Program-made: the position numbers and the translations under genes
Shown: positions 1-64,000 of the stretch, one piece after another
How the letters are laid out: every line of letters starts with the position of its first letter
Numbering within the stretch: position 1 is the stretch's first letter
Notes under the pieces: model-generated
Databases searched by the model: none
The model's input: only the letters and a program-made list of their open reading frames with translations
What the model was told of the DNA's origin: nothing
Virus record (IMG/VR): IMGVR_UViG_3300025889_000115
Coordinates: 30 to 64,029 of that record
Strand: one strand, 5' to 3'
Source of the DNA: a virus
Lineage: Duplodnaviria > Caudoviricetes
DNA: 64,000 nucleotides

Positions 1-2
1 CT

Positions 3-971
3 GAGAACCCGGACGCCCTTCGAGGCATCTACCTTGATGAGTGTGTCTTCGACGAGTTTGGCATGCAGAACCCGAGGGTATGGGGGGAGGTTGTGAGACC
101 GGCACTGTCTGACAGGCAGGGCTCGGCATGTTTTTTGGGAACCCCGGCGGGCCACAATCATTTTTTTGATTTGCTGGAAACGGCCAAGGGGCAGTTAGCC
201 GAGGGCAGCAGCGACTGGTACTACAAGATTTGCAAGGCCAGTGAGACAGGGATTGTGCGCCCAGAGGAACTTGAGGCGGCTCAGGCGCAGATGACGCCGG
301 AGCAATACGAGCAGGAATACGAGTGTTCATTCACCGCAGCGATTATTGGCGCGTATTATGGTAAGCTCTTGGCGGATGCTGATGACAATGGCCGTGTGAC
401 GCGGGTGCCTTATGACCCGGCCTATCCAGTTCATACGGCCTGGGACTTGGGTATCAACGACTCGACAGCCATCTGGTTTGCGCAAGTGTTTCGCGGGGGC
501 GCGGTAAATGTTATTGATTATTACGAGAGTTCTGGCGTTGGTCTCGACCATTATGCAGATATACTCTCAAAGAAAGACTATACGTATGGCGACCACCTCG
601 CTCCTCACGACATTGAGGTCCGTGAGTTGGGCTCGGGTAAAAGCCGCTGGGAAACGGCTTATACGCTGGGAATCAAATTCAGGGTCATCCCGAAAATGAA
701 GGTGGCAGATGGCATTAACGCTGCGCGTATGTTAATACCTAAATGTTACTTTGACCGCGACAACTGCGGCGAAGGTCTTGAGATGCTAAGACAATACCGG
801 CAGGAATGGGATGAGAAGCGTAAATCCTTTAGGGACCATCCAAGACATGACTATACGAGCCATGCAGCGGATGCTTTCCGTTATCTTGCTGTTGGTCTTG
901 AAAACCGAGCAGTCATGTCTCGTCCTCCGCAGCAGATTGCGCAGATGGAATACAACCCTTTCACGCTATAG
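3..971 (+). CDS. terL: Terminase large subunit (5' truncated)
   Basis: Walker B-like LDECVFDE, GTP coupling motif, nuclease WDLG and HAADAFRY; homologous to 35165..36451. Confidence 0.95.
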   Translation, partial: ENPDALRGIYLDECVFDEFGMQNPRVWGEVVRPALSDRQGSACFLGTPAGHNHFFDLLETAKGQLAEGSSDWYYKICKASETGIVRPEELEAAQAQMTPEQYEQEYECSFTAAIIGAYYGKLLADADDNGRVTRVPYDPAYPVHTAWDLGINDSTAIWFAQVFRGGAVNVIDYYESSGVGLDHYADILSKKDYTYGDHLAPHDIEVRELGSGKSRWETAYTLGIKFRVIPKMKVADGINAARMLIPKCYFDRDNCGEGLEMLRQYRQEWDEKRKSFRDHPRHDYTSHAADAFRYLAVGLENRAVMSRPPQQIAQMEYNPFTL

Positions 972-980
972 AGGCAACTG

Positions 981-1424
981 ATGACTGAAAAGGTAAGTAC
1001 AAGCGCTGGCCCTTCCGGTAGACAGCCTGCTTTCCCCACCCCTACGGGGGTAGCTTTGAGCGCCATTGGAAGGTTTTCGAGGGAGCGCCAAGCCAAGATT
1101 CTAAAGGATGACCCGACGGCAGAAGTGGTACGCGATGCCAGTGGCAAGCAAGTTGGCGTTGTACACAAGGGCTTATTCGGCGGAAGGGTTTATAGCGGTC
1201 GGCCTGAGTTTGACCCGATTAGTGGTGGCCAAACCCAACGTGATGAACAAGCTACGATTATTAGCGCCCCAGAAACCACTCCAGAGCCAGAAGTCACCCC
1301 AGAGGTTACGCCGGAGATTGTTCCTGATGACCTCATGGGTAGCACAGAGCGCGGTCGCCGTCGCAGCAAGCGTCTTGGTGGTGCTGGCACTCTGCTTGAA
1401 GGCGGAGGCGCACTCTATGAATGA
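981..1424 (+). CDS. Hypothetical virion-associated protein with PEVT repeats
   Basis: C-terminus (PEVTPEVTP...GTLLEGGGALYE) shared with 36461..37165. Confidence 0.7.
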   Translation: MTEKVSTSAGPSGRQPAFPTPTGVALSAIGRFSRERQAKILKDDPTAEVVRDASGKQVGVVHKGLFGGRVYSGRPEFDPISGGQTQRDEQATIISAPETTPEPEVTPEVTPEIVPDDLMGSTERGRRRSKRLGGAGTLLEGGGALYE

Positions 1425-2382
1425 GGCCATGCCAACAGTGTTGCCTGAAACATCGCCGCGCAGAGGGATTTTGCGTCTTCTGTCAGACCGCGAAAGTGCA
1501 GGCGGCACAGACAGAACAACAATGAGCAAGGACGACGGGAAGCGCACACGCGGAACATACCACATCACACTAGAAGCAGCGCAAGAGCATGCCCAAGAGT
1601 TTCCCTTTCTTAATAGATACAAAGGCTTAAGTGACCAAAACAGAGATAGCTTTGCGCAGTACATGATTGAAAACCCAGAAACAGAAACAAAACTGGCAAG
1701 GGCCGTTTTGGATAAAAAATATGCAGAGCTTGAGGCGGCGGGTGTTAGCCTTTCTCAACTTAGAGAATTTGAAAGGGATGCTCTGGGCTTATTGTTTTTT
1801 AATGCTGGCACTGGCAAGTTTACAAGATTAAAAAGAAATTTATCTGCGCTAACAAAGTATAGGGCAAAATTTGGAGAAACCCCTACACCAGAGCAAGCAG
1901 ATATCTTGGAAAGGTTACGAATTGCTAGTGCCGGAGAAATGGATGCAATTAACGCACAAGTGATTGTGGAGCAGGAAGACGGAACCAAGATTTCTGAAAG
2001 AAAACCCGTCCGGGGGTTGGCAATAAGACAGCTATCAACACAAGACTACTTTTTAACAGGGGAAGACACGTTTAAGTCATACTATCCGGGCGGAACCCGC
2101 GCTGAAAGCGTAAGAACCACAAACAAAGCCAAGCAGCTTATTGACGCTTCTAACCAGCGCGGCCAAGCAGCTTTTGAAGGCGCTTTGCCATATATAAAAA
2201 TGGATGCGGCCCGAGAAGATTCCCAAGGGATTCTTTCTGTGACTGTAAACGAAAAAGACGAATTGTCAGACGATGCTCAGTACAGGCTGGTAAACACTGA
2301 ACTTGACGGCATCCCAGAGCTATCGCCACCACCAGACGCCATGCTTTTTGCTGGCCCGCAAACTGAAACACCGCAACCGTAG
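1417..2382 (+). CDS. Putative lysozyme-fold peptidoglycan hydrolase, unit A only
   Basis: ATG 1417 with GGAGG RBS overlapping the upstream stop; RES-GG..RGTYHIT, DALGLLFFNAG and KPVRGLAIR resemble lysozyme/transglycosylase motifs; more AT-rich than its flanks. Confidence 0.5.
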   Translation: MNEAMPTVLPETSPRRGILRLLSDRESAGGTDRTTMSKDDGKRTRGTYHITLEAAQEHAQEFPFLNRYKGLSDQNRDSFAQYMIENPETETKLARAVLDKKYAELEAAGVSLSQLREFERDALGLLFFNAGTGKFTRLKRNLSALTKYRAKFGETPTPEQADILERLRIASAGEMDAINAQVIVEQEDGTKISERKPVRGLAIRQLSTQDYFLTGEDTFKSYYPGGTRAESVRTTNKAKQLIDASNQRGQAAFEGALPYIKMDAAREDSQGILSVTVNEKDELSDDAQYRLVNTELDGIPELSPPPDAMLFAGPQTETPQP

Positions 2383-2395
2383 CCAAGAGGGTATT

Positions 2396-2605
2396 ATGAG
2401 CTTTTTAACCCCGTCTGCACCACCACCGCCACCTCCTCCTCCGCCTCCTCCTCCGGAGCCTGACCTTGGCCGCGCCCGTGTTTTGGCAGAAGAAGCCGAA
2501 ACCCAAGCCCGTGCAAGACGCAAGGGAAGGGGTGCTACGATTGTTGCTGGCGCTTTGGGTGATACGACAGAGACTAAAACTGGCACACCGACATTGATGG
2601 GTTAG
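2396..2605 (+). CDS. Small poly-proline virion protein preceding portal
   Basis: MSFLTPSAPPPP...RRKGRGATI...TLMG; homolog at 37175..37381. Confidence 0.8.
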   Translation: MSFLTPSAPPPPPPPPPPPPEPDLGRARVLAEEAETQARARRKGRGATIVAGALGDTTETKTGTPTLMG

Positions 2606-2607
2606 CT

Positions 2608-4194
2608 ATGAACAAAGCATCCGAACACGTTAAACGCTTCGATTACCTCAAGAGCCGCAGAGATAACTGGGACACGCATTACCAGGAACTTGCGGACTAT
2701 ATGCTGCCCCGAAAGGCAGACATTGTGAAGAAGCGGTCTCGCGGTGAAAAGCGCATGGAGCTTATCTATGATGGCACTGCGCTTCAATCCATCGACCTAA
2801 TGGCAGCTTTCCTGCACGGGATGCTGACCAGCGGGGCATCGCCTTGGTTCCACTTGGATGTCAAGGACGAAATGATTAACCGCGATGACGATGTTCGTGA
2901 ATGGCTGCAAGACACCAGCATGCGTATGATGCAGGCCTTCCAGCGGTCAAACTTTGAGACTGAGGTGCATGAAGCGTATGTGGACTTGGTTGTGTTTGGC
3001 ACAGCCTGCATGTTCTGCGAGATGGACCGCAAGAACTTACGGTTTAGCACCCGCCACATTTCTGAATATTATGTTCAGGAAGACCAGTATGGCATGGTCA
3101 ACACGGTCTACCGGCTTTACAAGATGACAGCCACACAGGCTGTAGAGCGCTTTGGTCTTGAGCGTGTCGGTGACTTTATCCGCAAGAAGCACGAGAAGAA
3201 CGGCGACGAAGAGATAGAAATCCTTCACGCAGTAATGCCACGCACCGACCGCGATGTAACCGCGCCGGACAATATGAACATGCCGTTCATGTCGGTGTAT
3301 GTTTGCAAGGCTACCGGGATGGAGATTTCACAAGGTGGCTTTGAAGAACTGCCCTATGTTGTGCCTCGCTTCCTGAAAGCTACCGGCGAAGTGATGGGCC
3401 GCAGCCCTGCAATGACAGCGCTGCCTGACGTTAAGATGTTGAATCTTATGTCAAAAACCATCATCCAAGCGGCTCAGAAGCAGATTGACCCGCCGTTGCT
3501 GGTGCCTGATGACGGCTTCTTGCTACCTATTCGCACCCAGCCCGGTGGCCTAAACTTTTTCCGTTCCGGCTCCCGCGAGACGATTACGCCGCTGAACACG
3601 GGTGCCAACATTCCTATTGGTCTGAACATGGAAGAACAGCGCCGCACCGCTATTCGCCAAGCGTTCTATGTTGACCAGATTCTGACTGCTGGCTCTCCGC
3701 AGATGACTGCGACAGAGGTGATTCAAAGGCAGGAAGAGCGCATGAGGGTCATTGGCCCCGTGCTGGGCAGGCTCATGAATGAGATGCTTCGCCCGCTGAT
3801 TGACCGTGTGTTTGCGCTGATGTTGCGCAACGACATGCTGGCACCGGCACCTGAAATCCTCCAAGGTCGTGACATTGATATTGAGTATGTCTCACCGCTG
3901 GCACGAGCGCAGAAATCAAGCAGCCTGAACAACACCATGCGGGCGCTTGAGATTCTCCTGCCTCTGGCGCAGAGCTTGCCGGTTGGCGACCACATCGACC
4001 CTGATGGGTTAGTCCGCCACGTCACAGATTCACTTGGTGTCCCGAAAGCCACACTCAGGTCGCAGCGTGAAGTAAACGAAACTCGTGAAGCGCGAGCGCA
4101 AGCAGAGCAAGAGGCTATGCAGCGCCAGCGTGACCAAGAGGATGTTTACACAACAGCGCAGGCTGCACAGGCCGTGAGGATGGTTCAGTCGTGA
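2608..4194 (+). CDS. Portal (head-tail connector) protein
   Basis: 528 aa; GRSPAM..LPDVK, MTATEV..R.EE and IEYVSPLARAQ motifs of T7-type portals. Confidence 0.95.
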   Translation: MNKASEHVKRFDYLKSRRDNWDTHYQELADYMLPRKADIVKKRSRGEKRMELIYDGTALQSIDLMAAFLHGMLTSGASPWFHLDVKDEMINRDDDVREWLQDTSMRMMQAFQRSNFETEVHEAYVDLVVFGTACMFCEMDRKNLRFSTRHISEYYVQEDQYGMVNTVYRLYKMTATQAVERFGLERVGDFIRKKHEKNGDEEIEILHAVMPRTDRDVTAPDNMNMPFMSVYVCKATGMEISQGGFEELPYVVPRFLKATGEVMGRSPAMTALPDVKMLNLMSKTIIQAAQKQIDPPLLVPDDGFLLPIRTQPGGLNFFRSGSRETITPLNTGANIPIGLNMEEQRRTAIRQAFYVDQILTAGSPQMTATEVIQRQEERMRVIGPVLGRLMNEMLRPLIDRVFALMLRNDMLAPAPEILQGRDIDIEYVSPLARAQKSSSLNNTMRALEILLPLAQSLPVGDHIDPDGLVRHVTDSLGVPKATLRSQREVNETREARAQAEQEAMQRQRDQEDVYTTAQAAQAVRMVQS

Positions 4195-4391
4195 AGGACA
4201 TAGAAAAGCTAAAGCATATGTACAAAGAGACCTTTGAGACCGAGGGCGGTCAGAAGGTCTTGCGAGACTTGGAGGCCCGTGCGAATTGGAGGGCGTCCAG
4301 CTATGTGGCTGGCGATGCAAACGCCACCGCATTTGAAGAGGGCAAACGCGCTGTCCTGCTTCACATCCACAACATGATGACACAGGAGTAA
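4191..4391 (+). CDS. Small conserved protein between portal and scaffold (Bbp19-like)
   Basis: F...GQKVL.DL...TAFEEGKR.V motif; homolog at 38970. Confidence 0.75.
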   Translation: MKDIEKLKHMYKETFETEGGQKVLRDLEARANWRASSYVAGDANATAFEEGKRAVLLHIHNMMTQE

Positions 4392-4393
4392 CA

Positions 4394-5230
4394 ATGTCAG
4401 AGGAAGCTATCGAACAGGTAGCCCAGCCTGAAACTACACTGATGGAAACCCCAGCAGAGGTAGCACAGGGCGGGTCTGGTAACGAGTTCCTATCCACTAT
4501 ACCGGAGGATTTGCGTGACCACCCAAGCCTGGGGCCAATTAAGGATGTCGAGAACCTCGCTCGTTCTTATGTAAACGCACAAAGACTGATTGGCGCGGAC
4601 AAACTGCCGATGCCAGTCAACCCAACAGCCGAAGACCTTGACAACATCTATAGCCGTCTTGGCCGTCCAGAAAGTGCGGATGGCTATGAAATTGCAGTTG
4701 ATGGCAACATTGTGACCGAAGATGTTGCAAAGTCTTACGCTGATGTAGCGCATAATCTGCGCCTAACCCCAGACCAAGCTAACGGTGTGCTGGAATATTA
4801 CCGCGCTATGGTTCAGGAGTCCGGGCAACTAAGCGAAGCAGCGGAAACGCAACAACGCGCAAGCACTGAAACAGCACTCCGCAAGGAGTGGGGCGACGAG
4901 TTTGATGTGCGCATCGAAGACGCGGGCAAGATTGCCAAGCAGTTTGGCAGCGGCGAGTTGCTTGAAATGCGTTTGGACGATGGGACAAAAGTGGGCAACC
5001 ATCCTGACTTTATCAGGGCTTTTGCCAAGATGGCCGAGTTCCGTTCCAGCGTAACCAGCGAAGATACCGTCGCTGACAACGCCATTAGCAGCACAATGTC
5101 CCGCCGTGAGGCGCAAGCTGAAATTGAAAGCATTATGTCTTCGCCAGTCTACACTGACCGCAAGAATGTGGTCGGCAGACAGCAAGCCATTGACCGCGTT
5201 CAAGAGCTAATGGAAATGGTTCATGGATGA
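4394..5230 (+). CDS. Capsid scaffolding/assembly protein
   Basis: Acidic; LARSY, RLGRPE, LRKEWG and GNHP motifs; lies upstream of the capsid gene. Confidence 0.85.
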   Translation: MSEEAIEQVAQPETTLMETPAEVAQGGSGNEFLSTIPEDLRDHPSLGPIKDVENLARSYVNAQRLIGADKLPMPVNPTAEDLDNIYSRLGRPESADGYEIAVDGNIVTEDVAKSYADVAHNLRLTPDQANGVLEYYRAMVQESGQLSEAAETQQRASTETALRKEWGDEFDVRIEDAGKIAKQFGSGELLEMRLDDGTKVGNHPDFIRAFAKMAEFRSSVTSEDTVADNAISSTMSRREAQAEIESIMSSPVYTDRKNVVGRQQAIDRVQELMEMVHG

Positions 5231-5477
5231 CAAAACAGAGCTTAGGCTTGAATGTTTGCGCCTCGCACTTGAGTATGGTACTCAAAGAGACGTACTAAAT
5301 CCCCACCTACTCGCAGATACATACTACGAGTGGGTGACGCAGGGTAGCGGGCAAGCCCGTCCTGCCGACAACCGGAAAGACGGTGGCCGCAAGCAGGCCC
5401 GAAAAGCCAGGAGTGTCCGCGAGGGTAGCACACCGCAACTTACTGTAAACGCAACTGTAGAGAAGGAGGTAGGCTAA
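5223..5477 (+). CDS. Small hypothetical protein overlapping the structured capsid leader
   Basis: RLECLR.A...Y.EW conserved with 40029..40271. Confidence 0.65.
   Translation: MDDKTELRLECLRLALEYGTQRDVLNPHLLADTYYEWVTQGSGQARPADNRKDGGRKQARKARSVREGSTPQLTVNATVEKEVG
5339..5435 (+). promoter_or_regulatory. Putative structured RNA element upstream of the major capsid gene
   Basis: 92/97 nt identical to 40151..40247; several hairpins, with most changes falling in loops. Confidence 0.55.
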
Positions 5478-6376
5478 TGTCTACTCAAGTAACTACGGCA
5501 TTTGTGCAACAGTATTCTGCAAACGTGCAGATGCTCTCACAGCAGATGGGTTCCCGTCTGCGTGACGCAGTACGCATTGAGAATGTTGTTGGTAAAAATG
5601 CCTTCATCGACCAAATCGGTCTGGCCACGGCGCAGCTTCGCACCTCCCGCCATGCCGACACTCCCCAGCTTGACACTCCGCATGAGCGGCGTCGTCTGAG
5701 CCTGGCTGACTACGAGTATGCTGACCTGATTGATGACCAGGACAAAATCCGCATGCTCATCGACCCGACTTCATCCTACGCACAAGCCGCAGCAGCAGCT
5801 ATGGGTCGTGCAATGGATGACGTTGTTATCACCGCCGCTCTTGGCACAGCCTCCACTGGCGAAACCGGCAGCAGCACTGAGGCAGCGTTTAGCGCCTCTG
5901 ACGACAACTACATCGTAAACGGCAACACCAACCTGACCCTCGCAAAGCTGCGTCAGGCCAAGGAACTGCTGGATGCCGGTGACGTTGACCCGTCGATTCC
6001 TCGTTACTTTGCCGCTGGCCCAAGCCAGATTCAGAATCTGCTGGCTGACACCACGGTAACTTCGAGCGACTTCAACACTGTAAAGGCTCTGGTACAGGGC
6101 GAACTCGACACCTTCATGGGCTTCAAGTTCATCATGACCAACCGCCTGAACACCACTGATGACGCAGAAACTGCTGCATCTGGTGACGTTCGCAAGTGTT
6201 TCGCTTGGGCCGAGGATGGCATTACTCTGGGTATTGGCAAGGATGTATCTGCCCGCATCGACGAGCGTTCCGACAAAGGTTACGCGACTCAGGTGTACTA
6301 CTGCATGAGCATCGGCGCGGTACGCATGGAGAAGGCCAAAGTCGTTCAAGTCAACTGTGACGAAACCCCGGACTAA
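5477..6376 (+). CDS. Major capsid protein
   Basis: 299 aa, strong AAGGAGG RBS; FVQQY..NV.ML.QQ.GSRLR and ALVQGE..FMGF.F motifs. Confidence 0.93.
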   Translation: MSTQVTTAFVQQYSANVQMLSQQMGSRLRDAVRIENVVGKNAFIDQIGLATAQLRTSRHADTPQLDTPHERRRLSLADYEYADLIDDQDKIRMLIDPTSSYAQAAAAAMGRAMDDVVITAALGTASTGETGSSTEAAFSASDDNYIVNGNTNLTLAKLRQAKELLDAGDVDPSIPRYFAAGPSQIQNLLADTTVTSSDFNTVKALVQGELDTFMGFKFIMTNRLNTTDDAETAASGDVRKCFAWAEDGITLGIGKDVSARIDERSDKGYATQVYYCMSIGAVRMEKAKVVQVNCDETPD

Positions 6377-6390
6377 GAGGAGATTAACAA

Positions 6391-6888
6391 ATGGCTAACG
6401 TAAACACTTCTCTTGTTTCCAACTTTGAGGCTAGCCCTCAAGTCATGAACGCATCGCATGAACTGCACGGTGTAAAGCGTGTAGCACAGGGAACCATCGC
6501 CCTTGCGGCTGGTGACCTGTCTGCATCCGACACTGTGATGCTTGCACCGGTTCCAACCAATGCTAGCATTACCAGCATCAAGCTGTTCAACGATGACCTT
6601 GACTCTGGGACCACCAACACTTGCGATGTCGGCATCTACAACACCGATGGTGTCGCTGTTGACGATGATGCGTATGCGTCGGCTATCACCGACCTTCGCG
6701 CTGCTGTCACCGTCGGCACTGAGGTTGCGTTTGAAGCCCGCGACATCAACGCAATGGGCCAGCAAGTTTGGGAAGATGCAGGCGCATCGTCTGACCCAGG
6801 CGGTTACTACTACATCGGACTCGTGTTCGATGGAGCCGGTGACACTGGCGGCGACCTCTCGTTCATCATCGAGTACGTCGTAAACTAA
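6391..6888 (+). CDS. Probable capsid decoration/minor capsid protein
   Basis: Acidic and beta-rich, directly after the capsid gene and before a terminator; homolog at 41192. Confidence 0.7.
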   Translation: MANVNTSLVSNFEASPQVMNASHELHGVKRVAQGTIALAAGDLSASDTVMLAPVPTNASITSIKLFNDDLDSGTTNTCDVGIYNTDGVAVDDDAYASAITDLRAAVTVGTEVAFEARDINAMGQQVWEDAGASSDPGGYYYIGLVFDGAGDTGGDLSFIIEYVVN

Positions 6889-6894
6889 CCAGTT

Positions 6895-6924
6895 AAGGGG
6901 GGCGGCTTGAAACCGCCCTCCTTT
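6895..6924 (+). terminator. Rho-independent terminator after capsid genes
   Basis: AAGGGGGGCGG-cttgaaa-CCGCCCTCCTTT; stem conserved at 41678..41707. Confidence 0.7.
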
Positions 6925-6949
6925 CACTCCTGCTCCGGGGGATAGATGG

Positions 6950-7300
6950 GTGGAGTACAACAGAGATTTCCGGTACGACCTCAAGGTGGGTCAAATGGCG
7001 GAAAGTTGGCTTGCTGACGTACTGCAAACCCGAACCATCGAAATAAAAAGAGACTTCAAAGCTTCACGAACCGGCAGAGTGTTTGTGGAGTTTTTTTCTA
7101 GGGGGAAGCCGTCAGGCATAGACACAACAGAGGCGGACTTCTGGGCGTTTATCATAGACGGCGAAACTGTGGTAATATTGCCAACAGCACGGCTCAAGGA
7201 GCTTGTGCAGGAAGCAAAGGACGAAGGCAAGATTTGGAAGGGCGGTGACTCTAACACGAGCCAAGGCGTCCTGATTGATTTGGAAAGGTTAGTAAAGTAA
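6950..7300 (+). CDS. PD-(D/E)xK-like nuclease-fold protein
   Basis: G..AE...IEIKRD....TG.VFVE..SRGKPSGI.TT.AD.W; homolog at 41731. Confidence 0.6.
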   Translation: MEYNRDFRYDLKVGQMAESWLADVLQTRTIEIKRDFKASRTGRVFVEFFSRGKPSGIDTTEADFWAFIIDGETVVILPTARLKELVQEAKDEGKIWKGGDSNTSQGVLIDLERLVK

Positions 7301-7896
7301 TGCCCTCCGTAGTGGACATATGCAACGAAGCGATGCACCTGTTGGGCGCTGACACAATCACGTCCCTAACCGAAAACTCGAAAGAGGCGCGTTACTGTAA
7401 TTCATCTTACGATGACAAGCGTGATGCTGTTCTTCGCGCTCACCCTTGGAATATTGCTGTGACCCGTGCGGCCCTCGCAAGAGACGCAACCGCCCCAGCG
7501 TTTGGGTTCTCTAGCCAGTTTACATTACCTACCAACCCATACTGTTTGCGGGTTCTATCCTTTTGGAACAAAAGTGTTGATAGCGAAGTATCCGCATACG
7601 ACAGTCAAATATCCTTTAAGATTGAGGGCCGCAAAGTTATGACCAACGAGGACGAATGTAAGATTACTTACATTGGTCGGGTCATTGACACAGAACAGTA
7701 TGACTCCTTGCTAGTAAGCGCCATAGCTTGCCGCATAGCAGCGGATGGCGCGTATCATCTAACTGGCAGCATGAATGTGGCTCAACAAATGCAAGCTTTG
7801 TATGAAACAAGATTAAGAGAGGCTCGTGGCATTGACGCGATGGAAGGCACACCAGACAAGATTATTGCTGATGACTTTGTGAACATAAGGCTCTAG
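7300..7896 (+). CDS. Tail tubular protein A (T7 gp11-like adaptor)
   Basis: VDICN.A..LLG and VLRAHPWN motifs; 198 aa. Confidence 0.9.
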   Translation: MPSVVDICNEAMHLLGADTITSLTENSKEARYCNSSYDDKRDAVLRAHPWNIAVTRAALARDATAPAFGFSSQFTLPTNPYCLRVLSFWNKSVDSEVSAYDSQISFKIEGRKVMTNEDECKITYIGRVIDTEQYDSLLVSAIACRIAADGAYHLTGSMNVAQQMQALYETRLREARGIDAMEGTPDKIIADDFVNIRL

Positions 7897-7898
7897 GC

Positions 7899-10307
7899 AT
7901 GGCCCGCGTTTCAACTATTGTCACAAATTTTCAGGCTGGTGAGCTATCCCCACGCCTTGAAGGCCGCATTGACCTACAGAAATACAGCAGTGGCGCTCAG
8001 AAGCTGGAAAACATGCTGGTGTTCCCGCAAGGCGGCATCACACGCAGACCGGGCACCAAGTACGCTGGCACGTCAAAAGACGGTGGCAAGGTCAGGCTTA
8101 TACCGTTTGAGTTTAGCGACGAGCAAGCCTATGTCCTTGAATTTGGGGCAAACTATATCCGTTATTTCAAAGACGGTGGGATTCTAACCGAAGCCACCGA
8201 GACAATCAGCGGGGCAACACAGGCCAACCCTGTTGTGCTAACGATTACCGGCACCAGCTTGGTCAACGGCGACCGCATCTTTGTCAAAGACGTTGCTGGC
8301 ATGACAGAGTTGAACAACCGTGAATTTACTGTTGCGAATAAGACAACAAACACGATTGAGCTTTCAGGCATCGATGGCACCGGCTTCACGGCTTATACCA
8401 GCGGCGGCACTGCTGGCAAGATTGTCGAAGACACAACGACGTACACAGAGGCGCAGGTCTTTGAGCTAAACTTTGTGCAGTCAGCGGATGTGTTGTACTT
8501 GGCCCATAAGGACCATGAGCCAGCCAAGCTAACCCGCACCACAGCTACCAGCTTTACGCTAACCGACATCGACTTTATTGATGGCCCGTGGCTTGACGAG
8601 AACACCACAGACACCACGATGTACTTTTCAGCAGAGACAGGCACCGTAACGGTTACTGCCTCTGCCCCCGTCTTTAGTTCCGATGACGTAGGCCGGTTTA
8701 TTCGCACTCGTGAAATCCTTGAGATTGCGCATGACGAGTGGGCGGCGGGCACGAGCTATGTCAATAATGCTACTGTGCGTTATAACGGCCACGTCTATAG
8801 GCAAGTTACTGGGTCAACTGAAACGTCAGGCAACACACCGCCGGTTCACCTGACTGGCACAGAGACATACGGCAACATTGATTGGGAATACCGGCACGAC
8901 GAGTTCGGCCATGTAAGGATTACCGCCTTTACCAGCGCTACTGTTGTCACGGCTGTTGTGCATGAAGACCAATATGGTAACGACACCCTGCCAGACAGTT
9001 CTGTAGGTTCTGGCAACGCCAACACCCGCTGGTCACTAGGCGCATTTGGCGGCGACCAAGGCTATCCACGCGCCGTAGCTTTCTACGAGGAGCGCCTATA
9101 CTTTGCTGGCACAACAGGTCAGCCGCAGACCATCTTTGGCTCGAAGACGGCTGACTTTGAAAACATGACACCCGGCACGAATGACGACGATGCCATCAAC
9201 ATCACGATTGCATCTGGCCAGGTCAACGTTATCCGCCACATGATTCCGGGTCGCTTCCTGCAAATCATGACGACAAGTTCTGAATTTACGTTGTCAGGCG
9301 GAACAGGCACCCAGCCGGTCACGCCTACAAGCGTCAATGTTCTTCGTGAAACCACCTTTGGCTCTGGGGATGTGCGCCCGCTCCGCGCTGGCGCTAGCAC
9401 CATCATGGTGCAAAAGGGGCTTGAGAAGGTCAAAGAAGTCACATTTGACTTGGACACTGACGGCTTGGTTGGCAGGGATTTGACCATCTTGGCGGAGCAT
9501 CTGACACGCGGCGGCGTCACGGACATGGTGTGGCAGCAGGAGCCAGAGCTTGTGCTTTGGTTTGTTCACTCAGATGGAACTTTGGTTGGCTTGTCCTACG
9601 ACCCGCAAAATCAGACGATTGGTTGGCACACTCACCCAATGGGCAACAGCGGGATTGTCGAGAGCATCACGGCCATCCCAAGTGGCGCAGAAGACCAAGT
9701 GTACCTCTCGGTCAAGCGCACCATTAACAGCGCAACAGTCCGCCACGTTGTCTTCATGGAAAACATTTATTTCGGCACCGACGTTGCTGATGCTTTCTAT
9801 GTAGACTCTGGGCTCACATATGACAGCAGCGCCACCACCACCATTAGTGGCCTGAACCACCTCGAAGGCGAGACGGTGCAAATTCTGGCTGACGGCTCGG
9901 CGCATCCAGACAAGGTTGTAAGCGGCGGTGTGGTAACGCTGGACCGCAGCGCTAGCACAGTGCATGTCGGCTATTCCTACGATTCCAAGATGCAGACGCT
10001 ACGCCTTGAAGCTGGTGCTGATGATGGCGTGTCACAGGGCAAGATTAAGCGTATTCACGGCGTAACTGTGCGGTTCATTGACACGGTTGGCGCAGAGGTC
10101 GGGCCGGATGAAAGCAATCTGGACCGTATCCCGTTCCGCGACAGCAGCATGGCAATGGATGAAGCTGTGCCAATGTTTGATGGAGACAAAGAGATTACGT
10201 TCCCGTCAGGGTACGACAATGATGCCAGAGTGTTCGTTAGGCAGACGCAACCATTGCCAATGACTATTCTGGCAGTGATGCGGAGGTCTAACACATTTGA
10301 TGCTTAA
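7899..10307 (+). CDS. Tail tubular protein B (T7 gp12-like nozzle)
   Basis: 802 aa; NF.AGELSP, GG..RRPGT, YP.AV.FYE.RL and GL.HLEG motifs. Confidence 0.92.
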   Translation: MARVSTIVTNFQAGELSPRLEGRIDLQKYSSGAQKLENMLVFPQGGITRRPGTKYAGTSKDGGKVRLIPFEFSDEQAYVLEFGANYIRYFKDGGILTEATETISGATQANPVVLTITGTSLVNGDRIFVKDVAGMTELNNREFTVANKTTNTIELSGIDGTGFTAYTSGGTAGKIVEDTTTYTEAQVFELNFVQSADVLYLAHKDHEPAKLTRTTATSFTLTDIDFIDGPWLDENTTDTTMYFSAETGTVTVTASAPVFSSDDVGRFIRTREILEIAHDEWAAGTSYVNNATVRYNGHVYRQVTGSTETSGNTPPVHLTGTETYGNIDWEYRHDEFGHVRITAFTSATVVTAVVHEDQYGNDTLPDSSVGSGNANTRWSLGAFGGDQGYPRAVAFYEERLYFAGTTGQPQTIFGSKTADFENMTPGTNDDDAINITIASGQVNVIRHMIPGRFLQIMTTSSEFTLSGGTGTQPVTPTSVNVLRETTFGSGDVRPLRAGASTIMVQKGLEKVKEVTFDLDTDGLVGRDLTILAEHLTRGGVTDMVWQQEPELVLWFVHSDGTLVGLSYDPQNQTIGWHTHPMGNSGIVESITAIPSGAEDQVYLSVKRTINSATVRHVVFMENIYFGTDVADAFYVDSGLTYDSSATTTISGLNHLEGETVQILADGSAHPDKVVSGGVVTLDRSASTVHVGYSYDSKMQTLRLEAGADDGVSQGKIKRIHGVTVRFIDTVGAEVGPDESNLDRIPFRDSSMAMDEAVPMFDGDKEITFPSGYDNDARVFVRQTQPLPMTILAVMRRSNTFDA

Positions 10308-10722
10308 TATACGACCCTATACACATGATGATGTGTATGACATTGAACTAGACTACGAGTTTGGCCGAGCCTCACGGGCTGGCCTTCTGGGCCACAACGA
10401 GATAGTTGCCTATACGCTTCTTGATGACGACAAGGTTCTGGCGGTTGGCGGGGCGCATATCATGTGGTTTGGCGCAGGGGAAGGTTGGGTGCTGGTTTCA
10501 CCGGATTGCCTCAGAACCCCGGCATCCTTTGCCCGTTATGCAAAACGGCTGTTTGGTAGTATATTGCAAGATACTGATTTAAGGAGAGTGCAGGCCAGCA
10601 TCCACGTTGACGACGACCGCGCGTACAGGTTTGCAGAATGGCTTGGCTTTGAGAACGAGGGCATCATGCGTAAGTACGGCGTAGACGGCGGCGATTACTA
10701 CAGAATGGCGAGGGTACAGTAA
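10300..10722 (+). CDS. GNAT-fold protein (T7 gp13-like)
   Basis: RRVQA.....D.RA.RFAEWLGFENEG.MRKYG. Confidence 0.8.
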   Translation: MLNIRPYTHDDVYDIELDYEFGRASRAGLLGHNEIVAYTLLDDDKVLAVGGAHIMWFGAGEGWVLVSPDCLRTPASFARYAKRLFGSILQDTDLRRVQASIHVDDDRAYRFAEWLGFENEGIMRKYGVDGGDYYRMARVQ

Positions 10723-11207
10723 TGTCCGCAGAGATTGCAGCAGCAGCCGCGATAGCATCGGGTGTTATGGGCTTCAAGGGCAACCGCGCAGCAGCGCGGC
10801 AAGCCCGACAGGTTGCTGATTACAATGCCCAAGTCGAAGAGAACAACCTTGTCATTCTCCAACGCGCCCGCAGGGACCAAGAGCTTCAAGTCAGGCGGCA
10901 GGGGGAGCAACTTGTTGGAGCGCAGCGGGTTGCTGTAGGCGCAAGCGGCATACAAGAGCGCGGCACACCATTGAACATTTATGCCAACGCCTACTTTGGT
11001 ATAGAGCGTGACGCGGCCCGGATTCAGTATGCCTCAAGTGTTGACGAAGTTCGGGCGGTTGCTGCTTCTCGCAAGGAAATCATGGAAGGTCGAGCCCGCG
11101 CCACAACCTATCAATACGCGGCTATGGGCTCTTTGCTTGGCGGCACAACGCAAGCAGTCAGCACTTACGGCCAACTCGGTGGGTTTGACACGACAGGAAC
11201 AGACTAA
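10722..11207 (+). CDS. Internal virion protein (gp14-like)
   Basis: Ala-rich N-terminus and G.QRV..ASGI motif; position after the GNAT gene. Confidence 0.75.
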   Translation: MSAEIAAAAAIASGVMGFKGNRAAARQARQVADYNAQVEENNLVILQRARRDQELQVRRQGEQLVGAQRVAVGASGIQERGTPLNIYANAYFGIERDAARIQYASSVDEVRAVAASRKEIMEGRARATTYQYAAMGSLLGGTTQAVSTYGQLGGFDTTGTD

Positions 11208-13477
11208 TGCCACAAATCCCTATTTATAATCGTGGGCAAGGCCCGACAGTGCAGATGACAACTGGCACTCTCGGCCCAAAACTGTCGTCCCAAGTTTTTG
11301 AAAGAGCCGCCGCAGCGCCTGGTGAGGTTGCTGCAAAGGCTCTCGGGGACATTGCCAAGGTAGCCGCTGACTTTGAGGTCAGAGAGCAAAAAGCAGAGCT
11401 TGAGGCTGCTGAACGCGACCTGATGAACAAGGCGGATGAGGCCGCAGACAGGTTTGTTTTTGAAAACAACGACGACAACTACCGCGCCTACGGCATCAAT
11501 GCTGGCAATTTCAAGACCGACTGGCTGCAATCAAATGTGGACACATATGAGGGGCTGAACAGCCGCCAACGGGCCGCGCTGTCTAACAACATTGACCGCC
11601 GTATGCAGCTTAAACTGCAACCCGGCAAGGTAAATGCTTTCGGTCGCGGTCAGGCCCGCAAGACCGATGTCTTTAACAAGGCGGCAGAGATTCTTGTTAA
11701 GGAGATGGCCAACAGCCAAGACTCTCCCGACATGCTTGTCAAATACAACGAAGAGCTTGATGGCCTGTTTGAGTCGGCACGGGAGCAGGGGCTACAAGTC
11801 TCTTGGACCCCCGAGAGTGTCCGCTTTGAGGTGCAGCGTGAGGTTATAAGTGGCTTCATGCAGGACGAGACCAAACCGCTTTCGTTCTTTGAAGACCTAA
11901 AAGATGAAATCCTTAACGGCGAAGGCGGGTATGCTCAGAACACTTTGGATGAGCAGGAACGTCTTGCTGGCATGTTGTCCAGCCATATTAACGAGCTTGA
12001 GACAGTGGCTGTGGCTGACGCAACGGCAGCAGGCGCTAGTGCCTTGGCTGGACTGACAATAGAAACAAACTCCGCGAACAGGACAGTCGCCCTCAAGGAC
12101 GGATTAGTAGCCGCAGAAAAGCTGCGCAACTTGGGCAAATTCGCCGCCGCTACAAAACTTGAAGTTGACTTGCGTAGCACTAATGCAGCGCTAAACGCAT
12201 CTGACAACTTGATGTTTGCGCCAGAGGCGGACGTGCAGGCGTTTATGTCCAAGCAAAAGCAGTTCTTGGAAAGCGCACGACCCGAAGAAAGGATAAATGC
12301 GCTGGCTGAGTACCAAGCCATGCAAACTGCCATGGCCAAGAGAAAAGAGCTTATACAGGAAGACGCGGCCGGCTACGTCTATGACTCCTATTTCAGAAAA
12401 TACAACCAAGCGCCCACACCTTCACAAATAGTGGAGCATCAGCGACAGCTTGGTGTGCAAGAGTCAATTATCCGGCCATTTACCAAGCTTCAGTTTACCG
12501 AGCTTTCCACGGGCATGGCTCAGGCTGACGCCTCTGGCAAGATGGATTTGATGGCGCAGTTCTTTGGTCAGTTTGAGGAGGGTGAGCAACGCAGTTTGGC
12601 TATGCGCGGAGCCCGCAACCTCGGGCTTACAGCCGCACAAAACATTGCCATGTCTAGGCCGGGTGACCCTCGTGCGCTTGACCTTCTGAACGCAGAAGGT
12701 GTGGACGACAAAGTTCTAAAGGCCAACTTAAAAGAAAAAGGTATAGACGCAACGAAGCTGGGGGACATAACTAGCGCTGTAGATAAGGAGTTGGAAGAGT
12801 ACCAGAAGAGCATTGTTGGTGATGCTGCCTCTGGCTACCTAGACCAGACCAGCACATCTGGCCGCCTAAACAGTGTCTTTGAGCAGAAACAAGCTATTTA
12901 CAAGCTGGCTCAAACCTATGTGGTGGCAGGGATGGACATAAGCCAAGCAGCCAAAAAAGCTGCCGGAGTCATTACAGAGCAATTTGTCTTTGAAGAGTCT
13001 GGTGATGGCGCTGTTCGCATCCCTGCGGCTCAGGCAGGAGCCAGCGCTGACATCATGTCCTTCCTAGACAGGAAGTTGCGCCAGCCAGGTTTCCTTGAGA
13101 ACGAGTCTATTATTCCGGGCGATGCTGGTGTTGCAGAAGGCACCACCGATGAGGTTAGGGCCGGAATATTTGCATCACAGGTTAGGCAAAACGGTCGCTG
13201 GCACACAACAGACGACAACAAGGGCGCTGTCCTGCTTGATGACTTTGGCAACGTGGTCATGAAGAAGGTCAACATGTTCGGTGAGCGTGGCGAGTTCCCG
13301 GTGTACTACGACTTTGCTGACATCGAGGAGCGCATCCAATACGAGGCTGAATACTTTAGAGATGTGGTAGGCGGTGTGCAGGGTCTTATGGTAGCGCCCA
13401 CAAGCCCAGACAGGGTTTTAGCCACCGGGGCTGAAATCAGACAGGAGCGGCCTGACTTAATAGGTGGGCTGCGGTAA
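11207..13477 (+). CDS. Internal virion/ejection protein (gp15-like)
   Basis: 756 aa helical protein with MPQIPIY start; position. Confidence 0.7.
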   Translation: MPQIPIYNRGQGPTVQMTTGTLGPKLSSQVFERAAAAPGEVAAKALGDIAKVAADFEVREQKAELEAAERDLMNKADEAADRFVFENNDDNYRAYGINAGNFKTDWLQSNVDTYEGLNSRQRAALSNNIDRRMQLKLQPGKVNAFGRGQARKTDVFNKAAEILVKEMANSQDSPDMLVKYNEELDGLFESAREQGLQVSWTPESVRFEVQREVISGFMQDETKPLSFFEDLKDEILNGEGGYAQNTLDEQERLAGMLSSHINELETVAVADATAAGASALAGLTIETNSANRTVALKDGLVAAEKLRNLGKFAAATKLEVDLRSTNAALNASDNLMFAPEADVQAFMSKQKQFLESARPEERINALAEYQAMQTAMAKRKELIQEDAAGYVYDSYFRKYNQAPTPSQIVEHQRQLGVQESIIRPFTKLQFTELSTGMAQADASGKMDLMAQFFGQFEEGEQRSLAMRGARNLGLTAAQNIAMSRPGDPRALDLLNAEGVDDKVLKANLKEKGIDATKLGDITSAVDKELEEYQKSIVGDAASGYLDQTSTSGRLNSVFEQKQAIYKLAQTYVVAGMDISQAAKKAAGVITEQFVFEESGDGAVRIPAAQAGASADIMSFLDRKLRQPGFLENESIIPGDAGVAEGTTDEVRAGIFASQVRQNGRWHTTDDNKGAVLLDDFGNVVMKKVNMFGERGEFPVYYDFADIEERIQYEAEYFRDVVGGVQGLMVAPTSPDRVLATGAEIRQERPDLIGGLR

Positions 13478-15117
13478 TGCTGGAAATCTACATCCCGCCA
13501 CAGCAGGATAACCCCACACTGCGCCAGAATTACTTTGACTATTCAAAGTCAGGCACGATGGATGTGTTGGGTGCCACCTTCCAGCAGGCTTTCTATGAAA
13601 ACCCTATGAACGCCGCACTGCGCTCAACGCAGCTTTTCTTTGGCGGCGACACGGGCCGAAAGCTGACCCCGCAAGAGTACCAAGAGAGCGAGTTCTTTCG
13701 GGAGGGCATCACAGTAGGAGAGGACGGCATCTACGAGGGTGCCGCTTCTATATTGGCTGAACGCTATGATGTGCGCTCCAAGCGGAAACTTATCCTGTCA
13801 CGCTCCCGTGGTGGTGTGGGCCTTGGCGCAACACAGCTTGGTGTGGGCTTGGTCGCAAGCATGCTTGACCCATTAGCCGTTGGTGCTGCTTTCATACCCG
13901 GTGTGGCCGCTGCTCGTTTGGGCATGGCTGTTGCCCGGCCAGTCACTGCCAGCGGTAGATTTGCCAGAGGCGCTGTAGAGGGTGCCGTGGGAACGGCTGC
14001 GCTTGAGCCTATTGTCTATGGCGCTGCGCGGTACGAACAGGACGCAGACTACACGCTGGCTGACAGTATGCTTAACGTGGCCTTTGGCACTGTGCTTGGC
14101 GGCGGACTTCATGCTGTCGGCGGTGCAATCGGTGACGCAGTGTCACGCTCACGGCTCAAAACAAAGAAAGCTCTTTTACAGACGGCGGTAGCCCAACTTG
14201 CCGATGGCAGGAAGGTTGACGTTGAGCCGCTAATAAAAGCTGACTCGCAGTTGCGCAATGACCCGGCTTTCCGTGGCGCAAATGTCGTGGACGAAAGCAT
14301 TGGCGAGACGCCTGATTTGGACATGCGCCCGAAGGGCAAGCGCATACCAGACGTGTTGCGTCCCCTACTTGTGCCTAGTGAGCGCCCCAAGAGCATCAGG
14401 GAGTTCATCAGAGGCATTGGTGGCATTAAAGGAGATGACCCGCTTGCTACCGACTTGCTTGAGCGCAGCGGCGGGGACAAGAGCCTGTTCCGCGCCAAGA
14501 GGGGCAAAGACAAGCAACCTTTGGACAGGGCCAGGGAGGCGGCAGAGGAGGCTGGCTATTTGCCAGAAGGCTCAACTGTTGATGACTTGCTGGAGCTTGT
14601 GGCGCGGGACACAAAGGAAACGCCGGTATACTCCCAGCGTGACGCAGACTTTGATGCGCGTCTGGAACAAGCCAGAGCAATCAACGACGAGCTTGAGAAG
14701 TACCGCATTGACCCCAAGGGCTACACCGACCAGCAAATCGGGCGACTTTTAGAGCAGCGGTCACGTCTTGATGAAGTGCCAGAAGATGTGCCGGACGGGC
14801 TGACGGAGGAAGAGTTTTACAGGCTGCGCAAGGAGCAGCAGGAAGACATTGGACGCAACCCTGACGTTGATGACTTTGTGGAGCGTATGCGCGAGGCTCA
14901 GGAGATTGAGGCCCGGTTTGACGACGAGCCACTTAAACGGCTGCAAGAAGAAAACGAACTGCTTGAGGAAGACATACGCTACCTTATAGACGATGAGTTG
15001 CTGGACGAAGCGGCGCAGGAACAAATCCAAGTCTTCAACCGCCTCACCGAAAAGGCCGAGGCTGGCTATGAGAAGGGGCTGCAAGCAGCGCAAATCTGTT
15101 TGACAGGGAAAGTATAA
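13477..15117 (+). CDS. Internal virion/ejection protein with Gly/Ala hydrophobic segments
   Basis: 546 aa; LDPLA..AFIP and FG.VLGGGLH hydrophobic stretches; acidic C-terminus. Confidence 0.65.
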   Translation: MLEIYIPPQQDNPTLRQNYFDYSKSGTMDVLGATFQQAFYENPMNAALRSTQLFFGGDTGRKLTPQEYQESEFFREGITVGEDGIYEGAASILAERYDVRSKRKLILSRSRGGVGLGATQLGVGLVASMLDPLAVGAAFIPGVAAARLGMAVARPVTASGRFARGAVEGAVGTAALEPIVYGAARYEQDADYTLADSMLNVAFGTVLGGGLHAVGGAIGDAVSRSRLKTKKALLQTAVAQLADGRKVDVEPLIKADSQLRNDPAFRGANVVDESIGETPDLDMRPKGKRIPDVLRPLLVPSERPKSIREFIRGIGGIKGDDPLATDLLERSGGDKSLFRAKRGKDKQPLDRAREAAEEAGYLPEGSTVDDLLELVARDTKETPVYSQRDADFDARLEQARAINDELEKYRIDPKGYTDQQIGRLLEQRSRLDEVPEDVPDGLTEEEFYRLRKEQQEDIGRNPDVDDFVERMREAQEIEARFDDEPLKRLQEENELLEEDIRYLIDDELLDEAAQEQIQVFNRLTEKAEAGYEKGLQAAQICLTGKV

Positions 15118-17633
15118 TGCAAGCGTGTACCCAAGACATCATTGACGCAATGCGCCAGGCTGGCTTTGAGATTGACGAAGAAGAAGCAGCGGACATCCTT
15201 GGTGCTTTTGTGGATGACCTTGAGAAGCAGCAGGGCAAGATTTACTCACAATCCCAAGAAAATCAATTACTTGAGCGCAGACTGAAAATACATCAGCAGG
15301 CCAAGATTAGTGCTGCCATCCAAAAGCGTAACTTCCTGATTAACCAGAAACGTGCTGCATTGCTCAAGCAGGCCATTGACAACTATGAGGGGTCTGCTGA
15401 CGACGCCTTGCTCGACATTCTTGTTGGCTCGGTAAAGAACTACAAGGGTGGCCGGATGAGCATCGACGCAAGGCGGCAGGGCATCCAGAACGACGGCGCT
15501 GGCCTGCTGCTTGCAGAGTTGCAGAAGAACGACCTTGTTGGCTTGTTCCAGTCCTCGCAGCTTGATGAGATGATTTACAAGGAACTATTCGACGGGTTTG
15601 GCACGTCGGGCAACGCAGAGGCACGGCAGATTGCAGAAGCTATCCAGCGTGTTCAGAAGAACCTCCTCGACCGCAAGAACAGGAACGGCGCGAATATTGG
15701 CGAGTTGGCAAGCTATGTTGTGCGCCAGCGGCATGACCCGAACCGCCTGCGCGATGCAGGGTTCGACCAATGGTACAACGACATCGTTCCTTTGCTGGAC
15801 GTAGAAAAGACTTTTGACGGGGTGCGCGGTGGCGAAGCCGGGCGCAAGGCTTTCTTGCGTGAAGCCTACAACCACCTTGAGAGCGGCAACTTCCAGAAAA
15901 CGTCGTCTGTGACTGGCGAAGACGGCAAGGTTGACCCACTGACCGCGTTCAAAGGCCCGGCCAACCTAGCCAAGAAACTCAGCGGCTCCCGTGTCCTGCA
16001 CTTTAGGGACGGCAAATCCAGCTACCAGTACGCCAACAAATATTCTGGCAAGAACCTGATTACATCCGTGCTAGACGGTATATCCAATGACGCTCAGTCC
16101 ATTGCGCTTATGGAGGTGCTTGGCACAAATCCAGAAGCCATGCTCGAGACTTTTATCCGCAACCGGCCCGACATTACGGACACGGGTGCGCGTCGACTGC
16201 GCAATGCCTTGAAGGAGCTTGATGGCACAACTCGCGCTGTTGGCGCTGCACAGACCAAGGTTCTTGGGGCAGACATGACCGCAGTGGCTGGGTCTCTTCG
16301 GGCTCTACAAAACATGTCAAAGCTGGGATTTGCCACAATTTCCTCATTCTCAGACATCGGGTCCAAGGCAACGTTGTTGCAGCGGGAAACAGGGCGTAGC
16401 TTCTTCGAGTCCTACAACGAAGCCATCCTTGATGTAATGCGCGGGTTTACAGACACGCAAAAGCGCGAGTTCTCGTATTACCTTGGCACGGGTGTTGACA
16501 CGTTCCTCGGCAGCATACACTCGCGGTGGGCGGCAGATGACCAGTTGCCCGGTATGATGACCAAGGCACAACAAACCTATTTTAAGCTGAACGGCATGCA
16601 GTTTTGGAACAGCGCCCAGAAAGACGGCGTTGCCAAAATACTTGCAGCGGACTTGGCCAAGAACGTGGGCAAAAGGTTTGATGACTTGCCCATTGAGCTT
16701 CGCAAAACGCTTGAACTGTACGACATAAACGCGCAGGAACTGGCGTTGTTCCGTGGTGTAGACCGCCAAGGCCCGGACGGGCGCGAGTACGTATTCCCAT
16801 CAATGGTGGATGAGATTGACGACGCCGCCTTGGATGCTGCGGCATCGGTGAGGTTCCAGCGGACAAACATAACACCAGAGATGCGACAGCAGTTTCGGGA
16901 TGATTTGCGTACAAGGATTGCAGCTTACTACGCAGACAGTGCGGATGCGGCTGTGCCTACGCCCGGCGCACGGGAACGTGCCATCATGAACCAAGGCACA
17001 AAGCGCGGCACACCTGTCGGTGAAGCCATACGCATGTTTATGCAGTTCAAGTCATTCCCCATCACTTTTGTGACCAAGGGGTTACAGCGTCAGTATTATG
17101 GCCAGAAGGCTGTGGGCCGGTCCGGCGCAATAGGCATTGCGCAGCTTATGGTTGGGACGACAATCATGGGCTATATAGCAAATGCCACCAAAGATGTTCT
17201 CAAGGGGCGTGAGCCGCGAGAGGTGTTTAGCCGCGAGAGGGCGTTCAAAAGCTTCACAGAGGCGTTTGTCGCGGGTGGTGGCGCTGGCATTTACGGCGAC
17301 TTCCTGTTTGGTGAATACAATCGCTATGGGCAGTCACTCACACAGACTCTCGCTGGCCCCACATTTGGCACAGCGGATGATATTGCCCGAATTTACGGCA
17401 ACATGATGTCTGGCAACTTGGACAAAGCTGGCGAAAAGGCTGTTAATTTTTTCTTTAGGAACTTGCCTGGCGCAAACCTGTTTTACCTCAAGATGGGCAT
17501 AGACTACATGTTCCTGCATGGCATCTCAGAAATGATGAATCCAGGCTACATGCGCCGCTTGGAAAGGCGTATTGAGCGAGAGACCGGCAGTGAGTTTTAC
17601 CTTCCGCCGAGCGAGTTTGCTGTAGGCAGCTAG
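15117..17633 (+). CDS. Large internal virion protein (gp16-like)
   Basis: 838 aa; QFKSFP and GGG.GIYGDFLF motifs. Confidence 0.75.
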   Translation: MQACTQDIIDAMRQAGFEIDEEEAADILGAFVDDLEKQQGKIYSQSQENQLLERRLKIHQQAKISAAIQKRNFLINQKRAALLKQAIDNYEGSADDALLDILVGSVKNYKGGRMSIDARRQGIQNDGAGLLLAELQKNDLVGLFQSSQLDEMIYKELFDGFGTSGNAEARQIAEAIQRVQKNLLDRKNRNGANIGELASYVVRQRHDPNRLRDAGFDQWYNDIVPLLDVEKTFDGVRGGEAGRKAFLREAYNHLESGNFQKTSSVTGEDGKVDPLTAFKGPANLAKKLSGSRVLHFRDGKSSYQYANKYSGKNLITSVLDGISNDAQSIALMEVLGTNPEAMLETFIRNRPDITDTGARRLRNALKELDGTTRAVGAAQTKVLGADMTAVAGSLRALQNMSKLGFATISSFSDIGSKATLLQRETGRSFFESYNEAILDVMRGFTDTQKREFSYYLGTGVDTFLGSIHSRWAADDQLPGMMTKAQQTYFKLNGMQFWNSAQKDGVAKILAADLAKNVGKRFDDLPIELRKTLELYDINAQELALFRGVDRQGPDGREYVFPSMVDEIDDAALDAAASVRFQRTNITPEMRQQFRDDLRTRIAAYYADSADAAVPTPGARERAIMNQGTKRGTPVGEAIRMFMQFKSFPITFVTKGLQRQYYGQKAVGRSGAIGIAQLMVGTTIMGYIANATKDVLKGREPREVFSRERAFKSFTEAFVAGGGAGIYGDFLFGEYNRYGQSLTQTLAGPTFGTADDIARIYGNMMSGNLDKAGEKAVNFFFRNLPGANLFYLKMGIDYMFLHGISEMMNPGYMRRLERRIERETGSEFYLPPSEFAVGS

Positions 17634-17637
17634 TTAA

Positions 17638-17678
17638 GGTATAAAGTACCCAAGGAGTGACGCATGACAGTCAGCAGC
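17638..17678 (+). promoter_or_regulatory. Conserved module-boundary element (TATAAA + RBS + fibre start)
   Basis: GGTATAAAGnACCnAAGGAGTGACGCATGACAGTCAGCAGC, 39/41 identical to 52027..52067. Confidence 0.55.
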
Positions 17679-18959
17679 TCAACAACCAAGGTAAGCTACA
17701 GTGGTGACAACAGCACCACTGTTTTTGCTTATACTTTCAAAATCTTCGCAGACGCAGACCTGACGGTTATTGTGCGTACCGACGCGACTGGCGCTGAGTC
17801 AACCAAGACTCTGACGACAGACTACACTGTGTCGGGCGCTGGCAATGCGGGCGGTGGTGCCGTTACTATGGTTACTGCGCCTGCTAGCGGCGAGACCCTT
17901 GTCATCAAACGTAGTTTGACCCTGACACAATCCACTGATTATGTGGCCAACGACCCGTTCCCGGCCGCTGCCCACGAGGATGCCTTGGACCGGCTGACGT
18001 TCATCGCGCAGCAACAGCAAGAGGTGTTTGACCGCGCCGTCGTCTTTCCTGAGACGGACACCGCAAGCACGACAATCCCTGACTCCGTGACCCGTGCCAA
18101 CAAGTTCCTTGGCTTTGGTGCAAGCGGAGAAGTCGCAGTTTTATCCAGCACAGGCACCGCCCCCGGCGCGATTGACACTGGCAACTTGGTAGATGGCGCA
18201 GTTACAACTGCAAAACTTGCATCTACCGCTGTAACCACAGCTAAAATTACAGACGATGCGGTTACACAGGCCAAGATTGCAGATGATGCGGTTGGGCAAG
18301 CACAGATTGCGGATGACGCGGTAGGTTCTGCCCAGATTGCGGATGACGCGGTAGGTTCTGCCCAGATTGCAGACAACGCTGTGGGCACAGCACAGATTGC
18401 TGATAGCGCCGTCACCGCTGCTAAACTCTCGTCAGATGCAGCATTTTCTGCTGGCATGTTGATGCCTTATGCGGGCACATCTGCCCCAACCGGGTGGCTG
18501 CTGGCATACGGTCAGGCAGTGTCTCGAACAACCTATGCCGACTTGTTTACTGCAATTAGCACGACCTACGGGTCTGGTGACGGCTCAACCACCTTCAACC
18601 TTCCAGACCTACGCGGCCGCACCATCGCCGGTCAGGACGATATGGGTGGCTCATCCGCCAACCGGCTGACAAATCAATCCGGCGGTTTGAACGGTGACAC
18701 TCTGGGTGCTTCTGGCGGCGCAGAGACGCACACCCTGACCACGTCGCAGATGCCAAGCCACAGCCACACCCTTGGCAGCAACGCCAAGATATCAACCACA
18801 TTTGGTACTAGTGGCGAAAACACCGCAGTCAGGCGTGACACATTAAGTGGGAGTGCGCTTGATTCGTTCATCAGTGGCTCCACCCAAGCCGCAGGCTCTG
18901 GCAGCGCTCACAACAACGTGCAACCGACCATCATTCTCAACTACATCATCAAGACTTAG
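17664..18959 (+). CDS. Tail fibre with T7-like N-terminal anchor and tail-collar domain
   Basis: YSGD.ST.VFAYTF N-terminus; PTGWL...GQAVSRTTY.DLF...FNLPDLRGR collar motif. Confidence 0.88.
   Translation: MTVSSSTTKVSYSGDNSTTVFAYTFKIFADADLTVIVRTDATGAESTKTLTTDYTVSGAGNAGGGAVTMVTAPASGETLVIKRSLTLTQSTDYVANDPFPAAAHEDALDRLTFIAQQQQEVFDRAVVFPETDTASTTIPDSVTRANKFLGFGASGEVAVLSSTGTAPGAIDTGNLVDGAVTTAKLASTAVTTAKITDDAVTQAKIADDAVGQAQIADDAVGSAQIADDAVGSAQIADNAVGTAQIADSAVTAAKLSSDAAFSAGMLMPYAGTSAPTGWLLAYGQAVSRTTYADLFTAISTTYGSGDGSTTFNLPDLRGRTIAGQDDMGGSSANRLTNQSGGLNGDTLGASGGAETHTLTTSQMPSHSHTLGSNAKISTTFGTSGENTAVRRDTLSGSALDSFISGSTQAAGSGSAHNNVQPTIILNYIIKT
18190..18425 (+). repeat. 30-bp (10-aa AQIADDAVGS) tandem repeats in tail fibre
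   Basis: Exact CAGATTGCGGATGACGCGGTAGGTTCTGCC duplication at 18303-18370 within degenerate copies. Confidence 0.9.
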
Positions 18960-19017
18960 GGGCGACCATGACTAAATCAGTTGCTAGTGATTTCGGCCCG
19001 ATTGCGGGATACACAGA

Positions 19018-20421
19018 ATGACGGTTACAAGTGGGTCAGACACTTACAAGCTGTACTCCGGCGACGGCACAACGCATGTCTTCGCATACACGTTTCGTGT
19101 CTTTCAAAACACAGAACTGCTTGTTTTAATTAGAAATAATACAACTGGCGCAACATATATTGCCAGTGATGCAGCCCGCAGCGGCAGCTATGACCCTGAC
19201 ACGCATGTCGGCGGGGAAGGTTTAAACACTGCATATATCCTGTCGGGTGTTGATGACCCTAACGGCGGCAACGTCACGTTCAAGTATGACACCAGCAACC
19301 CGTCCGATGAAAATTACAGCACTACTGACTACCGCCCGCAAACAGGCGAAAGTGTCATTATTATCCGTGTCCCTGATGTAAGCCAAGAAACCAACTATGT
19401 GCCAGGTGGTGCGTTTCCTGCTGAATCTCACGAAGACGCTTTGGACAAGCTGACGTTTCATGTCCAACGGATTGAAGACCAACTGAACAAAACAATCCAG
19501 AGGCCGGAGGCTGACACGGGCGCGGTTGGCAGCAGCATTGACAGTTCCTTGTCGGTTTTGCCTGACAACGAAGACATGAAGGGTAAATACCTGTCATTTA
19601 ACGCCACCACAGGTGCGCCAGAGGCCGGGGCAACTGCGACTGATGTGGTGCTTTCGTCATCTGCGCAAACACTTACCAACAAAAGCATTAACGCTGACAA
19701 CAACTCAATCAGCAACCTTGAAGTTGACAATTTCAAAGACAGCGCCGTTGTAACAGAGTCTGAGGGTATTGCGACTTTTGACAATGACACAACTCTGCCA
19801 ACCAGCGCTGCCGTCAAAAACTATGTAGACTCTCAGGTTTCGGCTGTGCCGGTCAGTGACATTTTGTCTATCACGGCTGGCACAGGACTGACCGGCGGCG
19901 GTTCGGCTGGGGATGTAGAGTTAAGCATCGACTCAACGGTTGTCACACTTAGCGGTACTGGCACACTAACCAACAAAACTATAGACGCGTCCCAGCTTAC
20001 TGGCACCATTGACGATGCCAGAATACCAGCGGCCACGACAACTTCGCCGGGGCTTTTGTCGGCAGCAGACAAAACAAAGCTAAATGGCATCGACGCTAAC
20101 GCTACGGATGACCAGACAGCGGCTGAGATTAGGGCGTTAGTAGATAGCGCTAGCAACAGCAATGTCTTTACTGATGCTGACAAAGTCAGACTTGAAGGCA
20201 TTGAGGCAGGCGCAGACGTTACTGACACAACAAACGTGGTCGCGGCACTCACAGCAGGAGACAACATCACCATTGAAAGTGACGGCACAATTTCTGCTGA
20301 CAACAAGATTGGCACAAAGGACACGCCATCTTCTGCCCCTAGCAATGGCGACTTATTAAAATTTTCAACCGCAGACGACGCTTGGGTGTATTCTCAAGAA
20401 ATAGACGCCGGAACCTATTGA
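19018..20421 (+). CDS. Second tail fibre with T7-like N-terminal anchor
   Basis: YSGDGTTHVFAYTF and FPAESHEDALDKLT, paralogous to the 17664 N-terminus; ends IDAGTY. Confidence 0.8.
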   Translation: MTVTSGSDTYKLYSGDGTTHVFAYTFRVFQNTELLVLIRNNTTGATYIASDAARSGSYDPDTHVGGEGLNTAYILSGVDDPNGGNVTFKYDTSNPSDENYSTTDYRPQTGESVIIIRVPDVSQETNYVPGGAFPAESHEDALDKLTFHVQRIEDQLNKTIQRPEADTGAVGSSIDSSLSVLPDNEDMKGKYLSFNATTGAPEAGATATDVVLSSSAQTLTNKSINADNNSISNLEVDNFKDSAVVTESEGIATFDNDTTLPTSAAVKNYVDSQVSAVPVSDILSITAGTGLTGGGSAGDVELSIDSTVVTLSGTGTLTNKTIDASQLTGTIDDARIPAATTTSPGLLSAADKTKLNGIDANATDDQTAAEIRALVDSASNSNVFTDADKVRLEGIEAGADVTDTTNVVAALTAGDNITIESDGTISADNKIGTKDTPSSAPSNGDLLKFSTADDAWVYSQEIDAGTY

Positions 20422-20434
20422 GAAGGAGCGCATC

Positions 20435-21541
20435 ATGGCATCTACAATCAAAATTAAACGCAACACGACAGACAGTGATGCGCCTACCACCTCGGACATT
20501 GCCCAAGGTGAACTCGGCTTCACTGAAGCCACACAGAAACTCTTCTACCGTGACGCATCGGACAACATCCGTGTTATCGGCGGTGAGGGGGCTTTCCTGC
20601 GTAGTGACACAAATGACACCATGTCAGGCAACCTCACGGTCACTGGCGACCTGACGGTCAACGGGACAACAACAGAGGTGAACTCGACGACACTGACTGT
20701 CGATGACCCGATTGTCCGTTATGCCGACAACAATGCGGCTGACTCTGTAGACATCGGGTTCTATGGCAAGTATGTCGAAAGCGCGACCACAAAATACGCT
20801 GGTCTCGTCCGAGACGCCTCAGACACCGGCAAGTTTATCCTGTTCGCTGGCAACCAGACAGAGCCAACGACCACGGTCGACACCTCTGGGACTGGCCATA
20901 CCACCGCCACGCTTAAAGCCAACATCGAAGGCAACATCTCCTCACCAACCATCACAGCCGGTACAGTCGCGACCTCGCTCGACATGAACGGCAACGAACT
21001 TATCCTTGATGCAGATGGCGACACCAGTATCACGGCTGACACTGATGATGTCATTGACTTCAGGGTTGGTGGTACGGACGAAATCGAACTTACCGCTGAC
21101 TACCTGCGACCGAAGACTAACTACGGCAGTAGCCTAGGTAACTCTGTGCGTCGTTGGAATACAGTCCACGCTAACACTGGCAACTTTGCTAGTCAGGTGA
21201 CACTCGGTGTGGCTCAAGGCACTGCACCGATGGTTGTCACTTCGACAACGAAGGTCGACAACCTCAACGCTGACCTGCTCGACGGTAAATCAGCACCAAC
21301 CGGTGACATTGTCGGCACGTCAGACACCCAGACCCTGACGAGCAAGACGCTGACCAGCCCGGTCCTGACTACGCCGCAGATTAACGACACGAGTGCCGAC
21401 CACCAGTATGTGTTCGCAGTGAGCGAACTGACGGCTGACCGGACTGTCACGATGCCTCTTCTGACTGACAACGACACCTTCGTGTTCGCTAACCACACGC
21501 AGACCCTCGACAACAAAACAATCGACGGTGGGACATTCTGA
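20435..21541 (+). CDS. Fibre/appendage protein
   Basis: TIKIKR...GELG N-terminus, GNLTV.G..T.VNST repeats; ends IDGGTF. Confidence 0.75.
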   Translation: MASTIKIKRNTTDSDAPTTSDIAQGELGFTEATQKLFYRDASDNIRVIGGEGAFLRSDTNDTMSGNLTVTGDLTVNGTTTEVNSTTLTVDDPIVRYADNNAADSVDIGFYGKYVESATTKYAGLVRDASDTGKFILFAGNQTEPTTTVDTSGTGHTTATLKANIEGNISSPTITAGTVATSLDMNGNELILDADGDTSITADTDDVIDFRVGGTDEIELTADYLRPKTNYGSSLGNSVRRWNTVHANTGNFASQVTLGVAQGTAPMVVTSTTKVDNLNADLLDGKSAPTGDIVGTSDTQTLTSKTLTSPVLTTPQINDTSADHQYVFAVSELTADRTVTMPLLTDNDTFVFANHTQTLDNKTIDGGTF

Positions 21542-21903
21542 TGACGCAGTTAACGGAGGGTAGCAGTGTCCACGAGGTGCAGTGCCAGGTGCAGGACCAG
21601 CACCTTGGTGAACTACTTGGTCGTCTAGTTGACGCTGAAACCAAGATGAGCATGGCTGTTCTACAGAACGAAAAGCTCAGACATATGCTGACGGACTACG
21701 AGGACACGAAAGACAAGCTGAAAGAGCTTCAGTCCGACTTTGCTGCCTTGAAGTCAAATGCCGATGCCTTCGAGCAAGCTATGAAGGAGGCAAGAGCCGA
21801 CAGGCAAGCAGCACAGGAAGAGCTAGCCGCTCTGAAGGCCCCGAAGCCTAAAAGAAAAAGGAAGGTAGCCAATGGCAAACACAATCAAGCTGAAGCGCAG
21901 TAG
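21541..21903 (+). CDS. Coiled-coil protein (possible fibre chaperone)
   Basis: Heptad-rich with a basic tail; sits between fibre genes. Confidence 0.6.
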   Translation: MTQLTEGSSVHEVQCQVQDQHLGELLGRLVDAETKMSMAVLQNEKLRHMLTDYEDTKDKLKELQSDFAALKSNADAFEQAMKEARADRQAAQEELAALKAPKPKRKRKVANGKHNQAEAQ

Positions 21904-23101
21904 CACTGCTTCTGACACGCCGAGTGCCGGTGACCTTGAAGTCGGGGAATTGGCTGTCAACACGGCTGACGCGAAACTCTTCACCAAGCACACCGACAAC
22001 AGCATCAAGGAAATTTCTGGCACCGGCGGCGGCGGTGGCCTGTCAAATGTGGTCGAGGACACCACCCCACAACTTGGTGGCGTACTAGACACAAACGGCA
22101 ACAACATCGAGTTTGGCGACTCGACAGGTGCAGAGGTTAATCGACTGAAGTTCGGTGCCGGTGACGACCTTGAGATTTACCACGATGGCAGCAACAGCGT
22201 AATACGCGATGCTGGTACGGGCAATCTTGTTTTAAGGGCCAGTGAGGCAAATTTTAAAAATGCGGCAGGGACAGAGTTTACCGCTAAATTTATTCAAGAC
22301 GGCGCAGCCGAGCTTTATTACGACAACGCCAAGAAGCTGGAGACGACAGCCGATGGCGTAGACATCATCTCAACAGATGATGGAAATGCCATTGGCCCAA
22401 AGCTGCATCTATACCGCAACAGTGCCAGCCCCGCAGATTTTGATGACATAGGTGCGTTGTATTTCACTGGAAACGACAGCGGAGGCAACCGCCAAGACTA
22501 CGCTTACATTAGTGCCAAGCTAAACGATGACGGAGATGGTAGTGAAGATGGACTAATTAGCGTGTTCTCACAGGTGCAGGGCGCTGCTGTTCAGCACCTA
22601 AACTGTTTGTCTGGTCGAACTTCTGTTTATGGCCAACTTTATTTAGCGCCTAGCACCATTTACTCCGACCCGCACATCATGTTTGAGGGCAGCACCTCGA
22701 ATGGATTTGAGACTACCTTAAATGTCACCAACCCAACAGCGGACAATACCATCACCCTGCCGGATGCGACTGGCACGGTTGCGCTGCAAAACCAGACAAT
22801 CAACGCCCAAACCGGCACAACCTACACAACAGTTTTGTCCGACGCTGGTAAACTCGTCACTCTCAGCAACGCATCTGCAATAACTCTGACCATTCCGCCT
22901 AACTCTTCCGTCGCCTATGCTACAGGCACACGCATCGACTTCATTCAGATTGGCGCGGGGCAAGTAACCGTAGCTGGCGGCACTGGAGTGACAGTCAATT
23001 CGACGCCAACACTAAAGTTCCGCGCACAACACTCTGCCGCGTCGTGCATCAAAATTGGAACGGACACTTGGCAACTCGTCGGGGACTTGGCCGAGTCATG
23101 A
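21872..23101 (+). CDS. Fibre/appendage protein
   Basis: TIKLKRS...GELAVNTAD N-terminus; DTTPQLGG.LD.NG; C-terminal W.L.GDL. Confidence 0.78.
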   Translation: MANTIKLKRSSTASDTPSAGDLEVGELAVNTADAKLFTKHTDNSIKEISGTGGGGGLSNVVEDTTPQLGGVLDTNGNNIEFGDSTGAEVNRLKFGAGDDLEIYHDGSNSVIRDAGTGNLVLRASEANFKNAAGTEFTAKFIQDGAAELYYDNAKKLETTADGVDIISTDDGNAIGPKLHLYRNSASPADFDDIGALYFTGNDSGGNRQDYAYISAKLNDDGDGSEDGLISVFSQVQGAAVQHLNCLSGRTSVYGQLYLAPSTIYSDPHIMFEGSTSNGFETTLNVTNPTADNTITLPDATGTVALQNQTINAQTGTTYTTVLSDAGKLVTLSNASAITLTIPPNSSVAYATGTRIDFIQIGAGQVTVAGGTGVTVNSTPTLKFRAQHSAASCIKIGTDTWQLVGDLAES

Positions 23102-23850
23102 CCAGCGCATTAGGCATCATCGCGTCAGGCCACAAGTTTGCAGCGGCGGCTGGGCTGACATTGAGCTTCAACGCTCGAACCTATGACGAAGACACAACTG
23201 GTGCCGTCTCCCCAGCCGACGACACTAGTACGCTCACAACCAGCCTGTCTGCGGGTTCCGCAGGAGACCTAGCCATTTTGTGTGAGAGACGAATCAACGG
23301 CAAAAGCACAACAGTCCCAGCCTCTAACCTGAACACAGGATGGACATCAATCGGCACTGGCCCAACTAATGCCGCGAATGAGTTTCGTTTTGACTTCAGC
23401 TACAAGATAATGACCGCCTCAGACATATCCAGCGGGTCGGTGACTACAGGGCAGTCTGAGGTTCAACAGAATACCATCTTATTTTTTACGCCGTCTCAGG
23501 CCATCACATCTGTGTCTTCATATGGTTTTACATATGCCTCAACTGCGGGGACGTTAAGCAATCAGACACAAAGCGTCACATCGTCAGGCGCATCGGCACC
23601 GGTGATTGTGTTTGGCATAAAGACGACGCACGGCGGCACCGGCGGTCACCCACGCCCAGCGACCTTTGGGACAGTAAGCTGGGATGCTGATTTTTACGAG
23701 TCCACTAGCGGAAGCGGTATAGATATTCAAAACGACGCCAGCCGTGTTGGTTACATAATACAAAACTCAACGCTTTCAGACGTGACCATAAGTTACACTG
23801 ATGAGGGCAACAACCAGCAAGCGGCCAGCTTTCACCTGAGTGTTGCGTAA
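23098..23850 (+). CDS. Putative receptor-binding/fibre-tip protein
   Basis: Ser/Thr-rich beta protein starting MTSALGIIAS; ATGA overlap with the upstream fibre. Confidence 0.6.
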   Translation: MTSALGIIASGHKFAAAAGLTLSFNARTYDEDTTGAVSPADDTSTLTTSLSAGSAGDLAILCERRINGKSTTVPASNLNTGWTSIGTGPTNAANEFRFDFSYKIMTASDISSGSVTTGQSEVQQNTILFFTPSQAITSVSSYGFTYASTAGTLSNQTQSVTSSGASAPVIVFGIKTTHGGTGGHPRPATFGTVSWDADFYESTSGSGIDIQNDASRVGYIIQNSTLSDVTISYTDEGNNQQAASFHLSVA

Positions 23851-23893
23851 TGTTTGGCTTTTAACAAGTATTTAGAGGACGGGTCGTACTGAC

Positions 23894-24064
23894 ATGGACA
23901 CACAGGCACAGCTTGAAGCTCATGAGAAAGAATGCGCTATGTTTCGTGAGCTTGTGAACGGCAAACTAGACATGCTGGACAAGCGGATGTGGAGGCTTGA
24001 GGCGATGCTGATGGGCTCGACACTTTGTGTCGTTGCCGCCACTGTCGCTCTGGTGCTTCGGTGA
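23894..24064 (+). CDS. Holin-like small membrane protein (XhlA-like architecture)
   Basis: Own translation: MDTQAQLEAHEKECAMFR...RMWRLE plus a C-terminal TM; 56 aa, GAGG RBS. Confidence 0.6.
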   Translation: MDTQAQLEAHEKECAMFRELVNGKLDMLDKRMWRLEAMLMGSTLCVVAATVALVLR

Positions 24065-24516
24065 TTAGGGCCAGTGTTTTCGCAGTGTCTCTATTGGCTC
24101 TCACGGCCTGTGAAAACATCAACTTCTCAGAGCTTGCCAGCACGTTCAGCGCTGGCGGCGGTGCTATGGGGGCGGCGGTCGTCACAGCCAACCCTGTCAT
24201 TATTGGTGGGGCGGCTGTCGCAAGCGGGGTCACCACAGCGGCGCTAACGCCGGAAACAAATTCAGTAACCGCAGAACAAATAGCCGAGGTTCAGAACCCT
24301 TGGCAAGCCTTGCTGGTAGCCTTTGACCAGCTTCTTGCTCATGCGTTTGAACTTGTTATTGCTATAGGGCTGGCCGTGTTTGCCATTCCTATGCTCATCA
24401 CTTACTTGCTTGGGAGGGTCAAGCAACGTCCAGAGGACGCAAAAGCTATCAGTAACCTTGTAAACAAGATAGGTGAGATGGATGACCCGAAGAGCAAAGG
24501 CAAAGCCAAAAAGTAA
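24061..24516 (+). CDS. Lipoprotein with C-terminal TM (unimolecular spanin candidate)
   Basis: GTG start overlapping the upstream stop; lipobox LTAC; C-terminal ELVIAIGLAVFAIPMLITYLL. Confidence 0.5.
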   Translation: MIRASVFAVSLLALTACENINFSELASTFSAGGGAMGAAVVTANPVIIGGAAVASGVTTAALTPETNSVTAEQIAEVQNPWQALLVAFDQLLAHAFELVIAIGLAVFAIPMLITYLLGRVKQRPEDAKAISNLVNKIGEMDDPKSKGKAKK

Positions 24517-24685
24517 GTCGCGCGTAAACGAGGCCGGTAACTACACCAAGCCCACTATGCGCAAAAGACTTTTCTCCAAAATCAAAGCTGGCGGCAAGGG
24601 CGGCAAGCCAGGCCAATGGTCTGCCCGCAAGGCACAGATGCTTGCAAAGCAGTACAAGGCCAAAGGGGGCGGATACCGCAACTAA
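24482..24685 (+). CDS. Basic protein, DUF5872-like N-terminal half
   Basis: YTKP.MR...KGGKPGQWSARKAQ.LA..YK..GGGY; homolog at 57822. Confidence 0.7.
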   Translation: MTRRAKAKPKSKSRVNEAGNYTKPTMRKRLFSKIKAGGKGGKPGQWSARKAQMLAKQYKAKGGGYRN

Positions 24686-25120
24686 ATGCTGGCAGAAATT
24701 GCTGCCGCAAACGCGGCGTTCGGAATCATCAAGCAGGCCATCAGCAACGGCAAAGAACTTGCCTCTGCTGGCGCGGCTATTGCTCAGTTTGTTGGTGCCA
24801 AAGAAGACCTACAGCGCAAGCTGGACAAGAAGGGCGCAGACAAGACAGACCTTCAGGAGTTCATGGCCCTTGAACAGCTTCGTGAGAAGGAGGAAGAGCT
24901 AAAACAGATGATGATTATCCTCGGCCGGCCGGGGCTCTGGTCAGACTGGCAGAAGTTCCAAGCCAAGGCACGGGTGGCCAGGCGCGAGGCAGAGGCTGCT
25001 GCCATAGCCAAGCGCAAGAAGTACCTAGAGGTGGCAATCATAGCGTTTTTCTTTATACTTGGACTGTTCATCTTGGGTTCGTTACTGGCTTTGGCGTTGC
25101 ATGCAGCGGGCAGATTATAA
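24686..25120 (+). CDS. Coiled-coil protein with C-terminal TM
   Basis: Homolog at 56638..57069. Confidence 0.75.
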   Translation: MLAEIAAANAAFGIIKQAISNGKELASAGAAIAQFVGAKEDLQRKLDKKGADKTDLQEFMALEQLREKEEELKQMMIILGRPGLWSDWQKFQAKARVARREAEAAAIAKRKKYLEVAIIAFFFILGLFILGSLLALALHAAGRL

Positions 25121-25131
25121 CGGTTATTATA

Positions 25132-25392
25132 ATGGCGATGAAGAAATCACAACGCAGCCTCAAGGCTTGGACAAAGCAGAAATGGAGGACTAAGAGTGGC
25201 AAACCGTCCACGCAGGGTCCGAAAGCAACCGGGGAGCGATATCTACCGTCTCGAGCCATTAAAGCCCTCTCACCCCAAGAGTATGCGGCGACCACGAGAG
25301 CCAAGAGGAAGGCTACTAGAGCCGGAAAACAAGTTAGCAAGCAACCAAAACGAATCGCAGCCAAGACCAGAAAGTACAGGAAGGTGAAGTGA
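25132..25392 (+). CDS. Basic protein, DUF5872-like C-terminal half
   Basis: SQRSL..WTKQKW.TK...ERYLP...LSPQE...GKQ; homolog at 58019. Confidence 0.7.
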   Translation: MAMKKSQRSLKAWTKQKWRTKSGKPSTQGPKATGERYLPSRAIKALSPQEYAATTRAKRKATRAGKQVSKQPKRIAAKTRKYRKVK

Positions 25393-25508
25393 TGCCTTAT
25401 TCTAAATACTCCCCAAAGCAAAAGAAGCTGGCGGCAATGGCCAAGCCACGCAAGAAAATCACAGGTGCTGACTTGAAGAAGGCCAGCAAGATGAAGAAGA
25501 AGAAGTAA
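25392..25508 (+). CDS. 38-aa Lys-rich peptide
   Basis: MPYSKYSPKQKKLAAMAKPRKKITGADLKK...; stop/start overlaps at both ends; homolog at 58719. Confidence 0.7.
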   Translation: MPYSKYSPKQKKLAAMAKPRKKITGADLKKASKMKKKK

Positions 25509-25819
25509 TGGCTAAGACTCCGGCATGGCAGCGCAAGGCAGGCAAGAACCCGAAGGGTGGCTTGAACGAGGCTGGCCGTCGCTCTGCCAAGAAGCAGGGC
25601 ATGAACTTGAAACGCCCTGTGAAGAAGGGCGACAACCCACGCAGGGCCAGCTTCCTTGCCCGGATGGGCGGCATGAAGGGACCAGAGCGTGATGCGAAGG
25701 GCAGGCCCACTAGGCTCCTGCTGTCTCTACGGGCATGGGGTGCAAGCAGCAAGGCTGACGCAAAGAAGAAGGCAGCAGCTATATCCAAGCGGAACAAGGC
25801 CAAGAAGTCCAAGAAGTGA
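25508..25819 (+). CDS. Basic protein (DUF6321-like)
   Basis: AWQRKAGKNPKGGLN.AGR...RRASFLARM...LRAWG; near-identical at 58858. Confidence 0.75.
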   Translation: MAKTPAWQRKAGKNPKGGLNEAGRRSAKKQGMNLKRPVKKGDNPRRASFLARMGGMKGPERDAKGRPTRLLLSLRAWGASSKADAKKKAAAISKRNKAKKSKK

Positions 25820-25938
25820 AACCGCGCAACCCGCAAGCCAAGAGCCTGATGAGCAAGCTGTTCAAGCCGCGCGTCGTCAAGCCCAAGAAGGGCAAGGGTA
25901 GCTACTCCAGAAAAAAGAGCCCCGCCGGGAAACCGTAA
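25816..25938 (+). CDS. arfA: ArfA-like alternative ribosome rescue factor (40 aa)
   Basis: GTG start overlapping the upstream TGA; MKPRNPQAKSLMSKLFKPRVVKPKKGKGSYSRKK contains the ArfA LF..RV.K.KKGKGSY.RK signature; conserved at 59169. Confidence 0.72.
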   Translation: MKPRNPQAKSLMSKLFKPRVVKPKKGKGSYSRKKSPAGKP

Positions 25939-25950
25939 ACCCGACGAGGC
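25911..25950 (-). terminator. Rho-independent terminator of minus-strand operon
   Basis: Minus strand GCCTCGTCGGG-loop-CCCGGCGGGGC-TCTTTTTT, with G-U pairs only on minus. Confidence 0.75.
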
Positions 25951-26006
25951 TAAGTGGCTAGGCGGTGATGCCCCCGGCATCATTTGTCCGCTTCGCTAGG
26001 GAGAAA

Positions 26007-26246
26007 CTACTCTATTCGCCAAATCCTGTAGCCCGTACCGTTGGGCTCTTTGCGTGACCGGTACTTCATACCTCTGTGATACATAGCGCCGCGCACCTTC
26101 TCGTAGTCCGATTCTGTGGTTGCCGAAAGGCAATCCCCGACCTCCATCTGGTCAAGTATGTTCCACTTGCCCCGCTGAACGCCCGGCACTGGCAACCCTT
26201 TCTCAAGGAATACTATTACCTGACCGCACTCGTTGCATCTTTGCAC
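26007..26246 (-). CDS. Small putative DNA-binding protein (EKG.P.P...M.VGD...YR.WR family)
   Basis: AAGGAGG + GTG start; paralog of 27668..27991; homolog at 59318. Confidence 0.65.
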   Translation of the reverse strand: MQRCNECGQVIVFLEKGLPVPGVQRGKWNILDQMEVGDCLSATTESDYEKVRGAMYHRGMKYRSRKEPNGTGYRIWRIE

Positions 26247-26394
26247 TACACCCTCCTTGCAAATCATGGCATAGGACGTGGTTGTTCCCATTCGCAATCC
26301 ACGTTCCATCCATGACATAATGGTCCTTGCCGCAGAAAACACAGCTAACCTTTCTCGTGTCTTTCTTCTTGGTTCGCGGCCCTCTTCTCTTCAC
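26203..26394 (-). CDS. Small Cys-containing hypothetical protein
   Basis: CxxCGK.HY...LC...GC; homolog at 59514. Confidence 0.6.
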   Translation of the reverse strand: MKRRGPRTKKKDTRKVSCVFCGKDHYVMDGTWIANGNNHVLCHDLQGGCSAKMQRVRSGNSIP

Positions 26395-26548
26395 GCTGGG
26401 CCTCCAGTCCTGCTTTAAGGAAGCGCTCGGCCATAAAGAGAAGCTGAGTTGAGTTCATGTCCCTCCAGTGAGACACGCCCTCTATGCTAACCAGCAACCC
26501 GTCTGGCCGAGGCACTACCAAGATTGACTTAGAATGGGATGTCGTCAT
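26345..26548 (-). CDS. Hypothetical protein
   Basis: ILVVPRP.G.LVSIEG conserved at 59647. Confidence 0.65.
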   Translation of the reverse strand: MTTSHSKSILVVPRPDGLLVSIEGVSHWRDMNSTQLLFMAERFLKAGLEAQREEKRAANQEERHEKG

Positions 26549-26861
26549 CCAGGTTCAGCTTTGACTTACGCGCAGTCTCCTGCACACCAGCCGCCTCTGC
26601 CACTTGCTTGAAGCCATCCTGAGACACGTCAGCAGCCACGCTGTCGGTGTTGGTGTACTCGACAGGCTGCTCGACTTTCAGCGTGATGCTACCGTCGTCG
26701 TTCTCGTACACGCGCACAGAATACTGCACGTCATGCCTGAGGTGCACGTCAGCAGGCGCACCCTCCTTGTACGGCGTCCACTTGCTGTTGCCGTACTTGG
26801 CCGCGCCCTTGTCGTTGGGCCACGCCCGGAACTGGGTGATGTTCTTCCATTTTGTTGCCAT
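26529..26861 (-). CDS. Single-stranded DNA-binding-like protein
   Basis: C-terminal DDDIPF SSB tail; follows the annealing protein gene. Confidence 0.7.
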   Translation of the reverse strand: MATKWKNITQFRAWPNDKGAAKYGNSKWTPYKEGAPADVHLRHDVQYSVRVYENDDGSITLKVEQPVEYTNTDSVAADVSQDGFKQVAEAAGVQETARKSKLNLDDDIPF

Positions 26862-26863
26862 TG

Positions 26864-27520
26864 TTAGCCTCCTAAGCTCTTCTGGCGTTGCTTGAACAGG
26901 TTAAGGATGGTTTCCGCACGTTCAGGGTTGCGTTTCTTGAGGTCCATAATCTGATGCCGGTTCTCGACAAACAGGTTATCAACACCGCCGGCCACCTCAA
27001 TCTTCTCCAGCCTACTCTTCATCTGAACGTATAGCTGACGGTCAGCGTCGTCATAGGCATCGGACGGCGTCTCAACAGGGGATGGAGGGTTCCCACCGGA
27101 GTCGCCGCCCGAACTGGATGTTTCCAAATTCTGCTGCTTTCTCGGCACAGCCTCCATTTCATTAGCACTGGCGTACTCACCACCGGACAGTCCGATGCTT
27201 GCCAGCGCTCTGCCAATGGCTGAGGTTTCACAGTTCTCCAAGGCGCTAGTCTTGTTGACGTTGCCCTGTCCTCTGATTTCCTCGGCCATTCCTGAGCCGA
27301 TTGGGTAACCACTATCGCCTGTAATTGTCGCTTTGACAACCACACGATGCCCATCGTCCACAAGAATTTCAGTTTCAACGCCGCAATCAAGGCCGAACAC
27401 GGTCCTGAATGCCTCCATGCGATGCACAACTTGGGTGTATTTCTTGCCACCTCGCTGTGCGATGCCGTGGGTCTTATGCAATTCGGAGACCAGCCCCATT
27501 GCATCCATTATCTTACTCAT
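26864..27520 (-). CDS. Single-strand annealing protein (Rad52/Sak-like)
   Basis: K.Y..V..R..AFR, G.AEE and ALENCETSAIGRALA motifs. Confidence 0.75.
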   Translation of the reverse strand: MSKIMDAMGLVSELHKTHGIAQRGGKKYTQVVHRMEAFRTVFGLDCGVETEILVDDGHRVVVKATITGDSGYPIGSGMAEEIRGQGNVNKTSALENCETSAIGRALASIGLSGGEYASANEMEAVPRKQQNLETSSSGGDSGGNPPSPVETPSDAYDDADRQLYVQMKSRLEKIEVAGGVDNLFVENRHQIMDLKKRNPERAETILNLFKQRQKSLGG

Positions 27521-27668
27521 CCTTTACCTTTCCTTTGTGCAAGTGGTCTGCCATAAGGTGCATGAAGACAGTCCAAGCCGCCTTCATGTCTAGGAAGTCT
27601 TGCTCGAGCGCCGTGACACAGCGCTCAAGCTCATCCAGCCTCTGCTGGCGTTCTTCCTCCTCCGACAT
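27513..27668 (-). CDS. Small coiled-coil protein
   Basis: Own translation ...DMKAAWTVFMHLMADHLHKGKV; same C-terminus at 60812..60976. Confidence 0.65.
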   Translation of the reverse strand: MSEEEERQQRLDELERCVTALEQDFLDMKAAWTVFMHLMADHLHKGKVKDE

Positions 27669-27991
27669 TACAGGGTTGGGGCCACGCGGCCGTTTGAAAG
27701 CTGTTGCGCTTTGCGCCTAGCCTCTGCGGCATAGTGGTTTACAAAAGCGCTCTTGGACTTGCGCCCATCTACACGCCACACGCGGTAGCCATCGTCTGTT
27801 CGGCGGGAAACATACGACAGCTTGTTGTTTGACAACGCCTTGATGATGCGCTTGTAGATGACTTCGTTAGGGCAAAGGATGCTGTCGCCGGGCTTCATCT
27901 TTAGAGCCAGCTTTGTCTCCTCACTGGCATGGCGGCCCGGGCCATTGCCACGGTTAGGGATAGGGATGTTGCGTTCAATTTTAAGTGTCAT
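27668..27991 (-). CDS. Small putative DNA-binding protein
   Basis: KIER.IPIP...MKPGDS...GYRVWR; homolog at 60969. Confidence 0.7.
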   Translation of the reverse strand: MTLKIERNIPIPNRGNGPGRHASEETKLALKMKPGDSILCPNEVIYKRIIKALSNNKLSYVSRRTDDGYRVWRVDGRKSKSAFVNHYAAEARRKAQQLSNGRVAPTL

Positions 27992-27993
27992 AG

Positions 27994-28884
27994 CTAAACC
28001 CTCCAGGTTTCTCTTGCTATTTTGAGGATGTCAGGGCCATGTCGGCCCGCGATTTGACCAAAATCCGGCTGGACTAGGCCAAACAGGGTTGCCCAATTCT
28101 GGTTCGCAGCTTTGAGCAAATTCTGTTGCACCACCCAGCGCTGCACTACGTCTTGGTAGGTGGCTTCGAGAGCCTCCGGCTTTAGTGCATCACAGTTCTC
28201 GGCGGTGACGATGTTGTAGCCCGCAGGCGTCACAAACAGCAGGCCGGGCTCGTCGCCTGTGGCCTTGTTATAGACCGCCTGCTGCATGATTTGCTGGGGA
28301 GTGGGTTCTGTCTTGGGTTTCGGGTTGCGCCATGTGCGGGTGCCGTCCTTCTTCGGAGGGTTCCGCAGCGGCAGGCTGCACTTCAAGTCAATCTGTCGAC
28401 CAGCGCCCGTAAAGTCTTGGAACAGGATGACAGGGACATCCAGCTTCTCCTCGTTGTAGAGCCGCTGGTACTCGCCCTCGAAAGCGACTCCTTTATAGAA
28501 CTCGCGTATGCCTTCAACAGCGTATCGCGCCATTGTTGGGATGACTTCTTTGAAGTGGTGGTATTCCTCTGCATCCTTGCCTCCGTCCCAGTCTCTAGGC
28601 TTGTAAAACTCGAACTCTGTCAGGCCGCGACTGATTGCCTCGTCAATATCCATGGGCTCCTTGGGGCCATGGATGGGGCTGTAGTCGTGGACGCCCAGCG
28701 CCATGTCGGCTATGCTTTGTACTATCTGGCCAGCACGGGGCCGCGCAGCAAAGGGGAAGTTCATCTTGTGTTCTTTGCGTAGGTACAGCTTCAACACATG
28801 CTCATCAATCGGCTGCGTTGCGCCGGATGCACTGACATGCTTCCGCCCAAAGAACAAGCTGTAATCAGGGATTTCTCTTTGCAT
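27994..28884 (-). CDS. PD-(D/E)xK (RecB/Cas4-like) exonuclease
   Basis: E....D.....IDLK...Q.AVY motifs; adjacent to the annealing and SSB genes; GGAGGG RBS. Confidence 0.75.
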   Translation of the reverse strand: MQREIPDYSLFFGRKHVSASGATQPIDEHVLKLYLRKEHKMNFPFAARPRAGQIVQSIADMALGVHDYSPIHGPKEPMDIDEAISRGLTEFEFYKPRDWDGGKDAEEYHHFKEVIPTMARYAVEGIREFYKGVAFEGEYQRLYNEEKLDVPVILFQDFTGAGRQIDLKCSLPLRNPPKKDGTRTWRNPKPKTEPTPQQIMQQAVYNKATGDEPGLLFVTPAGYNIVTAENCDALKPEALEATYQDVVQRWVVQQNLLKAANQNWATLFGLVQPDFGQIAGRHGPDILKIARETWRV

Positions 28885-28902
28885 ATAACCCTCCATATCC
28901 CC

Positions 28903-28931
28903 GTTCTAACCACTTTCAACACAGGTGTCAA
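28903..28931 (-). promoter_or_regulatory. Sigma70 promoter for recombination operon
   Basis: TTGACA-17 bp-TAGAAC; hexamers identical and spacer varied at 62138..62166. Confidence 0.75.
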
Positions 28932-28933
28932 CT

Positions 28934-29131
28934 ATGTTTATTGTTTTTGATTCAGATGAATTGCTAGACTGCGAAAAGTGCGAGGGGAATGGTGTTATTC
29001 CCATTGACTTATACGAGCATAGCGAAATAGGGTTTGACATCACCCGCAGCTACTCATGGGAGTGCGGCGTTTGTGGAGGCGAGGGCAAGCTGATGCCCTA
29101 TTTTGAAATCGAGTATGATGCCGAGGCATGA
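28934..29131 (+). CDS. DnaJ-type zinc-finger small protein
   Basis: CxxCxGxG ... CxxCxGxG; homolog at 62169. Confidence 0.7.
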   Translation: MFIVFDSDELLDCEKCEGNGVIPIDLYEHSEIGFDITRSYSWECGVCGGEGKLMPYFEIEYDAEA

Positions 29132-29696
29132 GCAGATTCGCTGCCGGTATGCACATTGTGATGACGATGTGCCTGACGGCTGGGCGGTTTACCCGCTGGA
29201 CGGGTGGCATGGTGCCAAAGGCTATGTTCTGTGGAGCGAACACATGACCAATGGACGTGCAAAAGGCGCTCAGTTCGAGCGCGACGTGGCCCGCATGTGC
29301 CACAGTTCTCTAGGCTTCGATGCGAAACGAGACCTCGAGCAATACAGAAGCGGCGACCGAGGTGACCTGATTGGGGTGCCTGGCTGGGTCATAGAGTGTA
29401 AGCGTTATGCTTCGGGCTCGACATACAGAGATGAGTGGTGGGCGCAAGTAACCAAGGCGGCGGATGCTGCCATGTGTGAGCCCGTTTTAATTTACAAGTT
29501 CGACCGCCAGCCTGTCCGCTGCGTGGTGTACCTGTCGGCCATCAACCCCGACTATTGGGGCAAGGACGACGTGGCCACGGTTAGCTTCGACACTTGGTGC
29601 ATGATTGTCAGGGAGGGATTGACAGATGAAGACCGCAGACCAAATGACCCTAGAGGAGTTTCGCAACCTGTTGTCAGAGGTAACGGCTCCGCCTAA
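29115..29696 (+). CDS. Holliday junction resolvase-like nuclease (core starts at ATG 29244)
   Basis: RAKGAQFER...GDL....IECKRY...WW.Q motifs. Confidence 0.75.
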   Translation: MMPRHEQIRCRYAHCDDDVPDGWAVYPLDGWHGAKGYVLWSEHMTNGRAKGAQFERDVARMCHSSLGFDAKRDLEQYRSGDRGDLIGVPGWVIECKRYASGSTYRDEWWAQVTKAADAAMCEPVLIYKFDRQPVRCVVYLSAINPDYWGKDDVATVSFDTWCMIVREGLTDEDRRPNDPRGVSQPVVRGNGSA

Positions 29697-29826
29697 AGCA
29701 ACACCGCCACCAAAAGGCACTTATCAGCGCAAGACAAAGCCAACGGCGGCGCAGCAACCGTTCTGGAACAAGCGGAAGAAGGGGACAAACAAGCGTGTTA
29801 AACGCCGTTCTGCTTCTCGCACTTGA
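29626..29826 (+). CDS. Small basic hypothetical protein
   Basis: Homolog at 62862. Confidence 0.6.
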   Translation: MKTADQMTLEEFRNLLSEVTAPPKATPPPKGTYQRKTKPTAAQQPFWNKRKKGTNKRVKRRSASRT

Positions 29827-29992
29827 AGTGAGCCTGCATCGGCGCGGGGAATAGAGGGATGACTGCGTTAGCCATCTCCACGCCCCGCGCGTAGCACTCC
29901 GCCTCTGTCTTCTTTAAGCCTGTGGTGTCTTCAAAGAGGACGCACTGATTCGGCTGTCCTATCACGCACACCAGCATGAGCGTCTTGAACAT
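29798..29992 (-). CDS. Small exported Cys-containing protein
   Basis: Hydrophobic N-terminus, EC...C pattern, AAGGAG RBS; homolog at 63034. Confidence 0.65.
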   Translation of the reverse strand: MFKTLMLVCVIGQPNQCVLFEDTTGLKKTEAECYARGVEMANAVIPLFPAPMQAHFKCEKQNGV

Positions 29993-30040
29993 GTCAACGC
30001 TCCTTTCTTTGCCAGTCTAGCATTAAGTGGGGGGATATTG

Positions 30041-30931
30041 CTAATCGCCCCCTTCCCATGTCGGCGGTGTGTGGTCCGGTCCGTAAAACTCCTCCGGCAT
30101 CTTGTTGTTTTTTGCTAGGTTTTCTTCTGCGGTAATCACTTGCAGATTCCACGGTACATGCAGCCCCCAGACGGTTTCCCCTTTCCTTGGGTAGTAATGG
30201 TCAACGTGGTGCCTTACGCCGGTCTGGCGCGTCTTTCTCGCGGCCTCTTTGTAGAATGGAGCGAAGACCTTCGGGTCAATGCCCTTTAGCGTTGCTTCTC
30301 TCAAGTACCTTCGGCGCAGTTGCGCCTCAAGCTTCCGCTGCTCTCTGTGTTCGATGTCCTCCGCCCACCGTTCCCGCTGGCGCGTCCGGTGCCGTTCTTT
30401 GCGCTTCTGTTTCTTTTCTTCGGGGACATCCACGAAATAACGCTGGTAGTGTTCGCGGTGCAGATTGGGGTTTTCCTCAAAGCATTTCTTGCGCCACTCT
30501 CTATAACGTTCTCTGCCGCCGCGCTCGTGGTAGTATTCGTAATGAGATTGCAGGACTTTCTCGCGGTTCTCACGCTTCCATCTCTTTGCGCTTTCCTTTT
30601 GACAAGCTACGCAATGCCCATAAGGCAGCATCCTTTCGGACAGGTGCCCTTTGGGGCAGGGTTTACCATTGAAGTAGAACCGTTGTCCGGCTTTCTCTGC
30701 CTCCTGCCGGGTCATTATCTTCTGGCCAATCTTAGCCTCTAACTCTGCGACGTGCCGCGCCCGCGCCTCTTTCCTTTTCTTAGGGCATCTGTTTTTGTGC
30801 CGGTTGCACTCTGTGCAGACGCCCGGCCCGCTGACATGTCTCGGTGCCACATGCCCGTTCTTGCACGGCTTGCCTGTGAAGTAAAATTTGAGCCCCCTTT
30901 CCCTAGCCTCCTGTTTAGTGATGATTTCCAT
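30041..30931 (-). CDS. HNH endonuclease with two Zn-finger repeats
   Basis: HVDH..P...[16 protein letters not shown]; two (I/M)T.QEA...YF.GKPC..GH...R...C..C repeats. Confidence 0.88.
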
Positions 30932-30979
30932 GTCTGTGCCTCCTCTTTACAGACGTTTTGAAATGTGATATTTGAGTTT

Positions 30980-31157
30980 CTCATTGTCACGCGGCAGACA
31001 TGTAACTGCCGTGTCATTGTTGCCGCAGTGTCATTGCTGACACAGAAACAAAACAAATCTATTTCTAAAAAAGACATTGTTCAGTCATTGCGATGCAGTA
31101 CTGCTCCAGCAATGACATTGCAGTAGCAATGACATTGCCAGAGATTTTTTTTAGATT
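30980..31157. promoter_or_regulatory. Non-coding palindrome/iteron array with AT-rich tracts (origin or operator candidate)
   Basis: GCAATGACATTGC at 31109 and 31126, several GTCATTG half-sites, A/T tracts on both sides. Confidence 0.55.
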
Positions 31158-31331
31158 TTATTTTTGCTCCAGTTCCAAGGCTTGCAGCGCCAGCTCTACA
31201 GTACGCGGTATGTCATGTTCTCCGCTTTCGTAATACTGGACGGTACGTCTGGCCAATCCTAGTCGTTCAGCAAAACTCTGCTGTGTGTGGCCAAGCATCT
31301 CCCGCCTGTGTTTCAGGTCATTAGCGGTCAC
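31158..31331 (-). CDS. XRE/Cro-family HTH regulator (57 aa, not in ORF track)
   Basis: MTANDLKHRREMLGHTQQSFAERLGLARRTVQYYESGEHDIPRTVELAL...; AAGGAGG RBS, GTG start. Confidence 0.85.
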   Translation of the reverse strand: MTANDLKHRREMLGHTQQSFAERLGLARRTVQYYESGEHDIPRTVELALQALELEQK

Positions 31332-31557
31332 TGCCCCATACCTCCTTTTTCTCTATCCAGTGTGGCTCGGATGCTGTCACCACCTCTGCGATGGCCCAGC
31401 TTGAGATGCTGTACTCGCCAGGCACATAGTCCTTGCTCTGTCTTTTCTCTATGACGGCTTGCGCTTCTTCAAGCGTGTCTGCCAGTTCGTAGTTGTCCCG
31501 GTAGCTAGGTCCGCCATGTGTGCGGCTAAACTCCAGCGTGGTTACGATGATGTACAT
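31321..31557 (-). CDS. Early hypothetical protein
   Basis: AGGAGG RBS; part of a tightly packed operon. Confidence 0.65.
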   Translation of the reverse strand: MYIIVTTLEFSRTHGGPSYRDNYELADTLEEAQAVIEKRQSKDYVPGEYSISSWAIAEVVTASEPHWIEKKEVWGSDR

Positions 31558-31560
31558 GTT

Positions 31561-31755
31561 TCAGCCCTCCTTTGTGCTGATGTAGATGTGATGACTCCTG
31601 ACCATCCATGATGCACTGTGGATGCTTTCCCTGACGGCATCGCGCCATTCGTCGTCATAGTTCTCTGGTGCGCAGTCCATCCTTTCCAGCATTTCAGATG
31701 CCGCCTGTATGACCTCGATGAAAGCCCGTTTCTGTGCCTCGTTTATGATGTGCAT
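31561..31755 (-). CDS. Early hypothetical protein
   Basis: Packed operon, GAGG RBS. Confidence 0.6.
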   Translation of the reverse strand: MHIINEAQKRAFIEVIQAASEMLERMDCAPENYDDEWRDAVRESIHSASWMVRSHHIYISTKEG

Positions 31756-31946
31756 GGGTTGCCCCTCTCTTTCTCTGCTATGCGCTCCAGCCCTTCGAGC
31801 GTTGTCCTTTCACGGGACAGTTCGCGCTCTATTGCCTCGGCTTTGTTCAATGCTTCGGCACGTTGTCCTGCCAAGCCCTCAATGACTCGCAACTGCCGGT
31901 CAATCTCGTTGGACCAGTAGGCAGCGGCCCTTGTTAGTTCCTGCAT
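31743..31946 (-). CDS. Early coiled-coil protein
   Basis: GAGGAGG RBS; heptad pattern. Confidence 0.6.
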   Translation of the reverse strand: MQELTRAAAYWSNEIDRQLRVIEGLAGQRAEALNKAEAIERELSRERTTLEGLERIAEKERGNPCTS

Positions 31947-32215
31947 GGTGTTTCCTCCTCTTCCATGTCTTCGGCTATTAGCTGTTTGGTTGCGTCAATC
32001 TTTGCTTCATCAATCGTGCAAGAAAGCATGACCAGTCCGGCGTCCCTGCCGTCACGGCAGTTATGTGCCAGTCTCAGCACGGCATGGTGGAACATCAGCG
32101 ACAGGTTATAGGCTGTCTCCATGACTCCGTCGTGCGGGTGGTTGTTCACTGCATCCATGCAAGCCCGCAGGAATTCCGCGTCATGCTCTGTCAATGGGTT
32201 GTCTTCGCTGTTCAT
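31934..32215 (-). CDS. Early hypothetical protein (MNSED...)
   Basis: Start within the 20-bp repeat GGAGGAAGAGAAATGAACAG. Confidence 0.6.
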   Translation of the reverse strand: MNSEDNPLTEHDAEFLRACMDAVNNHPHDGVMETAYNLSLMFHHAVLRLAHNCRDGRDAGLVMLSCTIDEAKIDATKQLIAEDMEEEETPCRN

Positions 32216-32400
32216 TTCTCTTCCTCCCATTCGTCAGCTTCAATCAGTCCGACCTCTTGTTCGCAATCTGAACACCATTGCGAAACGTCATCACTGAACC
32301 ATTGTTTGCGGCTGTTGCAAAAGAAGCGGTTAGCGTGCCATTCACTGCCGCCGCATTCCTCGCAGACATAGTCTGTCTGCTCAAAATCAAAGCTGCTCAT
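32212..32400 (-). CDS. Small Zn-ribbon protein
   Basis: CEECG...CSDC. Confidence 0.65.
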   Translation of the reverse strand: MSSFDFEQTDYVCEECGGSEWHANRFFCNSRKQWFSDDVSQWCSDCEQEVGLIEADEWEEEK

Positions 32401-32594
32401 TTCTCCAGCCTCCTAGCTACTGCCTTTTCAACCAACTGCTCGAACCATTCGCCGTCAGTGATAACGTCTATTTCATGCTGGACGTATTCGCGAAGCCAGC
32501 CCGGTGAGACGTTGCTTGCATCCCACGGCCTCGCTTCATCGCCCATGCCCTCGCATATTGCGTCAATGATTGCTTGCTTCAAAACACTGTTCAT
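32397..32594 (-). CDS. Early hypothetical protein (MNSVL...)
   Basis: Start within the second copy of the 20-bp repeat. Confidence 0.6.
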   Translation of the reverse strand: MNSVLKQAIIDAICEGMGDEARPWDASNVSPGWLREYVQHEIDVITDGEWFEQLVEKAVARRLEK

Positions 32595-32731
32595 TTCTCT
32601 TCCTCCTCTTTCGCGTCCTGCTCGGACCATTCGTCGGCTGTCATCACATGCCAGCTTCGACATTCGGGACAGCTTTCTACGCGCCCCTCGGCTTGCCAGT
32701 GGTGGTTGCAGTTTCCACAATCGTGGTTCAT
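32591..32731 (-). CDS. Small Zn-ribbon protein (46 aa)
   Basis: Own translation MNHDCGNCNHHW...CPECRS...; AGGAGG RBS. Confidence 0.65.
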   Translation of the reverse strand: MNHDCGNCNHHWQAEGRVESCPECRSWHVMTADEWSEQDAKEEEEK

Positions 32732-32743
32732 GTCTCTGTCCTC

Positions 32744-32875
32744 CTATTTGATGCCGACCAGCCAAGCGAATGCCTGCCAGCCCCAAGCGTCAGGGCCAGT
32801 TAAAAAGCCCCAGATGAAAAGCCCGGCCAGCGTCATGCTGGCCAAAGCTTCTAGAACGATTGCAAGGCGGGTCAT
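32744..32875 (-). CDS. Small membrane protein
   Basis: MTRLAIVLEALASMTLAGLFIWGFL...; AGGAGG RBS. Confidence 0.6.
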   Translation of the reverse strand: MTRLAIVLEALASMTLAGLFIWGFLTGPDAWGWQAFAWLVGIK

Positions 32876-33033
32876 TGCTCTGCCTCCTGTAGCGTTATGG
32901 GGTATTCCATGCGGGTGCAACGCTCTTGCGCCTCTTGCCAAGTCTGAAACAATTCCTCTCCGACGTACCTGTCCCCGAATAGCTGGTCGATGCCAGCGAT
33001 GACCCACAGTTGAGTCTTGTCTTGCTCTGTCAT
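32872..33033 (-). CDS. Early hypothetical protein
   Basis: AAGGAGG RBS with ATGA overlaps. Confidence 0.6.
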   Translation of the reverse strand: MTEQDKTQLWVIAGIDQLFGDRYVGEELFQTWQEAQERCTRMEYPITLQEAEQ

Positions 33034-33245
33034 TGCTTTGCCTCCTTCATAAATAACTGGCAACGTCTCTTCGCGTTGCTTATGTCGTTCATGGCCCAAT
33101 CCAGCACGTCCGAATTCACAAACCCGGTCTCGTGCAATTCTGCCTCTGCCGTGGCCAGTGAGTTAAGAGCGCGTGCGGCTCTGGTATAAGCCTCACTGAC
33201 TGGCGGTGTCGCCTCCCGGCGTCGTTTGGTTCTTGTGTTGTCCAT
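33030..33245 (-). CDS. Early hypothetical protein
   Basis: GGAGG RBS. Confidence 0.6.
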   Translation of the reverse strand: MDNTRTKRRREATPPVSEAYTRAARALNSLATAEAELHETGFVNSDVLDWAMNDISNAKRRCQLFMKEAKQ

Positions 33246-33247
33246 GT

Positions 33248-33448
33248 CTATGCCTCCAATCCCTTTTGTTGACGGTACACTTGCACCAACCCGGCGTGAT
33301 AACCACGCTGGGACTCGGTGTCTGCCGGGTCAACCCGGAACATATACAGCGCGTCGTCTAGGTCATAGACTTGGCCCTTTGCCACCTCTAGCTTGGCGGC
33401 ATGAATGCCCCGGATGTAGTCCCGGTTAAGCTCAACAATATCTCCCAT
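33248..33448 (-). CDS. Early hypothetical protein
   Basis: GGAG RBS; Y.RG / .RGY..G motifs. Confidence 0.6.
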   Translation of the reverse strand: MGDIVELNRDYIRGIHAAKLEVAKGQVYDLDDALYMFRVDPADTESQRGYHAGLVQVYRQQKGLEA

Positions 33449-33463
33449 TTCTAAGCCACTCCC

Positions 33464-34231
33464 TTAGTGTGTGATGAATGCGACGGGCTTTGAAGCTTGC
33501 CAGCACAAGCCACAAGCGCCGCATGATGGGGCCAGCGTTTCCTCGCCTTTCTTGGCAAGCTGGCCGGTGGTCTTGCTGATTTGCGTCGGACAGGTGAAAG
33601 CCTGTTTAGACGCCAGCAAGTCTTGGGTGCGTTCATCGTCTGCCGACAATGCCGCAAAACTGTCATTGAATGAGCCAGAGAACCGGACAGCCCACCGAAT
33701 GCCGCATTCCCGGCGCAAGGTGGCCAGAGCTTGGCCTATGGCCCGCTCTTGGCTGTCAACAGCGTCTGGTTGATTGGCCGTGTATCCGTATACATGCAGC
33801 GCCGGGAACATGCCGAGCCATTTGGCCCATTGCGCGACATAGGCGACGGAATAGAAGTCGCCAAGGACATGCAAGCGCACTAAAAAGCCATTCGGGTGCT
33901 TGGCTTGGTAATGGGCAAGGTCTGATTCTATTTGCTGCAGCAAAGCATCGTCCGCCTTGTACCGTGTCGCGTTCATCATGTTATTGCCATAGCAATCATT
34001 CCAATGGGCGCAAGAGCGCGGGCAGGTGGCGCGTTCTTCCAGTGTCAAAGTGAAGATGGGAAAGCCAGACAGCTTGCCCTTGGTTACACGCTTGCCAAGC
34101 TTGGCGTTGGTGCTGGCTTTAATTGCCCGCTCGGTCTTGGCCATACCATCGGCCACGCTCTTAGCCCGCAAGTCATGGTAAACGCTACGTCCGGCCATTA
34201 CGGCCATTTCAGTCTTGGTTAATTGTTTCAT
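33464..34231 (-). CDS. GP88-like Cys-rich protein (radical-SAM-like fold)
   Basis: True start ATG 34231 with GGAGGG RBS; TCP.SC.....CY, RLHVLGDF, YGYT, CP...C..C.LCW. Confidence 0.7.
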   Translation of the reverse strand: MKQLTKTEMAVMAGRSVYHDLRAKSVADGMAKTERAIKASTNAKLGKRVTKGKLSGFPIFTLTLEERATCPRSCAHWNDCYGNNMMNATRYKADDALLQQIESDLAHYQAKHPNGFLVRLHVLGDFYSVAYVAQWAKWLGMFPALHVYGYTANQPDAVDSQERAIGQALATLRRECGIRWAVRFSGSFNDSFAALSADDERTQDLLASKQAFTCPTQISKTTGQLAKKGEETLAPSCGACGLCWQASKPVAFITH

Positions 34232-34265
34232 CGCTTTGCCCTCCAGCACGATTGAACATGATTCC

Positions 34266-34294
34266 CATATGGCGCATTGGTTGCGCCTAGTCAA
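34266..34294 (-). promoter_or_regulatory. Early promoter with palindromic operator in spacer
   Basis: TTGACT-17 bp-CATATG-like -10; the spacer holds the perfect inverted repeat GGCGCA-N5-TGCGCC (34271-34287). Confidence 0.55.
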
Positions 34295-34368
34295 TAGCAA
34301 AAAGCACGGCAAAGTAAAAAAAAGACACAGGCATGTTGTGAGCGTGTATATACTAAAGCATGACGATG

Positions 34369-34404
34369 GATGGTTGCGATGATGGTTGCGATGATGGTTG
34401 GTTG
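34369..34404. repeat. 12-bp tandem repeat GATGGTTGCGAT (two exact copies + one partial)
   Basis: Read directly in the early/late intergenic region. Confidence 0.85.
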
Positions 34405-34467
34405 TGCCTGTCAGTAAACACAGAGAAGACACATCCACACGCGGCAATGTATATATGTGGCATTTAT

Positions 34468-34516
34468 GCAACAGTGTTGCCCTGGCGCAACAGTGACATA
34501 TCCGCAACAGTGTTGC
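34468..34516. promoter_or_regulatory. Array of GCAACAGTGTTGC palindromes upstream of terS
   Basis: Copies at 34468 and 34504, partial copy at 34487. Confidence 0.6.
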
Positions 34517-34636
34517 ATCGCGGCCACAGGCAGGGGGGGATGTTTGGAGCCCGACCACCCCCAGCGCGCGGGGCCACTCTGTATATGTGTTAACTGACCT
34601 CTGCACACTCACACATCACTCACACTCGGAGGAACC

Positions 34637-35017
34637 ATGGGCAAGATTACGAAGGCAAACACGACACGGGTCATTGAGCTACTGAGCGAAGGCCATAGCT
34701 TGGTGAAGGCTTGCGAGGGCGCGGGCATATCCCGTGCTGGCGCATACAAGCGCATGAGGGCCGATGAGGAGTTTCGGGCGGCTGTGTACACGGCAAGGGC
34801 TGAGAGCGCTGAGAAGGCTCTGGAGGAGCTTGACGGCATGTATATGAACGCACTGGAGGGGCGTAAGAGGTATGACCCCAACATACTACGGGACTATGCG
34901 CAACACGTGCGCTGGCGTGCTAAGACTTCTATGCCTGAGCAATATGGCGAGTCCAAGAACCGGGCTGGCGTCGAGGTGAGTGACGGCACGGTTCGGATTC
35001 TGTGGGAGACAGATTGA
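34637..35017 (+). CDS. terS: Terminase small subunit
   Basis: HTH N-terminus (G.SL..AC..AGISR) and F...Y.AR; GGAGG RBS; upstream of terL. Confidence 0.8.
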   Translation: MGKITKANTTRVIELLSEGHSLVKACEGAGISRAGAYKRMRADEEFRAAVYTARAESAEKALEELDGMYMNALEGRKRYDPNILRDYAQHVRWRAKTSMPEQYGESKNRAGVEVSDGTVRILWETD

Positions 35018-35175
35018 TGAAATGTCCTAATTGCGAAACAGGAATGATACATGGCGGGGACCACGATGACGAAGACATGAACGGGCGTGGTTACATAGCT
35101 AGCAATCTAATTTGCCCTGACTGCGATACATTCATGCTTATTTACACGCCAATAGAGGACTCAGATGGACGTTAA
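35017..35175 (+). CDS. Small Zn-finger protein between terS and terL
   Basis: Own translation MKCPNC...GGDHD...NLICPDC; 52 aa. Confidence 0.7.
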   Translation: MKCPNCETGMIHGGDHDDEDMNGRGYIASNLICPDCDTFMLIYTPIEDSDGR

Positions 35176-36451
35176 GATTCCCTACAAGCCTCGCGCCTTA
35201 CAGGCAGAGATGCACAAGGAGTTGAAGAGATGGAATGTGTTGGTGATGCACCGCCGCTTCGGCAAGACGGTGTGGGCAGTGAACCAGCTAATCAAGACGA
35301 CGCTGACCTGCCCGTTGCCTCGACCGAGGACGGCTTTTGTAGCTCCTACCTTTGCTCAGGCGAAGCGAATAGCGTGGGACTACGTCAAGTTTTACGCGGG
35401 CGTGATTCCAGGCGTGACCTTTAACGAGACAGAACTGCGGGCTGACTTTCCGAATGGTGGCAGGATTATGTTGCTGTCTGCTGAGAACCCTGATGCCCTT
35501 CGAGGAATATATTTGGATGAGTGTGTCTTCGATGAGTTCGGGATGCAGAACCCAAGGGTGTGGGGGGAGGTTGTGAGACCGGCCTTGTCTGACAGGCAGG
35601 GGTCGGCATGTTTTTTGGGAACCCCGGCGGGCCACAACCATTTCCATGATTTGCTAGAGACGGCCAAGAGTCAGTTGGCAGAGAACAGCAGCGATTGGTA
35701 TTTTAAGATTTGCAAGGCGAGTGAGACGGGCATCGTCAGGCCGGAGGAATTGGAAGCGGCTCAGGTGCAGATGACGCCGGAGCAGTACGAGCAAGAATAC
35801 GAGTGTTCGTTCACAGCGGCTATTATTGGTGCGTATTACGGCAAGCTGCTGACAGATGCAGATGACAATGGCCGTATAACGCGAGTGCCATATGACCCGG
35901 CCTATCCTGTGCATACGGCCTGGGACTTGGGCATTAACGACTCGACAGCCATTTGGTTTGCGCAGGTCTTCCGTGGCGGTGCAGTTAATATAATAGATTA
36001 TTATGAGAGTAGTGGTGTGGGGCTGGACCACTACGCTGATGTGCTGAACCGCAAGGAGTACACCTATGGGGACCATCTGGCACCGCATGACATCGAAGTG
36101 CGGGAGCTAGGCTCCGGCAAGTCACGGCTTGAGACTGCGTATTCGCTAGGTCTGAGGTTTCGTGTTATACCTAAGATGAAGGTCGCAGATGGCATTAACG
36201 CAGCGCGTATGTTAATACCTAAATGCTATTTTGACCGCGACAAGTGCGGCGAAGGCTTGGAGATGCTCCGGCAGTACAGGCAGGAATGGGATGAGAAGCG
36301 TAAGATTTTTAGAGACCATCCGCGACATGACTATACGAGCCATGCTTCGGATGCTTTCCGCTATCTCGCGACTGGCTTGGAGAACCGAGAGGTTATGCGA
36401 AAGCCTCCACAGCAGGTTGCGCAAAGCGAATACAACCCCTTCACGCTATAG
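35165..36451 (+). CDS. terL: Terminase large subunit
   Basis: Walker A HRRFGKT, APTFAQAK, Walker B FDE, nuclease WDLG. Confidence 0.96.
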   Translation: MDVKIPYKPRALQAEMHKELKRWNVLVMHRRFGKTVWAVNQLIKTTLTCPLPRPRTAFVAPTFAQAKRIAWDYVKFYAGVIPGVTFNETELRADFPNGGRIMLLSAENPDALRGIYLDECVFDEFGMQNPRVWGEVVRPALSDRQGSACFLGTPAGHNHFHDLLETAKSQLAENSSDWYFKICKASETGIVRPEELEAAQVQMTPEQYEQEYECSFTAAIIGAYYGKLLTDADDNGRITRVPYDPAYPVHTAWDLGINDSTAIWFAQVFRGGAVNIIDYYESSGVGLDHYADVLNRKEYTYGDHLAPHDIEVRELGSGKSRLETAYSLGLRFRVIPKMKVADGINAARMLIPKCYFDRDKCGEGLEMLRQYRQEWDEKRKIFRDHPRHDYTSHASDAFRYLATGLENREVMRKPPQQVAQSEYNPFTL

Positions 36452-36460
36452 GAGAGACTG

Positions 36461-37165
36461 ATGGCTAGCTCAACAAGTGGTGGCAGCACCGGGGGCGTTA
36501 GCCGCCAGCCAGCCACAATCAAGGCAAAGGCAGGGACAAAGCCTGGCGAAGAGGGACGCTACACGCTGCCTTCAACCGGCACTATCAAAACGACCACGAT
36601 GGACCCTGACAAGCTCACAGCTAAACGCCAAGAACGTGCTGCGGCTATTTCTGAGCGTGGCGGTGGCGTAGGTGCTGAAAAGGATTATGAACGTGAGTCT
36701 TCTATATCTGAGCTTAAAGGCCGGTTAAGGGAAACACTCCCTGGGTTTTTAGGCGGCATGAGCCGGGTTAGCCTTGAAGGACAGATTTCTGCTTTGGAAG
36801 AGGGTGCAACCCCGGTCAAGATTGAAACCCCTAGCGGCGATTTTTTGACTGTTGGGACTGTCACAGGAAAAGGCGACTACATAGGCCGCGCTGAGTACGC
36901 CGACATTGCAAAAGAGGCAGCCAAGGGTACAACGACAACCCTTCCGTTTATTGAAACTACGGTAGAGGCAGCAGAAGAACGTGCAGCAGCCCTACGCGCA
37001 GAAGAAGAGCCTTCTACCATTATTACCCCAGAGGTTACGCCAGAGGTTACACCGGAAGCTGATGCAGCCATGCTTGGCGAAGGCGAAACAACTCGTCGCC
37101 GTCGTGCAAAACGCGCTGGCGCTGCCGGTACCCTGCTTGAAGGCGGCGGTGTTCTTTATGAATAG
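36461..37165 (+). CDS. Hypothetical virion-associated protein with PEVT repeats
   Basis: C-terminus homologous to 981..1424. Confidence 0.7.
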   Translation: MASSTSGGSTGGVSRQPATIKAKAGTKPGEEGRYTLPSTGTIKTTTMDPDKLTAKRQERAAAISERGGGVGAEKDYERESSISELKGRLRETLPGFLGGMSRVSLEGQISALEEGATPVKIETPSGDFLTVGTVTGKGDYIGRAEYADIAKEAAKGTTTTLPFIETTVEAAEERAAALRAEEEPSTIITPEVTPEVTPEADAAMLGEGETTRRRRAKRAGAAGTLLEGGGVLYE

Positions 37166-37174
37166 GAGATTTAG

Positions 37175-37381
37175 ATGAGCTTTTTGACTCCATCCATGCC
37201 AACCCCACCTCCCCCGCCACCTCCTCCGCCGGAGCCGGATATTGGCCGTGCGCGTGTACTGGCTGAAGAGGCAGAAATGGAAGCCCGTAGTCGCCGCAAG
37301 GGCCGAGGCTCAACCATTGTCGCTGGTGCGCTGGGGGACACTGTCCAGCCTACTAACGGCAAACCAACATTGATGGGTTAG
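37175..37381 (+). CDS. Small poly-proline virion protein
   Basis: Homolog of 2396..2605. Confidence 0.8.
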   Translation: MSFLTPSMPTPPPPPPPPPEPDIGRARVLAEEAEMEARSRRKGRGSTIVAGALGDTVQPTNGKPTLMG

Positions 37382-37383
37382 AT

Positions 37384-38973
37384 ATGGCACAGGAAGCAGC
37401 CCCGCTAATCAAGCGGTTCGATTCTCTTAAAAGCCGCCGTGATAATTGGGACACCCACTATCAGGAACTGGCTGACTACATGCTGCCTCGCAAGGCGGAC
37501 ATCGTGAAGAAACGCTCTCGCGGTGAAAAGCGCATGGAGTTGATTTACGACGGCACTGCGTTGCAATCCATCGACCTGATGGCCGCTTTCCTCCATGGCA
37601 TGCTTACCAGCGGTGCATCGCCTTGGTTTCATCTGGACATCAAAGATGAGGCGCTGAATCGGGACGATGACGTGCGCGAGTGGCTGCAAGACACCAGCAT
37701 GCGCATAATGCAAGCCTTCCAACGCTCAAACTTTGAGACTGAAGTCCACGAGGCGTATGTGGACCTTGTGGTGTTTGGCACCGCTTGCATGTTTGCTGAG
37801 ATGGACCGTGACAAGCTGCGGTTTAGCACACGGCACATTTCTGAATACTACGTTTCCGAAGACCAGTACGGCATGGTCAACACCGTGTTCCGTATGTACA
37901 AGTCCACCGCAGCACAGGCTGTGGAGCGCTTTGGCTTTGATAACGTCGGTAGCTTCATCCAAAAGAAATTTGAAAAGACTCCTGATGAGGAAGTCGAGAT
38001 TCTGCATGCTGTCCTGCCACGCATTGCGCGGGATGTGACAAAGCAAGACAATCTCAACATGCCGTATATGTCGGCCTATGTTTGCAAAAGCACCGGTATG
38101 ATTATTTCAGAAGGTGGCTTTGAAGAGTTACCTTATGTCGTGCCGCGCTTCCTGAAGGCAACCGGCGAGACCATGGGCCGTTCTCCGGCCATGACTGCAC
38201 TGCCCGATGTGAAAATGCTGAACCTGATGTCCAAGACCATCATCCAGGCAGCACAAAAACAGATTGACCCACCGCTTCTGGTTCCTGATGACGGCTTCCT
38301 GCTGCCTATCCGCACCCAGCCTGGTGGCCTCAACTTCTTCCGTGCTGGCACTAGAGAGACGATTACGCCACTGAACACGGGCGCAAACATTCCGATTGGC
38401 CTGAACATGGAAGAGCAGCGCCGTGCTGCTATCCGCCAAGCGTTTTATGTTGACCAGATTATCAGTGCTGGCTCCGCGCAGATGACTGCGACAGAGGTTA
38501 TACAGAGGCAAGAAGAGCGTATGCGCGTCATTGGCCCTGTGCTGGGCCGTTTGATGAACGAGCTTCTTCGTCCGCTGATTGACCGTGTGTTTGCGCTGAT
38601 GTTGCGCAACGACATGCTGGCACAGCCACCAGAAGTGTTGCAGGGATTGGATATTGATATTGAGTACGTTTCGCCTCTGGCACGCGCTCAAAAGTCCAGC
38701 AGCCTGAACAACACCATGCGGGCGCTTGAGATTCTCCTGCCGCTGGCTCAAAGCCTTCCGGTCGGAGACCACATCGACCCTGACGGACTTGTCCGGCATG
38801 TGACCGACGCGCTTGGCGTTCCCAAGAAAACCCTTCGCTCTCAGCGTGAGGTTGACGAGACACGGCAAGCACGGGCGCAAGCAGAGCAAGAAGCTATGCA
38901 ACGGCAGCGTGACCAAGAAGATGTCTACACAACCGCGCAAGCCGCGCAGGCAGTCAGGATGGTGGGACAGTGA
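37384..38973 (+). CDS. Portal protein
   Basis: Close homolog of 2608..4194. Confidence 0.95.
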   Translation: MAQEAAPLIKRFDSLKSRRDNWDTHYQELADYMLPRKADIVKKRSRGEKRMELIYDGTALQSIDLMAAFLHGMLTSGASPWFHLDIKDEALNRDDDVREWLQDTSMRIMQAFQRSNFETEVHEAYVDLVVFGTACMFAEMDRDKLRFSTRHISEYYVSEDQYGMVNTVFRMYKSTAAQAVERFGFDNVGSFIQKKFEKTPDEEVEILHAVLPRIARDVTKQDNLNMPYMSAYVCKSTGMIISEGGFEELPYVVPRFLKATGETMGRSPAMTALPDVKMLNLMSKTIIQAAQKQIDPPLLVPDDGFLLPIRTQPGGLNFFRAGTRETITPLNTGANIPIGLNMEEQRRAAIRQAFYVDQIISAGSAQMTATEVIQRQEERMRVIGPVLGRLMNELLRPLIDRVFALMLRNDMLAQPPEVLQGLDIDIEYVSPLARAQKSSSLNNTMRALEILLPLAQSLPVGDHIDPDGLVRHVTDALGVPKKTLRSQREVDETRQARAQAEQEAMQRQRDQEDVYTTAQAAQAVRMVGQ

Positions 38974-39170
38974 AAGACATCGAAAAGCTGAAGCATATGT
39001 ACACCGAAACCTTCAACAGCGAAGCTGGGCAGAAGGTTCTCAGAGACCTTGAGGCGCGTTCAAACTGGCGGGCCTTGAGCTATGTGGCGGGTGACCCCAA
39101 TGCCACAGCCTTTGAAGAGGGCAAACGTGCCGTTCTTCTTCACATCCACAACATGATGACACAGGAGTAA
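38970..39170 (+). CDS. Small conserved protein (Bbp19-like)
   Basis: Homolog of 4191..4391. Confidence 0.75.
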   Translation: MKDIEKLKHMYTETFNSEAGQKVLRDLEARSNWRALSYVAGDPNATAFEEGKRAVLLHIHNMMTQE

Positions 39171-39172
39171 CT

Positions 39173-40039
39173 ATGTCAGAGGAAGCTATCGAACAGGTAG
39201 CCCAGTCTGAAGCTGCACCGGCAACTGATGCCGGGACTATGCTGGAAACCCCAGCGGAAGTAGCACAGGGCGGGTCTGGTAACGATTTCTTGCAAACAAT
39301 ACCGGAGGAACTGAGAGACCATCCAAGCCTCTCACCAATTAAAGACGTAGAGAACCTTGCGAGGTCTTACGTCAATGCGCAGCGCCTGATTGGTGCTGAC
39401 AAGATTCCAGTCCCCGTAAACCCAACCGACGAGGATTTGGACAATATTTACAACAGGTTAGGTAGACCAGAGACTGTTGATGGCTACGAGATTGCTGTCG
39501 ATGGTAACGTAGTCACGGAGGAGGTGGCTCAGTCTTACGCTGACATAGCGCACAAACTGCGCCTGACACCTGACCAGGCCAGCGGCATCATGGACTACTA
39601 TCGCAGCATGGCTTCACAAGCCTCTGAGATGTCAGTCGAGGCTGAGACGCAGCAACGTAGCCAGACAGAAATGGAGTTGCGCAAGGAGTGGGGCGACGAC
39701 TTTACCGCCCGGATTGAAGACGCTGGTAAAATTGCACAGCAGTTTGGCGGCGGTGAGTTGCTTGAGATGCAGCTTGCTAATGGCACCAAAGTGGGCAACC
39801 ACCCTGATTTCATTAAGGCATTTGCAAAAATGGCTGAGTTCAGGCAAAGTGTGACTAGTGAAGACACCGTTTCTGATGCACCGACAGGGAGCATGGTGAG
39901 TCGTCAATCAGCGCAGCAAGAGATTGATGCGATTATGAATGACAAGTCACATGCGTATTGGGACCGCAAGAACGTGATTGGCCGCCAACAGGCCATTGAG
40001 CGTGTGCAAGATTTGATGGGTGTGCTACATGGAACATGA
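39173..40039 (+). CDS. Capsid scaffolding protein
   Basis: Homolog of 4394..5230. Confidence 0.85.
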   Translation: MSEEAIEQVAQSEAAPATDAGTMLETPAEVAQGGSGNDFLQTIPEELRDHPSLSPIKDVENLARSYVNAQRLIGADKIPVPVNPTDEDLDNIYNRLGRPETVDGYEIAVDGNVVTEEVAQSYADIAHKLRLTPDQASGIMDYYRSMASQASEMSVEAETQQRSQTEMELRKEWGDDFTARIEDAGKIAQQFGGGELLEMQLANGTKVGNHPDFIKAFAKMAEFRQSVTSEDTVSDAPTGSMVSRQSAQQEIDAIMNDKSHAYWDRKNVIGRQQAIERVQDLMGVLHGT

Positions 40040-40271
40040 TGATGTGGTCCAAGTGCGCCTTGAGTGCTTACGTTACGCGATTGAGTTTGGAACCGCGCGT
40101 GACGTTGTAGACCCCGCCCGACTCGCGGATAAATACTTCGAGTGGGCGATGCAGGGTAGCGGGGAAACCCGTCCTGCCGACAACCGGAAAGACGGTGGCC
40201 GCAAGCAGGTCCGAAAAGCTAGGAGTGTCCGAGAGGGTAGCACACCGGAATCTAGTGCAACTGTAACGTAG
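40029..40271 (+). CDS. Small hypothetical protein overlapping capsid leader
   Basis: Homolog of 5223..5477. Confidence 0.65.
   Translation: MEHDDVVQVRLECLRYAIEFGTARDVVDPARLADKYFEWAMQGSGETRPADNRKDGGRKQVRKARSVREGSTPESSATVT
40151..40247 (+). promoter_or_regulatory. Putative structured RNA element upstream of major capsid gene
   Basis: GNRA-capped hairpins (GAAA, GAGA); near-identical to 5339..5435. Confidence 0.55.
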
Positions 40272-40284
40272 AAGGAGAGACATT

Positions 40285-41178
40285 ATGTCTACTCAAGTAA
40301 CTACGGCGTTTGTACAACAGTATTCTGCGAATGTGCAGATGCTTGCACAGCAGATGGGTTCCCGTCTGCGTGACACTGTGCGCATCGAGAATGTTGTTGG
40401 CAAGAACGCCTTTATCGACCAGGTCGGAGTAGCAACTGCGCAACTGCGTAGCACTCGCCACGCCGACACCCCTCAGATGGATACGCCACATGCGCGTCGT
40501 CGCCTGAGCCTCGCATCGTATGAGTACGCCGACCTTATCGACGACCAAGACAAGGTCCGTATGCTCATCGACCCAACCTCGTCCTACGCTCAGGCCGCTG
40601 CTGCTGCCATGGGCCGTGCCATGGACGATGTTATCATCACTGCATTTGATGCTGCTTCCAACACTGGTGAGACCGGTTCGACTTCGACCGCTTTCGACAC
40701 CAACCAGGATGTTGCGGTTTCTGTCGGTGGTGCTGACACCAACATGAACCTGACCAAGCTGCGCGAAGCCAAGAAGCTGCTGGACCAGGCTGACGTTGAC
40801 CCTTCGATTCCTCGCTACATCGTAATGGGTCCAAGCCAAATCCACGCACTGCTTGCTGACACCAGCGTTACCTCTGCCGACTTCAATACTGTCAAGGCTC
40901 TGGTACAAGGTGAAATCAACCAGTTCATGGGCTTCAACTTCATCATGTCGAACCGTCTGTCGGCTGACGCCAACAACGTCCGTACTTGCTTTGCCTGGGC
41001 CGAAGAAGGTCTTGCGCTTGGCGTTGGTAAGGATGTGTCGGCTCGTATTGATGAGCGTGCGGACAAGGGTTATTCAACTCAGGTCTATTACTGCATGGAT
41101 ATCGGCGCTACACGGATGCAAGAGAACATGGTTGTTCGCATCAAGTGTGACGAAGATGACCTTGACGGCGCAGCGTAA
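40285..41178 (+). CDS. Major capsid protein
   Basis: Homolog of 5477..6376. Confidence 0.93.
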   Translation: MSTQVTTAFVQQYSANVQMLAQQMGSRLRDTVRIENVVGKNAFIDQVGVATAQLRSTRHADTPQMDTPHARRRLSLASYEYADLIDDQDKVRMLIDPTSSYAQAAAAAMGRAMDDVIITAFDAASNTGETGSTSTAFDTNQDVAVSVGGADTNMNLTKLREAKKLLDQADVDPSIPRYIVMGPSQIHALLADTSVTSADFNTVKALVQGEINQFMGFNFIMSNRLSADANNVRTCFAWAEEGLALGVGKDVSARIDERADKGYSTQVYYCMDIGATRMQENMVVRIKCDEDDLDGAA

Positions 41179-41191
41179 GGGAGATTGAGAG

Positions 41192-41671
41192 ATGACAACC
41201 AAAAACTCTGACCTCATCGCCAACCTTGAGGCACTCCCGCAGGTAGCAAATGCAGCTTCTGAGCTTGGCGGCCGCGTCCGCATTGCTCAGGGCAACGTGG
41301 CACTTGCTGCAACCGACACTAACGATGACGACATCGTTATGCTGGCTCCTGTTCCAACCCATGCGACCCTCGTGTCTGTCCGTGTAGGCTCTGATGCCTT
41401 GGGCGGCTCCTGCGCCTACAATGTTGGTTTCTACACCAACGCTGGCGTGGTTGTGGACGAGGACGCTCTGGCCACTGCTGTTGCCGATGGCGCTGGCGTA
41501 GCGGAACTCCGTTACGAAGTGCTTGACCTCAACACCACTGGTCAGCAGGTCTGGGAACTGGCGGGTCAAAGCTCTGACCCAAGTGACGTATACTACGTTG
41601 CTGCCACGTTCAGTGCCGAAGGCGCTTCCGCTGGTGACATGGCGTTCATCATTGAGTACGTCGTAGACTAA
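41192..41671 (+). CDS. Probable capsid decoration protein
   Basis: Diverged homolog of 6391..6888. Confidence 0.7.
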   Translation: MTTKNSDLIANLEALPQVANAASELGGRVRIAQGNVALAATDTNDDDIVMLAPVPTHATLVSVRVGSDALGGSCAYNVGFYTNAGVVVDEDALATAVADGAGVAELRYEVLDLNTTGQQVWELAGQSSDPSDVYYVAATFSAEGASAGDMAFIIEYVVD

Positions 41672-41677
41672 CTAGAT

Positions 41678-41707
41678 AAGGGGGGCGGCTTGACACCGCC
41701 CTCCTTT
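41678..41707 (+). terminator. Rho-independent terminator
   Basis: AAGGGGGGCGG-cttgaca-CCGCCCTCCTTT. Confidence 0.7.
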
Positions 41708-41730
41708 GCTCCAATCCGAGGGCCGGGTAG

Positions 41731-42081
41731 GTGGAGTTCAATAGAGATTTTAGGTACGACTTGAAAGTCGGGCAGATGGCGGAAAGCTGGTTAGCCGACA
41801 TACTCATGTCAAAAACCATTGAGATTAAGAGGGACTTCAAGGCTTCACGAACCGGCAAGGTGTTTGTGGAGTTTTTTTCTAGGGGAAAGCCGTCAGGTAT
41901 ATCCACTACTGAGGCAGATTTCTGGGCGTTTATTGTGGACGGCGAAACTGTGGTAATATTACCCACAGAACGACTCAAGGCTCTTGTGCAAGAAGCGAAG
42001 GACGAGGGCAAGATTTGGAAGGGCGGCGACTCGAATACGAGCCAGGGCGTCCTTGTTAATTTGGAAAGGTTAGTAAAGTAA
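41731..42081 (+). CDS. PD-(D/E)xK-like nuclease-fold protein
   Basis: Homolog of 6950..7300. Confidence 0.6.
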   Translation: MEFNRDFRYDLKVGQMAESWLADILMSKTIEIKRDFKASRTGKVFVEFFSRGKPSGISTTEADFWAFIVDGETVVILPTERLKALVQEAKDEGKIWKGGDSNTSQGVLVNLERLVK

Positions 42082-42677
42082 TGCCATCCGTAGTGGACAT
42101 CTGTAACGAGGCAATGGACCTGTTGGGTGCAGCTACAATTACTGCACTTACCGAAAACTCTAAAGAAGCCCGGCTGTGCAACCGCAGGTTTGAAACTGTT
42201 AGAGACGCTGTTATACGAGCGCATCCTTGGAATGTAGCGATTACCCGCGCCTCGCTTGCCAAAGACTCAGAGACTCCGGCCTTCGGGTTTGCTAATCAAT
42301 TTACTCTCCCAACCAACCCGTATTGCCTTCGCGTGTTGTCGTTTTGGAACAGCAACATCGACAGCGACGTAGCCCCGTATGACAGTGAGGTCATGTTTAA
42401 GATTGAAGGCCGCAAGGTTCTTAGCAACGAGGGGACTTGCAAGATTACTTACTTAGCTAGGGTTACCGACACAGAAACATACGACCCTCTGCTCTCCAGC
42501 ACTATTGCACACAAACTGGCCGCAGAGACGGCCTATGCTATTACAGGCAGCACAACGGTAAGCCAGTCCATGCAACAGCTATACGAGTTGCGGCTGCGTG
42601 AAGCCCGTTCTGCTGATGCTATGGAGGGTATGCCTGACAAGCTGATTGCAGATGACTTCATAAACATCAGGTTCTGA
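42081..42677 (+). CDS. Tail tubular protein A
   Basis: Homolog of 7300..7896. Confidence 0.9.
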   Translation: MPSVVDICNEAMDLLGAATITALTENSKEARLCNRRFETVRDAVIRAHPWNVAITRASLAKDSETPAFGFANQFTLPTNPYCLRVLSFWNSNIDSDVAPYDSEVMFKIEGRKVLSNEGTCKITYLARVTDTETYDPLLSSTIAHKLAAETAYAITGSTTVSQSMQQLYELRLREARSADAMEGMPDKLIADDFINIRF

Positions 42678-42678
42678 T

Positions 42679-45087
42679 ATGGCCCGCGTTTCAACTATTG
42701 TCACAAACTTTCAAGCGGGCGAGTTTTCGCCGCGCCTTGAAGGCCGTATTGACCTGCAAAAGTATAACTCCGGCGCACAGAAGCTGGAGAATATGCTTAT
42801 CTTCCCACAGGGTGGCATCACTCGCAGACCAGGCACCAAGTATGCTGGCACGTCAAAAGACGGTGGCAAGGTGCGGCTCATCGACTTCCAGTTTAGTGAC
42901 GAACAAGCCTATGTCCTTGAATTTGGGGCAAATTATATCCGCTTCTTCAAAGACGGTGGGCTGCTGACAGAAGCAACCAAGTCCATCACTGCCGCAACAC
43001 AGGCTAACCCTGTTGTCGTTACGGCTAGCACTCACGGCTATTCCAATGGTGACCGCGTGTTCATCAAGGATGTCGCTGGCATGGTGGAGTTGAATAACCG
43101 TGAATTTACGGTTGCTAACAAAACGACCAACACCTTCGAGCTTTCCGGCATCAACGGGACTGGCTTCACGGCCTACACCAGCGGCGGCACATCCGGCAAG
43201 ATTGTAGAGGTCACGACCACCTACACAGAAGCACAGGTCTTCGAGCTAAATCATGTGCAGTCTGCTGACGTTCTGTATCTTGCACATAAGGACCATGAGC
43301 CAGCAAAGCTGACCCGCACGACAACGACAAGCTTCACGCTGACGGACATCGACTTTGTTGACGGCCCGTGGCTGGATGAGAACACCACAGACACTACGAT
43401 TTACTTTTCTGCGGAAACAGGCACAGTGACGGTCACTGCCTCTGCTGACGTCTTTAGCTCCGATGATGTAGGCCGGTTTATTCGCACTCGTGAAATCCTT
43501 GAGATTGCACATGACGAGTGGGCGGCGAGTACGAGCTATGCTAACAATGCAACGGTCAGGTTTGGCGGGCATGTCTATAAGAACGTAACCGGCAGCACCG
43601 TAAGTTCGGGGAATACGCCGCCTGTGCATCTGACCGGCACAGAAACTTACGGGACTATTGATTGGGAATACCGGCACGACGAGTTTGGTCATGTAGAGAT
43701 TACGGTTTTTACTAGTGCCACCGAGGTTACTGCTGTCGTGCATGAAGACCAGTATGGAAACTCAACGCTACCAGACAGTTCTGTCGGCTCCTCCAATGCC
43801 AACACCCGCTGGTCTCTCGGTGCATTTGGCGGCGACCAAGGCTTCCCACGCGCTGTAGCGTTCTACGAGGAGCGCCTGTACTTTGCTGGCACAACAGGCC
43901 AGCCACAAACCATCTTTGGCTCTCAGACTGCTGACTTCGAGAACATGACACCCGGCCTGAACGATGACGATGCAATCAACGTTACCATCGCATCGGACCA
44001 AGTGAACGTCATTAAGCACATGATTCAGGGCCGCTTCTTGCAGCTTCTGACAACAAGTGCAGAGTTCACACTGTCAGGTGGTACCGGCACCCAGCCAGTT
44101 ACGCCGACTAACGTGAACGTCCTTCGTGAGACAACCTTTGGCTCATCTGACGTGCGCCCTATCCGCGCTGGCTCCAGCACCATCCTTATTCAGAAGGGGC
44201 AGGAGAAGGTCAAAGAGGTCACATTCGACTTGGACACTGACGGGCTTGTAGGGCGTGACCTTACAATTCTAGCGGAGCATATTGCCCGTGGCGGTCTGAC
44301 CGACATGATTTGGCAGCAGGAGCCGGAGCTTATCCTGTGGTTTGTGCGCACAGACGGGGTTCTTATCGGCCTTTCATATGACCCACAAAACCAGACTATT
44401 GGGTGGCACACTCACCCAATGGGGGAGTCTGGGGTTGTGGAGAGTATAACGGCTATACCTAGCGGCGCTGAGGACCAGGTTTACTTGTCGGTCAAGCGCA
44501 CCATCGACGGTTCTGTTGTGCGCCACATCGTGTTCATGGAGAATATCTACTTCGGCACAGACGTCTCGGATGCTTTCTATGTAGACTCCGGTCTGACATA
44601 TGACGACACCGCCACGACCACGATTACCGGCCTGAACCACCTCGAAGGTGAGGCGGTGCAGATTCTAGCTGATGGCGCGGCACATGCTGACAAGACGGTT
44701 AGCGGTGGTGCGGTGACGCTGGACCGCAGCGCAAGCACGGTGCATGTGGGTTATTCCTACGATTCTAAAGTTCAAACGCTGCGCATGGAGGGCGGGGCTG
44801 ACGACGGGGTATCTCAAGGCAAAATCAAACGCATCCACGGGGCTACCATCCGGTTCCTCGACACGGTGGGTGCTGAGATTGGGCCTGACGAAGATAACCT
44901 GGACCGTCTGCCCTTCCGCGACAGCAGCATGGCCATGGATGAGGCCGTGCCAATGTTTGATGGGGACAAGGAGATTTCGTTCCCGTCAGGTTATGACAAC
45001 GACGCCAGAGTTTTCGTTAGACAGACGCAGCCCCTGCCTATGACCATTCTGGCAGTTATGCGGAGGTCTAACACATTCGATGCTTAA
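42679..45087 (+). CDS. Tail tubular protein B
   Basis: Homolog of 7899..10307; both 802 aa. Confidence 0.92.
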   Translation: MARVSTIVTNFQAGEFSPRLEGRIDLQKYNSGAQKLENMLIFPQGGITRRPGTKYAGTSKDGGKVRLIDFQFSDEQAYVLEFGANYIRFFKDGGLLTEATKSITAATQANPVVVTASTHGYSNGDRVFIKDVAGMVELNNREFTVANKTTNTFELSGINGTGFTAYTSGGTSGKIVEVTTTYTEAQVFELNHVQSADVLYLAHKDHEPAKLTRTTTTSFTLTDIDFVDGPWLDENTTDTTIYFSAETGTVTVTASADVFSSDDVGRFIRTREILEIAHDEWAASTSYANNATVRFGGHVYKNVTGSTVSSGNTPPVHLTGTETYGTIDWEYRHDEFGHVEITVFTSATEVTAVVHEDQYGNSTLPDSSVGSSNANTRWSLGAFGGDQGFPRAVAFYEERLYFAGTTGQPQTIFGSQTADFENMTPGLNDDDAINVTIASDQVNVIKHMIQGRFLQLLTTSAEFTLSGGTGTQPVTPTNVNVLRETTFGSSDVRPIRAGSSTILIQKGQEKVKEVTFDLDTDGLVGRDLTILAEHIARGGLTDMIWQQEPELILWFVRTDGVLIGLSYDPQNQTIGWHTHPMGESGVVESITAIPSGAEDQVYLSVKRTIDGSVVRHIVFMENIYFGTDVSDAFYVDSGLTYDDTATTTITGLNHLEGEAVQILADGAAHADKTVSGGAVTLDRSASTVHVGYSYDSKVQTLRMEGGADDGVSQGKIKRIHGATIRFLDTVGAEIGPDEDNLDRLPFRDSSMAMDEAVPMFDGDKEISFPSGYDNDARVFVRQTQPLPMTILAVMRRSNTFDA

Positions 45088-45502
45088 TATACGACCATAC
45101 AAACAAGAAGATGTGTACGACATCGAGTTGGATTACGAGTTCGACAGTGCTTCTCGTGCAGGGTTACTGGGTCATAACGAGATAGTTGCCTACACGCTTC
45201 TAGACGATGACAAGGTAATGGCTGTCGGCGGTGCGCACGTTATGTGGTTTGGGGCGGGGGAAGCATGGGTGCTGGTATCGCCGGAGTGCCTTGGCAAGCC
45301 AGCATCCTTTGCCCGTTATGCAAAAAAGCTGTTTGATAGTATATTGCAAGACACAGAGCTACGCAGGGTGCAAGCCAGTATTCATGTAGATGATGACCGG
45401 GCATACAGGTTCGCAGAGTGGCTTGGGTTTGAGAACGAGGGCGTGATGCGCAAGTACGGCGTTGAAGGTGACGATTATTACAGAATGGCGAGGGTGGCGT
45501 AA
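45080..45502 (+). CDS. GNAT-fold protein (gp13-like)
   Basis: Homolog of 10300..10722. Confidence 0.8.
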   Translation: MLNIRPYKQEDVYDIELDYEFDSASRAGLLGHNEIVAYTLLDDDKVMAVGGAHVMWFGAGEAWVLVSPECLGKPASFARYAKKLFDSILQDTELRRVQASIHVDDDRAYRFAEWLGFENEGVMRKYGVEGDDYYRMARVA

Positions 45503-46065
45503 TGGAACCGACCACCATCATGGCTGCTGCGTCCGTTGCCCAGGGGGTTATGGGCTTCAAGGGCAACCGCGCTGCTGCACGACAAGCTGCCGCTGTTGGT
45601 GAATACCAAGCCCAGGTAGCAGAAAACGAGCTTATCCTCACGCAACGCGCCCGCCGCAACCAAGAAGTGTCTCTGCGTAGGAACTCAGAAAGACTAAAGG
45701 GGTCACAGAGAGTAGCTACCGCAGCTTCCGGGATACAGATGTCCGGTAGCCCCCTTGAGGCCATGAAAGACACTTACTTCAATACCGAAGTTGACGCTTT
45801 GCGCATCCAATACGCGGGCAGCGTAGAAGAAGCAAATGCCGCTTCAAATGCAGCTATGGCTAGGATGACAGGGAAGGCGCAGGCCTCTGCTTACAACATG
45901 GCGGCTTTGACAAGCGTTGTTGGAGCAACTTCTGCTATGGCTAATTTCCGACAGCAACAAACGCTGCTTGGGCAGCGAACCGCCGCATATGATGCGCAAG
46001 TTGGCTTCCAGAACAGGATGCTGGCGCTTGAAAAATCAAGATACCAAAAGGAGCTTAGTTCCTAG
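45502..46065 (+). CDS. Internal virion protein (gp14-like)
   Basis: GVMGFKGNRAAARQA shared with 10722. Confidence 0.75.
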   Translation: MEPTTIMAAASVAQGVMGFKGNRAAARQAAAVGEYQAQVAENELILTQRARRNQEVSLRRNSERLKGSQRVATAASGIQMSGSPLEAMKDTYFNTEVDALRIQYAGSVEEANAASNAAMARMTGKAQASAYNMAALTSVVGATSAMANFRQQQTLLGQRTAAYDAQVGFQNRMLALEKSRYQKELSS

Positions 46066-46067
46066 CT

Positions 46068-48770
46068 ATGCCAAGAATCCCGCTTTACGCAAAGGGCGCT
46101 GGCCCAACAGTTGAATTGGCCACGGGTCAGCTTGGGGCAAGGCCAAGCGCTGGCGCGTTCACTGCGCCTGGAGAGGCTATGGCGCGGATGGGTCAGGCTG
46201 TTGGCCGTGCCGGTGCCACGTTTGCAGAAGGCCAAATGCGCATTGAAGAGGGGCAACTAAAAGCCGAAAAGGAACGCCAGTCAAACGAAATTGAGTTTCA
46301 GCGGCGTCAGAAAAAAGTTGAATTTGACTTTGCTGTCGCGGAGCGAGATGCCGAAGACAGGCGTATTCTTGCAGAGGAGGCAGACCGCGCTGTTGTGGCC
46401 ACTAGCGGGTTCCTTGAGCAAAACACAGACACTGACACTCAAACTTTTAATCAGAATTTTGAGACGCACCGCAGCAAGCTAATCTCTGAGGTTGAAGGCC
46501 GGGATTACACCCCACGCCGCAAAGCTTTGGTCGAGAACGCTATTAGGCAAAGCACTCGCGCGCAACGCAGTAGTGGCGCAAATCAAGCCTTTGGGCGCGG
46601 CCAGGTTGCGCGTACCACCGCCGCTGAAACGACCATCTACACAGCTATGAACCAAATATCTTTGTATGCGGATGGACATCCCGAAAGAGTTGCGTTGCTC
46701 AACAGCATTGAAACCACTTTTGTTGACGCCGAGAAAAATGGCCTAAGGATGAAGTTTACAAGGGCGGGGGTCCAGCAACAGGTACTTTACCAAGACTACA
46801 ACCGTGAAATTGCCGGTGCCGGAAGTCACGAGGAAGTAGCCGACATCCTATTGAGGTTGCGATTTGATGGTAGCGTTAGCCAAGCAAACCGAGAGAAGTT
46901 GATTGTTGACCTGAACCAAACTGAAACAAAGCTTTTTAATGACGCGCGAGACTCTGCTGCTGGGGTTTTGAACAGCGCAAATATGTCTTCGAGGGAGCAA
47001 TCAGAAATCGAGGAGGCCATTGAAGGCGCGGGTACGTATACCTTTACCATGGGGGATGGCTCATCTAGCTCTGTTGACTTCTCTCAAATGCGCTCAACAG
47101 ATGTCGGCCCTATGCTGAGTATATTGAGCAGACGCTTTAAGGATGTAGAAGACCTAACGTCAAGAAACATTCTGTCTTCAGCCGAAGACGCCTACAACCC
47201 CAAAATGTCAGGGGCTGACAACGCCGCAAAGTTTTCTGAATATTACTCTGCGTCAGCAATCGAGACGCACGGAAAGACGCCGGAGCAGTTAGATGAAATT
47301 GCTTTGAACCTTGCGAATCAACACCAAGACTTTGTTACCAATATAATCAAGTCAGAGGGCGTGACTCGACAGAACTACCCAGAGATTGTAGCAAGGATTG
47401 ATGCGGCTGAAGCATTGCTGACATCCGAGCTTGGCGGCCGTGCGCCTTTAAAGTTTGCAACAGGAGGGGACCAAGGCACTGTCATAGGAATACTGTCTGG
47501 CTTGGCGTCGTCGCGTGAAGACTTGCGCAAGGCTGCTGCGGAAACCGCTACATCCGAAACTCATTTGGATTTCATGAGGAGAGGCGAGTTTGAGTTCGTG
47601 GCTGGCCAAGCAACCGACAAGGAAACAAAGAAAGCTGTCAACACACGCATGGCCGAGCTTTCGGACAATGTTCCTTCGCAAATCAATGATTTGTCTAAGA
47701 ACGGGACAACATATGAGACGTTTGTGTCAGTGCTGAACACACAAGCTGAACGGATTACAAACCCTAACTTTGACCCTGAAGACGCAGAGAAGGAGGGCGT
47801 TTCTGCTGCAATTGAATTGTACCGAGAAATGAAGCTGGCTGGTCGCGGCGTTGCCAACAGGCATGTGTCGGCCGAAAGCAAGAAAATATTTGAAGGCTAT
47901 TTCCGTCTTGAGCCTCATTTTGGTGCAGTTGCCACCATTCGGACACTACAGCAACAGCGAGACGACATCGACGTAAACGCAAGTTACAAACAGGTTCAAA
48001 GTGGGGTCGAGTCCATCTCGGACACAGCATCACAAAGCTATTCTTGGTATCAGCACATTCCTGGCCTTGGCCCTGATGAAGACTTTGTAATCCAAAATAC
48101 GTCAGAAATTCAAAGTTACGTTAGCAAAGCAGCAAAAGATTACATTAAACTTGGTGTCCCGGCAGAAGCCGCCGTTGAGCTTGCTGCAAAAGATTACGGC
48201 GAGTCTCATGTGCGCATCCGGAACATAATGGTTCCCAAGACAATGGGGATGCCCAGAAATGTTGAAGAAATGGCGACTGCCGCCGTCAAGGATTCAATCT
48301 TGAAGTATCCTTATGTCGCTGAAGAGTTTGACAGCGAAGAGCTTTCCATCCGCCCCTTAGCAGGCACAATGGACCGCTGGACACTGGTGCATAGTGGTGG
48401 TTCGCCTGTGATTGCAACAGACATTGATGACCCGAAAAGAGCATTTCCAATTGAGTTTACCCTTGATGACCTAAATAAATACATGATTACGCAAAGGTCT
48501 GACGCCGGACTCATTGAGATTGCGAAGAATACAGAAATGAACTTCCGCAAGAAGGTAGAGTTGGAGTTCCACACCCGCAGCGGGCGCTTTGAGGGTATGA
48601 CTGAGTATAACGCACGGCTTAAAAGACTTCGTATTTTGCACCCGGAGCGAAGCTTCCGTTTGGAGGCTGAGGATATTAGCAAAGCCACAACATCCGTTTT
48701 GGAGCAGATGCTGGGCGTTTCTGGTTCTGAAGACTTTAGCGGCGAAGCCCCTATAGAGAAGGCTGAGTGA
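46068..48770 (+). CDS. Internal virion/ejection protein (gp15-like)
   Basis: 900 aa; only the N-terminal part resembles 11207. Confidence 0.7.
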   Translation: MPRIPLYAKGAGPTVELATGQLGARPSAGAFTAPGEAMARMGQAVGRAGATFAEGQMRIEEGQLKAEKERQSNEIEFQRRQKKVEFDFAVAERDAEDRRILAEEADRAVVATSGFLEQNTDTDTQTFNQNFETHRSKLISEVEGRDYTPRRKALVENAIRQSTRAQRSSGANQAFGRGQVARTTAAETTIYTAMNQISLYADGHPERVALLNSIETTFVDAEKNGLRMKFTRAGVQQQVLYQDYNREIAGAGSHEEVADILLRLRFDGSVSQANREKLIVDLNQTETKLFNDARDSAAGVLNSANMSSREQSEIEEAIEGAGTYTFTMGDGSSSSVDFSQMRSTDVGPMLSILSRRFKDVEDLTSRNILSSAEDAYNPKMSGADNAAKFSEYYSASAIETHGKTPEQLDEIALNLANQHQDFVTNIIKSEGVTRQNYPEIVARIDAAEALLTSELGGRAPLKFATGGDQGTVIGILSGLASSREDLRKAAAETATSETHLDFMRRGEFEFVAGQATDKETKKAVNTRMAELSDNVPSQINDLSKNGTTYETFVSVLNTQAERITNPNFDPEDAEKEGVSAAIELYREMKLAGRGVANRHVSAESKKIFEGYFRLEPHFGAVATIRTLQQQRDDIDVNASYKQVQSGVESISDTASQSYSWYQHIPGLGPDEDFVIQNTSEIQSYVSKAAKDYIKLGVPAEAAVELAAKDYGESHVRIRNIMVPKTMGMPRNVEEMATAAVKDSILKYPYVAEEFDSEELSIRPLAGTMDRWTLVHSGGSPVIATDIDDPKRAFPIEFTLDDLNKYMITQRSDAGLIEIAKNTEMNFRKKVELEFHTRSGRFEGMTEYNARLKRLRILHPERSFRLEAEDISKATTSVLEQMLGVSGSEDFSGEAPIEKAE

Positions 48771-51700
48771 TGAACGAAGAAGAAGACCTGCTCAGTCCCG
48801 CTAGGCCTGAAATTACGCCAACACGAGAGGCTGTTGAACGCGCCGCTGAAGCGGAGTTAGAGGCGCAAAAGCCCACCTTTGGCGAAGCTGTCCGGGCGTC
48901 TGTTCAAGAAGACTGGATGATGTCTTGGGCATTGCGCGGGCGCGAGGAGTTTGCCCCTGACCCAGACTTTCAGTTGTCTATAGAGGAGCGCCGGAAAGCA
49001 ACATCTGGCCTTCCAGAAGAGTACCACGGGTTTGTCGAGGACGCATACAGTATGCCTCAACTTGAGTCTTTGCGTGAGGAGGCGTTCAAGACATACGAAA
49101 ACGACCAGAAGCTTGCCCAGCTTGGCTGGGGCGGAGTTGGTATCCGCTTTGGCGTGGCCTTGGCTGACCCGGCAGCAATTGGACTTAGCGTAGCTACAGA
49201 AGGTGTGGCGGCTCCATTGATTTGGGGCAACAAGCTGACAAGGCTGCAAAGAGCTTTTCGCGGAGGTACGGCCGCAGCAGCAACAAATGCGATTGTCGAA
49301 AGTTACATTGTTAGTCAGAACGCTGTCAAAGACCCCTATGACATCTTGTATTCCGCTAGTGCTGGATTTTTGATTGGCGGCGGCCTGTCTTCCCTGGGCA
49401 GGACTGACACGTTAGACCCTATTAATGGCGCAATGGCCAACATGGCAAAGGCAGCAGACGACGCGCAGCGCGTTGAGGCCGTCGATGCCGTCAATAGTCG
49501 CATTCAGGGAGAGGGTTTGGGAGAGCAGTTCGACCGGTCTGTGGGCGCGGCTGAAAACCCGTTTGAGCCAGCACAGCAAATCTCTGACCTCCGTACAGAT
49601 TTGGACAATTTCTTGGATGAAGCTGGAGACTCTGCAGACCCCGCTTATGGCAGGGGCCGATTTGACATGGCCAGTTATCTGCTGGCCTCAAAGAACCAAA
49701 CCGCTAATTTTTTAGGGCGGGTTCTAGGCGAGGACGCCGTCGGTTTCCGTAAAGATGCTGGGCGACCACTTGAGGCCACTGCTGACATCATCAAGACGAA
49801 TGAATTTAAATCAGCCCTTAGCCGCTACTATTCTGTGTATGACGAGGCATACAACGAATGGGCAAAGGAGCAAGGCTTTGGCTACTTCAAACGCAAGATG
49901 AATATCCCGCGCCGCCAGTTTGGTGAGCTTGTGGCGGATGCGATTGAGAATCCTGAGCTTCCGTTTTCCCCTGCCGTGAGAAAGGCTGCGCAACGGCAAG
50001 CTGAGATTAAGCGTGACCTTCTCAACGGGGCCAAGGATGCGGAGGTTCGTGGCTTTGAGACCGTTCCTGAGAACCTGCGTTATTTCACGCACCTCTGGGA
50101 CTCATTCAAGTTTGTTGAGGCCCGGCATCGTTACGGGGACACAGCGATTACGCGGATTCTGACCAACGCCCTAATAAACGGCACAGAAGACTTGGACGAA
50201 GAAGCGGCCCAGATGATTGCCAAGAGCATGGCCGGAAAGCTAAACCGTGACGGCGCTGGCATGGACTCCGGCGCAGCCAGATTGTTCACAACAGATGACC
50301 GCGATGTCATGAAGCAAATCCTTGTGGAAGAGGGTTTCATGACGGACGACGAGGCTACACGCCTGTTGTCGCTGTTTGAGCAGCGTCCTGACGGCACTCC
50401 AGCACGGGCCAAGCGTAGGCTTGGGTTTAACATGGAGGAGGAGCTGTCGGTGTTTAACTCACAGACCCGTCAGCAAGAGACTCTCCGCCTCAAGGACTTG
50501 CAAGAGCGAGACGCTGAACAGGTCTTTACCTCCTATGCAGCAGGGATGTCTGGCCGTATAGCTCTGGCAAAGGTGGGCTTCAAGGACGAGACTACAATCA
50601 ATCAATTCCTAGACAGAAACCTAGCAGAAGCAGAGGCCCGCGAGGGCAACAAAGGCCTGAAACGCGCACAGAAAGAGAACCTTGTGGCTCAGACCATAAT
50701 TAACATGATTCTGAACCGCCGCGCTCCGTTGGCAGCAGACCCGTCTGGCAACTACGCAAGGATTGCGCGCCTGGTCCAAGACTATAACTTTATCCGCCTG
50801 ATGAACCAGGTTGGTTTTGCTCAGGTCGCCGAGCTTGGCAACGCCATCAGCATTGGCGGCTGGCGGGCTGTGCTGCAACAGGTCCCAGAGATGCGCCGCA
50901 TGTTGCGCAGGGCAAAAAATGGAGAGATTGAAGACGAGGTTTTGAGGGACATTGAGGCCGCAACTGGCATTGGCTCTGACCGTTTGACAAATCAGGCCAT
51001 GAACCGCGCAGACACTATCGGTGTGTTCAGCGAGGGGCGTGGCGACTGGATTGACAAGGGGCTGTTTATGCTGGCCCCTTTGAAAAGAGCCACAGCAGAC
51101 TTGTCTGGCATGGCCCCGATTACGTTAGCTCTTGAACGAATGGCTGCACGGGTTGCTGTCCAGACCATGACGGACCTTGCTTTTAAGGCCAGAAACCTGT
51201 CGCGCAAACGCTTGGCCGGACTTGGGCTAGACGAGGCCATGACTGAGCGCGTTTATTCGCAAATCAGGAAAAACGCTGTCAGACAGCCATCTTCTATGGT
51301 TAAGCGCAAAAAGGTTCGTGCAATCAATCTTGGGGCTTGGGATGACGCTGAGGCAAGAGATGCTTTCCTCATAGCTATATCCCGTTGGACCCGCCGCAGC
51401 ATCCAGCAGAATGACGTAGGCAACCTGAACCTTTATATGACCTCAACCATGGGGCAGATTCTGACGCAGTTCCGCACGTTTATGCTGGTTTCTTATGCGA
51501 AGCAAACGCTGCATAACATCAAGGCAAAAGACTTTAGGGCTTTGTCAGCGATGCTTCATTCAGTGGCATTTGCGGGCCTTGCCTACACAGCGCAAACCCA
51601 GGTCAACGCTCAGTTTAGAGAGGACAAAGAAGAGTTCTTGAAAGAAAGGCTGTCAGTTGACGCTATTGCCAAGGCATCGTTTCAGCGTAGCTCGTGGGCA

Positions 51701-52003
51701 TCACTGTTCCCGGCACTAGTGGACACAGGAGCCATGTTCTATCAGGACGACCCTGTCTTCGCATACCGTTCCACAGGGCTAGACACCAACCTGATTGGCG
51801 GTGTGCCTAGTGTTCAGCTTATTTCAAAGGGTCTCGGTTCAGCACAGGCTGCGTCTAGGGCGCTCCTGAATCCTGACTTGCAGTTTTCGCAGGGGCAACA
51901 ACGGGCGTTGAATACGCTTGTACCTTTTCAGAACGCAATCGGCATCAAGAACGCCCTTAACAAGTTGGTGGACATGAGACCGGAAACGACCAAGGTAGAC
52001 TAG
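48767..52003 (+). CDS. Large internal virion protein (gp16-like)
   Basis: 1078 aa; QFRTF...Y.KQ.L and PFQN motifs. Confidence 0.75.
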   Translation: MMNEEEDLLSPARPEITPTREAVERAAEAELEAQKPTFGEAVRASVQEDWMMSWALRGREEFAPDPDFQLSIEERRKATSGLPEEYHGFVEDAYSMPQLESLREEAFKTYENDQKLAQLGWGGVGIRFGVALADPAAIGLSVATEGVAAPLIWGNKLTRLQRAFRGGTAAAATNAIVESYIVSQNAVKDPYDILYSASAGFLIGGGLSSLGRTDTLDPINGAMANMAKAADDAQRVEAVDAVNSRIQGEGLGEQFDRSVGAAENPFEPAQQISDLRTDLDNFLDEAGDSADPAYGRGRFDMASYLLASKNQTANFLGRVLGEDAVGFRKDAGRPLEATADIIKTNEFKSALSRYYSVYDEAYNEWAKEQGFGYFKRKMNIPRRQFGELVADAIENPELPFSPAVRKAAQRQAEIKRDLLNGAKDAEVRGFETVPENLRYFTHLWDSFKFVEARHRYGDTAITRILTNALINGTEDLDEEAAQMIAKSMAGKLNRDGAGMDSGAARLFTTDDRDVMKQILVEEGFMTDDEATRLLSLFEQRPDGTPARAKRRLGFNMEEELSVFNSQTRQQETLRLKDLQERDAEQVFTSYAAGMSGRIALAKVGFKDETTINQFLDRNLAEAEAREGNKGLKRAQKENLVAQTIINMILNRRAPLAADPSGNYARIARLVQDYNFIRLMNQVGFAQVAELGNAISIGGWRAVLQQVPEMRRMLRRAKNGEIEDEVLRDIEAATGIGSDRLTNQAMNRADTIGVFSEGRGDWIDKGLFMLAPLKRATADLSGMAPITLALERMAARVAVQTMTDLAFKARNLSRKRLAGLGLDEAMTERVYSQIRKNAVRQPSSMVKRKKVRAINLGAWDDAEARDAFLIAISRWTRRSIQQNDVGNLNLYMTSTMGQILTQFRTFMLVSYAKQTLHNIKAKDFRALSAMLHSVAFAGLAYTAQTQVNAQFREDKEEFLKERLSVDAIAKASFQRSSWASLFPALVDTGAMFYQDDPVFAYRSTGLDTNLIGGVPSVQLISKGLGSAQAASRALLNPDLQFSQGQQRALNTLVPFQNAIGIKNALNKLVDMRPETTKVD

Positions 52004-52052
52004 GGTTCCAGCAGAGCCGCAACTGCGGTATAAAGGACCGAAGGAGTGACGC

Positions 52053-55025
52053 ATGACAGTCAGCAGCACGAATACAAAAAACAGCTATAGCGGGGACGGC
52101 TCCACAGTCGTTTTTGCCTATACTTTCAAAGTCTTCGACGACGATGACATCCAAGTCATTCTTCGTAACGACACGACTGGCGCTGAAACTGTGCAGACCA
52201 AGACGACACATTACACTGTGTCGGGCGTGGGAAACACTGGCGGTGGCAACATTACCTTTGTAGCCGCCCCGGCAACAGGAGAGACTGTTGTCCTGATTCG
52301 CGCCATCCCGCTGACACAGACTACTGACTACACTCCTAATGACCCCTTCCCTGCTGAAACGCATGAAGAGGCGCTGGACCGCCTGACATTCATCGTGCAG
52401 GACATTGAGGAAGAGGTTGGCCGGTCCATTAAGGTGTCGCGTACCAACACCATCACCTCGTCTGAGTTCACTGTGGGTGCCACCACACGGGCAAACAAAA
52501 TCTTCGCCTTCGACAGCGACGGTGACTTGGCTGTTACGCAGGAGATTGGCACATACCAAGGTACAGACGCCACGACCACGACATCTGCCTACGCCGAGCG
52601 TGACATCATCAAGTCCACCACGGCTGGACAGCTTAACAACGTATATATTTGCGTAGCTGATTCGGTAGCCGGTGACCTGCTGACTGACACCGACCATTTC
52701 GAGCTACTCGTTGACGCTGTGTCTGCCGCTACAAGTGCGACTGCTGCGGCTTCCAGTGCTACAGCGGCTGCTGCAAGCGAAACGGCTGCGTCTGCGTCTG
52801 AAAGTGCTGCGGCCACATCCGAGTCAAACGCGGCGACGAGCGAGTCTAACGCCTCTACCAGCGAAACAAATGCGGCCACAAGTGCAACCAACGCCGCTAC
52901 AAGTGCTACTAACGCCGCTACCAGTGAGACAAATGCTGGCACATCAGCCACGGCTGCTGCTTCTTCGGCTACCGCAGCGGCTGCAAGTGCCACGGCTGCT
53001 GCTGCAAGTGAGTCGGCTGCTGCCACGTCCGAGACAAATGCTGCCACTAGCGAGACCAATGCAGCAACGTCTGCCACCACGGCCACTACGAAGGCGTCAG
53101 AGGCCGCTACAAGCGCCACTAATGCTGCAACCAGCGAGAGCAACGCCAGCACAAGCGAGACTAATGCGGCGACATCGGCCACGGCTTCAGCGTCATCAGC
53201 CACAGCTGCGGCGGCAAGTCAGACAGCGGCGGCGGCTAGTGCGGCATCTGCTGCGTCTGCGTTTGACAATTTTGATGACACATATCTGGGGAGTTTCTCT
53301 AGCAACCCGACAGTCGATAACGACGGTGATGCCTTGGTTGAGGGTGCGCTTTACTTCAACACCACCGCCAACGAGATGCGTGTCTACGATGGCGCAAACT
53401 GGATTGCCGCTACATCTGCTGGCAATGTCTCGCTCATTCTGTACGAATACACAGCGACATCAGGGCAAACCACGTTCTCTGGCTCTGACGACAACAGTGC
53501 AACTCTGTCCTATACGGCAGACAATCTGCAAGTCGTGATGAACGGTATCGTCCTCGACCCGTCTGACTTTACCGCCACCAACGGCACCAGCGTTGTGCTG
53601 GCTTCTGGCGCGGCTGCCAATGACCTTGTGAACATCTATGCGTTCAAGAGCTTCACTGTGGCTGACACTGTGTCTGCGTCTGCTGGTGGTACGTTCAGTG
53701 GGAACGTGACTGTTAATGCAAGGCTTGATGTGGACAACATCCGCATCGACGGCAACACCATCAGCAGCACCGACACTAACGGCGACATTACCCTCGACCC
53801 GAATGGCACAGGTGACACGATTATTGCGTCGGGTAATTTTGGCGTAGGCACAACATCTCCAGGCGGTTTGGCAGAGTTTTACAAAGCCGGAACCTCTGAG
53901 GTTCTGATTGGCTCCGACAATGGCGGCACAGCACAACTTTCGCTGTACGAAAATGATGACGGCACAAAAGAAGGCTTTTTGAAGTATGACGGCACCAACA
54001 ATCGCATCCATCTGGCCACGTCTGGCGATGCTAATGCGCTAGTCATGCCTCGTGACACCGGCTACGTCGGTCTTGGGACAACAGATTTCACTACCCAGAA
54101 TGGAAGTGTTTCCAGACTTTTAAAACTAGGCGGTGCTAACAACACTGTTATTGCTGCGGAGCAAACAGGTTCAGGTAAAAATTTTATATTAGAAGCAAGA
54201 AACGAAGGACGTAGTGGCGGCGACAGATATGCTCAAATGTCATTTGCCGAAGATGGTTCTGATAATGGCGCTATAATATTTTACACAGCCGCTTCTGGTT
54301 CTGATGTTTCAGAACGTATGCGCATCGACAGCAGCGGCCAGATATTTTTCGGAACCACCGATGCGTCTATGTATAACAATTCGGGGGCTGGAAATGGCGG
54401 AGTTACCATCAACGCAGCTAATGGATTTTCAAAAGGTCTGATAGCTTGTGCGAGAGACAACGCGCAGCCTCTAGAAGTCAACAGATTGGCCAGTGACGGC
54501 ACATTGGTTTCTTTTTCACAAGATGGAACCCAAGAAGGCACAATCTCTGTATCTGGCAGCACCGTTTCTTATAATGGTGGACACCTTTCCCGCTGGTCAC
54601 AAGCCACTGACGGCAACCGCATCGACGGCCTTGTCAAAGGCACAGTGATGACCAACCTCGACCAGATGGCTGAGTGGACAAAGGACGGTGTGACAGAAGA
54701 CAACGAGCAGCTTAACTGTATGGCTGTGTCATCCGTTGAGGGCGATGCAAACGTGGCTGGCGTATTCGTCAACTGGGATGATGACGACGAGGACTTCACC
54801 GCCGACATGAACATCGCAATGACCGGCGATATGGTCATCCGCATTGCTCAAGGCACGACAGTGGCACGAGGCGACTTGCTGATGTCAACAGGTGACGGCA
54901 CTGCCAAGCCGCAAGGCGATGACATTGTTCGCAGCAAGACGATTGCGAAGGTGACCAGCACCACAGTTTCACACACATACGACGATGGCAGCTACCTTGT
55001 GCCGTGCGTCCTGATGGCTTGCTAA
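52053..55025 (+). CDS. Tail fibre (T7-like anchor, Ala/Ser/Thr coiled stalk)
   Basis: N-terminus homologous to 17664; AATSETN repeats; ERMRIDSSG. Confidence 0.88.
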   Translation: MTVSSTNTKNSYSGDGSTVVFAYTFKVFDDDDIQVILRNDTTGAETVQTKTTHYTVSGVGNTGGGNITFVAAPATGETVVLIRAIPLTQTTDYTPNDPFPAETHEEALDRLTFIVQDIEEEVGRSIKVSRTNTITSSEFTVGATTRANKIFAFDSDGDLAVTQEIGTYQGTDATTTTSAYAERDIIKSTTAGQLNNVYICVADSVAGDLLTDTDHFELLVDAVSAATSATAAASSATAAAASETAASASESAAATSESNAATSESNASTSETNAATSATNAATSATNAATSETNAGTSATAAASSATAAAASATAAAASESAAATSETNAATSETNAATSATTATTKASEAATSATNAATSESNASTSETNAATSATASASSATAAAASQTAAAASAASAASAFDNFDDTYLGSFSSNPTVDNDGDALVEGALYFNTTANEMRVYDGANWIAATSAGNVSLILYEYTATSGQTTFSGSDDNSATLSYTADNLQVVMNGIVLDPSDFTATNGTSVVLASGAAANDLVNIYAFKSFTVADTVSASAGGTFSGNVTVNARLDVDNIRIDGNTISSTDTNGDITLDPNGTGDTIIASGNFGVGTTSPGGLAEFYKAGTSEVLIGSDNGGTAQLSLYENDDGTKEGFLKYDGTNNRIHLATSGDANALVMPRDTGYVGLGTTDFTTQNGSVSRLLKLGGANNTVIAAEQTGSGKNFILEARNEGRSGGDRYAQMSFAEDGSDNGAIIFYTAASGSDVSERMRIDSSGQIFFGTTDASMYNNSGAGNGGVTINAANGFSKGLIACARDNAQPLEVNRLASDGTLVSFSQDGTQEGTISVSGSTVSYNGGHLSRWSQATDGNRIDGLVKGTVMTNLDQMAEWTKDGVTEDNEQLNCMAVSSVEGDANVAGVFVNWDDDDEDFTADMNIAMTGDMVIRIAQGTTVARGDLLMSTGDGTAKPQGDDIVRSKTIAKVTSTTVSHTYDDGSYLVPCVLMAC
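52716..53262 (+). repeat. Degenerate 21-bp (7-aa AATSETN/AATSATN) repeats
   Basis: Visible in the translation of the tail fibre. Confidence 0.85.
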
Positions 55026-55037
55026 GGAGAACGCATC

Positions 55038-56105
55038 ATGAGCAGAGCAAGAGATTTCGCAGACCTCGCCGGAAGCGCCGAGGCTGGTGGCCTGACTGGC
55101 AGGAACCTCATCATCAACGGTTCAATGGCGTGTTTCCAGAGGGCAACAGCAGCAACCACAATGACCAATGCCTATGGTGCGGTAGACCGCTTCAAAGGCT
55201 TTTCAAATGGCGGCGGTGCATTTACCGGCGAAAAGTACGACTTGACCACAGGTGAGATTGCTACGACAGGTCAGTATCAGGCATTGAAAATGTTGGTATC
55301 TACAGCGGACACCTCTATTGCTGCGGCAGACTACTACGCCCTGCAATACAAATTTGAAGGTGATGACCTACAGCAGCTTAAATACGGCTCGTCATCGGCT
55401 CAATCTTTTACGGTTTCTTTTTGGGTCAAGTCGGACACAACAGGCACATACTTCCTGACAGTTGACAAGGTTGCTAATGGTCAGACTGCTTATCGCATCC
55501 CTATTGAATACACTATTTCAAGCGCAGACACTTGGGAGCAAAAAGTAATAACTGTGTCGCCTACCGCTGGTAGCACTTCTCTTATTACTTCATCCGCAGG
55601 CGCTATTGGTGGCGGCACTGGCCACGGCCTCAGTCTTTACTGGGGCTTTGCTTGGGGTACAGATTATCACGGCACAAACAACACTTGGGGTACAGGTACA
55701 TATGGCACAAACGCAACAGCGAATGGCTGGATGGGAACGGTAGGCAATGACTTCTACATCACCGGCGTGCAGTTTGAGGTCGGCGAACAGGCCACGCCGT
55801 TTGAGCATCGGTCGTTTGCGTCAGAAGAAATTGCCTGTACCCGCTATTTCTATGAGGCTCCGCCACTGTATCGCGGTCACTCTATGAATGTAGACTTTAT
55901 CACTGTTTTAAGACTGGCGATTAACTACCCTGTACGCATGAGAACATCCCCAACAGTAACCAATAGCGGCATCACTAGCGGTTTTTCAATCGCAACTGTT
56001 CAAACTAATGACAAGTCTCATAACTTTGAAGTGAGCAAGGCGAGTACGACTGATTTCCGTCCTTCACTGACTAGTCCTAATTTTAAGTTTGATGCGGAGT
56101 TATAG
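55038..56105 (+). CDS. Fibre/receptor-binding protein (carbohydrate-binding-like)
   Basis: RNLIING.M...QR, DRF, ITGVQ.EVG..ATPFEHRS, CxRY, MR.SP. Confidence 0.8.
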   Translation: MSRARDFADLAGSAEAGGLTGRNLIINGSMACFQRATAATTMTNAYGAVDRFKGFSNGGGAFTGEKYDLTTGEIATTGQYQALKMLVSTADTSIAAADYYALQYKFEGDDLQQLKYGSSSAQSFTVSFWVKSDTTGTYFLTVDKVANGQTAYRIPIEYTISSADTWEQKVITVSPTAGSTSLITSSAGAIGGGTGHGLSLYWGFAWGTDYHGTNNTWGTGTYGTNATANGWMGTVGNDFYITGVQFEVGEQATPFEHRSFASEEIACTRYFYEAPPLYRGHSMNVDFITVLRLAINYPVRMRTSPTVTNSGITSGFSIATVQTNDKSHNFEVSKASTTDFRPSLTSPNFKFDAEL

Positions 56106-56107
56106 AT

Positions 56108-56287
56108 ATGGACACAATGAGCATTACTAACGCACAGTATGAGGCGTATGAAGGCTCTAACGTGGCAATCAAGGCAACGATTGATGGCGACGAGTTGATT
56201 GCCCCCCTCGCCCCCGGAAACCGTCACTACGACGAAATCATGCGTCAGCAGTCGGAAGGCTTGCTGACGATTGCGGACGCTGACTGA
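56108..56287 (+). CDS. Small fibre-associated protein
   Basis: Own translation ...IKATIDG...PLAPGNRHYDEI...IADAD; 59 aa. Confidence 0.7.
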   Translation: MDTMSITNAQYEAYEGSNVAIKATIDGDELIAPLAPGNRHYDEIMRQQSEGLLTIADAD

Positions 56288-56451
56288 TGCCAGAGGAGCA
56301 GAAAATCGCTCTCGACGTTGCGGCTGGCACAGGCACCGCTGCCGCTTGGATGGGGATGGCCCCGGACATCGTGGCGGTGGTAACCGGCATATATGTGCTG
56401 GTGCGGCTCTGGGAAACCCAGACCGTGCGGAAGCTGACCGGGCGCGACTGA
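56287..56451 (+). CDS. Holin-like membrane protein
   Basis: MPEEQKIALDVAAG...IVAVVTGIYVLVRLWETQTVRK; 54 aa. Confidence 0.6.
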   Translation: MPEEQKIALDVAAGTGTAAAWMGMAPDIVAVVTGIYVLVRLWETQTVRKLTGRD

Positions 56452-56452
56452 T

Positions 56453-56638
56453 GTGGAACTGGTGCATGTGTTTCTGCTTCACGTTTTCTTAGACGGCAAG
56501 CCTAAAAGCAAGGACATGCACTTCTGGAACGTGGACGAGTGCGTATATTTTGCGCAACGTCTTCATAAGCAAGGAGGGAAGATTACAAGCTACTGCCTAC
56601 CCGTCCAGGTCAGGCGTGACACTACAAGGATTTACTGA
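56453..56638 (+). CDS. Small exported EC...C protein
   Basis: Hydrophobic N-terminus; F.NVDEC...YC.P. Confidence 0.6.
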   Translation: MELVHVFLLHVFLDGKPKSKDMHFWNVDECVYFAQRLHKQGGKITSYCLPVQVRRDTTRIY

Positions 56639-57069
56639 TGCTTGCTGAACTCGCTGCCGCCAACGCCGCCTTTGCCGTAATCAAGCAAGCCATCCAGAAT
56701 GGCAAGGACATAGCCTCTGCTGGCAGTGCCGTTGCAGAGTTTGTGGGTGCCAAAGAGAAGCTGCAAGCCAAGGCCCAGAAGAAGGGTGGCGGCTCTGACC
56801 TCGAAGAGTTTATGGCTCTGGAAAAGCTCAAGCAACAGGAAGACGAACTCAAAACCATTATGATTTACGCTGGTCGGCCCGGGCTATGGAGCGACTGGCA
56901 GAGGTTTCAGGCCAAGGCGCGGGTTGCTAGGCGCGAGGCAGTTGTTGCATCCGCAGCCAGACGCAAGAAGATTATAGACATCACAATCATCGGGGCATTT
57001 GTGCTGTGCTTTCTTGCCATTCTAGGCGCACTTTTTGCCCTAATCTTACACCATCAAGGGAGGTTATAA
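56638..57069 (+). CDS. Coiled-coil protein with C-terminal TM
   Basis: Homolog of 24686..25120. Confidence 0.75.
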   Translation: MLAELAAANAAFAVIKQAIQNGKDIASAGSAVAEFVGAKEKLQAKAQKKGGGSDLEEFMALEKLKQQEDELKTIMIYAGRPGLWSDWQRFQAKARVARREAVVASAARRKKIIDITIIGAFVLCFLAILGALFALILHHQGRL

Positions 57070-57275
57070 TGGATATTACAATGGAGCGCTTCTTGGCGTG
57101 GAGGATACTGCCGCGTCTTATGATGTTCGTGATGACATTCATGTATATCCGCGTCATTGAGTGGGGCATGTCCCTCGAAGACATCACAACCCAGCAGAGT
57201 GCCATGGTCAGTGTCGTCAGCGGTGCCATGACTGGTGCTTTTGCTGTGTGGCTTGGAAGCGAGAAAAAGGCATGA
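57069..57275 (+). CDS. Two-TM holin-like protein
   Basis: WRILPRLMM...QSAMVSVVSGAMTGAFAVW. Confidence 0.65.
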   Translation: MDITMERFLAWRILPRLMMFVMTFMYIRVIEWGMSLEDITTQQSAMVSVVSGAMTGAFAVWLGSEKKA

Positions 57276-57448
57276 ATGTGGCCTGGTCATTAGTGCTGGT
57301 CACTGCGGTGTCAGCCACGGAATATAATGTTGAGCCTATTACCACAACTGAGACGATGGCTGAGTGTTACTTCCAAAGTACCGAGGTTAATTGGCAGTCA
57401 CACATACACAACAATCAAGAGCTTCTTTGCATAAGGATAGAGGAATGA
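57272..57448 (+). CDS. Small exported EC...C protein
   Basis: MNVAWSLVLVTAV...TMAEC...LLCIR. Confidence 0.6.
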   Translation: MNVAWSLVLVTAVSATEYNVEPITTTETMAECYFQSTEVNWQSHIHNNQELLCIRIEE

Positions 57449-57825
57449 TTCAAGCACTGATTCCCATCGTTGGCGAACTGGCCGGTGGCTGGCTCAAGGG
57501 CAAGGCCGCAGAGAAAGCCGCCAAGTCTCAGGTGAAGGTTGCCAAGGCCGAGGCAGAGGCCGAGGTAATGAAGACAGCCGCCACGCATGATTCCAAGTGG
57601 GAACTCATCATGGCGCAGTCCACACAGACATCCCTCAAAGACGAAATCGTCACGGTGATTGTGCTTATTCCTGTCGTGCTGGTGTTCATCCCCGGCATGG
57701 AAGATGTGGTGCAGAATGGCTTTGACCGGCTAAATGAACTACCCGACTGGTACCAATATTTGGTATTCTTGGTGTGCAGTGCCGCCCTTGGCATCAAAGG
57801 CTTGGATAAGTTCAGGAAGAAATGA
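57445..57825 (+). CDS. Holin-like membrane protein (3TM-type)
   Basis: WE......S.KDE...TM...GF..L..LP.WYQ...G.K. Confidence 0.7.
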   Translation: MIQALIPIVGELAGGWLKGKAAEKAAKSQVKVAKAEAEAEVMKTAATHDSKWELIMAQSTQTSLKDEIVTVIVLIPVVLVFIPGMEDVVQNGFDRLNELPDWYQYLVFLVCSAALGIKGLDKFRKK

Positions 57826-58019
57826 TGGCCCGCAAACCTGTTAAAACAAAGTCCCGCGTGAACGAGGCTGGTAACTACACCAAGCCTACTATGCGCAAAA
57901 GACTTTTCTCCAAAATCAAAGCTGGCGGCAAAGGTGGCAAGCCGGGGCAGTGGTCTGCCCGCAAGGCGCAGATGCTGGCCAAGCAGTACAAGTCAGCAGG
58001 GGGCGGCTATAAGAACTGA
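57822..58019 (+). CDS. Basic protein, DUF5872-like N-half
   Basis: Homolog of 24482. Confidence 0.7.
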   Translation: MMARKPVKTKSRVNEAGNYTKPTMRKRLFSKIKAGGKGGKPGQWSARKAQMLAKQYKSAGGGYKN

Positions 58020-58279
58020 TGGCACTCAAGAAATCACAACGAAGCCTGAAGTCTTGGACAAAGCAGAAATGGAGAACCAAGAGTGGTAAGCCGTCCACGC
58101 AGGGCCCGAAAGCTACCGGGGAGCGCTATCTACCGTCTAGAGCCATTAAAGCCCTCTCACCCAAAGAATATGCGGCGACCACGAGAGCGAAGAGGAAGGC
58201 TACTAGAGCCGGGAAACAAGTTAGCAAGCAACCAAAACGAATTGCGCAGAAGACAAGGCGCTACAGGAAGACAAAATGA
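58019..58279 (+). CDS. Basic protein, DUF5872-like C-half
   Basis: Homolog of 25132; TGATG-coupled to the N-half. Confidence 0.7.
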   Translation: MALKKSQRSLKSWTKQKWRTKSGKPSTQGPKATGERYLPSRAIKALSPKEYAATTRAKRKATRAGKQVSKQPKRIAQKTRRYRKTK

Positions 58280-58719
58280 ATCTAGTGAAACTGTGTGACG
58301 ACCTCAAAGCCGACGAGGGGAGTGTCAACGAGATTTACATTTGCCCGGCAGGGCATCCCACTTTTGGCGTAGGCCATATGATTACCAAGAAAGACCCTGA
58401 ACATGGTGAGCCAGTTGGCACTAGCATTAGCGATGAACGGGTACGGGAAGCCTTCGAGGCAGACATCACCATCACGCTACAAGATTGTGAGAAACTATAT
58501 CCTGACTTCGCTGACTTGCCAGAAGAGGTGCAGCTAATCATCGCCAACATGCTCTTCAACATGGGCTTGCCGCGCCTGTCCAAGTTCCGGGGCATGAAGG
58601 CTGCGGTGGACGACCGTGACTGGAACCGCGCAGCGGATGAGATGGTGGACAGTTTGTGGTATAACCAAGTGACAGCGCGGGCAGACCGTCTGGTGCAACG
58701 TATGAAAGAGGTAGTGTGA
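58276..58719 (+). CDS. Endolysin, T4-type lysozyme (GH24)
   Basis: DEG...IY.C..G.PT.GVGH, NM.FNMG, AA.EM.DS.W..Q...RA. Confidence 0.9.
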   Translation: MNLVKLCDDLKADEGSVNEIYICPAGHPTFGVGHMITKKDPEHGEPVGTSISDERVREAFEADITITLQDCEKLYPDFADLPEEVQLIIANMLFNMGLPRLSKFRGMKAAVDDRDWNRAADEMVDSLWYNQVTARADRLVQRMKEVV

Positions 58720-58865
58720 TGCCTGGTGCAAAGTATTCATCGAAGCAGAAAAAGATGGCGGCTGTAGCTTCGCCGCGTAACAAGATTACTGGTGCTGACT
58801 TCGCAAAGCTGCGAGGCAAGAAGAAGCCGACCATGGGTGCGGCCAAGAAGAAGCGCCGTGGCTAA
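58719..58865 (+). CDS. 48-aa Lys-rich peptide
   Basis: KYS.KQKK.AA...KITGAD; homolog of 25392. Confidence 0.7.
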   Translation: MPGAKYSSKQKKMAAVASPRNKITGADFAKLRGKKKPTMGAAKKKRRG

Positions 58866-59169
58866 GACTCCGGCATGGCAGCGCAAGGCTGGCAAGAACC
58901 CGAAGGGTGGCTTGAACGAGGCTGGGCGTCGTTCTGCCAAGAAGCAGGGCATGAACCTCAAGCGTCCTGTGAAGAAGGGCGACAACCCGCGCCGTGCATC
59001 CTTCCTTGCCCGCATGGCTGGAATGAAAGGCCCGGAGCGTGACGCAAAGGGCAAGCCGACCAGGCTCTTGCTCTCTCTACGGGCATGGGGTGCCTCTAGC
59101 AAGGCTGACGCTAGGAAGAAGGCGTCAGGCATATCCAAGCGGAACAAGGCCAAGAAAGCCAGAGCGTGA
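58858..59169 (+). CDS. Basic protein (DUF6321-like)
   Basis: GTG start; homolog of 25508. Confidence 0.75.
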   Translation: MAKTPAWQRKAGKNPKGGLNEAGRRSAKKQGMNLKRPVKKGDNPRRASFLARMAGMKGPERDAKGKPTRLLLSLRAWGASSKADARKKASGISKRNKAKKARA

Positions 59170-59291
59170 TGCCTCGCAACCCGCAAGCCCGCAGCCTGAT
59201 GAGCAAGCTGTTCAAGCCGCGCATCCTCAAGCCCAAGAAGGGCAAGGGTAGTTACTCCCGTAAAAAAGAACCCCGCCGAAGCGGGGCTTAG
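59169..59291 (+). CDS. arfA: ArfA-like alternative ribosome rescue factor (40 aa)
   Basis: MPRNPQARSLMSKLFKPRILKPKKGKGSYSRKKEPRRSGA; TGATG coupling. Confidence 0.72.
   Translation: MPRNPQARSLMSKLFKPRILKPKKGKGSYSRKKEPRRSGA
59262..59288 (-). terminator. Rho-independent terminator of minus-strand operon
   Basis: Minus strand CCCCGC-TTCG-GCGGGG-TTCTTTTTT. Confidence 0.85.
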
Positions 59292-59317
59292 TGGCTAGGT
59301 TACCTAGCTGGGAGGAA

Positions 59318-59551
59318 CTACTCAATTCTCCAAATTCTGTACCCAGTACCGTTAGGTTCCTTGCGTGAGCGGTACTCCATGCCTCTGTACCTCATAGCCG
59401 CGCGAACCTTCTCGAAATCACGCTCGGTTGTCGCAACTAGGCTGTCACCAACCTCCATACCAGAAAGTATATTCCACCTGTCGCGTCTGCCGCCGGGTAT
59501 TGGTATGCCTTTTTCAAGCACCACTTGATTGCACTCTGCGCACTTTTTCAA
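59318..59551 (-). CDS. Small putative DNA-binding protein
   Basis: Homolog of 26007; AGGAGG + TTG start. Confidence 0.65.
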   Translation of the reverse strand: MKKCAECNQVVLEKGIPIPGGRRDRWNILSGMEVGDSLVATTERDFEKVRAAMRYRGMEYRSRKEPNGTGYRIWRIE

Positions 59552-59702
59552 AGCACCCTCCTGTCTGCGTGTCATAGCAAAGCTTATGTCCGTTCCCATT
59601 CGCAACCCACGTTCCATCCATGACATAATGCTCCTTACCGCAGAACTCACAGTTTAATTTCCTTGTGTCTCGGTTCTTGGTTTTCGGTTTTCTTTTCCTC
59701 AC
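59514..59702 (-). CDS. Small Cys-containing protein
   Basis: Homolog of 26203. Confidence 0.6.
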   Translation of the reverse strand: MRKRKPKTKNRDTRKLNCEFCGKEHYVMDGTWVANGNGHKLCYDTQTGGCFEKVRRVQSSGA

Positions 59703-59856
59703 GTTGGGCCTCCAATCCCGCATTGAGGAAGCGCCCGGCCATCCAGAGTAGCTGTGTTGAGTCCATGTCTCTGTAGTAGGACACGCCCTCTATACTAACC
59801 AGCACTCCTTCTGGCCTAGGCACTACCAAGATTTGCTTAGAAGGGGATGTCATCAT
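59647..59856 (-). CDS. Hypothetical protein
   Basis: Homolog of 26345. Confidence 0.65.
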   Translation of the reverse strand: MMTSPSKQILVVPRPEGVLVSIEGVSYYRDMDSTQLLWMAGRFLNAGLEAQREEKKTENQEPRHKEIKL

Positions 59857-60169
59857 CCAAAGACATCTTTGGCTTACGCGCAGTTTCCTGAACGCCAGCC
59901 GCTTCTGCCACCTGTTTGAATCCACCTTGCGAAACGTCGTCAGCTACGCTGTCTGTGCCGGTGTATTCAATAGGCTGTTCGACCTTTAACGTGATGCTGC
60001 CGTCGTCGTTCTCGTACACGCGCACAGAATACTGTACGTCATGCCTGAGATGCACATCCGCTGGCGCACCGTCCTTGTACGGCGTCCACTTGCTGTTGCC
60101 AAACTTGGCAGCACCCTTGTCGTTGGGCCAAGCCCGGAACTGGGTGATTGGTTTCCACTGTCTTGCCAT
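59837..60169 (-). CDS. SSB-like protein
   Basis: DDDIPF tail; homolog of 26529. Confidence 0.7.
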   Translation of the reverse strand: MARQWKPITQFRAWPNDKGAAKFGNSKWTPYKDGAPADVHLRHDVQYSVRVYENDDGSITLKVEQPIEYTGTDSVADDVSQGGFKQVAEAAGVQETARKPKMSLDDDIPF

Positions 60170-60171
60170 GA

Positions 60172-60828
60172 TTAACCTCCAAGGCTCTGTTCGTGCTTTT
60201 GAAATAGGTCAAAGAGCGCCTGCGCACGTTGAGGATTGCGCTTCTTGACATCCATGATGAGGTGCTTGTTCTCAGCGAACAGGTTATGGACACCGCCAAC
60301 CATCTTTATGTTCTCCAGCCTAGACTTCACCTGAACGTATAGATGACGGTCAGATTCTTCATGGGCATCAGGCGACGTCTCGACAGGGGATGGAGGGTTC
60401 CCGCTGGAGCCGCCGCCTGAACTGGATGTCTCCAAGTTCTGCTGCTTCCTCGGCACAGCCTCCATTTCATTAGCACTGGCATACTCACCACCGGACAGAC
60501 CGATGCTTGCCAGCGCCCTACCAATGGCAGATGTCTCACAGTTTTCCAAGGCGCTTGTCTTGTTGACGTTGCCTTGGCCCCTGATTTCCTCTGCCATCCC
60601 TGAGCCAACGATGTGACCATTATGGTCTGTGACAACGGCTTTTACAACCACACGCTGCCCGTCGTCCACGAGAATCTCCGTGTCAACGCCGCACTCAAGG
60701 CCGAAGACGGTTCGGAACGCCTCCATGCGGTGGACAACCTGGGTGTACTTCTTGCCACCCCGTTGCGCTATCCCGTGGGATTTGTGCAATTCGGAGACAA
60801 GCCCCATTGCATCAATCATCTTGCTCAT
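60172..60828 (-). CDS. Single-strand annealing protein (Rad52/Sak-like)
   Basis: Homolog of 26864. Confidence 0.75.
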   Translation of the reverse strand: MSKMIDAMGLVSELHKSHGIAQRGGKKYTQVVHRMEAFRTVFGLECGVDTEILVDDGQRVVVKAVVTDHNGHIVGSGMAEEIRGQGNVNKTSALENCETSAIGRALASIGLSGGEYASANEMEAVPRKQQNLETSSSGGGSSGNPPSPVETSPDAHEESDRHLYVQVKSRLENIKMVGGVHNLFAENKHLIMDVKKRNPQRAQALFDLFQKHEQSLGG

Positions 60829-60976
60829 CTGTTACCTTTCCTTTGTGCAAATGGTCTGCCATCAAGTGCATGAAGACAGTCCAAGCCGCCTTCATGTCAC
60901 TCATCTCTGCCTGTAGCTCGGCTAGCCTTTTCTCAAGCCGGTCTACCTGCTGTTGTAGTTCACCAACGTCAGGCAT
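60812..60976 (-). CDS. Small coiled-coil protein
   Basis: Homolog of 27513. Confidence 0.65.
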   Translation of the reverse strand: MPDVGELQQQVDRLEKRLAELQAEMSDMKAAWTVFMHLMADHLHKGKVTDEQDD

Positions 60977-61226
60977 TGGCAGCTTTGGGCAGACTGCGCC
61001 CGTCAACCCGCCACACCCGGAACCCTTCGTCAACACGCCGTGAAACATAGGCTTTGTTATGCTTCCACAGTGTCTTGATAATCCGCCTGTACACAACCTC
61101 GTTGGGACACAGTACGCTGTCGCCGGGCTTCATCTGCAAGGCAAGTTCGCTTTCGCTACTCATGGTGCGGCCGGAACCGGGCTTGCGCTTAGGGATTGAA
61201 ATGTCACGTTCGATTTTTAGTTTCAT
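60969..61226 (-). CDS. Small putative DNA-binding protein
   Basis: Homolog of 27668. Confidence 0.7.
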   Translation of the reverse strand: MKLKIERDISIPKRKPGSGRTMSSESELALQMKPGDSVLCPNEVVYRRIIKTLWKHNKAYVSRRVDEGFRVWRVDGRSLPKAANA

Positions 61227-61228
61227 AG

Positions 61229-62119
61229 CTAAACCCTCCAAATTTCTCTAGCTATCTTCACGATGTCAGGGCCATGGCGGCCCGCGATTTGACCAAAGTC
61301 CGGCTGGACAAGGCCAAAGAGGTTGCTCCAGTTGCCATTCGCAGCCTTGAGCAAGTTCTGTTGCACCACCCAGCGCTGCACTACGTCCTGATAAGTTGCC
61401 TCTAGGGCTTCAGGCTTTAGTGCGTCGCAGTTTTCGGCGGTGACGATGTTGTAGCCAGCAGGGGTCACAAACAGGAGGCCTGGCGCATCACCTGTCGCCT
61501 TCCAATAGACTGCCTGTTGCATGATTTGCTGGGGAAGCGGTTCGGTCTTAGGCTTTGGGTTGCGCCAAGTGCGGGTGCCGTCTTTCTTCGGTGGGTTTCG
61601 CATTGGCAAGCTGCACTTCAGGTCAACTTGTCGGCCAGACCCCGTGAAGTCTTGGAACAGGATGACCGGGACATCCAGCTTTTCCTCAATGTAGAGCCGC
61701 TGGTATTCGCCCTCGAACTCGTCGTCTCCGTAGAACTCCTTGATGCCGTCAACAGCGTATCTCGCCATCTCCGGTATGACTTCCTTGAAGTGGTGGTACT
61801 CTTCTGCATCCTTTCCCCCGTCCCAGTCACGCGGCTTGTAAAACTCGAACTCAGTCATGCCTTTACGCACAGCTTCGTCAAAGTCTATTGGCTCCTTGCG
61901 GCCATAGATAGGGCTGTAGTCGTGGACGCCCAGTGCCATGTCCGCTATGCTTTGAACTATCTGACCAGCACGGGGCCGGGCCGCAAAGGGGAAATTAATC
62001 TTGTGTTCTTTACGCAAGAACAACTTCAGGACATGCTCGTCAATCGGCTGCGTTGCACCCGACGCGCTGACATGCTGCCGTCCGAAGAACAGGCTGTAAT
62101 CAGGGATTGTTCTTTCCAT
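61229..62119 (-). CDS. PD-(D/E)xK exonuclease
   Basis: Homolog of 27994. Confidence 0.75.
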   Translation of the reverse strand: MERTIPDYSLFFGRQHVSASGATQPIDEHVLKLFLRKEHKINFPFAARPRAGQIVQSIADMALGVHDYSPIYGRKEPIDFDEAVRKGMTEFEFYKPRDWDGGKDAEEYHHFKEVIPEMARYAVDGIKEFYGDDEFEGEYQRLYIEEKLDVPVILFQDFTGSGRQVDLKCSLPMRNPPKKDGTRTWRNPKPKTEPLPQQIMQQAVYWKATGDAPGLLFVTPAGYNIVTAENCDALKPEALEATYQDVVQRWVVQQNLLKAANGNWSNLFGLVQPDFGQIAGRHGPDIVKIAREIWRV

Positions 62120-62137
62120 GTGACCCTCCATATCCAC

Positions 62138-62166
62138 GTTCTAAACATTTCCAACATAGGTGTCAA
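62138..62166 (-). promoter_or_regulatory. Sigma70 promoter
   Basis: TTGACA-17 bp-TAGAAC. Confidence 0.75.
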
Positions 62167-62168
62167 CA

Positions 62169-62372
62169 ATGTTTTTAGTCTTTGATTCGGATGAGTTGGT
62201 TGATTGCGTGAGGTGTGAGGGCAACGGGGTAATCCCCATTGACTTGTATGAGCATAGCGAAATAGGGTTCGGCATCACCCGTAGTTTTTCTTGTGAGTGT
62301 GGGGTGTGTGGAGGCGAGGGTAAACTGATGCCCTATTTTGAAATCGAATATGATTCTGAGGCCAGCGATTGA
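62169..62372 (+). CDS. DnaJ-type zinc-finger protein
   Basis: Homolog of 28934. Confidence 0.7.
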   Translation: MFLVFDSDELVDCVRCEGNGVIPIDLYEHSEIGFGITRSFSCECGVCGGEGKLMPYFEIEYDSEASD

Positions 62373-62932
62373 TTGTCTGCCGGTACGCGCATCGTGATGA
62401 CGAGGTGCCGGTGGGGCGGGAGGTTTATCCTCTGGGTGGTTGGCATGGGGCCAAGGGCTATGTGCTATGGAGTGAAGACATGACCAATGGACGTGCAAAA
62501 GGCGCACAATTTGAACGCACTATTGCGAATATGTGCCGTGACTCTCTAGGCTATGAGGCGAAACGAGACCTCGAACAATACAGAAGCGGTGACCGGGGTG
62601 ACCTGATTGGGGTGCCTGGCTGGGTCATAGAGTGTAAACGCTACGCCTCGGGCTCGACATACAGAGATGACTGGTGGCGGCAAGTGACCAAGGCAGCAGA
62701 CGTTGCTATGTGTGAGCCTGTCCTCATCTATAAGTATGACCGCCAGCCTATCCGCTGTGTGGTTTTCCTATCGGCCATCAACCCAGATTTTTGGGGCAAG
62801 GCCGACACTGCCACGGTCAGCTTTGATACGTGGTGCATGATTGTCAGGGAGGGATTGACAGATGAAGAGCGCAGCCGACATGAGCATGGACGAGTTCCGC
62901 AACCTATTGGCCACGGTGACAGCCACGCCTGA
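62369..62932 (+). CDS. Holliday junction resolvase-like nuclease (core starts at ATG 62480)
   Basis: Homolog of 29115. Confidence 0.75.
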   Translation: MIVCRYAHRDDEVPVGREVYPLGGWHGAKGYVLWSEDMTNGRAKGAQFERTIANMCRDSLGYEAKRDLEQYRSGDRGDLIGVPGWVIECKRYASGSTYRDDWWRQVTKAADVAMCEPVLIYKYDRQPIRCVVFLSAINPDFWGKADTATVSFDTWCMIVREGLTDEERSRHEHGRVPQPIGHGDSHA

Positions 62933-63062
62933 TGTTCCGCCGACTCCGCCCGGGCGTTACCAGCGCAAGGTAAAGCCGACGGCAGCGCAGCAACCGTTCT
63001 GGAACAGGCGCAAGCCGGGTACAAACAAGCGGGCTAAATCGCGTCAGCCTTCTCGCACCTGA
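62862..63062 (+). CDS. Small basic protein
   Basis: Homolog of 29626. Confidence 0.6.
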   Translation: MKSAADMSMDEFRNLLATVTATPDVPPTPPGRYQRKVKPTAAQQPFWNRRKPGTNKRAKSRQPSRT

Positions 63063-63228
63063 AGTGGGCTTGCATAGGCGCGGGGAACAGTGGGATGACA
63101 GCCTTTGCCATCTCCATGCCCCGTGCGTAGCACTCCTGCTCTGTGTCTTTTAGTCCTGTTGTGTCTTCAAACAGGGCGCACTCATTCGGCTGCCCTATTA
63201 CGCACACCAGTACGAGCGCCTTAAACAT
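63034..63228 (-). CDS. Small exported Cys-containing protein
   Basis: Homolog of 29798. Confidence 0.65.
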   Translation of the reverse strand: MFKALVLVCVIGQPNECALFEDTTGLKDTEQECYARGMEMAKAVIPLFPAPMQAHFRCEKADAI

Positions 63229-63276
63229 GTCAACGCTCCTTTCTCTTCAAGCCTAGCATTAAGTGGGGGCATATTG

Positions 63277-64000
63277 CTAATCGCCCCCCTCCCATACCGG
63301 CGGTGTGTGGTCCGGCCCGTAAAACTCTTCCGGCATCTTGTTGCTTTTGGCTAGGTTTTCCTCTGCGGTAATCACTTGCAGATTCCACGGCACATGCAGC
63401 CCGCAGACCGCTTCTCCGTTGCGCGGATAGTAGTGGTCAACGTGATGCTTTACGCCGGTCTGTCGCGTCTTTCTCGCTGCCTCTTTGTAAAAGGGGGCAA
63501 AGACCTTTGGGTCAATCCCCTTGGGCATTGCTTCCCTCAAGTACCTGCGGCGCAGTTGCGCTTCAAGTTTCCGCTGCTCCCTGTGTTCGATGTCCTCCGC
63601 CCACCGTTCCCGCTGGCGCGTCCGGTGCCGTTCTTTGCGCTTCTGTTTCTTTTCTTCGGGGACATCCACAAAATAACGCTGGTAGTGTTCGCGATGCAGG
63701 TTGGGGTTTTCCTCAAAGCATTTCTTGCGCCACTCCTTGTAACGCTCCCTGCCGCCGCGCTCGTGGTAGTATTCGTAATGAGACTGCAAAACTTTGTCGT
63801 GGTTCTTACGCTTCCATTTTTTTGAGCCCTCCTTGTGACAAGCTACGCAATGCCCATATGGCAGCATTCTTTCGGACAGGTGGCCTTTGGGGCAGGGTTT
63901 ACCATTGAAGTAGAACCGTTGTCCGGCTTTCTCTGCCTCCTGCCGGGTCATTATCTTCTGGCCAATCTTAGCCTCTAACTCTGCGACGTGCCGCGCCCGC
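63277..64000 (-). CDS. HNH endonuclease (5' end outside window)
   Basis: Near-identical to 30041..30931. Confidence 0.88.

Follow-up and report, generated by a model that had tools for sequence, protein, structure and literature searches.

The rightward late operon of each of two sibling phage genomes closes with a 40-codon gene, followed by convergent minus-strand genes, and by their sequences both copies of this gene are real homologues of the ribosome rescue factor ArfA. We give a probability of roughly 55% to the reading that the short ArfA homologue acts as a rescue factor that frees stalled ribosomes. The phage gene was probably captured from a SAR11 or other alphaproteobacterial host.

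The window, i.e. the whole 64,000-nt stretch of DNA that was analysed, comprises almost all of the 64,029-bp IMG/VR record IMGVR_UViG_3300025889_000115 and has a GC content of about 53%. It contains two diverged, collinear phage genomes (1-30764 and 35481-64000), which align in blocks of 70-89% nucleotide identity; the region with the DUF6321 and ArfA-like genes belongs to a block of 79% identity (25389-27590 and 58716-60898). The TerL encoded in the window (35165-36448) is 51-52% identical to the TerL of HTVC010P-type Pelagibacter podoviruses, and the siblings are HTVC010P-type podovirus genomes. Their layout resembles that of Pelagibacter phage HTVC034P (35,450 bp), where a rightward late operon with terminal small basic proteins is likewise followed by a convergent leftward early operon. 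Megablast of positions 24000-27000 against phage records gave zero matches, and neither tRNA nor tmRNA genes were found in the window. A 381-aa minus-strand protein (33464-34609), considered as an integrase in view of a possible prophage status, matches Pfam GP88 and is not an integrase.

The ArfA-like ORFs and the genes upstream of them that are relevant here are the following:

24473-24685, plus strand: 70-aa basic protein (phrog_17747, E 2.8e-36)
25132-25392, plus strand: 86-aa basic protein with a PHROG match (phrog_14910), a frequent viral neighbour of ArfA-like genes
25389-25508, plus strand: 39-aa basic cassette peptide
25508-25819, plus strand: gene upstream of copy A, 103-aa DUF6321 protein (PF19846, 75.1 bits; phrog_4689)
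25816-25938, plus strand: ArfA-like ORF copy A, 40 aa, GTG start, TAA stop (25936-25938)
58858-59169, plus strand: DUF6321-type gene upstream of copy B, read from the sequence, with a GTG start presumed to match the ATG of the gene upstream of copy A
59169-59291, plus strand: ArfA-like ORF copy B, 40 aa, ATG start, TAG stop (59289-59291)

In agreement with the original prediction, which had placed a 40-aa ORF at 25816-25938 and at 59169-59291, coupled to the gene upstream and ending the rightward late operon, both ORFs were found as described, with convergent minus-strand genes after each. The GTG of copy A at 25816 overlaps the TGA of the DUF6321 gene (25817-25819), and the ATG of copy B at 59169 shares its A, as a one-base overlap, with the upstream TGA (59167-59169). 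The two copies are 77% identical.

An HMM search had been named in advance as the check on which the proposed homology would stand or fall. Against the ArfA family PF03889, with a curated gathering threshold of 25.5 bits, copy A scores 42.3 bits (E 5e-11) and copy B 39.3 bits (E 4e-10), the match being limited in both to profile positions 18-42 of 44. With the same profile, six-frame translation of the entire 64,029-bp record revealed exactly these two places, with 40.4 and 37.5 bits. Among PDB chains, E. coli ArfA was the sole phmmer match (6 distinct sequences, E about 2e-3); residues 11-35 of the query align without gaps to residues 20-44, as the prediction had anticipated. Four other Lys/Arg-rich mini-proteins of the cassette yielded no ArfA match at E<=1, nor did these four or a 144-aa protein (24686-25117) match an HMM of the short family at E<=10. 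Hence, the ArfA match is not due to a lysine-rich composition. In the protein database all 14 relatives found at E<=1e-3 are 37-54 aa long and carry a precomputed PF03889 assignment. An NCBIfam search with the ORF returned nothing meaningful, and a PHROGs search only families 20887 and 37108, both of unknown function.

To evaluate whether the frame is maintained, copies A and B and close viral relatives were compared. In the ORF frame pN/pS was 0.16-0.52 in 8/8 pairs, while the two other plus-strand frames gave 0.59-2.5 for the same pairs, which fits purifying selection on the ArfA-like frame. The ORF is very short, its start is weak (GTG in copy A, no strong Shine-Dalgarno sequence seen by direct reading), and in one relative (L009) a stop codon replaces the Tyr codon of KGKGSY. 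These features would also suit a fortuitous open frame or a degenerating relic at the operon end that an overlapping terminator keeps open. We regard such a non-functional origin as barely credible, since the frame persists in two diverged copies at a pN/pS below 1, both scores lie above the Pfam cut-off, and there are hundreds of relatives. Moreover, the minus strand opposite copy A has a long ORF (25459-25983) that is missing at copy B; there, the minus-strand ORF ends at 59186.

RNA libraries from two studies cover copy A. A 5,437-nt contig from run X15 spans 25769-26400, and a 456-nt contig from run X16 matches only 25825-25962, with one difference and with flanks unlike the window on both sides, which suggests that the gene sits in a different context in a relative. 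As DNA can occur in RNA libraries, this cover is weak evidence of transcription. Runs X17 and X18 had no cover over 25807-25940 and are uninformative.

At the 3' end of the gene, three hairpins were observed:

25917-25951, minus strand: hairpin A, spanning the last codons of copy A and its TAA, which lies in the loop (folds of both strands)
59269-59288, minus strand: hairpin B, within the last codons of copy B (terminator scan and folds)
25961-25992, plus strand: second hairpin, 3' of copy A and with UUUGU after it (seen in the fold, absent from the consensus scan)

On the minus strand hairpin A folds with -43 kcal/mol (z -2.4) and is followed by a U-run, the complement of 25911-25916. The consensus terminator scan does not list it; its loop is about 10 nt by eye, compared with the limit of 8 in the scan. 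Hairpin B consists of 8 pairs, 6 of them G-C, with a loop of 4 and a subsequent CTTTTTT (z -4.6 and -4.8), and the TAG of copy B follows directly after its stem. In both copies the codons that follow SYSRKK lead into the hairpin, and the AAA AAA lysine codons account, as their complement, for the minus-strand U-runs. Most simply, hairpins A and B are read as terminators of the convergent leftward (early) operon that overlap the gene tail; the hairpin at 25961-25992 may be a weak terminator of the late operon on the plus strand. The position of hairpins A and B is reminiscent of that of the hairpin in E. coli arfA, whose product is described as being made from a truncated non-stop mRNA (PMC10107115). 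In E. coli, the message is cut at an internal hairpin, and the protein appears only on failure of tmRNA. A non-stop control of the arfA type was considered and rejected: as both copies have in-frame stops and a plus-strand U-run is absent, it is unsupported, and the hairpins are explained by the convergent terminators. Processing of the message at the hairpin is conceivable.

The relation to E. coli ArfA was examined by a profile-profile alignment of 20 members of the short family with 8 gamma-type ArfA proteins. The hhalign match between the short family and gammaproteobacterial ArfA has a probability of 98.1% (E 7e-14) over 32 gapless columns and extends to the conserved Asn. The following positions correspond:

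Phage N5: Asn14 of E. coli ArfA
Phage K9 (R in copy B): Ala18
Phage S10: Leu19
Phage L11: position 20
Phage L15 and F16: Leu24 and Phe25
Phage tail KKGKGSY: the identical motif in E. coli ArfA
Phage residue 40: residue 49, past Asn47

The phage gene thus matches the E. coli and beta/gammaproteobacterial ArfA proteins (YhdL; PF03889) in its KKGKGSY-x-RK tail, its Leu-Phe pair and its Asn, with identical spacing. It differs from E. coli ArfA in being phage-borne, in stopping in frame 10 codons past the Tyr, where the E. coli ORF is longer, in having about nine fewer N-terminal residues, and in the K/R in place of Ala18. The original prediction had recognized the absent N-terminal residues, the K/R at the position of Ala18 and the stop codon just past the active core, and the sequence and its alignments support it on each of these points.

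The description of E. coli ArfA by Demo et al. (2017) allows these differences to be weighed. There, the ArfA tail sits within the mRNA tunnel; the shortest truncation that is still functional ends at Asn47, while a cut after Met40 is not tolerated. As the end of the phage protein aligns with residue 49, its tail appears long enough, at least at the sequence level. Leu19, Leu24 and Phe25 touch Trp319 of RF2 (Demo et al. 2017); the phage protein keeps the latter two as L15 and F16, has S10 in place of Leu19, and the SAR11 forms have Lys-Tyr at positions 24 and 25. Residues 2-16 form a minidomain solely in the active state, with Ala18, which packs on Ile11 and C1914, and Ile11 as the core of this RF2-activating element; the A18T variant retains RF2 binding while release is abolished (Demo et al. 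2017). In the short family the first residue aligns with residue 10 of E. coli ArfA; residues 1-9 have no counterpart, and all that precedes the Asp-Asn motif is missing, including Thr7/Lys8, which contact h44, and a position for Ile11, which is invariant in 8/8 gamma-type sequences. As judged from the alignment, the short-family N-terminus cannot form the E. coli minidomain. Given the absent Ile11 position and the K/R at Ala18, RF2 activation cannot run exactly as in E. coli, and as the minidomain is missing we file the protein as an ArfA homologue of a distinct short subfamily rather than an orthodox ArfA. The closest cellular relative lies in an alphaproteobacterial MAG; a predicted complex of the phage peptide with the RF2 from this MAG scored 0.03 against a mark of 0.32, which speaks neither way. 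In the parts of a review available, BrfA of Bacillus subtilis and ArfT of Francisella are described as small release factor-dependent rescue factors with basic tails in the mRNA channel, for which RF2 recruitment is possible with differing N-terminal parts; they are compared here by description and as functional analogues only.

The loss of the minidomain core, together with the fully conserved basic tail and the precedent of A18T (Demo et al. 2017), would also suit a protein that plugs the empty mRNA channel and the A site without activating RF2. Such a mimic would block tmRNA-SmpB or other rescue, for host shut-off or for preventing the tagging of phage proteins. Several observations make this reading improbable. 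All members of the short family retain N5 and L11, and nearly all retain A8, so the ten N-terminal residues appear to be constrained, which suggests a functional rather than a decayed segment. The gene would also be co-transcribed with late genes, whose translation a block of rescue would presumably hurt. A third objection comes from cellular genomes.

Among bacterial contigs representing one genome per species, 403 stretches matched the search patterns and 182 encode a relative, of which the best 80 were kept. Of these 80 loci, 65 belong to Pelagibacter/Pelagibacterales, 5 to other Alphaproteobacteria (L083, L137, L140, L141 and L157) and 10 to Gammaproteobacteria. As start codons of the gamma-type ORFs were chosen by nearness to the model start and are unreliable, only alpha-type and viral length counts are used. 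All 69 alpha-type ORFs with a start codon in the best 80 of 182 loci are at most 55 aa long (69/69), with a median of 38 aa; 41/69 have 24 residues ahead of KGKGS, as copy A has, and the median after the motif is 9. The short alphaproteobacterial genes (L083-L151) resemble the phage gene in their length of 36-46 aa, the 24 residues before and about 9-11 after KGKGS, their own stop codon and the N-terminal motif K/R-R-N-P-x-A-K/R-x-L, and the closest cellular relatives among the best 80 of 182, L083 and L137, start with MKPRNP as the phage gene does. In contrast to the phage gene, the SAR11 forms have Lys-Tyr at the Leu-Phe site, and the short cellular genes lie in housekeeping surroundings, where the phage basic-protein cassette was never adjacent (0/80, best of 182). 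The SAR11 loci L134 and L106 share synteny around a 38-40-aa ORF, with genes for a response-regulator-type protein, a PfkB kinase, an endonuclease III family protein, and YkuD and YggS-type proteins, and the L083 gene is flanked by genes for PRPP synthetase, an SDR, TauE and a PALP enzyme. These neighbours indicate that the short genes are cellular and do not belong to prophages.

The gamma/beta-centred PF03889 model was run on 81 Pelagibacterales genomes, the order to which the complete SAR11 genome G001 belongs, and has matches in 34, of which 13 lie above the cut-off; 32 of the 34 matches are in frames of 33-70 aa and 2 in frames of 366 aa, which are probably spurious. An ArfB-like third gene with an RF-1 domain was found in 0/81 of these genomes and likewise in none of G001-G003; RF-1-domain matches number two (the long RF1 and RF2 genes) in 78 genomes, one in 3 and three in 0. 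Published accounts, in the parts available, hold that ArfA is absent from Alphaproteobacteria, and a 2024 survey reports arfA in 0/2,376 of them (PMC11633108). A description of an alphaproteobacterial short ArfA was not found in the literature searched, which included few subscription journals, and a short alphaproteobacterial ArfA clade therefore appears to have been overlooked.

These genomes correct the original prediction in one respect. It had called the protein 'pre-truncated', implying a phage-specific shortening; but chromosomal genes in SAR11 and further Alphaproteobacteria normally have the identical layout, and what the phage has is therefore most likely an unmodified gene of the host type. 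As genes of the same build occur among the housekeeping genes of free-living Alphaproteobacteria without a detected ArfB, a protein that only inhibits rescue would be difficult to square with their distribution, and a working factor is favoured over a mimic. The original prediction had left the choice between a constitutive rescue factor and a dominant-negative mimic; the mimic is the less likely of the two.

Viral relatives are widespread: at least 587 stretches of IMG/VR matched the search patterns, and relatives are encoded on at least 215 viral contigs, from which the best 80 were retained. Among the 78 ORFs with a start codon in these best 80 of at least 215 loci, 44 are at most 55 aa long, 6 have 56-99 aa and 28 have 100 aa or more. 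The surroundings differ markedly from the cellular ones. In 27/80 viral loci (best of at least 215) the ArfA-like module is fused in frame to the phrog_17747 domain, which in 11 more is nearby and unfused; a phrog_14910 protein lies near the ArfA-like ORF in 34/80 and the 39-aa peptide in 7/80. Taken together, 39/80 loci have at least one cassette protein nearby and 41/80 have none within the fetched flanks, compared with 0/80 cellular loci (best of 182) with such neighbours. Given these fusions and neighbours, phages may use the protein differently from cells.

Mainly on account of this recurrent linkage we keep, as a rather unlikely though sizeable alternative, a non-rescue role common to the whole cassette. 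The basic mini-proteins would then bind nucleic acid in the capsid, during packaging or during ejection, or act jointly on the ribosome, and the ArfA-like segment would only be an RNA/DNA-binding tail. The cassette ends the structural/lysis operon both here and in HTVC034P, whose gp23 is the counterpart of the 39-aa peptide and which carries the cassette without an ArfA-like gene. In addition, some fusions have an N-terminal module similar to the N-terminus of a protein of Acinetobacter phage AP22 annotated as head maturation protease. However, the loci without such neighbours and the 44/78 stand-alone ORFs speak against a role tied to the cassette, and the conservation is not confined to the basic tail but includes the Asn and Leu-Phe positions of cellular ArfA. 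The 86-aa and 70-aa partner proteins (phrog_14910 and phrog_17747) have no Pfam match, and a PDB sequence search found nothing significant. An Atlas search with the 86-aa protein returned unnamed viral clusters only; the nearest named entry was DUF5872 (score 0.90, a lead only), and the 'DUF5872-like' label of the original prediction has no Pfam support at E<=1.

A further, unlikely possibility combines both themes. The ArfA-like peptide would be the ribosome-docking part of a set of phage basic mini-proteins (phrog_17747, phrog_14910, DUF6321 and the 39-aa peptide) that act jointly on host ribosomes. In the fusions, with the tail inserted in the vacant mRNA channel of a stalled ribosome, the attached domain would come to lie at the mRNA entry site, giving a virus-made module, built on a minimal, minidomain-free ArfA, that reprograms ribosome rescue or re-use late in infection.

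Phage ArfA is already known at the level of annotation, which the original prediction had not assumed. Gp30 of Pelagibacter phage HTVC027P is annotated with a PF03889 domain and reported as highly expressed at 3 and 12-15 h after infection, i.e. early and late (PMC12753301), and g10 of Citromicrobium phage vB_CbaS-RXM is called ArfA in a single sentence. Both papers propose one role, ribosome rescue that favours phage protein synthesis, and the available parts of their text are silent on the short architecture. Read from its record, gp30 (58 aa) has an NP-x-AK...KPKKG-x-GS core, a motif in common with the ArfA-like ORFs of the window, and is a member of the viral group. It differs in a 24-residue N-terminal extension, in adjoining the small terminase gene and in belonging to a lytic HTVC023P-type phage. 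No functional study of a phage ArfA was found in the literature searched, which covered few subscription journals. A tblastn search with the 40-aa phage protein and the 38-aa SAR11 form against 50,697 phage records gave nothing at E<=10; as HTVC027P is in that collection and encodes a relative, the blank is no evidence of absence and was probably caused by the low-complexity filter and the short query.

For the preferred reading of a rescue factor, we infer ribosome binding, RF2 dependence, timing and benefit to the phage as follows. The protein would be made alongside the late proteins through translational coupling to the upstream gene and, as it has its own stop codon, its production should be independent of tmRNA failure. 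The basic tail (KKGKGSY-x-RKK) would enter the mRNA channel left empty in ribosomes that have stalled at the 3' ends of broken messages, and the Leu-Phe segment would help to hold host RF2 in the A site, leading to peptidyl-tRNA hydrolysis and ribosome recycling. The infected cell would thereby gain extra, untagged rescue capacity during mRNA degradation.

If active, the 38-40-residue form would be the smallest release-factor-dependent rescue factor known, and RF2 could be activated without the minidomain that E. coli ArfA requires. The reading, if true, would also fill a gap in the rescue repertoire of SAR11, given that no ArfB-like gene was found in the 81 Pelagibacterales genomes and that published surveys list no ArfA in Alphaproteobacteria. 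With hundreds of environmental phages carrying the gene, often fused to other basic domains, ribosome rescue may be a common target of viral take-over or a means to counter host RNases that cut mRNA.

The window (1-64000) consists of two HTVC010P-type genomes arranged head to tail, collinear and diverged, with blocks of 70-89% identity. No tRNA or tmRNA genes were found along its 64,000 nt. An integrase identity was rejected for the 381-aa protein encoded at 33464-34609 (minus strand); its Pfam match is GP88. In both ArfA-like copies, the basic tail includes the lysine codons AAA AAA, which read on the opposite strand as the U-run of the probable terminator of the convergent, leftward early operon; the same stretch therefore serves both coding and termination.

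Lysine codons doubling as U-run of a probable terminator
25911-25916, first ArfA-like copy
59262-59267, second ArfA-like copy

Short chromosomal ArfA-like genes of 36-46 aa are present on genome contigs of SAR11 and some other Alphaproteobacteria (L083-L151, within the best 80 of 182 cellular relatives), and a match to the Pfam ArfA family PF03889 was observed in 34 of 81 Pelagibacterales genomes (G001, G004-G083). In none of these 81 genomes was a third RF-1-domain (ArfB-like) gene found. No ArfA is listed for Alphaproteobacteria in published surveys.

The late operon of the cultured Pelagibacter phage HTVC034P closes with the same cassette of basic mini-proteins as in the window (gp23-gp21), all three annotated as hypothetical, and this cassette-bearing genome is without the ArfA-like gene. 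Among the best 80 of at least 215 viral relatives, 27 loci encode the phrog_17747 domain and the ArfA-like module in one reading frame. Some of these viral fusions carry an extra N-terminal module, which in some cases resembles (~34% identity) the N-terminus of the protein annotated as head maturation protease in AP22-like Acinetobacter phages. This small N-terminal module looks promiscuous.

Cassette, fusions and annotated protease in other phages
L164:2380-2922, HTVC034P gp23-gp21, counterparts of the 39-aa peptide, the phrog_17747 domain and the phrog_14910 protein
L010, L012, L021, L030, L036, L043, L050 and others, viral loci with the ArfA-like module fused to the phrog_17747 domain (examples)
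L163:2501-2779, Acinetobacter phage AP22 (NC_017984.1), protein annotated as head maturation protease

In one close relative (L009:5998-6090) the Tyr of the KGKGSY motif is replaced by a stop codon, owing either to an error in the assembly or to natural loss of the gene's function. Run X16, an RNA library from a salt marsh, yielded a contig of 456 nt that matches the window at 25825-25962 with one difference; the match is confined to the ArfA-like ORF. Because the flanks of this contig differ from those of the window on both sides, the comparison suggests that the ArfA-like gene travels among related phages as a small module.
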